NCBI RefSeq assembly: GCF_049243625.1
Contig: NZ_CP046975.1
Length of the DNA stretch: 32,000 nucleotides
Origin: Corynebacterium amycolatum
GTDB taxonomy: Bacteria; Actinomycetota; Actinomycetes; Mycobacteriales; Mycobacteriaceae
Direction: 5' to 3' (one strand)
A program made the position numbers and the translations under genes. Below the pieces are notes generated by a model. The model worked only from the letters and a program-made list of their open reading frames with translations. It was not told the origin of the DNA and did no database searches. Of this stretch, positions 1-32,000 are shown piece after piece; position 1 is the first letter of the stretch; each line of letters opens with the position of its first letter.

Positions 1-2601
1 GCGTTGGGTGTAGACCGGTTCGACATAGAGAATCTCGCCATCGCCGACCGGCAGCGTCAGCAGGTTACCGTTGGTGACCACGTTCGTACCCTCGAGCAGG
101 GTACGGTCCTGGGCGACCTCATCTGCGGACATCATCGTGTCCTGCGCCTGACGCGGACCCATGGTCTGGGTGTTGGTCGGCAGAGCACGAATAGTGATTT
201 GGCCGTAGGTCTCCGGCTCGGAGGAAGCACTCATCTGAGCGGAGAGGAACTCACGCTCCAGTCCACGGAATGCAGAGATCAGCTGGAAGCTCGGCTTGCC
301 GCTCTCCGGATCGGAAGCGACAACATAGTACGGCGGCTGAGAGAGGTTCTTGTCTTCCGGTGCGGTCGGGTCGGACGGGACAGACCAGAAGGAGTCATTG
401 GCGAAGAACACGCCCGGATCGCTGACGTGGTACTTGGCCATCAGCTCGCGCTGAACCTTAAACAAGTCCTCCGGGTAACGCAGGTGCTCCTGCAGTTCCT
501 CGGAAATCTCCGACTTCGGCTTCACCACACCTGGGAAGACGCCTTCCCAGGCCTTGAGCACCGGATCCTTCTCATCGAACTCGTAGAGCTCAACGGTGCC
601 ATCGTAGGCGTCAACGGTTGCCTTGACCGAGTTGCGGATGTAGCTGACCTCGCTGTTCGGCAGCGGGCGTGGAGTGCCATCCGGGTTAATGGAGTCCTGC
701 GTGGTTTCCTGGAGGCTCATGCGCTGGGAGTACGGCATCTTGGCCAGCGTGGTGTAGCCGTCGACGATCCACTTCATACGGCCATCGACTACAGCCGGGT
801 ACGTCTTGGTGTCGGTAGTCAGCCATGGGGCGACCTTCTGAACACGGTCACGCGGATCGCGGTTGTAGATAATCTTGGAGTCCGACCCAATGCGGTCGGA
901 CAGCAGGATGTTGAGTTCCTGGTAACGGGTGGCGAAAATCATGCGGCTGGCAAGTCCGCCAACGCCAACACCGCCCTCACCGTCGTAGGTGAAGTTTCGG
1001 CCGTCAGCATCGTACTCGTAGTCCTTGCCGTCACCATTGCCACCGACAATCGCGTAGTCGGCATCGCTGTTGGCGATAACCGGACCGTAGTAGATACGCG
1101 GCTGCTTCAGGTTCAGGTTCATGCCGTTCGGGTCCTCGGACTCGAACAGGTCAGCCACGGTGTACAGCGGGTAACCACCGCGGGCGGAACCGGACTCGGA
1201 GGCAACCTCGTCAACCTTATTAGCCGGCGCAGCAACGAAACCATTGCCGTGAGTGTAGACCGTGTGACGGTTAATCCAGTCAGTCTGGTTGCCCTGCAGA
1301 GTCTGCGGGTTCAGCTCACGAGCAGCGACAATGAAGTCACGGGACTCCCCATCAATCTGGTAGCGGTCAATGGCAAGCGGATCGGAGAAACCGTAGAAGT
1401 TCTTCAGCTGACGTTGCTGAGTGAAAGTACGCGGCAGGACCTCCGGATCCAGGATTCGGATATTGGCCAATGTCGCGGCATCGCGCGAAATCGAATCCGC
1501 ACCTTCCTTTGCTGCCTCCTTATCGCCTTCCTTTTCAGCCGGAACGCCCCAGTCGCGCTCGACCTTCACCTTGTCGTCGGTAAGCCCGTAGTGGTAGCGC
1601 GTCGATTCAATGTTGCGCGCAATGTATTCACGTTCCTTGGAAGCGCGGTTCGGGTTAACCGAGAACTGCTCAACTGCCATCGGCCAGGCCACGCCGATCA
1701 GCCCCGCGGAGACCAGCATCAGCACTGTGGCAAACGCCGGAATGGAGAGGTTGCGCAGGAAGATAGAAGCGAAGAATGCAGCGGCCACGACAATTGCGAT
1801 GACCAGCAGCGTAATCTTTGCCGGCAGCAGCGCATTGATATCGGTGTAGGAACCACCGGTGAAGGTTTTCTGCTTGTTATTCAGCAGCTCATAGCGGTCC
1901 AGCCAGTAAGACACAGCCTTGAGCAGCATGAAAACACCGGCCCAGCACGCCAACTGCGCACGAGCCGCATTGGAAACGCGGGTCTTCTCCCCTGTAGTCG
2001 GGTTACCTGGGCGGATGCCACCAAGGAAGTAATGTGTCACCAGCGACAGCAGGAACGCAATAACTACCAGGACAACCAGCGTCGAAACGATGTACGACCA
2101 CAGCGGCAACTGGAATGCATAGAAGCCCAAGTCCTTGCCGTACTGCGGGTCAGTCTCACCGAAGGACTGCCGGTTTAAGAACAGCTGCACCGTCTGCCAA
2201 TTGCCCTGCCCCACAAGGCCACCGAGTACGCCGAATACAACGGGCAGCGTGGTGAACATCGACTTCGAACCAGATTCAGCCATCCGTCGGTACACTGCCT
2301 GCGGGCTGCGTGGATCCGTCAGCCCGAGGTCGACGGGACGCGAGCGCCACGCCAGCCACATAGATAGAAATGTCAGTGCACCCGTTATTAGGCCTACGGT
2401 GATAAACAGGACAATACGAGTGAGCCACGTGGTGGCGAATACCCCTCGATAGCCCACTTCACCGAACCACTGAAAGTCCGTATAAAAATTGACGGCGATG
2501 GGAATAACAAAGGTCAGCGCGGCAATCACCCACACGGTAATTGCCAGCCACCCCGGGCGGCCACCCGCCGATCGTCTCGGTCGAGTCTGGTTTAGAGACA
2601 A
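1..2601 (-). CDS. UPF0182 family polytopic membrane protein, 5' part (867 codons; C-terminus lies beyond the left edge)
   Basis: Absent from the supplied ORF track because its stop codon is outside the window. Hand translation of the minus strand from TTG at 2601 (AGGAGAG just upstream, in-frame TGA four codons upstream) reads MSLNQTRPRRSAGGRPGWLAITVWVIAALTFVIPIAVNFYTDFQWFGEVGYRGVFATTWLTRIVLFITVGL... Codons at the left edge read ...LTLPVGDGEILYVEPVYTQR. 2601 nt is exactly 867 codons to position 1. The YTDxxWFxxxGY N-terminus with several TM helices is how I remember UPF0182 (PF03699, Mtb Rv3193c type). The 724-aa plus-strand ORF 4..2178 is its antisense shadow. Confidence 0.85.
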   Translation of the reverse strand, partial: MSLNQTRPRRSAGGRPGWLAITVWVIAALTFVIPIAVNFYTDFQWFGEVGYRGVFATTWLTRIVLFITVGLITGALTFLSMWLAWRSRPVDLGLTDPRSPQAVYRRMAESGSKSMFTTLPVVFGVLGGLVGQGNWQTVQLFLNRQSFGETDPQYGKDLGFYAFQLPLWSYIVSTLVVLVVIAFLLSLVTHYFLGGIRPGNPTTGEKTRVSNAARAQLACWAGVFMLLKAVSYWLDRYELLNNKQKTFTGGSYTDINALLPAKITLLVIAIVVAAAFFASIFLRNLSIPAFATVLMLVSAGLIGVAWPMAVEQFSVNPNRASKEREYIARNIESTRYHYGLTDDKVKVERDWGVPAEKEGDKEAAKEGADSISRDAATLANIRILDPEVLPRTFTQQRQLKNFYGFSDPLAIDRYQIDGESRDFIVAARELNPQTLQGNQTDWINRHTVYTHGNGFVAAPANKVDEVASESGSARGGYPLYTVADLFESEDPNGMNLNLKQPRIYYGPVIANSDADYAIVGGNGDGKDYEYDADGRNFTYDGEGGVGVGGLASRMIFATRYQELNILLSDRIGSDSKIIYNRDPRDRVQKVAPWLTTDTKTYPAVVDGRMKWIVDGYTTLAKMPYSQRMSLQETTQDSINPDGTPRPLPNSEVSYIRNSVKATVDAYDGTVELYEFDEKDPVLKAWEGVFPGVVKPKSEISEELQEHLRYPEDLFKVQRELMAKYHVSDPGVFFANDSFWSVPSDPTAPEDKNLSQPPYYVVASDPESGKPSFQLISAFRGLEREFLSAQMSASSEPETYGQITIRALPTNTQTMGPRQAQDTMMSADEVAQDRTLLEGTNVVTNGNLLTLPVGDGEILYVEPVYTQR

Positions 2602-2708
2602 CGTCTCTCCTGTTCAAGTTGAGCTTGACTTACCAGCGAGCTGGCAAGCCGAACGTACGCTTATCTGTCATCTACTCTAAATAAAGTTCCTAACAATTGA
2701 CTAAGGAT

Positions 2709-2722
2709 GCTGTTTAAACAGC
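2709..2722. promoter_or_regulatory. Perfect 14-bp palindrome GCTGTTTAAACAGC in the divergent promoter region
   Basis: Read directly from the sequence. It lies between the divergent starts at 2601 (minus) and 2753 (plus). The operator function is only inferred. Confidence 0.3.
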
Positions 2723-2752
2723 GTTGCCAGGAAAGGGGCGTCGTCAAGCGTC

Positions 2753-3334
2753 ATGAGCGAAAACAACGGCACACAGACTCATCTCAGCCAGCAGGCACTC
2801 AATCGCGCCGTGCGCGAGGCTGTCGAATACGTCCACGCCGAAGGTTGGGACCGTGCTCCGAGTCTCTTCGCCCTCGTCCCCACCGCCGCGCTTGCCGACG
2901 TGCTTGCCGACGAGCTGATCGACAGCGCCCCGCTGACTGTCGTTGCGCAGGAGCCCCTCCCCGAGGGAATTGAAGGTGGTAGCCCTGAGTTGGCGGACTT
3001 TATCGCTCGAACATCGTGGCCGGCAGGTGTCGTCGGTGCCGTGTTAGCACAGGAAATTATGGTCATCGCCCCGGAGCGGGCGAACAGTTTTGAGGGAGCA
3101 TCCGTAGACGAGGTGCGGGCGCAGGCGGATGGCGAGGCGGCTCGTCAGGCACGTCTTTTCAGTGGCGTTATCAGCGAGGGGCCACACCTAACGCTGATTC
3201 AGCCACGCCCCACGGAAGCGGAGCTGGATGAGCGTGGTCCCTTCGCTGAAGATGAGATTGAACTAAAGGATGGTTCTGGGGTAGCCGATGGTGTCATCGC
3301 TGCGCTGTACTCCACGTTCGGAAGTAACTCATAA
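2753..3334 (+). CDS. Conserved actinobacterial hypothetical protein (PPA1309-like family)
   Basis: 193-aa ORF from the track. The acidic soluble protein (…VEYVHAEGWDRAPSLFALVPTAALADVLADEL…) resembles the family I remember as the divergent neighbour of UPF0182 genes in Actinobacteria. The family name is from memory and was not searched. Confidence 0.6.
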   Translation: MSENNGTQTHLSQQALNRAVREAVEYVHAEGWDRAPSLFALVPTAALADVLADELIDSAPLTVVAQEPLPEGIEGGSPELADFIARTSWPAGVVGAVLAQEIMVIAPERANSFEGASVDEVRAQADGEAARQARLFSGVISEGPHLTLIQPRPTEAELDERGPFAEDEIELKDGSGVADGVIAALYSTFGSNS

Positions 3335-3477
3335 CTCCACCTACCAGCGATAAGAGACAGACAAGAGGCGTTGAAAGCGCCGAATATCCTTATAACTAGC
3401 TGATTCCGGTTGACATCAGGACTAGAACCTAGTTGTATAACAAAGTGATAAAGGCGCGTCTCTAAGTTTCCGCTCAG

Positions 3478-3506
3478 GGTTCTGTTGGACTTGGTTCTGT
3501 TGGACT
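3478..3506. repeat. Tandem direct repeat GGTTCTGTTGGACT x2 (period 15 bp)
   Basis: Exact 14-mers at 3478-3491 and 3493-3506, about 95 bp upstream of the SGNH hydrolase ATG at 3602. Confidence 0.7.
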
Positions 3507-3601
3507 CGGATTCTTCCAGGGACGGGCGAATGTGGCGAAGAAATCGCGAGTGTAGCGCGAGTTTTTCCTTCTATTGGTTTTCAACTAAGAGGTTTTTAAT
3601 T

Positions 3602-4441
3602 ATGAAGAACAACGTTGTTCGCCGTGCAGCAGCCTCGGCAGCTGCAGCTTCTGCGCTGGCAGCCTCCCTCCTGACTGGTGGTGTTGCCAACGCTCTTCCT
3701 ACTGGTAACTACGTTGCCTTCGGCGATTCCTTCGCTGCTAACCCGGGCCAGTCCGATCCGGCCGTGCCGGGCCGTGGTGGCTGCCCAATTTCGGTTTCGA
3801 ACATCGGCTCTCACGTTGCTCGCGAGACTGGCCTTGAATTGCACGACTACTCCTGCAACGGCACTACCGCTTTCATGCCGACTCAGCCGCAGAAGTCCCT
3901 GATGGGCCAGGTTGACAACGCTATCGCCCAGGGCTCCCTCGGCCCGGCTACCCAGCTGGTGACCATCTACGTTGGCGCCAATGACGCAATGCAGGGCGCT
4001 GTGCTGCCAATGCCGGTTCAGGATGACCTGTACACCACCAACGTTGTTGCCGCGGTGCAGAAAATCAAGGCCGCTAACCCAACTGCTCGCGTCATGCTGA
4101 TTGGCTACCCAGCTTTCACCTCGAATGATCCGACTCACTACGCTTGCCCGGTCAACGCCGCAGGTTTTGCACCGCACATTCCGGCTGCCGGCATGCACCA
4201 GTTTGAGATGGCTCTGCAGAACCGTCAGGAGCGCGCTGCAAATGAGTCCGGCATCGGTTTCGTCAACATGAAGAACATTGCCAACATCGATGTCGCAATG
4301 TGCGGCCCGGACGGTGAGCGTCAAGTCTCGGCAATTCTGGATACTGACGTTGCTTCCTACAACATGACCAACCACCCGACCTTCCACGGTTCGGCAGTTA
4401 CTGGCACCACCATCGCCAACGTCTACAAGAGCACCTTCTAA
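3602..4441 (+). CDS. Secreted SGNH/GDSL-family hydrolase (lipase/esterase)
   Basis: Same frame as track ORF 3485..4441, but I start it at ATG 3602 (AAGAGG upstream). Signal peptide MKNNVVRRAAASAAAASALAASLLTGGVANA|LP. Block I motif YVAFGDSFAANPG (GDS) and block III YVGANDA (GxND) are present. Confidence 0.82.
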   Translation: MKNNVVRRAAASAAAASALAASLLTGGVANALPTGNYVAFGDSFAANPGQSDPAVPGRGGCPISVSNIGSHVARETGLELHDYSCNGTTAFMPTQPQKSLMGQVDNAIAQGSLGPATQLVTIYVGANDAMQGAVLPMPVQDDLYTTNVVAAVQKIKAANPTARVMLIGYPAFTSNDPTHYACPVNAAGFAPHIPAAGMHQFEMALQNRQERAANESGIGFVNMKNIANIDVAMCGPDGERQVSAILDTDVASYNMTNHPTFHGSAVTGTTIANVYKSTF

Positions 4442-4476
4442 GGTTGCCCGACGCCGCTCAGGCGTTTTGGAATGTA

Positions 4477-4518
4477 AAAACCCTCGGTCCCGCTTTGAAA
4501 AGTGTGGTCGAGGGTTTT
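4477..4518. terminator. Hairpin flanked by an A-tract and a T-tract (possible bidirectional terminator) after the SGNH hydrolase gene
   Basis: AAAACCCTCG (4477-4486) pairs with CGAGGGTTTT (4509-4518) around a 22-nt loop. A smaller hairpin ACGCC-gctca-GGCGT followed by TTT sits at 4451-4468. Confidence 0.45.
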
Positions 4519-4547
4519 GCTGTCTGTTGCCGCCGCGGGCCCAGTCT

Positions 4548-4754
4548 TTACACTTTCGCTTCCACCACGTCCGCCTCTGCAGTGACCTTAATGCGTTCTC
4601 TTCCCTTCAGCGCGCGGAGGGCGTAGAGAATTGTTGCTAAGTCGATAACCTCCTGCAGTAGTGCAATAATCTTCTGGTACTGCGAATCTGCCGCCGACTT
4701 GGAGGCTTGGATCCGAATTGTCTGCGTTCCATTGACGGATGATGGGAAAAGCGA
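4548..4754 (-). pseudogene. Relic of a P-type (heavy-metal type) ATPase gene; no start codon, internally deleted
   Basis: Hand translation of the minus strand between TAG (4755-4757) and TAA (4548-4550) gives 68 codons with no ATG/GTG/TTG: SLFPSSVNGTQTIRIQASKSAADSQYQKIIALLQEVIDLATILYALRALKGRERIKVTAEADVVEAKV. By eye, the first half resembles the P-type ATPase segment ..T(L/V)N..G.l.i..tK...D(S/T)....II.LvEEAQ. The second half (ATILYALRALKG) resembles the C-terminal ..vv.LNaLRL.. end. Confidence 0.35.
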
Positions 4755-4780
4755 CTACACGATATAAAAAATATAAAAGC

Positions 4781-4811
4781 AAAATCCCCGGCCGTAATGA
4801 CCGGGGATTTT
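4781..4811 (-). terminator. Intrinsic terminator downstream of ssrA
   Basis: Perfect 11-bp stem AAAATCCCCGG (4781-4791) / CCGGGGATTTT (4801-4811) with a 9-nt loop. It starts 7 nt after the tmRNA 3' end and is followed on the minus strand by GCTTTT. Confidence 0.7.
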
Positions 4812-4817
4812 AATCTG

Positions 4818-5199
4818 TGGAGCTGCCGAGAATTGAACTCGGGTCCACCGCCAACTCGCCAGGGCTTCTCCGTGCGCAGTTCGCACGATCGCCTCTACTC
4901 GACCCTTCGGCTCAGGCAAACATGTCCGAATGACGGGTCCAGCCGCAAGTAAGAAGATCCCCGATGAGCCTTACGGCACACCCATCGGGCGAGCCCTTTT
5001 AAGTCGATGCCAGGGTCCGGGCCAAAGGGCAAGCCCGGCCTGACAGACACGCTAGTCGCTTAATTAGGCAGCGAGAGCGTAGTCGCGCTGAGTGTTCTCG
5101 GCGCTTAATCAGTTGCTACGACGCTTAAACGGTGGTCTCTAGCCTGCACCGGCACGCTTCCCCTGGCTCACTGTACGGTGTCGAAACCATGTCAGCCCC
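4818..5199 (-). ncRNA. ssrA: tmRNA (transfer-messenger RNA)
   Basis: The minus strand starts GGGGCTGACATGGTTTCGACACC (5' end at 5199). It ends GGTGGACCCGAGTTCAATTCTCGGCAGCTCCA (tRNA-like T-arm and acceptor, 3' end at 4818; CCA not fully encoded). Internal tag frame 5102..5064 is GCC GAG AAC ACT CAG CGC GAC TAC GCT CTC GCT GCC TAA = AENTQRDYALAA*. It lies directly downstream of smpB. Confidence 0.95.
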
Positions 5200-5300
5200 A
5201 TACAATGCCTTCAAGCGCGGGAATGTGCGTAGCACTCAAAGGATGTTCAAGAATAACGCTTTACGACGAGAAAAGTCAACAAACCTCGTCGCAAAGCACG

Positions 5301-5804
5301 CTACCCCTTGATGCCCTTTACACGGCGGCCCAGCGCACGAGTAGCTTCGCGCTCCTCCGTGCGGCGCTTGATGTCCTGGCGCTTGTCATAGTCCTGCTTA
5401 CCGCGGGCGAGTGCGAGCTCGACCTTCAAGCGGCCGTCGGTGAAATACAGCTTCAGGGGCACAAGCGTGTTGTTGCCATCGCGGACCTTGCCCCACAGGG
5501 TGTCAATCTCCTTGCGGTGCAACAACAGCTTGCGCGAGCGACGCGGTGAGTGATTAGTCCACGAACCGTAGGAGTACTCCGGGATATGCAGCCCGCGGAG
5601 CCACACTTCGCCGTCGTCGATGGTCGCGAAGGCGTCGTTAAGCGATGCTTTGCCCTCGCGCAGCGCCTTGACCTCAGTGCCCACGAGAACGACACCGCAT
5701 TCGTAGGTGTCCAGAATGTTGTAGTCATGGCGGGCACGACGATTGGTGGCCACCACCGCGTTGTTGGCGCTGACCTTTTCTTTCTTCGACTTCTTCTTGC
5801 CCAT
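5301..5804 (-). CDS. smpB: SsrA-binding protein SmpB
   Basis: 167-aa ORF: ...[40 protein letters not shown]...LLLHRKEI..., with a basic C-terminal tail. Canonical SmpB, adjacent to ssrA. Confidence 0.97.
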
Positions 5805-5839
5805 AACCTGCTTAACTCTAGTCGAAGAAGGTGCACGAC

Positions 5840-5872
5840 AGCTATTCCCTAGCTATTCCCTTAACTTTCCCT
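5840..5872. repeat. 11-bp tandem repeat AGCTATTCCCT x2 plus a degenerate third unit
   Basis: Exact copies at 5840-5850 and 5851-5861. The unit at 5862-5872 (TAACTTTCCCT) shares the TTCCCT core. Located in the smpB/AbgT divergent intergenic region. Confidence 0.65.
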
Positions 5873-5984
5873 TATGCGCCTGCTCGCACCCGACATACAT
5901 ATGCCTCTGGCCTTTTACGTTGTGACGCAACTTACTTTCCCCTAACCTTTTACCAACGTCTAACACAGAGGGATCTTTATATAT

Positions 5985-7628
5985 ATGGGACAGTCAAAAA
6001 CGTTGGAACCGGACAAAGCGCCACCGAAGCCAAAGGGGTTCCTAGCAACACTGGAACGTATCGGCAACGCACTGCCAAATCCATTTTGGCTATTCGTGAT
6101 TCTTGCCGGTGTAGTCATCGTTTCTTCGTGGCTCGGTGAGGCTGCGGGTATGCAGGCCAAGGATCCCGCGTCGGGTGACATCATCGAGGTGGAAAGCCTT
6201 GCTACCGCAGAGTACCTGCAAAAGATGGTTTCTGAGGCGGTAACGAACTTCACGGACTTCGCACCAGTTGGCCTGATTCTGGTGTGCATGCTCGGTGTCG
6301 CAATTGCGGAGTACTCCGGTTACATCGGCTCGGCAATCCGCGCGGCAATTTCCAAGGTGCACTCCCCTGTCCTGCTGACATTCATTGTCGCACTGGCCGG
6401 CGTGACTGGTTCGATCGCTTCTGATGCCGTCTACGTGATTCTCATTCCGCTGGGTGCCGCCTCATTCGCCGCAGTTGGTCGTAACCCCATTGTCGGTGCG
6501 ATGGTCGCCTTTGCCGCCTCGTCAGCCGGGTTCAATTCGTCGCTGGTGCTCAACATCACCGATGTGCTGCTGGCGGGTATCTCCACGCATGCGGCGCACT
6601 TCGTGGATCCGGAATACGTGGTTTCACCTCTGGCCAACTACTTCTTCACCATGGCTTCGTCCATTGTGCTGGCTCTGATTATTACGGCTGTTACTGAGCT
6701 GTTCATCACCAAGCACGTGGCAAAGACCATCCACGACGATCATATTGACCACGAAGCTGCCGAGTTCACTAAGCCGGGCGCTTCGGAGGAGGCTGCTGAG
6801 GAAAACGCTAAGAAAAAGGAGCAGGACACCGCGTCTAGCAGCTCCAACAGCGGCCGCGATAAGCTCGTTCTAAACGACTCCGAACGCCATGGCCTGCGCT
6901 ACGGCAACATCGCCGCTGTTATCTTCCTTGCGCTGTGGTTCGCCGCTCTGTTCATCCCGGGTTCGCCTCTGCGCGGCGAAGGCGACGGCATCTTGAATTC
7001 CGTGCTGCTTACCGACGTCGTGGTGTCCATTGCCCTCTTCTTCGCCGTGGTCGGTATTGCGTACGGCATCGGCGCCAAGACCATCACCTCCTCTGCAGAT
7101 GTGCCCGCCTTCATGGAACGTGGCCTGGGCACACTGACCACAATGATGGTGCTCTTCTTCGCTGTTTCGCAGTTCACGGCCTACTTCAAGTGGTCCAATA
7201 TCGGCCAGTGGACCGCTATCAAGGGCTCCGAATTCCTGACCAAGGCGGATCTGCCGCCGCTGTTGCTCTTTGCTGCCTTCGTCCTGATGGTGGCTGTTCT
7301 CAACCTGCTGATTACCTCGGGCTCCGCACAGTGGGCGTTGATGGCGCCGGTCGTAGTGCCGATGCTGATGTACGTCAACGTCTCCCCGGAGGTCTCCCAG
7401 CAGCTATTCCGTATTGGTGACTCCCCGACCAACATCATTACACCGATGTCGCCGTACTTTGCGCTGGCACTGACCTTCCTGCAGAAGTACTACAAGCCTG
7501 CGGGGGTCGGCACGCTGATGTCGCTGGCTATCCCGTACTCGCTGTGCATGATGGTGGGCTGGTTCCTATTCTTTGTCGTGTGGTACCTCGCGGGCATTCC
7601 GCTGGGGCCAGGGGTTCCGGTGCGTTAA
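5985..7628 (+). CDS. AbgT family transporter (p-aminobenzoyl-glutamate / YdaH-MtrF type)
   Basis: 547-aa polytopic ORF with N-terminus ...KGFLATLERIGNALPNPFWLFVILAGVVIV... and overall architecture typical of AbgT. AGAGGGA lies about 12 nt upstream of the ATG. Confidence 0.9.
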   Translation: MGQSKTLEPDKAPPKPKGFLATLERIGNALPNPFWLFVILAGVVIVSSWLGEAAGMQAKDPASGDIIEVESLATAEYLQKMVSEAVTNFTDFAPVGLILVCMLGVAIAEYSGYIGSAIRAAISKVHSPVLLTFIVALAGVTGSIASDAVYVILIPLGAASFAAVGRNPIVGAMVAFAASSAGFNSSLVLNITDVLLAGISTHAAHFVDPEYVVSPLANYFFTMASSIVLALIITAVTELFITKHVAKTIHDDHIDHEAAEFTKPGASEEAAEENAKKKEQDTASSSSNSGRDKLVLNDSERHGLRYGNIAAVIFLALWFAALFIPGSPLRGEGDGILNSVLLTDVVVSIALFFAVVGIAYGIGAKTITSSADVPAFMERGLGTLTTMMVLFFAVSQFTAYFKWSNIGQWTAIKGSEFLTKADLPPLLLFAAFVLMVAVLNLLITSGSAQWALMAPVVVPMLMYVNVSPEVSQQLFRIGDSPTNIITPMSPYFALALTFLQKYYKPAGVGTLMSLAIPYSLCMMVGWFLFFVVWYLAGIPLGPGVPVR

Positions 7629-7647
7629 CTCACAGCCACTAGGAGAT

Positions 7648-7690
7648 TGAGGGATTGGTCGAATTTTTCGCCCAATCCCTCACTTATTTG
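7648..7690 (+). terminator. Intrinsic terminator of the AbgT gene
   Basis: Stem TGAGGGATTGG (7648-7658) / CCAATCCCTCA (7672-7682), with extra CGAA/TTCG pairs inside the loop, followed by CTTATTTG. It starts 20 nt after the stop codon. Confidence 0.75.
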
Positions 7691-7754
7691 TGGCACCCGG
7701 GCTTAATATTGCGTACGGTCGCCACCACAACGGGCGTCGTAAAGCGAAAACGTA

Positions 7755-7776
7755 CACACATTGAGCACACACTGAG
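7755..7776. repeat. 11-bp tandem repeat CACACATTGAG / CACACACTGAG
   Basis: 10 of 11 positions identical. It ends 15 nt upstream of the ATG at 7792. Confidence 0.6.
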
Positions 7777-7791
7777 ACGCGGATATAACCT

Positions 7792-8559
7792 ATGCCAACA
7801 AAGCACCTAAAATTCACGGGATCGACAGGCGAGACTCTAGCTGCATCGATTGATCTGCCGGACGGTAAGCCACGCGCGTGGGCGCTATTTGGTCATTGCT
7901 TCACGTGTAATCGGATGGTGCCCGGCGCGTCACGCACCTGTAAGGCGCTGGCGAAGAAGGGCATTGCAGCGTTCCGGTTCGACTTCACTGGCCTTGGGCA
8001 GTCCACTGGCGATTTCGGCGAGACGACGTTCCAGACCAACATTGATGACCTTAAGGCCGCCTACGAGTTCATGGAGGCAGAATTCGAGGCCCCCTCGCTA
8101 CTGATTGGGCACTCGCTCGGTGGCGCAGCGGCGCTGAACGCCGGCCACGATATGCCGAAGGTCAAGGCGGTTGCGACAATCGGTGCACCCTTCGATCCGG
8201 CACACTCGATTGTGCGCATCGCCGGTGACATTTCGACGGTCGATGAGCACGGCACGCAGGTTCTGCAGATTGAAGGTCGTGGCATTCCGATTTCCCGTGA
8301 GTTCCTGGAAGTGTTGGCGGACTACAACCCGGAGGTCTATCTCAGCCAGCTGCGCAAGCCGCTGCTTATTCTGCATTCCCCGACCGACCAGACTGTTGGT
8401 ATCGATAGCGCCCAGAAGATTTTCCAGGTCTCTCGCTATCCAAAATCCCTGATGAGTTTGGATCGCGCGGACCACTTGCTCACTCGCGCTAAGTCCGCCG
8501 CGCGCGCTGCTGACCTGATTTATGCGTGGGCGGATAGCTATCTTCCGGAGGCTGAATAG
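7792..8559 (+). CDS. Alpha/beta-fold hydrolase
   Basis: 255 aa with nucleophile elbow GHSLGG, candidate acid in HSPTDQTV and histidine in RADHLL. It resembles the hydrolase half of hydrolase-OsmC fusion proteins (from memory). Confidence 0.85.
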   Translation: MPTKHLKFTGSTGETLAASIDLPDGKPRAWALFGHCFTCNRMVPGASRTCKALAKKGIAAFRFDFTGLGQSTGDFGETTFQTNIDDLKAAYEFMEAEFEAPSLLIGHSLGGAAALNAGHDMPKVKAVATIGAPFDPAHSIVRIAGDISTVDEHGTQVLQIEGRGIPISREFLEVLADYNPEVYLSQLRKPLLILHSPTDQTVGIDSAQKIFQVSRYPKSLMSLDRADHLLTRAKSAARAADLIYAWADSYLPEAE

Positions 8560-8579
8560 CCCTGTTATCATTAGGGGTT

Positions 8580-9542
8580 ATGGACACAACTGAACACTCT
8601 GGCCACTCACACGGCCACGGTCATTCACACGGCCATGACCACGCTCATATTGACCCCGCGAATACTCCTGCCCGTCGCCTGCTCGCAGCTGCGGGTCTAA
8701 CTCTTGTCGTATTTCTCGCCGAGCTCATCGGCGGCTTGGTCTCGGGTTCACTGGCGCTGCTGGCAGATGCCGGCCATATGGTGACGGACTCCGCAGGCCT
8801 GCTTATGGCAGTTGCCGGTTTGGCTATCGCCCAGCGCGGAGCCAATCACCGCGCGACGTACGGGTACCGTCGTGTTGAGGTTCTGACTGCTCTCGTCAAC
8901 GGTCTGACAGTTTTCATCATTGCCGCCGTGATTCTCTGGGGCGCAATCCGGCGATTCGGGTCAGTGGAACAATCTGAAATTCAGACCATGTCGATGCTCA
9001 TCATCGCGGTCATAGGCCTGCTGACCAACGTTATTGCGGCGTTTCTGCTCGCGGGTGCTGCCAAGGAAAGCGTCAACGTCCGCGGCGCATATCTCCATGT
9101 GCTTGTCGACGCCGCTGGTTCGGTCGCCGTCATTATCTCCGCTATCGCTATTGCATACACCGGTTGGACTGCCATCGACTCGGTGGTCTCCATCGTGATT
9201 GCGCTCTTCATCGTCCCCCGAGCCGCCGTTCTGGTGCGCGACTGTCTCCACGTGTTGCTGGAGTACACCCCGAAGGGCGTCGACACCGAGAAAATTACTG
9301 CTGACCTGTCTGACTTGGACGGAGTGGTCGATGTCCACGATCTCCACGTCTGGTCCCTCAACGGCAATGACCTGTTGGCTTCTGTCCATCTCGTGCGCTG
9401 CGACACGCTCCCCAACGGCGACGAGCACGCATTGCTCGACCGCGCGCAGGCACTGCTTCACGACGTCCACGGGATTGAACACGCCACGGTGCAGATTGAA
9501 AGAACCGGGCACGCTGACCACGAGTACCCGGCTCATACCTAG
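8580..9542 (+). CDS. Cation diffusion facilitator (CDF) family Zn/Co/Cd efflux transporter
   Basis: 320 aa with His-rich N-terminus HSGHSHGHGHSHGHDHAH, HMVTD in TM2 and HVLVD in TM5 (HxxxD metal site A), and a C-terminal cytoplasmic domain with DVHDLHVW. Confidence 0.92.
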   Translation: MDTTEHSGHSHGHGHSHGHDHAHIDPANTPARRLLAAAGLTLVVFLAELIGGLVSGSLALLADAGHMVTDSAGLLMAVAGLAIAQRGANHRATYGYRRVEVLTALVNGLTVFIIAAVILWGAIRRFGSVEQSEIQTMSMLIIAVIGLLTNVIAAFLLAGAAKESVNVRGAYLHVLVDAAGSVAVIISAIAIAYTGWTAIDSVVSIVIALFIVPRAAVLVRDCLHVLLEYTPKGVDTEKITADLSDLDGVVDVHDLHVWSLNGNDLLASVHLVRCDTLPNGDEHALLDRAQALLHDVHGIEHATVQIERTGHADHEYPAHT

Positions 9543-9571
9543 TTTGTTCGGCTAGTAGCTGAAGTAAGGTG

Positions 9572-11401
9572 CTAGCCCTCGAGCTGCTCGCCTAGCTCCA
9601 GCCACTCCATCTCCAGCTCTGCCTTCTGCTCAGCCACCTCCGCAGCACGGCGATCGAGGTCCGCCAGCTTTTGTGTGTCCAAGTTGGCTACATCAGCACT
9701 CGCTTCCGCCATCTGCGCATGCAGTTCACTTTCTTGCTGGCTGAGCTTCGCCATCTTCCGCTCCAGGGCACTCATCTTCTTCTGGACAGCATGAGCTTCC
9801 GCAGCCGAGAGCTTCGAGGTATCCTCCTCTGAAGCTGCGCCACGGGTCTGCGGACTACCGGCATTTGCTTGAGAGGCACCACCACTAGCGGCCGAGTCAG
9901 CCAGCTGTGCGCGACGCTGGAGGTACTGACTAATCCCGCCTGGCAAGTTCGTCAGCTCGCCATCGCCGAAGAGGGCCCAGGTCGAGTCGGCAATACGCTC
10001 AATCAGGTAGCGGTCGTGCGAGATGACCACCAACGTGCCCGGCCAATTGTCCAGCAGGTCTTCCAATTCCTGCAGCGTGTCAATATCCAGGTCATTCGTC
10101 GGCTCGTCGAGCAGCAGGAAGTTCGGCTCACTCATCAACACGCGTGTGAGTTGCAAGCGACGGCGCTCACCGCCGGAGAGGTCTGCGATTGGGGTGCGCT
10201 GCCGCTTCGGGGAAAAACCCAGTCGCTCCGCCAGTTGCGAGGCGCTAATCTGCTTCTTGCCCAGGTCAATGTAGGTCGCCACGTCCTCCACAGCGTCGAG
10301 CACACGCATATCCAGCGGCAAATCATCGAGCTCTTGTCGCAGCCAACCCAGGCGCACCGTCTTGCCCTCAATCCGCTTGCCATCGCTTAAGGGGTAGTCT
10401 CCCGCCAATGCGCGCAACAAAGTCGTCTTACCCGAGCCGTTGACACCGACCAGGCCAATGCGCTCGCCGGGGGCCAGACGCCACGTGACGTCGTTAAGCA
10501 ATTCCCTACCATCGGGCGTTTCCAGGGACGCATGCTCCAGCTCCACGACCACCTTGCCCTGTCGACGCTGCGAAAACGCCATCAACTCCACGGAATCACG
10601 CGGCGCCGGGACATCGGCGATGAGAGCCTCAGCTGCTTCGATGCGGTAGCGAGGCTTCGAGGTGCGGGCCGGCGCACCCCGGCGCAACCACGCGAGTTCC
10701 TTACGCGCAAGGTTCTGGCGACGCTGCTCGGCGGCATCGGCTTGGCGCGCACGCTCGGCACGCGCGAACGTCCAGTCGTTGTAACCGCCATCGTAAAAAT
10801 CGACGGTGCCGTCGTGGACTTCCCACGTCTTCGTGGCAACGGTATCCAGGAACCAACGATCGTGCGTGACGACGACCAGGGCTGCCCGGCGCGAAAGGAC
10901 ATGATCGGCCAACCACTGCACACCCTCAATATCGAGGTGGTTCGTTGGCTCATCGAGAATGAGCAGATCCAGATCTCGGACCAGTGCGGCCGCCAGGTTA
11001 ACGCGACGGCGCTCACCACCGGAGAGGTTAGCGACCTTGGTATCCATACCGAGGTCATTGATACCGATGCCATCGAGGACCTCGCGGATGGAAGCGTTAC
11101 CCGCCCACTCGTGTTCAGCGAGTCCCAGCGGTGCAATGACGCACTCAAACACGGTGGAATTCGGGTCGAGCTCGGCGCCCTGGGTGACATGCGCCATGGC
11201 CATGTCGTTGGCTCGCGAGATACGTCCGGAGTCCGCCGGCTCCACGCCTGCCAGAATCTTCAGCAGTGTGGACTTGCCGCCACCGTTCAAACCGACAACG
11301 CCGATGCGGTCGCCCTCTTGAACGCCGAGGCTGACGCCGTCGAGCAGAGTCTTGAGCCCGAAGGACTTAGAAATATTCTCGCAATTAATCAGATTTGCCA
11401 T
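9572..11401 (-). CDS. ABC-F family ATPase (Uup-like, no TM domain)
   Basis: 609 aa with two ABC cassettes: Walker A GLNGGGKS and GVNGSGKT, and signature LSGGERRR twice. The interdomain linker reads ...KELAWLRRGAPARTSKPRYRI..., and there is a C-terminal coiled-coil extension. Confidence 0.92.
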   Translation of the reverse strand: MANLINCENISKSFGLKTLLDGVSLGVQEGDRIGVVGLNGGGKSTLLKILAGVEPADSGRISRANDMAMAHVTQGAELDPNSTVFECVIAPLGLAEHEWAGNASIREVLDGIGINDLGMDTKVANLSGGERRRVNLAAALVRDLDLLILDEPTNHLDIEGVQWLADHVLSRRAALVVVTHDRWFLDTVATKTWEVHDGTVDFYDGGYNDWTFARAERARQADAAEQRRQNLARKELAWLRRGAPARTSKPRYRIEAAEALIADVPAPRDSVELMAFSQRRQGKVVVELEHASLETPDGRELLNDVTWRLAPGERIGLVGVNGSGKTTLLRALAGDYPLSDGKRIEGKTVRLGWLRQELDDLPLDMRVLDAVEDVATYIDLGKKQISASQLAERLGFSPKRQRTPIADLSGGERRRLQLTRVLMSEPNFLLLDEPTNDLDIDTLQELEDLLDNWPGTLVVISHDRYLIERIADSTWALFGDGELTNLPGGISQYLQRRAQLADSAASGGASQANAGSPQTRGAASEEDTSKLSAAEAHAVQKKMSALERKMAKLSQQESELHAQMAEASADVANLDTQKLADLDRRAAEVAEQKAELEMEWLELGEQLEG

Positions 11402-11900
11402 GATGAGTATTTATTGTGCCCCATTCGACGTTGCCAAGCACACGCCGAACATACCAAGCCACCGGCAGCTCCTCGAACTGCTCTCGGGTTACCCATTTAA
11501 ATTCCGGATGCTCGCCGCTGAGCTGGACATTCTGCGTGTCGTCGGCCTCGCGTACTAGAAAGGTCACCGTGTGGAAGCGGAAATTCTCCCCGCCCAAGTC
11601 CGGATTGGAATAATGGGCAAATTCGCTGACCTCCGCTGCGCGCAAGCCGGCCTCTTCACGCAGTTCGCGCACAGCGGCCTCCACGGGCTCCTCCCCCGCG
11701 TCTAGCTTGCCACCGGGCAAATCCCACTGGCCCCCGAGGAAGCCCTCGTATTCACGCAGCAGAAGCAGCAAGCGGTCACCTCGGAAAACTATGCAGTTGC
11801 ACACCCAGCCGTCGTCGTCAGGCCAGAACTTAGTCCAAGCCAGGCTGCGCGGTTCGCGCCGGCCGATCTCGGCCCTACTGGGGGTGTCATCACGGTGCAT
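11385..11900 (-). CDS. NUDIX hydrolase
   Basis: 171 aa with Nudix box GGKLDAGEEPVEAAVRELREEAGL. No convincing SD upstream of the ATG at 11900, so the true start could be the internal GTG (VCNCIVF). The 3' end overlaps the ABC-F start by 17 nt. Confidence 0.82.
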   Translation of the reverse strand: MHRDDTPSRAEIGRREPRSLAWTKFWPDDDGWVCNCIVFRGDRLLLLLREYEGFLGGQWDLPGGKLDAGEEPVEAAVRELREEAGLRAAEVSEFAHYSNPDLGGENFRFHTVTFLVREADDTQNVQLSGEHPEFKWVTREQFEELPVAWYVRRVLGNVEWGTINTHHGKSD

Positions 11901-11932
11901 GGGGAAAGATCGCCTGTCCTTTATTAAAAGCG

Positions 11933-12838
11933 CTAGTCTCGTGAGACCTCAGCGAGGCGAACGAAATCGGCAATTTCGAGCTTCTCTCCTCGCTGCTTGG
12001 GGTCAATCCCCGCTGCCATAAGCGCTTCTTCGGCTGCGGCACCAGATCCGTAAATCCCCGATAGGGCCGCACGGAGGGTCTTGCGGCGTTGCGCAAAAGC
12101 AGCGTCGATAAGCGGGAAAAGGCGCGCGCGAAATTGCGGCGAAATCTCCCACGGAGCCTCGGGGGCATCGGCGGCATTGGAGTTCTCAGGAGCGTCGGAG
12201 CGGGCGTAGCAGTCAATGCGAACGAGCCCGGAATCAACCTTCGGGACCGGCCAAAAGACGTGCGGACCAATGGCACCGGCGCGACGCACTGTGCCGTAGT
12301 AGGCGGCCTTGACGCTGGGGACGCCGTAAATCTTGGAGCCCGGCTGAGCCGCCAGCCGGTCAGCGACCTCAGACTGCACCATCACGAGCACGCGGCGGAT
12401 GGTGGGGAGCTCGGCAAGCATGTGCAGCAGTACCGGTACCGAAACGTTGTACGGAAAGTTAGCCACCAGTGCATCCGGCGAGGTCTGAAAGTCCTCGCGG
12501 CTGACCTTCAGCGCATCTTTCTCAATGAGCTCGAGTTCACAGCCCTCGGCGCGCTCGGCGACTGTCTGGGGCAAACGCTCCGCCAACCGCGGATCGATTT
12601 CGACAGCCGCGGCACGGCCGCAGTGTTCGAGCAATCCCAGGGTCAGCGAGCCCAAGCCGGGACCGACCTCAACAGGGTAGGAATCCTCCGGCAAGTCCGC
12701 CGCAGCGACAATTCGACGCACGGTGTTGGCGTCGTGGACGAAGTTCTGCCCCAATTTCTTCGTCGGGACAATATCCAACTGCGCCGCCAGGTCACGTACT
12801 TCGACCGGCCCCAGGAAAGAAACTTCTGCTTTAGTCAC
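11933..12838 (-). CDS. rsmA: 16S rRNA (adenine1518/1519-N6)-dimethyltransferase
   Basis: 301 aa with [16 protein letters not shown] and SAM motif [10 protein letters not shown]. Located downstream of rpfB, as in other Mycobacteriales. Confidence 0.95.
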
Positions 12839-12902
12839 AGTTAGATACTACGGGGTCAAAAGAAAAAATAGGTTTAGCTCGTTTGGCTAGTCTGAACTAG
12901 CT

Positions 12903-14075
<1,173 letters not shown>

Positions 14076-14219
14076 CTATCAGATGAAAGAAATACAGTTT
14101 GTAACAGTACGGTAAAGATTCAGTGTTGTCTAAAATATATCGATAAAAGTGACGGGAAATACAACAAACCGCCCCGGCTGCATTTCCACAGCTCAGGGCG
14201 ACAATACGCCGACACGTGC

Positions 14220-15044
14220 TTAAATGCCGTACACCCGACGTGCGTTATCCGTCAAAATCTGCGCCATCTCCTCCGCCCCGATTTCTCGGGCCGCAGCCAT
14301 CGCACGCGCCTGATGACCGATAAAAGTTGACTCATTGCGCGCACCTCGGAACGGCTCCGCGGTCATGTAGGGGGCATCGGTTTCCACCAGCAGCTGCTCC
14401 GCCGGCGCCTCAGCCACAGCCTGCCGCAGGTAATCATTGCGTTTGAAGGTCACGTTTCCGGTAAAACTCAGCAGGTAACCGCGCGCAATGGCCTCGCGGG
14501 CAACCTCAATGGGCGAGGAGAAGCAGTGCAAGATGACCGTGTTCTCATAGCCGTCCAACGCCGCCATCAGATCTTCATCGGCGTCGCGGTTATGAATCAT
14601 CAACGGCTTGCCGACGGTTGCTGCGAGCTCCATATGCCACTGCAACGCAGCCAGCTGTTCGCTCTTCGACGCGCAGCCGTCGAGAGAATCCAACCAGTAC
14701 CAATCCAATCCCGTCTCGCCCACGGCCACAACCCTGGGGTCGGCAGCCATTTCGGTCAGACGGGCCTTGGCGTCGTCGTCAAGCTCGTGTGCGCGCGTCG
14801 GATGGATGGCAGCGGCGGCCCAGACGTTGGGGTGCGCGTGTGCGGCGGTAAAGGCCAGTTCGGTTTCCGGCATGCCATCGCCGACCGTGCAAACTCCGAC
14901 GACGCCCGCTGCGGCGGCACGGTCCATGAGAGCCGCAATCTCCTCCGGAGTTTGCGCCCCGCAGGACGCGAGATGCGTGTGGGCGTCAAACAGCGGAGTG
15001 AGATACTCCGCGGGTTCTGCAATTTTGCGTTTGCGCTTTCCCAT
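14220..15044 (-). CDS. tatD: TatD family metal-dependent hydrolase/DNase
   Basis: 274 aa with FDAHTHL, HCFSS and ETDAPYM motifs. It starts 15 nt downstream of metG. Confidence 0.92.
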   Translation of the reverse strand: MGKRKRKIAEPAEYLTPLFDAHTHLASCGAQTPEEIAALMDRAAAAGVVGVCTVGDGMPETELAFTAAHAHPNVWAAAAIHPTRAHELDDDAKARLTEMAADPRVVAVGETGLDWYWLDSLDGCASKSEQLAALQWHMELAATVGKPLMIHNRDADEDLMAALDGYENTVILHCFSSPIEVAREAIARGYLLSFTGNVTFKRNDYLRQAVAEAPAEQLLVETDAPYMTAEPFRGARNESTFIGHQARAMAAAREIGAEEMAQILTDNARRVYGI

Positions 15045-15059
15045 TCCTCTACTGCGCCC

Positions 15060-16886
15060 CTACTTCACCTGTGCCCACTCAGGGCCGTGCTCAGCCAACT
15101 CCGAGTCGAGCTTGGAGAAAACCGGCTTCGGCTTTGCAAGCTGCGTACCCGGCTCAATGTCGAAGCGATGCCAGGCGGCCTTCTGATTGACGTAATCACC
15201 AGTGATGATTGGGTAGCTCCTGCCCTCTGCCGGCAAGTCTGCGCCGACCGGTTCGACCGGCATGTCGTCCTGGACTTCCTGGACTTCTGGCATTGCGGCC
15301 CAGATGCCCTCGCCACCCAGGGTCTCGAAGACCTTCTGCGCGCTTTCCGGCAGGTACGGGGTCAGCAGGACATTGGCGTCGCTGACTACCTGCAGCGCTG
15401 TCCACAACACAGTGGCGAGACGCTCACGCTGGGACTCGTCCTTCGCCAGCTTCCACGGCTCCTGCGCAGCAATGTAGGCGTTCGCCTCCCCGACCAGGTG
15501 CATTGCGGCAGTGATACCAGCGCGGAAACGGGATAGCGCAAGTGCGTCACCCACCTCGGCGAAGGAGCGCTCAGCCAGGTCGAGCAGTTCACGGTCAGCG
15601 TCGGTGAGCTCGCCCGGAGTTGGCACCTCACCGAAGTTCTTGAAAGCCATGGACACGGTGCGGTTGACCAGGTTTCCCCAGGAGTTGGCCAGCTCGTTAT
15701 TCACGCGGCGGACAAACTCATCCCAGGTGAAGTCGGTGTCCTGGTTTTCCGGACCAGCCATGGCGATGAAGTAGCGCAGCGGATCCGGACCGAACTCCGC
15801 CAGGAAATCCTTCACATAGATGACAACGCCCTTGGAAGAGGAGAACTTCGAGCCCGACATGGTCAGGTACTCCGAGGAGACGACCTCCGTCGGCAGGTTC
15901 AACTCACCGAGCTCCCCGACTTTGCCTCCGCGGGAACCTTCGCCACGGTAGCCCAGCAGCTCAGCCGGCCAAATCTGGGAGTGGAAGGTGATGTTGTCCT
16001 TGCCCATGAAGTAGTAGGACAGCGCCTCCGGGTCATTCCACCACTTGCGCCACGCTTCCGGGTCACCGATGCGCCAGGCCCACTCGATGGAAGCGGATAG
16101 GTAACCGACGACAGCGTCGAACCAAACGTAGAGTTTCTTGGTTCCGTTTTCCGACCAGCCCTCCAGCGGAATCGGAACACCCCAGTCAATGTCGCGGCTC
16201 ATTGCGCGCGGACGGATGTCCTTCAGGATGTTCAGGGAGAATTTCAGCACATTTGGGCGCCAGTCCTTGCGCTCTTGAAGCCATTCGGTCAAGGCCTCTG
16301 CCAGCGCTGGCAGGTCGAGCAAGAAGTGCTCAGTTTCAACGAACTTCGGGGTCTCGCCGTTGATTTTCGACACCGGATCAATCAGATCGGCCGGGTCAAG
16401 CTGGTTACCGCAGTTGTCACACTGGTCGCCACGGGCACCGGAAGCGCCACAAATTGGGCAGGTACCTTCGATGTAACGGTCCGGCAGCGTGCGCCCGGTC
16501 GACGGGGAAATCGCCCCCATCGTGGTCTGCTTGACCATGTAGCCGTTTTCGTAGAGCCCGCGGAAGAGCTCCTGGACAATCGCGTAGTGGTTGCGCGTGG
16601 TAGTGCGCGTAAACAGGTCGTAGGAAAGCCCCAGACCCGCGAGGTCCTGCACAATCTGGCGGTTGTAACGGTCGGCCAATTCCTGGACAGAAACGCCTTC
16701 CTTCTCTGCTTGCACAAGCAGCGGCGTGCCATGCTCATCAGTACCGGAGACCATCAGCACGTCATTGCCAATCATTCGCTGGTAGCGAGCGAAAACGTCC
16801 GAGGGGACTCCGAAACCTGCAACATGGCCGATATGTCGCGGACCGTTAGCGTACGGCCACGCAACTGCTGTGAAAATGCGAGACAT
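15060..16886 (-). CDS. metG: Methionine--tRNA ligase
   Basis: Track ORF 15060..16988, but I start it at the internal ATG 16886 ([28 protein letters not shown] motif near the N-terminus). It has the zinc knuckle CPICG...CDNCG and the KMSKS-type loop [10 protein letters not shown]. No SD is visible, so it may be leaderless or short-leader. Confidence 0.94.
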
Positions 16887-17012
16887 ATCTAACAGGGTAA
16901 TAGATGACCTGCCATCGCGATGAACTGTGTCCCTTACGGAGTCCTCATGAAGTCCACATGAACTGTCCCCTACCATCATCGCACGCATGCGCAGTCACTA
17001 CGCTTATGTTCT

Positions 17013-18254
17013 ATGTCCACTCGGTCTACCTCCTCCGGCTCGGCTGCTGACTTCACTTCGCGTGCGACCACTGCGCTGGCGCGTCTTATCGCTGCCGGTC
17101 ATCGTCCCGCCGCACTCATCGGCTCCTGGTTCGGTTATCGCGCGGTTCTCGCCGCCAACGTCGAGCTCACTGCCTGCGAGTCGGCAGCGCTTTTCACCAG
17201 CCCCGACCCCGATGCGTGGATCTTTGGGTTCCGCCCCTACTCCGGCACCAGCGCGCACGGGGTCGCTACCTGCGTCGCGTTGCTTGCCGACGACGGCACG
17301 TGGCATTTCGACGGCCCCGGCACCGGTGACCCCTTCAATCCGGATTTCCAAGCCCTTCAGGAGGCCATCAACTACTCGCACGAAGACACGCGTGCCGACG
17401 CGCTCCCCGCGGCCACACCACTGGAGTGGGATCAAGGCGACCGAGAACACCACCAGCTTGCGGTGACAAACTGTAAGGAGGCAATTGCCGCAGGCGAGGT
17501 GTATCAAACCTGCATTTCCACACGCTTTCACGCGGAGCTGGCAGCGAGCGACTCTGCACTAGCCCACGCCGGCGCGTGGTTTTCCTCCCGCGTGGCGCGG
17601 TATCAACCGGCTCGAGCAGCATTCTTGCCCGGCAATCTCGACGTTGGAATTCCAATCCTGGCCTCGCTGAGCCCTGAGGAGTTCCTCATCCGCGCAGGCA
17701 CAAGCGTGACTGAAACTCCCATCAAAGGCACGATTCCCGCTGACCGGTCCCCGAACGAGTTATTGCGCAGCGACAAGGATGTCGCCGAGAACATCATGAT
17801 TGTCGACCTGGTGCGCCATGACCTCGGTCAAGTTGCCAAGACCGGCACCGTGAAGGTCACAGACCTGCTCAGTGTGCGTCCGGCACCGGGCGTGTGGCAC
17901 CTCTTTTCCACAGTTTCCGCGGAACTTCCCGATCAGCTCAGCCACGCTGAGCTCATCGAAGCCTGCTTCCCACCGGCCTCAGTCACCGGTACACCGAAGC
18001 TGCGAGCGATTGAGCTTCTGCGCGAATGGGAACCCGAACCCCGTGGCGCTCACTGCGGCGCGATTGGTGCGGCCCATGGGGATGCACTTGAGCTCAATGT
18101 CGGTATTCGTACCGCTGAGTACACAAAAGACCCGAACTCGGGGAGAGTTCGGGTCGAAGCTGGCATCGGCGGTGGCATCACCATCGGGTCTACACCCGAG
18201 GGCGAATGGGCCGAGATTGAGGCCAAGGCCGCACCGCTGCTGTTGGAAAGCTAA
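17013..18254 (+). CDS. pabB: Chorismate-binding enzyme, aminodeoxychorismate synthase component I-like
   Basis: 413 aa with SPEEF, TPIKGT (Lys as in PabB, where TrpE has PIAGT, from memory), [14 protein letters not shown] and [29 protein letters not shown]. It neighbours metG as I remember for Mtb Rv1005c. No SD upstream. Confidence 0.8.
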
Positions 18255-19963
18255 TTGCGCAATTTACGAGCACGGCGGCGCTCGCGCTGTTCGGCCGCTT
18301 CCGCCAAGCGGCGCTCACGAGCCATGCGCAGGGCAAACTGACGCTGTTCCTTGTCATCGAGGTACATCGGATCGTCGGAAAGCCCCTTAACCAGCGCAAC
18401 CATCAGCGCCAAGATAACAATGACGAACGGGCTTGCCGCCAAAATAGTGATGTTCTGCAGGTTCGACAGGGCATCGCTGCCACCGGTGACCAATAGGACG
18501 ATGGCAATCAGAGCGGTGAAGATACCCCACATAGCAGTGACCGTGCGCGACGCTGTGAGTCGACCGAACTGGCTCATGGTGCCCATCACGGTGGAGGCGG
18601 AGTCCGCCGAGGTAATGAAGAAGGTAGCCAGCAGAATCATTGCAATAGCCGAGGTAATCGCGCCACCCGGCAAGGATTCCAGCAGATTGAACAGCTGACT
18701 CTCGGCCGAACCGTCACCGTAGATGGACGCACCCTGCTGCTCGTGGGTAATGGCGGTGCCACCAAAGATGGAGAACCACACTGCAGAGACAATCGACGGA
18801 ACTGCGACGACGGTGAAGACGAACTCACGGATAGTACGGCCGCGAGAAATACGTGCGATGAACATACCGACAAACGGCGACCAGGAAATCCACCAGGCCC
18901 AGTAGAAGATTGTCCAGGAAGAGAGCCATTCACCGGCGGTGCCGTCAGCGGAAGCACTGGAGCGGGAGGCCATCTCAAAGAAGGAATCCAGGTAGCTGCC
19001 AATGGAGGTCGGAATCAGGTTCAGAATCACCACGGTAGGGCCGAGGACCAACACCAGCAGAGCCAGCAGACCTGCGGCAACCATGTTGAAGTTCGAGATG
19101 TACTGGATGCCCTTGCCCACGCCCGACAGTGCAGAGGCCAAGAAGGCACAGCCCAGAACGAGAATAAGACCAATCCACAAAGGTGCGCCCTTGATGGCGT
19201 TGAACCCGTTGATTTCCAAACCGGCGGAAATCTGAAGTACGCCAACACCGAGAGAAGCTGCCGTACCGAAGACGGTGGCAAAAATCGCAAGCGCGTCGAT
19301 AAGCTTGCCCAACCATCCCTCAGCGCGACGTGCGCCGATGAGCGGGATGAACGCCGCCGAAATCAGCTGCTTTCGGCCGAGGCGGTAGGTCGAGTAAGCA
19401 ATTGCGAGACCGACGATGGCGTAGAGCGACCACGGGTGCAGAGTCCAGTGGAACATCGTCGAAGCCATGGCGGTACCGACTTCCTTCGGCTCGTGGCCCG
19501 GCACGCCATCGCGATAGAAGGTCAGCGGCTCAGCGACACCGTAGAACATCAGACCGATGCCCATACCGGCGGCGAACATCATGGCAATCCAGCTAGGCGT
19601 GGAAAACTCGGGTTTCTCGTTGTCCTTGCCCAAGCGGATGTGACCGAACTTGGAAATCGCGATGGACACAATGAAGAAGACAAAGACGGTACTGGCCAAG
19701 ATAAACAGCCAGCCGATGTTCTCCACGACCCAGTTCAGAGAGCTAGATGCGAACGTAGAGAAACTATCCGGCCACGCCAGGCCCCAGACGATGATTGCCA
19801 GAATTGCGACAACGGCGGGGATGGTAACCCCGAGGTTCACGGGAGCGTGAGAATCGTCGGCCCTGACTTCGCCGACGACTGACTCCCCTACTTCTTGTTG
19901 TATTTCATGCTCTGGTGGATTCGTCATTCCTCCACCATGTCCACCATTGACCTGGGATTTCAA
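18251..19963 (-). CDS. BCCT family compatible-solute transporter (BetP-like)
   Basis: 570 aa with [18 protein letters not shown] and the Trp box [30 protein letters not shown]. It has an acidic N-terminal tail and a basic C-terminal tail ([21 protein letters not shown]). TTG start at 19963; an alternative ATG at 19927 (MTNPPEHE) lies directly after GGAGGA. Confidence 0.92.
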
Positions 19964-20087
19964 CTCAGGATGTGGATTCTCTCAGGTTTTCCTCATTTTT
20001 TATGGGTTGCAAAAAACTTCCAATAACGGAGTTTACCCTGTTCACTGGCGTGCGCTTGAACATTTTCCGCCACAAAGTAACAATCAG

Positions 20088-20999
20088 TTAACGATTTTCG
20101 TCCCGAGCTGCTAAAACGGCCTGGTAGAGATCTCGATGCTTCGTCATTCCCGCCTCTGCTGCAACCTGCTTCGCGGCATCCTTCAGTCGCATGCCATCAG
20201 CCACGAGCTCCTCCACGCGGTCAACCAAGCCCTCCGTGGATACCTCCGTTGCCTGCTGCCCCGCGCCTTCAATCACCACCGTAATTTCGCCGCGGACACC
20301 TTCCTCCGCCCACGCCGCCAACTCCCCCAGCGTCGCACGGCGAGTCTCTTCAAAACGCTTGGTCAACTCACGGCTTACCGACGCGCGCCGCTCCTCACCC
20401 AAAATCTCCGCAGCATCGGCCAACGTAACAGCCAACCGATGCGGCGACTCAAAGAAACAACAGGCCCGCTTCTCTGTCTTCAGTGATTCCAACCATGCCC
20501 GGCGCGCCCCCTGTTTACGAGGTGCAAAACCATCGAAGCAAAAGTGGCCGACACCCAAACCACTGAGAGCCAATGCGGTAGTCACCGCGCTCGGTCCTGG
20601 TACACAGGACACCGGCACGCCCGCATCATGTGCAGCCGCCACCACAGCCAGGCCAGGATCCGACACCACCGGCATCCCCGCATCGGTCACCACAATGACT
20701 TTCTGTCCCGCCTTCGCCGCCTGAATCAGCGACTCAGTGCGGCTCTCTTCGTTGTGATCGAAGTTCGAAACAAACTTCCCCTTGGGGGAAATGCCCAGCG
20801 CTGTGGCCAGGTTGCGTGCCCGCCTGGTGTCTTCCGCGGCGATGATATCGGCGTCGATAAGCGCACCGCGCAAGCGGTCGGAGGCATCGGCGATATTGCC
20901 CAGCGGCGTTGCCACCAGAGTGATGCCAGGAGCCAGCGTCATTGCCTCGCTAAGAGGCGCGTTCTCGTGCGGTTGGAAGTTCGATGCCGAATGCGTCAT
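20088..20999 (-). CDS. rsmI: 16S rRNA (cytidine1402-2'-O)-methyltransferase
   Basis: In frame with track ORF 20088..21224, which I trimmed to ATG 20999 (alternative 20942) because the longer form overlaps pmt. Motifs: TPLGNIADASDRL...ADIIAAEDTRRA, VVTDAGMPVVSDPG, CVPGPSAVTTAL. Confidence 0.88.
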   Translation of the reverse strand: MTHSASNFQPHENAPLSEAMTLAPGITLVATPLGNIADASDRLRGALIDADIIAAEDTRRARNLATALGISPKGKFVSNFDHNEESRTESLIQAAKAGQKVIVVTDAGMPVVSDPGLAVVAAAHDAGVPVSCVPGPSAVTTALALSGLGVGHFCFDGFAPRKQGARRAWLESLKTEKRACCFFESPHRLAVTLADAAEILGEERRASVSRELTKRFEETRRATLGELAAWAEEGVRGEITVVIEGAGQQATEVSTEGLVDRVEELVADGMRLKDAAKQVAAEAGMTKHRDLYQAVLAARDENR

Positions 21000-21024
21000 G
21001 ATTCCATAGCTTAAACTGACATTC

Positions 21025-22581
21025 GTGACCGATGCCGCTTTAACCCCACCACCGGAAACCGAGCGCCGCGCGAAAAAGCGTTTCCTGCGCCCGATTCCCC
21101 CGGTGCCCTCGCTGCCGCCACTGCGGCGGTGGGACAAATGGGATACCGCCACTTTTGTGGTTCTCGGAATCGTCGCAGCGCTAACCCGTTTCATCGGGCT
21201 TGCTGCCAAGACCGACAATGGCACCCCGCTCTTCGATGAAAAGCACTATGTGCCGCAAGCATGGCAGATTCTGGAGTCCACCCGCGACCCCATCTCGTCT
21301 GGCATTGAGGACAATCCCGGCTACGGTCTGATTGTGCATCCGCCAGTGGCCAAGCAGGTCATCGCCTTGGGCGAATGGATCTTCGGTTACTCACCAATGG
21401 GCTGGCGGTTTATGTCGGCGGTGTGTGGCACGCTGGTCATACTGCTGCTCATGGACATCGTCCGACGCATCTCTCGCGGCTCGCGGTTGGCAGTGGGTAT
21501 CGCTGGTCTCTATGCGCTTGCCGACGGAGTGCTGTTTGTCTCCTCCCGGGTCGGCATGCTGGACATGATTCAGACCTTCTTCATCACTGCGGCCGCGTGG
21601 GCACTTCTCATCGACCAGGCCGATGCCCGCAAGCGCCTGGAATCCGCCACGGAGCTAGGTAGTTTCGGCCCCTATCTCAGTTATCGCTGGTGGCGACTGC
21701 TCGCCGGCATCATGCTGGGGCTTGCCACCGGGGTGAAGTGGTCTGGCCTGTATTACATGGCCGCATTCGGTCTGTGGTCCGTCTTCACGGATCTGGTCTC
21801 CCGCAAGAATGCCGGTGCGCACAAACCCGTGCTCGGCGCACTCTCCCGTGATACCGCCCCGGCGTTGCGTGATCTGGTGGTAGTCCCGCTGGGCGTTTAC
21901 TTCTTAAGTTGGCGTTCCTGGTTCGCCGAAGAAACGTCGGTCTATCGCCATGTCTCACCCGAAGACCGCGATACGGGACTCCCCGGCACCGACTGGCTTC
22001 CCGAGGCCCTGCAGAACTACCTGCACTACCAAAACAGCGTGCTGAAGTTCCACGCCGAGCTGACCACCTCTAATGGCCACAAACACCCTTGGGAGTCCAA
22101 GCCTTGGGAGTGGCTGGTCAGTTGGCGGCCAATGCTCTACTACTCCACCGAAACCACCTGCAGTGGCGGCCAGGAGTGCAAGGGCTGGATGATGCTCTTT
22201 GGCACCCCGCCCATCTGGTGGTTGCTGGTCCCCGTGGTCCTGTGGGCCACATGGCGTTGGCTCGGCCGCCGCGACGGCCGCTACGCGCTGCCCGTCATCG
22301 GTTTCCTCGCCTCGTGGCTGCCGTGGGTCATCGGCTACGACCGGCAGATGTACTTTTTCTACGCCACCGCGCTGATTCCATTCGTACTCATCGCCTTTGC
22401 TCTGCTTGCCGACGATCTCTCACACTGGCGGCCCGGCGGTAAGCCGGTGGGGTTGGTAATCGTTGGCACGCACGCCGCACTAGTGGTGACCGCGTTTGTG
22501 TTCTGGCTGCCAATTTTGACCGGCTACCCGCTGCCTCTCAACCACTTTGAATGGCGGTTCTGGTTGCCATCTTGGAGCTAG
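21025..22581 (+). CDS. pmt: Polyprenol-phosphate-mannose protein O-mannosyltransferase (GT39)
   Basis: 518-aa polytopic protein with GTG start. It has the DE-type motif in loop 1 (TPLFDEKHYVPQAW), and the divergent rsmI neighbour matches the Mtb Rv1002c/Rv1003 arrangement as I remember it. Confidence 0.9.
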   Translation: MTDAALTPPPETERRAKKRFLRPIPPVPSLPPLRRWDKWDTATFVVLGIVAALTRFIGLAAKTDNGTPLFDEKHYVPQAWQILESTRDPISSGIEDNPGYGLIVHPPVAKQVIALGEWIFGYSPMGWRFMSAVCGTLVILLLMDIVRRISRGSRLAVGIAGLYALADGVLFVSSRVGMLDMIQTFFITAAAWALLIDQADARKRLESATELGSFGPYLSYRWWRLLAGIMLGLATGVKWSGLYYMAAFGLWSVFTDLVSRKNAGAHKPVLGALSRDTAPALRDLVVVPLGVYFLSWRSWFAEETSVYRHVSPEDRDTGLPGTDWLPEALQNYLHYQNSVLKFHAELTTSNGHKHPWESKPWEWLVSWRPMLYYSTETTCSGGQECKGWMMLFGTPPIWWLLVPVVLWATWRWLGRRDGRYALPVIGFLASWLPWVIGYDRQMYFFYATALIPFVLIAFALLADDLSHWRPGGKPVGLVIVGTHAALVVTAFVFWLPILTGYPLPLNHFEWRFWLPSWS

Positions 22582-23360
22582 TCCCGCTGTGGTGGCACGC
22601 CTGTGACCGGCAACCCCGAGGCGGCCCGCCATGCCTGTGCGATTGCCGTCGGCGTATAGCCGCCCAGCCACACAACGGCCAGCGTCAAAGCGGAGACAAA
22701 CATCAATGCCAGGCCAGCGATCTCTGATGCTCCCTGGGCACCGATGAGAATGTCACGAATACCAAAACCGATGCTGAACGTGGCGACGGCACCGTAGACC
22801 GGCGCCATGCCCATGGCAGCGCGCGGCCGCCAAGCAGCCCAGAACAATCCCACTGCCAATGCAAGCCGAATTGCCGCGAGTTGAATGGCAAGGCGTGCTC
22901 CGAGCTCCATTGGGTCAACGGTGGCAGTGGAACCGTCGATAGGCGCTCCCGTGCTTGTTGCGATTCCTGCACCGTCCTGCGGCTGTGTCGAGGAAAGTCC
23001 AAGCGTCATCATGTCGGAGGCGTCTACCAGCGTCGCAATCCCCCAGACCGCCCAGCAAAGTCCCAACGCAATGAGCACCCCGCGGGCGGTGCCGGCTATG
23101 AGCAGCCATGCGCGCTCACGCCGGCGGCGCTCCGGTTCGATGGAGACCAAAATGCGCTCCGAGAGATCATCCGTGGAAACCTCCGGCATACCATCGGCAG
23201 GCCCAACCGTAAGGGCGCGGTTCAGCCGCACCGCTCGCTCGTACCAAGCTCGGCACTCCTCGCAGGCCCCAAGATGGGCATCGATGACTTCATCGGCAAT
23301 ACTTGCCTGCTCGCCATCGAGGCGAGCTGACAATGCTGCGCGAATTTCCTCGCACTCCAC
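22578..23360 (-). CDS. Membrane protein with N-terminal zf-HC2 (zinc-binding anti-sigma factor) domain
   Basis: 260 aa with GTG start and GGAGGAG 7 nt upstream. The N-terminus MECEEIRAALSARLDGEQ...AHLGACEECRAWYERA carries the HxxxCxxC motif. It is followed by about four hydrophobic TM segments. Confidence 0.72.
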   Translation of the reverse strand: MECEEIRAALSARLDGEQASIADEVIDAHLGACEECRAWYERAVRLNRALTVGPADGMPEVSTDDLSERILVSIEPERRRRERAWLLIAGTARGVLIALGLCWAVWGIATLVDASDMMTLGLSSTQPQDGAGIATSTGAPIDGSTATVDPMELGARLAIQLAAIRLALAVGLFWAAWRPRAAMGMAPVYGAVATFSIGFGIRDILIGAQGASEIAGLALMFVSALTLAVVWLGGYTPTAIAQAWRAASGLPVTGVPPQRD

Positions 23361-23411
23361 GGGGAATCTCCTCCGCTTTTAACTCTTAAGGGGGTTGTAC
23401 CTAATGAGGTC

Positions 23412-23825
23412 TTATCTGATGAATTGCCTGTCCAAGCTGAAACGGCCGGCTCCGAAAACGAAAATCATCACCAGCCCACCGATGAGTGACATCACGAGCT
23501 CCGCACCGTTGTCACGGATAAACAGACCATTGCCCAGGTGCATCGACCACCAGGCACCAATCATTTCAATGATGAAGACCATCGCCACCGTCGGGGCCAA
23601 GAGTCCCAGAATCAGCAACGCGCCTCCGACCAGTTCGACTAGAGCGACAACCCAGACCGTCAAGTGCGCCTGCGGGATATTCGCAGCGACAAAGTAACCG
23701 GTCGTCTTGTCAATACCGGTGATAAAAATCTTGTCCCAGCCATGGCAGATGAAGATAATTCCGAGTATTAGGCGGAGAATCACGAGCGCGATATCGCGCA
23801 TTACCGGTCGATCCATGAGGGACAT
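23412..23825 (-). CDS. DoxX family membrane protein
   Basis: In frame with track ORF 23412..23909, which I trimmed to ATG 23825 (MSLMDRPVMRD...) because the longer form includes the upstream terminator hairpin. LRLILGIIFICHGWDK... and four TM helices are typical of DoxX. Confidence 0.85.
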   Translation of the reverse strand: MSLMDRPVMRDIALVILRLILGIIFICHGWDKIFITGIDKTTGYFVAANIPQAHLTVWVVALVELVGGALLILGLLAPTVAMVFIIEMIGAWWSMHLGNGLFIRDNGAELVMSLIGGLVMIFVFGAGRFSLDRQFIR

Positions 23826-23892
23826 GCTACCCGACGGCACGGTCAAAGCACGGTAGCACTGCGGCAGCGAAAGGCCAGCGACTTTAACATGC

Positions 23893-23926
23893 AAAAAGGC
23901 TTCTCCCAACCCCTCGGGAGAAGCCT
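23893..23926 (-). terminator. Intrinsic terminator downstream of the acidic membrane protein gene
   Basis: Minus strand: A-GGCTTCTCCC-gaggggtt-GGGAGAAGCC-TTTTT. The stem is a perfect 10-11 bp (23916-23926 / 23897-23907) with a T-tract at 23893-23897. It lies 127 nt after the stop at 24053. Confidence 0.78.
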
Positions 23927-24052
23927 TCCGCCAAACACACCCGGTGTGTCATGTCTTAGGTAGTGACATCGTAACAGGCCGAGTTTCTAACAAAAAATCG
24001 CGCTGACGTGCTCAGACAACTTTAAGGTTGTTCTACGGCTCAGCTCACAGGA

Positions 24053-25324
24053 CTAGCTCACGCGAGCCTGCGGCATTTCGTCGTAATCGTCGTCATCAAA
24101 GCGGTAGTCAGTGTAGGCCAGATCTGCGAAATCCGGGTCCTCATCATCAAGCTCGACTACTACCGCGCCGGGACGGCGCAGTCGCTGTGGAATTCCCAGC
24201 TCATCATCCTCGCGGTTACGCACACCGAGGCGGGCCATCTTCATACGGCGAATTCGGCGAGCCCGCAGTTCCTGCTCTGCACGCACGGTGCGGCGCAGGT
24301 TGACCAGGTACAGGGTCATCAAGCCGACGCCGACCAGTGGAATCCACCAGGTCCAACCACCGGCGAAAGCAGCGATGATGACCGTGACTGCGATAAACGC
24401 TGCCAGCCCAGCAACAGAACGGCGGCGGCGAGCAAAGCGAGTCTCAGCGTACTGGGCATCCGAAATCGGATCGAACCCACCGCGACCACGGCGCTTCTCA
24501 GCGAACGCGTAATCATCTTCGGTCAAGGTGTCATCGACAGCGACTGCGTCATCGTTGGACTCGACAGCGTGGTCACTGTCGTTCTCGACGGTCGCATCGA
24601 GTTCTGCCTGCTCGTCTACGGTGTCTACTTCCTCTTCAGTCTCAGAGAGAGCCTCAGCGTCAACGTGCTCAGCGTCAGCCGCGGCACCGGAATCAGCGTC
24701 AGATTCAACAGCATCTTCGAACATCAAGTCATCGGCGTCGACGAATTGACGGCGAACGTCAACGCTCACATCGGAAGAAGACTCATCTGCACGAACCACG
24801 TCACCTTCGGCGGAGGCGACGGCGGAGTCAGATTCAGCATCCTCGTCATCAACGACAGCCTGTAGCGACTGGTCTGCAGATTCATCATCGGATACGTCCA
24901 TGTCAGAGCGGTCAGAAGACTCAGCAGTGGCTTCCTCGGTAGCGGAATCATCCGCCTGCGGGGCCTCCTCCTCTGCATCTGCTGCTTCCAGCTCGTAGAC
25001 GATATCGCCGTCGACGACGGCCGGGTCGGCCGCCTCGTCCACGGTGTCGTCGATAAGCACGTCGCTGACATCGAAGTCATCGTCGACCTGCGCGTCAACG
25101 GTTTCGAGAGAATCGTCGACTTCTTCGGCCACGCGCACGTCCGACTCCTTAAAAGACGGACGGCGGCGCGTCGTGGCCAGCTCCTCGCCACCACGATGCA
25201 GCACGCGGGTCTTACCTAGCGCATCGGATGTACGACGAATCGGCTTGCGCGTATTGACCACCAGCGGGGCCAGCACAAACAGCCACAGTACAACGATGAG
25301 TATCAGCAACAGAGAAGTTGACAT
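24053..25324 (-). CDS. glpR: Membrane protein with a giant acidic cytoplasmic loop; candidate gephyrin-like-protein receptor GlpR (Mtb Rv0996-type)
   Basis: 423 aa with AAGGAGA 8 nt upstream of the ATG. It has an N-terminal TM (aa 4-23), a 212-aa D/E/S/A/V-rich low-complexity region (aa 65-276), a TM hairpin (aa ~303-344) and an Arg-rich then acidic C-terminal tail. The assignment rests on position downstream of the MoeA-like and GNAT genes plus remembered C. glutamicum work, not on a search. Confidence 0.68.
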   Translation of the reverse strand: MSTSLLLILIVVLWLFVLAPLVVNTRKPIRRTSDALGKTRVLHRGGEELATTRRRPSFKESDVRVAEEVDDSLETVDAQVDDDFDVSDVLIDDTVDEAADPAVVDGDIVYELEAADAEEEAPQADDSATEEATAESSDRSDMDVSDDESADQSLQAVVDDEDAESDSAVASAEGDVVRADESSSDVSVDVRRQFVDADDLMFEDAVESDADSGAAADAEHVDAEALSETEEEVDTVDEQAELDATVENDSDHAVESNDDAVAVDDTLTEDDYAFAEKRRGRGGFDPISDAQYAETRFARRRRSVAGLAAFIAVTVIIAAFAGGWTWWIPLVGVGLMTLYLVNLRRTVRAEQELRARRIRRMKMARLGVRNREDDELGIPQRLRRPGAVVVELDDEDPDFADLAYTDYRFDDDDYDEMPQARVS

Positions 25325-25497
25325 ATTCTGCGTCTCCTTGCGACTTCGCCCGGGGTTTCGCCGTCTCTCCCCGGCCCAAATACACCGCCCACATGCCCTT
25401 CCACAGAGGCATTTACGAAGGCAGCCAGCGTATCTAGAGCGAACTCGCCCAATAGTAGAGTTGTCATCACCCTATCGGCGTGCGCTGCTCAGACTAC

Positions 25498-26130
25498 TCA
25501 GGCGCGCCGTTGCGGTGGGTATTTCTCCGCCTCTTCATATTGCGCACGACCACTCGCCACGATGAGGTCCACTGCACTGTCCTCCCCCACCCGCGCATAG
25601 GTCAGATGATCGCGCCACGCACCATCCATATGGAAGGCTTCCCGCGCCACGCCCTCATACTCGAACCCACAGTTTTCCAGCACGCGTATCGACGGGACAT
25701 TGCTGTCCAACACAGTCGCTTCAATTCGGTGGACGCCAACTTTCTTGGCATAATCCGACGCCAACGCCACTGCAGCAGTGGCGACTCCTCCACATGTAAA
25801 GCTGCTGCCGACCCAATAGCCAATCCAGGCGTGAGCGACGGGGAAAGGCGTAATGCCTCCGAGCGTGAGCATGCCGGCGAACTGGCCGTCTACCTCAATG
25901 GTGGAAACAAACATTTCCCCCGCCGCCTCTGAACGACGCCAACTGCGAAGGTTACGGCGGAAAACGGAAACCTTGTGGGCGTTATCCCAGTCGTCGTCGA
26001 GGGTTGGCTCCACAGGCCGCAAAATGGGCTCATCACGCAGCCGCAGTGCCCGCCATGTAGAGGCATCAGTTCGCTCTGGCACACGCAGGCGGACTCGGCC
26101 GCCACTGGTTATTAGACGGGAAGTACGCAC
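25498..26130 (-). CDS. GNAT family N-acetyltransferase, RimJ-like
   Basis: 210 aa with ...AHAWIGYWVGSSFTCGGVATAAVALASDYA...HRIEATVLDSNVPSIRVLENCGFEYEG, typical of the RimJ/RimL subgroup. It starts 30 nt downstream of the MoeA-like gene. Confidence 0.88.
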   Translation of the reverse strand: MRTSRLITSGGRVRLRVPERTDASTWRALRLRDEPILRPVEPTLDDDWDNAHKVSVFRRNLRSWRRSEAAGEMFVSTIEVDGQFAGMLTLGGITPFPVAHAWIGYWVGSSFTCGGVATAAVALASDYAKKVGVHRIEATVLDSNVPSIRVLENCGFEYEGVAREAFHMDGAWRDHLTYARVGEDSAVDLIVASGRAQYEEAEKYPPQRRA

Positions 26131-26160
26131 AGCAACGATACTCGCGGTAGTGGGGTGTGG

Positions 26161-27432
26161 TTAGGCTTGGCGCGCCATGAACAGCACGTCAACGACATCT
26201 CCAGGACGCACGTGTAGCACGTCTTCCGGAATCACGATGAGACTGTTGGCTTCCGACATGCCGGCCAGAAGGTGGGCTTGCGCACCGCCGGAACCTCCCA
26301 GCGGCTGCACCATGTATTCGCCGGTCTCACGGTCACGCATGAGCTGACCACGGATATACCCGCGACGCTTCTCCGCCGACTCGATCGGGCCGACAGCACG
26401 AGCTGTGACAGCGCGGCGGCGAGGATTGCGCTTACCCAGGGCCAGTCGAATGAGGGGACGAACCATAACCTCAAAAACGACCAATGCGCCGACCGGGTTC
26501 GACGGCAGCAGGAACGTTGGAATCTTGTCATCTCCCAGCAGACCAAAGCCCTGGACCGAACCAGGATGCATAGCGATGCGGGAAACATCAACCTCGCCCA
26601 ATTCAGCCAGCACACGGCGAATCTGCTCACCCGCGGCACCGCCGACAGCCCCCGTGATGACCAAGAGCTCACTGCGAATGAGCTGGCCCTCGATGATTTC
26701 CCGGATGCGACGGGGCTCACCGGTGGCAATACCCACTCGGTGCACCTCGGCCCCAGCATCGCGGCCGGCTGCTGCCAACGCGTAGGAGTTGACGTCGTAG
26801 ACCTGACCGAGGCCTGGCGTGCGGTCAACATCGACCAACTCATTACCAATGGAAATCACGGACATACGCGGCTTGGGGTGCACCAAAACCTTCGAACGCC
26901 CCACTGCTGCCAACAATCCAACCTGCGACGGCGAAATTACCGAGTCCAAAGACACCGCCACGTCACCCGGCTGCACGTCGTCGCCGACCTTCCGCACAAA
27001 GTCACCGGAGTAGACCGGATGGAGAACATTAACTCGACGGCCACCGCGGTCGGTCCAGTTTAGGGGCACGACAGCGTCGGCAAGCGATGGCAGCGGCGCA
27101 CCAGTTTGTACGCGCACGGCCTGCTTCGGCTGGAGACGCATCGGGTGGTGAGAGCCGGCTGTCACCTCACCGACAACAGGCAGCTCGACCTCGCGAAAAT
27201 CAACATCACTCTGACGCGCATCCGGAGGTAAAGAACCAGATTCGCCGACGATATCGACAGCGCGCACTGCATAACCATCGATTGCTGACTGCACGAATCC
27301 CGGCAACGGCTGCTCTGCGATGACATCTTCAGCGCACAGCATGCCGAGGGATTCCGAAATAGCAACGCGCACAGGATCAGGCATCACAGCGTGCGCGGTG
27401 ATTGCCGCCAACTGTTCTTCCACAGAACGCAT
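26161..27432 (-). CDS. glp: MoeA / gephyrin E-domain family protein; candidate gephyrin-like divisome protein Glp
   Basis: 423 aa with GAGGAAGG upstream of the ATG. The N-terminus reads ...LGMLCAEDVIAEQPLPGFVQSAIDGYAVR (MoeA signature xSAMDGYAVR). The central SIGNEL and C-terminal beta-barrel end ...VRPGDVVDVLF are present. MoeA-family membership is solid; the Glp role is inferred from context and motif divergence. Confidence 0.85.
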   Translation of the reverse strand: MRSVEEQLAAITAHAVMPDPVRVAISESLGMLCAEDVIAEQPLPGFVQSAIDGYAVRAVDIVGESGSLPPDARQSDVDFREVELPVVGEVTAGSHHPMRLQPKQAVRVQTGAPLPSLADAVVPLNWTDRGGRRVNVLHPVYSGDFVRKVGDDVQPGDVAVSLDSVISPSQVGLLAAVGRSKVLVHPKPRMSVISIGNELVDVDRTPGLGQVYDVNSYALAAAGRDAGAEVHRVGIATGEPRRIREIIEGQLIRSELLVITGAVGGAAGEQIRRVLAELGEVDVSRIAMHPGSVQGFGLLGDDKIPTFLLPSNPVGALVVFEVMVRPLIRLALGKRNPRRRAVTARAVGPIESAEKRRGYIRGQLMRDRETGEYMVQPLGGSGGAQAHLLAGMSEANSLIVIPEDVLHVRPGDVVDVLFMARQA

Positions 27433-27528
27433 GTTTTACCTTCCTCGGCACCAACCCGCGGTGCGCTTTATGGCTATTCAGCTTCTCAGTACAAGCCTCT
27501 AGATAAGTACAGCCTCTATAAAAAGGCT

Positions 27529-28503
27529 TTAAGCCTGTTCATCCTGCGCCAGACGCTGCTGCATATACTCGCGCAGCCCCTCGCCGTAGTCCGGATGCCT
27601 GAGTCCAAAGTCTACGCAAGCGCGAATGAAGCCACCAGGATTTCCCAGGTCATGGCGGAACCCCTTGTGGACGACCACATGAACCGGATGCCCCTCTTGA
27701 ATCAGCAGCTCAATTGCATCGGTGAGCTGGTATTCGCCGCCCTTACCGCGCGGGATGCGGCGCAGCGCATCGAAGATGGCACGATCGAGCAAGTAACGTC
27801 CGACTGCCACGAAGTTGGATGGAGCATCCGCAGGGTCCGGCTTTTCCACCATGCCCTTGACTCGCTTCACATCGTCCCAAGCATCAGCATCAGCCGCGTT
27901 CTCACCGAGCTCACCCGACTCCGCCGGGGTGGCGTCCTCAATATCGAAGACACCGTAGTTGTAGACCTCTTCGTGAGGAATTTCCAGCGCACATAGCACC
28001 GAGCCGCCAAAGCGCTCGCGCACTTCCGTCATGCGATCCATCACGCCCACTGGGAGCACGAGATCGTCGGGAAGCATGACAGCAACGCTGTCCTCATCGT
28101 CTTCGAGCAGCGGCTCTGCGACCAACACCGCATGCCCCAGGCCCAGCGGTCGATCTTGGACAACGGATTCCACGCGAATGACCTCGGTGGCGCGGCGTAC
28201 CTTCGCTGCAATTTTGTCCTTGCCACGCTCGGCGAGAGTCTGCTCAAGATCCGGGCGTGGGTCGAAGTGCCCCAGCACGCCATCCTTACTCGGCGCCGTG
28301 ACAATAGCCAGGCGTTGCGCACCAGTGGCGGCGGCCTCTTCAGCAATCATCTCGATGCCCGGCGTATCAACCACGGGCAGCAATTCTTTCGGCACTGTCT
28401 TGGTGGCAGGCAAGAATCGCGTACCCATGCCCGCGGCAGGAACGATGACAGTTCGAACCGGAGTAGTCATGTCCGAACCAGACTCTTTAGACGATGAGAC
28501 CAT
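27529..28503 (-). CDS. galU: UTP--glucose-1-phosphate uridylyltransferase
   Basis: 324 aa with VIVPAAGMGTRFLPATKTVPKELLPVVD. Alternative start at ATG 28470 (MTTPVRT). Confidence 0.93.
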   Translation of the reverse strand: MVSSSKESGSDMTTPVRTVIVPAAGMGTRFLPATKTVPKELLPVVDTPGIEMIAEEAAATGAQRLAIVTAPSKDGVLGHFDPRPDLEQTLAERGKDKIAAKVRRATEVIRVESVVQDRPLGLGHAVLVAEPLLEDDEDSVAVMLPDDLVLPVGVMDRMTEVRERFGGSVLCALEIPHEEVYNYGVFDIEDATPAESGELGENAADADAWDDVKRVKGMVEKPDPADAPSNFVAVGRYLLDRAIFDALRRIPRGKGGEYQLTDAIELLIQEGHPVHVVVHKGFRHDLGNPGGFIRACVDFGLRHPDYGEGLREYMQQRLAQDEQA

Positions 28504-28636
28504 AATGGCAACGATACCTATATAACTTCCATTTGCTCGGAGGCTGACCCCGCTTTTTTCAACGCGTCAATCAGAAATTTTCTCCTGCGCTGACGACCGA
28601 GGCCGCTCCCCTACCTGACAGAGTAGGTTTGCAGGT

Positions 28637-29311
28637 ATGGCTCCGCTTCCCGAAACCACGTCCGATTTCAAAACCCGCACACGGCACGAGGTACTCGCCG
28701 CACGCGCCGCCAAGGGGCAGCGTGAGCGCATGCTTGACGACGAAGCACTGGTACAGCGGTTGCAAGAATGGTTATCCAATACCGTCGGTGACCTCACAAA
28801 ACCCGTCATCGCCGCTTATGTCCCCGCTGGCGACGAGCCCGGTGCAAGCGTTTCTAGTTCGACTGATGGTGAGCCCGGCCAGGGCTTTGTGGAGGCTTTG
28901 GCCAACGCGGTTCCCGGAGCACGAATTCTGCTTCCCGTCTGCCCGCCCGGTCCGCCACAGCCGCTGCACTGGGGTTACTACACCGACGGCTTCAGCAAAG
29001 GGCGATTTGGACTCTTGGAACCTGTTTCGATGGAAAGCGCCGCCGGCCCGAAGGAGCTAGGTGTTGCCGACGCCATTATTCTGCCGGCAGTTGCGGCCGA
29101 CCCCCAAACTGGGATGCGGTTAGGGCGTGGCGCTGGTTATTACGATCGCAGCTTGGTTTTCGCTCGACGCGACGGCGATACGGATGGGGCGAGAGCTGCT
29201 GTCATCGCTGTTGCGGTTTTCGACACCGAGTTGCGCACGGAGCTTGCCTACGATGAGCACGACGTTCCCGCCGATTATGTGATCACGCCAGCGGGGATTT
29301 CACAGGTTTAA
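28637..29311 (+). CDS. 5-formyltetrahydrofolate cyclo-ligase
   Basis: 224 aa with the C-terminal motif GMRLGRGAGYYDRSL and DEHDVPADYVITP. Divergent from galU, as I remember for Mtb Rv0992c/Rv0993. Confidence 0.88.
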   Translation: MAPLPETTSDFKTRTRHEVLAARAAKGQRERMLDDEALVQRLQEWLSNTVGDLTKPVIAAYVPAGDEPGASVSSSTDGEPGQGFVEALANAVPGARILLPVCPPGPPQPLHWGYYTDGFSKGRFGLLEPVSMESAAGPKELGVADAIILPAVAADPQTGMRLGRGAGYYDRSLVFARRDGDTDGARAAVIAVAVFDTELRTELAYDEHDVPADYVITPAGISQV

Positions 29312-29347
29312 TGGAACCGATTCCGGGTTTTTCGCGCCTAACTTAAT

Positions 29348-29962
29348 ATGAACCCAAAACACTCGTCCCGGTTTCCGCGTCCATTCCGAAAGCCCCGCCC
29401 CGCAACTATTCGGCGAATAGTTGCAGTCACAGTTTTCCTATGTGCCGTCGGACTGGCGGCGGTGGAGTCATTGACACCTCGCAGCGGCCATATCCGGGTC
29501 ATGATTAGCGCCAAATCCATTGCCGGTGGCGCATCGGTGGCAGAACAAGATGTGGCTTTCAAGGACATTCCCCGGGATCTCGTTCCTGGCGGGGCCGTAA
29601 CGGACATCGCTGCTGTGCGGGGACGCACCCTGGCCACCGGCATGTCACCAGGAGAGATACTTACAGAGCAGCGAATGGTCGGCCCATCACTAGCCAAGTC
29701 GTTGACTGGGATGTCGGAAAGCAAAATTATTGCCATCACGTTGACTGATGTGGGCATCGTGTCCGCTCTTCGCACTGGTGACAGCGTGGATATTGTGTCG
29801 ACCGCGGATGAGCGCGGGATGGCAGCGCCGCTTGCACACGGGGCAAAGGTGGTCAACATCGTCGACGAAGAGGTGGTTTTGGTTGCACTGCCCACTGGTG
29901 CCGCGGAGGTGGTGGCAGCGACATCGCTAACGTCCCCGCTCACACTGTTACTCTCGGGTTAG
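29348..29962 (+). CDS. Membrane-anchored SAF domain protein (CpaB/RcpC-like)
   Basis: 204 aa with a basic N-terminus, one TM (IVAVTVFLCAVGLAAV) and then a SAF-like pattern: IRVMISAKSIAGGASVAEQDVAFKDIP...VRGRTLATGMSPGEILTEQRM. Confidence 0.68.
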   Translation: MNPKHSSRFPRPFRKPRPATIRRIVAVTVFLCAVGLAAVESLTPRSGHIRVMISAKSIAGGASVAEQDVAFKDIPRDLVPGGAVTDIAAVRGRTLATGMSPGEILTEQRMVGPSLAKSLTGMSESKIIAITLTDVGIVSALRTGDSVDIVSTADERGMAAPLAHGAKVVNIVDEEVVLVALPTGAAEVVAATSLTSPLTLLLSG

Positions 29963-30051
29963 TGACCAAAGTCTCACTGATTACAAGATTTCATGGCCCT
30001 GAACAGCGTTTTCCGTAGAAAGTTGACTTGTCCCATAACTTGGTGTCGGGA

Positions 30052-30057
30052 TACAAT
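30052..30057 (+). promoter_or_regulatory. Candidate -10 box TACAAT(GG) upstream of mscL
   Basis: GGGATACAATGG matches the corynebacterial extended -10 consensus TAyAATGG as I remember it. The only TTGACT upstream (30023-30028) is 23 nt away, so the -35 is not convincing. Confidence 0.3.
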
Positions 30058-30213
30058 GGCTCGGCAATTCAAAATTACGATTAGAACTAAGAAGAGTGAC
30101 ACTGCCGGACAGCGCACTTCCCTGTTTCTGAAATCGTATGGGCCTGCATTGAGCTACGCGATGACTCACAGGTCTCGTTTGGTTTGTTCCGTTTCTACAG
30201 AAGGAAATTTCCT

Positions 30214-30630
30214 ATGCTTAAGGGCTTTAAAGAGTTCATCATGCGCGGCAACGTCATCGACCTGGCGGTCGGTGTTGTCATCGGTGCTGCGTTCACCGCA
30301 ATCGTCACTGCTTTCACCGAAAGCCTGCTCGAGCCGCTGCTGAACACCATCGGTGGCGCTGAGGTTACTGGCCTTGGCTTCGAAATCATCAGCGGCAACC
30401 CGTCGACCTACCTTGACTTTGCAGCTGTCATCACCGCAGTAATCAACTTCCTGCTGGTCGCAGCGGTTGTCTACTTCGTCATCGTTGCTCCGATGAACAA
30501 GTTCAACTCGATGCGTGAGGCTCGCCTGGAGACCTCCGCTGAGCCGGAGGTCACCGAGGCTGACCTGCTGACCGAGATTCGTGACCTGCTGGCAGAACAG
30601 AACGGCAAGCCGAAGTCGGAACTGAACTAG
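30214..30630 (+). CDS. mscL: Large-conductance mechanosensitive channel
   Basis: In frame with track ORF 30184..30630, which I trimmed to ATG 30214 (AGAAGGAAA upstream). MLKGFKEFIMRGNVIDLAVGVVIGAAFTAIVTAF is the canonical MscL N-terminus. Confidence 0.95.
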   Translation: MLKGFKEFIMRGNVIDLAVGVVIGAAFTAIVTAFTESLLEPLLNTIGGAEVTGLGFEIISGNPSTYLDFAAVITAVINFLLVAAVVYFVIVAPMNKFNSMREARLETSAEPEVTEADLLTEIRDLLAEQNGKPKSELN

Positions 30631-30683
30631 CCTCTAGCTGTTAGTTGAGACCTTCCGACAAGAAGCCAACTAACGCCTTTGCA

Positions 30684-30717
30684 CAGCGCTCATCCCCAAT
30701 GGGGTGGGCGCTGTTTT
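30684..30717 (+). terminator. Intrinsic terminator of mscL
   Basis: CAGCGCTCA-t-CCCC-aat-GGGG-TGGGCGCTG followed by TTTTG. The stem is about 13 bp with one bulge. It overlaps the last codons of the minus-strand ORF 30690..30908. Confidence 0.7.
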
Positions 30718-30908
30718 GTCCAGTAGTCCGCATCAAAACCACGAGCATCCTCCGGAGATTCATCGTGATAGCGCACTGTGCGCGCGGTTTTCGCACTGCG
30801 CGACTGGGCAAAGTTTTTCGCCGGTGCACCTGCGCGACGACGTTGCCTACGACTGCCACTGCGCGGCGCAGCTTGCTCGGGCTGATTGGGCTGATTGGCG
30901 TCGCCCAT
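30690..30908 (-). CDS. Small hypothetical protein (72 aa), basic centre and acidic/aromatic C-terminus
   Basis: The ATG lies 2 nt after the moaB-like stop (TAG GA ATG), with GGAG about 12 nt upstream, suggesting translational coupling. Sequence: MGDANQPNQPEQAAPRSGSRRQRRRAGAPAKNFAQSRSAKTARTVRYHDESPEDARGFDADYWTKQRPPHWG. I recognise no family. It could be a chance ORF. Confidence 0.45.
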   Translation of the reverse strand: MGDANQPNQPEQAAPRSGSRRQRRRAGAPAKNFAQSRSAKTARTVRYHDESPEDARGFDADYWTKQRPPHWG

Positions 30909-30910
30909 TC

Positions 30911-31480
30911 CTAGACGCTCCAGCGGCAGAGATCATCAAGCACATGAGAGACCAGCGGGAGGATTGTCGCCATGCCATCGCGCACTGCAGCGCGCGACTC
31001 CGCGAGATTGATAATCACCGTCTGACCGGACACACCAGCCAACCCGCGTGACAGCCCCGCATCCAAGGCGCCGGCTCCCATACCGGAGTTACGAATAGCC
31101 TGCTCAATGCCCTGCAGTCGTACATCGAGAACTTTGCGAGTGGCATCCGGGGTCTTCGCACGAGGCCCAACGCCAACGCCTCCCACCGTGACGACCAAAT
31201 CCGCGCCACCAACAACAGCGGTATCGAGCGCCTTCCGGATCTCACGCTTCACTGCACCCGTACTGACCACAGCATCGACCGAGTAGCCGTCTTCTTCCAA
31301 CAGCTCAACCATGAGCGAAGCCGCAGCATCCGGGTTCTCGAAATGATCGCCCACGAGGACTACAAACGCATTTCGGACCTGGCCGTCGTCGTTGATAAGA
31401 CGCTCCATCTCAGCGAGGTTAACGTCACTTGGCTCAGTACTCACAGTTTCACTCATCTGCTCTAACTCGCTTTCTCCCAC
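30911..31480 (-). CDS. moaB: MoaB/MogA-family (gephyrin G-domain-like) protein
   Basis: 189 aa with ...DLVVTVGGVGVGPRAKTPDATRKVLD...GQTVIINLAESRAAV, which aligns by eye to the MogA/MoaB core LVLTTGGTGPARRDVTPDAT...LILNLPGQPKS. The start is uncertain (internal Met codons at aa 9 and 25). Confidence 0.85.
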   Translation of the reverse strand: MGESELEQMSETVSTEPSDVNLAEMERLINDDGQVRNAFVVLVGDHFENPDAAASLMVELLEEDGYSVDAVVSTGAVKREIRKALDTAVVGGADLVVTVGGVGVGPRAKTPDATRKVLDVRLQGIEQAIRNSGMGAGALDAGLSRGLAGVSGQTVIINLAESRAAVRDGMATILPLVSHVLDDLCRWSV

Positions 31481-31550
31481 AGCTCTACACTCGAAGTTTC
31501 ACTCGAAAATCTTTTACAGATGGTGAGCTACTACTCCACCACGCTGCTTA

Positions 31551-32000
31551 TCAATCCTGGGCTTCTGCCAAGGTGACATCGACTGTTCGCTCGTTGCCGC
31601 CTCGCTCATCTGTAACTGTAAGTGTGACAGAATCCCCGATCCGATGCGAGCGGATAGCCGCAATTAGTGCAACGCCGTTGTCAAGTGTGCGGTCATCAAC
31701 CTTGGTAATCAGGTCACCGTCTTTCAGTCCCGCTTTGTCAGCTGGGCCGCCTGGCGTTACCTCCCGCACCAGTGCACCACGTGCAATCGGACGCGAATCA
31801 ATCTGGGCACCAATGACAGGCATCCGGGCCTTACCGGAATCAATCAGGTCTTCCGCTATGCGACGAGCCTGATTAACCGGAATAGCGAAACCAAGGCCAA
31901 TGCTGCCCGCTTGCTCCGATCCCGCACTGTTAGAGGCAATCACGCTGGGCACACCGATAAGGTTGCCTTCCATATCCACTAGCGCTCCACCGGAGTTACC
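31551..32000 (-). CDS. Trypsin-like serine protease with PDZ domain (HtrA/PepD-like), 3' part; N-terminus beyond the right edge
   Basis: The frame stays open to position 32000. The first visible codons are GNSGGALVDMEGN (catalytic Ser motif GNSGG). The PDZ segment GALVREVTPGGPADKAGLKDGDLITKVDD follows. The track lists only 31551..31979 from an internal GTG. Confidence 0.9.
   Translation of the reverse strand, partial: GNSGGALVDMEGNLIGVPSVIASNSAGSEQAGSIGLGFAIPVNQARRIAEDLIDSGKARMPVIGAQIDSRPIARGALVREVTPGGPADKAGLKDGDLITKVDDRTLDNGVALIAAIRSHRIGDSVTLTVTDERGGNERTVDVTLAEAQD

Follow-up and report, generated by a model that had tools for sequence, protein, structure and literature searches.

Orthologues of the divisome proteins Glp and GlpR are very likely encoded in a galU-glp-GNAT-glpR locus of Corynebacterium amycolatum

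The stretch of C. amycolatum DNA analyzed here, all 32,000 nucleotides of which are referred to as the window, very likely encodes the orthologues of C. glutamicum Glp (Cgl0883) and GlpR (Cgl0885) in their standard setting, galU-glp-GNAT-glpR. An earlier note on this DNA had proposed that the Glp/GlpR system is present, and this proposal was upheld by matches to curated HMMs above their cutoffs, 66% identity to Glp, homology to GlpR, the FtsZ-binding loop and hinges of Glp, and the gene order; in the HMM and homology comparison that the note had suggested, the two 423-aa proteins matched C. glutamicum Glp and the GlpR of a C. glutamicum-type locus. The pair is nonetheless already known and is an ordinary member of a described system. 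RefSeq names the exact window sequences "molybdotransferase-like divisome protein Glp" and "divisome protein SepX/GlpR", and family models exist as NCBIfam NF045515 and NF045516 and as Pfam PF28211. The system is therefore not hidden behind a Moco-type annotation, as had been thought. The related expectation that pipelines would return 'molybdopterin molybdenumtransferase' and 'hypothetical protein' still applies to UniRef and older GenBank records, which keep the old names, but no longer to RefSeq, NCBIfam and Pfam.

The locus consists of four co-directional open reading frames on the minus strand in the order GalU-Glp-GNAT-GlpR, with gaps of 96, 30 and 173 nt between successive frames; their positions match exactly those in the earlier note. 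Its features are as follows.

27529..28503, minus strand: GalU-type UTP-glucose-1-phosphate uridylyltransferase, 324 aa (Pfam NTP_transferase)
26161..27432, minus strand: glp, gephyrin-like divisome protein repurposed from MoeA, 423 aa (NF045515)
25498..26130, minus strand: GNAT-family N-acetyltransferase between glp and glpR, 210 aa (Pfam Acetyltransf_3/1/4)
24053..25324, minus strand: glpR (SepX/GlpR family), predicted membrane receptor for Glp, 423 aa (NF045516)
about 23893..23927, minus strand: predicted intrinsic terminator closing the glpR transcript, perfect 12-bp stem and U-run

From the spacing of the genes, the GNAT gene is probably co-transcribed with glp across the 30-nt gap, and glpR probably has a promoter of its own within the 173-nt gap. 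The strong terminator reported after the membrane protein gene was confirmed: the stem AAGGCUUCUCCC/GGGAGAAGCCUU pairs over 12 bp without mismatch and is followed by a U-run. Folding was predicted at -28.6 kcal/mol, with a z of -5.2, and none of 200 shuffled sequences folded equally well. This terminator was absent from the list produced by a simple pattern scan. The genes for FtsZ and Wag31 lie outside the window.

Of 16 genome loci, 15 showed the order GalU-Glp-GNAT-GlpR, as did a C. glutamicum-type locus and all 49 assessable metagenome loci, and the GNAT gene immediately follows glp in the same numbers of loci. galU lies immediately upstream of glp in 66/66 assessable metagenome loci, and glp is two genes from glpR in every locus examined. 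The order also corresponds to that of mycobacterial Rv0993-Rv0996, whose members other than Rv0995 we take to be galU, moeA1 and the membrane protein gene. This match, described in the earlier note for M. tuberculosis, has support from a Mycobacteriaceae MAG (locus L014) and from the identification of Rv0995 as RimJ (PMC12305045).

The function of the C. amycolatum pair may be transferred by orthology from C. glutamicum, in which the experiments were conducted by Martinez et al. 2023 (PMC10522489); this is the paper to which the earlier note referred, and it reports what the note attributed to it. The C. glutamicum Glp homodimer adopts an open conformation with a central groove that binds the conserved FtsZ C-terminal peptide; the site at which GlpR attaches to Glp, with nanomolar affinity, overlaps with it, and deletion of glpR has little phenotype (PMC10522489). 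By analogy, binding of the FtsZ C-terminal peptide in the groove would bring Glp to mid-cell early, and GlpR, binding at a site that overlaps that of FtsZ, would tether Glp to the membrane. A chain of FtsZ, Glp, GlpR and Wag31, as in C. glutamicum, would then couple the septal divisome to the assembly of the future polar elongasome.

By its sequence, the MoeA-like protein is a member of the Glp clade and not of the catalytic MoeA clade. It matched Glp_gephyrin (NF045515) with 563.6 bits, above the cutoff of 475, whereas its match to the catalytic MoeA_actino model (NF050098) reached 312 bits, below the cutoff of 560. A PDB search returned the C. glutamicum Glp structures 8BVE and 8BVF with 592 bits (E 6e-177), and the next-best MoeA with 158 bits. 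The 66% identity is to this crystallized protein (PMC10522489), with which the C. amycolatum protein also shares its four-domain MoeA fold family and gene neighborhood; the published identity between the catalytic MoeA paralogues of C. glutamicum and Glp is 25-27%. Alignment located the following elements.

26311..26343, minus strand: Glp residues 364-374 (LMRDRETGEYM), putative β-hairpin loop binding the FtsZ C-terminal peptide, aligned to C. glutamicum L360-L370
27373..27381, minus strand: Glp residues 18-20 (P-D-P), Pro-rich hinge 1, domains III/I, aligned to 8BVE
26869..26877, minus strand: Glp residues 186-188 (P-K-P), Pro-rich hinge 2, domains I/III, aligned to 8BVE

The FtsZ contacts and both Pro-rich hinges are identical to those of C. 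glutamicum or conservatively replaced. The hairpin loop preserves L, M, R, D, E, T and Y and has M in place of L370; the pocket is formed by V342 (V338 in C. glutamicum), V347 (L343) and F418 (F414). In C. glutamicum numbering, contacts V338, L360, M361, R362, Y369 and F414 are thus identical, and L343 and L370 are changed to V and M, respectively. Across 15 diverse Glp sequences, L364, R366, D367, Y373 and F418 are unchanged. Hinge 1 reads MPDPV compared to APEPV in 8BVE, with P18 and P20 invariant, and hinge 2 reads HPKPR, where 8BVE has YPRPR and E. coli MoeA has IRKVR, with P186 and P188 invariant. The PxP in both hinges is invariant over 15-21 Glp sequences. The C. amycolatum protein differs from that of C. 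glutamicum in a domain II insert that is 4 residues longer (about residues 66-72) and in having Ala at S371.

Glp shares with catalytic MoeA (E. coli 1G8L; NF050098) and with the gephyrin E domain its architecture, dimeric fold family and many substrate-site residues. The complete MoeA domain architecture (MoeA_N, MoCF_biosynth and MoeA_C in Pfam) and the retention of 8 of 15 checked E. coli active-site positions (equivalents of D59, T100, R137, D142, E188, P298, P301 and R350) are what would be expected of a working molybdopterin molybdotransferase of Moco biosynthesis, in which case the adjacency to the membrane protein would be meaningless. There is, in addition, a MoaB/MogA-like gene 3.5 kb away.

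30911-31480, minus strand: gene with a MoCF_biosynth domain (MoaB/MogA-like), about 3.5 kb and four genes upstream of glp

Because of this gene, the absence of flanking Moco genes stated in the earlier note holds only for the immediate neighbors of the MoeA-like gene. The MoaB/MogA-like gene is, however, part of a conserved block with htrA and mscL and not of the glp locus. The protein moreover scores under the catalytic cutoff and over that of Glp, carries the FtsZ-binding hairpin and PxP hinges by which Glp is distinguished from MoeA, and strictly co-occurs with GlpR. At the E. coli active-site positions, D228 is changed to G, D259 to E, K279 to H, K282 to S and P283 to V; the last three turn KPGKP into HPGSV. 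The changes at D228, K279, K282 and P283 are common to C. glutamicum Glp, while the D259 equivalent is A in that protein. These substitutions agree with a published analysis that finds catalysis lost (PMC11733289), and a working molybdotransferase is hardly credible. The retained positions could also suit a protein that moonlights like animal gephyrin, keeping Mo-insertase activity while serving as a divisome scaffold, and the 2023 paper still speaks of a 'putative active site' (PMC10522489). This is improbable as well, given the five substitutions and the retention of other MoeA copies by Glp-bearing bacteria. In the 2025 analysis, the active sites of Glp homologues were poorly conserved and altered in geometry, and repurposing was favored over moonlighting (PMC11733289). 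We propose that C. amycolatum Glp, with several MoeA active-site positions substituted, probably no longer acts as a molybdenum insertase, although the many retained residues may allow some residual catalysis.

The membrane protein is a SepX/GlpR member, with the N terminus predicted outside, a first transmembrane (TM) helix, a long acidic cytoplasmic region (IDR1), a TM hairpin and a second cytoplasmic region (IDR2). It matched SepX_GlpR_1 (NF045516) with 278 bits, above the cutoff of 160, and gave no match to a local Pfam copy. Over residues 264-403 (140 aa) it shares 55% identity (E 7e-37) with GlpR (340 aa) from the C. glutamicum-type locus. Its predicted features are as follows.

25253..25315, minus strand: TM1, about residues 4-24 (hydropathy; AF2 helix 2-23, pLDDT about 80)
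24419..25252, minus strand: IDR1, residues 25-302, cytoplasmic, strongly acidic with basic ends (charge, pLDDT)
24293..24418, minus strand: TM2-TM3 hairpin, residues 303-344, short GGWTWW turn (hydropathy, AF2)
24056..24292, minus strand: IDR2, residues 345-423, basic helix next to the membrane, then an acidic distal tail (charge)
24119..24184, minus strand: RLRRPGAVVVELDDEDPDFADL, conserved IDR2 motif, residues 381-402 (conservation)

Hydropathy peaked at residues 1-26 and 301-343, and AF2 placed helices at 286-321 and 327-366 in the hairpin region (pLDDT 68-83). The AF2 model was confident in the TM helices and of low confidence in the IDRs. Arg/Lys clusters lie at residues 25-60 (net +7), 273-302 (+5) and 345-385 (+8), and the 212-aa segment 61-272 has a net charge of -76. 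Hydropathy and charge thus agree with the N-terminal helix, hairpin and basic clusters around a 212-aa acidic loop described earlier. IDR1 was largely coil in AF2 (pLDDT 31-56); its acidic middle is unalignable between species, and indels among C. amycolatum sequences fall there.

The merging of SepX and GlpR into one NCBI family invites a different view of the membrane protein. SepX of Streptomyces venezuelae (vnz_14865), studied by Bush et al. 2022 (PMC8748795), likewise has 3 TM helices and two largely disordered cytoplasmic regions, is a divisome component that co-localizes with FtsZ and, unlike GlpR, is known through its interaction with DynB, cross-wall formation and sporulation (PMC8748795). 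The C. amycolatum protein might mainly stabilize the Z-ring through self-interaction and the dynamin-like DynB, as described for SepX, instead of serving mainly as Glp receptor and link to Wag31; the near absence of a glpR deletion phenotype in C. glutamicum fits this. We consider it unlikely. Other SepX_GlpR sub-models also match, but at 71 bits or less, so that the GlpR-type model scores best; glp lies at a distance of two genes in every locus examined; and nanomolar binding of Glp and GlpR has been measured in another species of the genus. The two roles are, moreover, not mutually exclusive, and sequence similarity within the family is very low beyond the membrane segments.

As a predicted Glp receptor, the protein resembles C. 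glutamicum GlpR in its three TM helices, N-out topology and acidic cytoplasmic IDR1, and in the RRGRG box ahead of the hairpin, the GGWxW turn (G322, G323, W324 and W326 invariant as far as the C. glutamicum type), the basic post-TM helix, a near-invariant RLRRPGAVVxELDDExPDF motif and a C-terminal ...RVS. It is, however, 423 aa long compared to 340 aa. IDR1 spans about 275 aa with a net charge of -64 to -67 (pI 4.05), compared to about 190 aa and -40 in C. glutamicum. The Asp-rich distal tail makes IDR2 net acidic (pI 4.8; residues 345-385, net +8; 386-423, net -12), while that of the C. glutamicum type is basic with a pI of about 11 (11.1). Since IDR2 is acidic and IDR1 longer by about 90 aa, IDR-mediated interactions may differ quantitatively from those in C. 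glutamicum. In the GlpR orthologues of Mycobacteriaceae and Rhodococcoides, IDR1 is much shorter, and it is near-neutral in Rhodococcoides. The RLRRPGAVVVELDDEDPDFADL motif is almost unvaried between C. amycolatum and the C. glutamicum type and still discernible in Rhodococcoides and one Mycobacteriaceae MAG, and it is a candidate partner-docking element.

The remaining neighbors were also compared with known proteins. The protein that the earlier note called a RimJ-like GNAT is a GNAT (Acetyltransf_3), with best PDB matches 6C30/6C32 (144 bits); the RimJ part was not demonstrable, as the protein reached 41 bits with the RimJ model, whose cutoff is 190. This gene is universally interposed between glp and glpR. 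GalU, which scored 233 bits with TIGR01099, under the cutoff of 327, is the conserved upstream neighbor and probably does not belong functionally to the Glp/GlpR pair; among PDB entries it matched C. glutamicum GalU (2PA4) best (404 bits, E 3e-120).

The four minus-strand genes described in the earlier note lie at exactly the coordinates given there, as the listing of open reading frames (ORFs) shows, and are separated by spacers of 96, 30 and 173 nt. They are as follows.

27529-28503, minus strand, GalU-type gene (324 aa)
26161-27432, minus strand, glp, the MoeA-like gene (423 aa)
25498-26130, minus strand, GNAT acetyltransferase gene (210 aa)
24053-25324, minus strand, glpR, the membrane protein gene (423 aa), second gene downstream of glp

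Direct reading of the sequence revealed GAGGAAGG upstream of the glp start codon and AAGGAGA upstream of that of glpR. The terminator past glpR is real; its G+C-rich stem is perfectly paired over 12 bp and leads into a U-run. It was absent from a pattern-based terminator scan and was shown instead by direct reading and by folding, in which 23893-23927 gave -28.6 kcal/mol (z = -5.2) and 0 of 200 shuffled sequences folded as well. Between this terminator and the stop codon of glpR, at about 23935-23949, there is a 15-nt palindrome, ACACACCGGGTGTGT, which might be a protein-binding site or a piece of an extended terminator structure. Over the galU stop codon (27524-27536, minus strand) there is a weak hairpin of 5 bp, with a T-run, at which some transcripts could end before reaching glp; such partial termination would suggest that glp has a promoter of its own in the 96-nt gap. 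The product of the GalU-type gene scored 233 bits with TIGR01099 against a cutoff of 327, and it matched C. glutamicum GalU (2PA4) over its full length with 404 bits (E 3e-120). A DoxX-family ORF (23412-23909, minus strand) is listed with a TTG start that falls within the 3' arm of the terminator of glpR; a more plausible start is the ATG near 23825 (MSLMDRP...).

The MoeA-like protein has the four-domain architecture of MoeA, with Pfam matches to MoeA_N, MoCF_biosynth and MoeA_C at residues 3-178, 192-329 and 344-417, respectively. It passed the family model NF045515 Glp_gephyrin (563.6 bits, cutoff 475) and failed both NF050098 MoeA_actino, the model for catalytic actinobacterial MoeA (312 bits, cutoff 560), and PRK10680 (238 bits, cutoff 440). 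Among solved structures its best match, with 592 bits, is the crystallised Glp of C. glutamicum (8BVE/8BVF); the next-best MoeA scored 158 bits. The identity to C. glutamicum Glp is 66%; the catalytic C. glutamicum paralogues MoeA1 and MoeA3 are reported to be 25-27% identical to Glp (PMC10522489). The exact sequence is present on 586 contigs and is 100% identical to its counterpart in C. amycolatum SK46, with neighbouring genes at 91-99%, which places the window in a strain of the C. amycolatum group.

The features that discriminate Glp from other MoeA proteins are, in C. glutamicum numbering, an FtsZ-binding loop (M361-L370, bounded by M361 and Y369), a hydrophobic pocket formed by V338, L343, L360 and F414, and two Pro-rich hinges (PMC10522489). 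In the alignment, the FtsZ-contact residues V342, L364, M365, R366, Y373 and F418 of the C. amycolatum protein are identical to those of C. glutamicum; two contacts are conservatively replaced, L343 by V347 and L370 by M374. The corresponding residues of E. coli MoeA are Q, L and E. Hinge 1 reads MPDPV (P18-D-P20) and hinge 2 HPKPR (P186-K-P188), with domains I and III linked, compared with APEPV and YPRPR in C. glutamicum Glp and IRKVR at hinge 2 of E. coli MoeA. The loop, pocket and hinge signature positions were invariant among 15-21 diverse Glp sequences. On these family scores and signatures, the MoeA-like protein is a member of the Glp clade and not of the catalytic MoeA clade, as the earlier note had proposed.

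We also considered that the protein may be a catalytic MoeA. It keeps the residues aligned with E. coli MoeA D59, T100, R137, D142, E188, P298, P301 and R350. Elsewhere the E. coli residue is replaced (D228 by G, D259 by E, K279 by H, K282 by S, P283 by V), and the motif KPGKP thus becomes HPGSV. Most of these active-site changes are common to C. glutamicum Glp. The catalytic reading was judged very unlikely, with MoeA_actino and PRK10680 scores below cutoff and an active-site motif set that is not intact. The changes agree with a 2025 paper on the repurposing of MoeA, from the same laboratory as the Glp/GlpR paper, which also gives the general rule that Glp-bearing genomes have at least one further (catalytic) MoeA paralogue (PMC11733289).

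The claim that no Moco genes flank glp has to be qualified. Besides glp, the window contains one Moco-family gene, of the MoCF_biosynth (MoaB/MogA-like) type. It lies about 3.5 kb upstream of glp, between mscL and an HtrA-type protease gene that has its 3' end at the edge of the window.

31551-31979, minus strand, HtrA-type protease gene
30911-31480, minus strand, MoaB/MogA-like gene
30184-30630, plus strand, mscL

This htrA-moaB-mscL block is kept in most related loci, the C. glutamicum-type locus included. It was conceivable that the MoaB/MogA-like protein and Glp together constitute a "split gephyrin", a reading that was rejected on the four intervening genes on mixed strands. Since the MoaB/MogA-like gene belongs to the htrA-moaB-mscL block four genes from glp, it has no specific link to Glp and appears to be linked to htrA instead.

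The membrane protein passed NF045516 SepX_GlpR_1 with 278.4 bits (cutoff 160). Its homologues carry Pfam PF28211 "GlpR" in precomputed annotations; the protein was unmatched in the local Pfam copy, which PF28211 probably postdates. The C. glutamicum-type locus (L017) served as a reference, as its Glp is 99% identical to 8BVE and its GlpR, at 340 aa, has the published length. The membrane protein is 55% identical to this GlpR over 140 aa (residues 264-403, E 7e-37); the N-terminal transmembrane (TM) helix and basic segment match weakly and the acidic middle is unalignable. The family score and this alignment identify the membrane protein as GlpR, in line with what had been proposed. Its topology and charge are also as described before, with hydrophobic segments at residues 1-26 and 301-343, Arg/Lys borders of +7, +5 and +8, and a net charge of -76 over the 212-residue core in the hydropathy and charge analyses; the charge distribution fits the positive-inside rule. 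A single-chain AF2 model of GlpR alone predicted helices at residues 2-23, 286-321 and 327-366. TM1, the hairpin and the post-membrane helix were confident, and pLDDT was below 50 over most of 94-264 and 387-423. These features agree with the published picture of C. glutamicum GlpR and SepX as proteins that combine three TM helices with two intrinsically disordered regions (IDRs) on the cytoplasmic side.

Alignment of the GlpR core, from which the rows of L004 and L011 were left out as wrong-frame ORFs, revealed several conserved elements: TM1 with its basic follow-on, an LTExDxAFAxxRRGRG box, a GGWxW hairpin turn, a basic helix and a tail motif, RLRRPGAVVxELDDExPDF. The tail motif, which is coil with pLDDT of about 50 in the AF2 model, can still be made out in Rhodococcoides and one Mycobacteriaceae MAG. 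This motif was compared with the C-terminal peptide of FtsZ, which we take to be DDLDVPSFLQ. Mimicry was rejected, as superposing the P-x-F elements leaves the hydrophobic anchors out of register.

The two disordered regions were compared in charge and length. IDR1 (residues 25-302) has a pI of 4.05 and a net charge of -64 and is acidic as in C. glutamicum GlpR, in which IDR1 comprises residues 27-218 with a pI of about 4 and IDR2 residues 263-340 with a pI of 10.9 (PMC10522489). IDR1 here is about 275 aa with a net charge of -64 to -67, compared with about 190 aa and -40 in C. glutamicum. A basic IDR2 opposite in charge to IDR1 was looked for in C. amycolatum GlpR and was not found. Instead, IDR2 (24056-24292, minus strand) has a pI of 4.8 and a net charge of -4 and is basic only at residues 345-385 (+8), because the conserved basic helix is followed by an Asp-rich distal tail. 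Among the orthologues extracted from loci L001-L017, the C. glutamicum-type GlpR is the only one with a basic IDR2 (pI about 11). This region is net acidic (pI 4.7-5.4) in C. amycolatum GlpR and 11 other Corynebacterium-lineage orthologues and near-neutral in two Rhodococcoides orthologues, and only its membrane-proximal helix is consistently basic. A basic IDR2 thus looks like a trait of C. glutamicum rather than a defining feature of the family, and the published description of oppositely charged IDRs does not generalise. IDR1 varies from about 100 aa and near-neutral in Rhodococcoides to more than 300 aa. The GlpR proteins of C. amycolatum come in lengths of 408, 410, 423, 425 and 430 aa, with indels only in IDR1 (24419-25252, minus strand), suggesting a constraint on composition and not on sequence. 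The only tandem repeat that a search of the IDR1 coding region turned up was a trivial one in the Asp-rich C-terminal tail, with a 9-nt unit present in 2.2 copies.

The mechanism can be carried over from C. glutamicum by orthology. FtsZ-CTD binding, septal localisation and the division phenotype of Glp come from experiments in C. glutamicum only, as do the dissociation constants (PMC10522489). On this basis, an open Glp dimer would bind the FtsZ C-terminal peptide (Kd about 5 μM) and reach mid-cell early. GlpR would bind Glp at an overlapping site (Kd about 5 nM) and so anchor it to the membrane, and its binding to the N-terminal domain of Wag31 (Kd about 15-43 μM) would tie the divisome to early elongasome assembly. 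Docking was also modelled by AF2 on a concatenate of Glp and GlpR with IDR1 as a natural linker (alignment A4). Its mean pLDDT was 43.8, with values of about 30 in Glp domains I and II and about 26-31 in the GlpR tail, so the model was uninterpretable and no Glp-GlpR docking was read from it. When the concatenate was aligned by MAFFT with homologues of both proteins together (A3), the Glp rows were misplaced, at about 20% identity, and this mixed alignment was discarded.

The gene order around glp was found to be widely kept. In Corynebacterium genomes it extends from a divergent SAF-MTHFS through GalU-Glp-GNAT-GlpR to DoxX and anti-sigma genes, and the core GalU-Glp-GNAT-GlpR reaches Rhodococcoides and one Mycobacteriaceae MAG. 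In a metagenome sample, with Glp identities of 61-100%, GNAT and GlpR follow glp in all 49 assessable cases and GalU precedes it in 66 of 66. Of 16 genome loci, 15 have the GNAT gene in this position between glp and glpR, and the glp-GNAT spacer ranged from a few nucleotides up to a few tens in the loci examined. The exception is L009 (Corynebacterium sp. TAE3-ERU12), in which, at 8249-8400, no GNAT gene intervenes and glpR comes straight after glp; mscL is missing as well. The earlier description of this acetyltransferase as RimJ-like held for the GNAT family (a generic Acetyltransf_3 protein) and did not extend demonstrably to RimJ, since PRK10809 gave 41 bits against a cutoff of 190. Its closest structures, 6C30 and 6C32, were deposited as "GNAT family acetyltransferase", and the mycobacterial orthologue is named RimJ from homology only. 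The Glp/GlpR paper (PMC10522489) does not mention the GNAT, and the cited literature gives it no division role. It is conceivable, though in our judgement unlikely, that the GNAT is a third component of the module and that the tail motif of GlpR, rather than the overall charge of IDR2, is the Glp-docking element. Both ideas are absent from the cited Glp/GlpR/SepX literature.

The system itself is already known, having been published as SepX in 2022 (PMC8748795), as Glp/GlpR in 2023 (PMC10522489) and in the context of MoeA repurposing in 2025 (PMC11733289); the first identification from sequence is correct and adds nothing new. The expectation that standard pipelines would mislabel the pair is out of date. 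Curated HMMs exist, and in RefSeq the exact sequence of the MoeA-like protein is already named "molybdotransferase-like divisome protein Glp" and that of the membrane protein "divisome protein SepX/GlpR". Only in UniRef and older GenBank entries do the names "Molybdopterin molybdenumtransferase", "Transmembrane protein" or "hypothetical protein" persist. The pair matters because in Corynebacteriales it connects the FtsZ divisome with the Wag31 polar elongasome. It is also a bacterial case in which MoeA, like gephyrin, has been repurposed as a scaffold, and it has been proposed as an anti-mycobacterial target. The window contributes just an orthologue, correctly labelled by RefSeq, from C. amycolatum, an opportunist and commensal of the skin that is not known to make mycolic acids. 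The practical points are small, namely the database mislabels, the limitation of "oppositely charged IDRs" to C. glutamicum and the constant interposition of the GNAT.

Other features of the window were noted in passing. A plus-strand ORF at 4-2178 (724 aa) is without family matches and resembles an antisense shadow; the real gene opposite it runs on the minus strand from 2613 to the window start and encodes 871 aa or more, with several TM segments at the N-terminus. A tmRNA gene at 4815-5199 (minus strand, Rfam 137 bits, tag peptide AENTQRDYALAA) adjoins smpB at 5301-5804 (minus strand), an ordinary trans-translation pair. An RpfB-type resuscitation-promoting factor with DUF348, G5 and transglycosylase domains (12903-14054, minus strand) is encoded upstream of a KsgA-type rRNA dimethylase (11933-12838, minus strand), a pairing that is ordinary conserved actinobacterial synteny.
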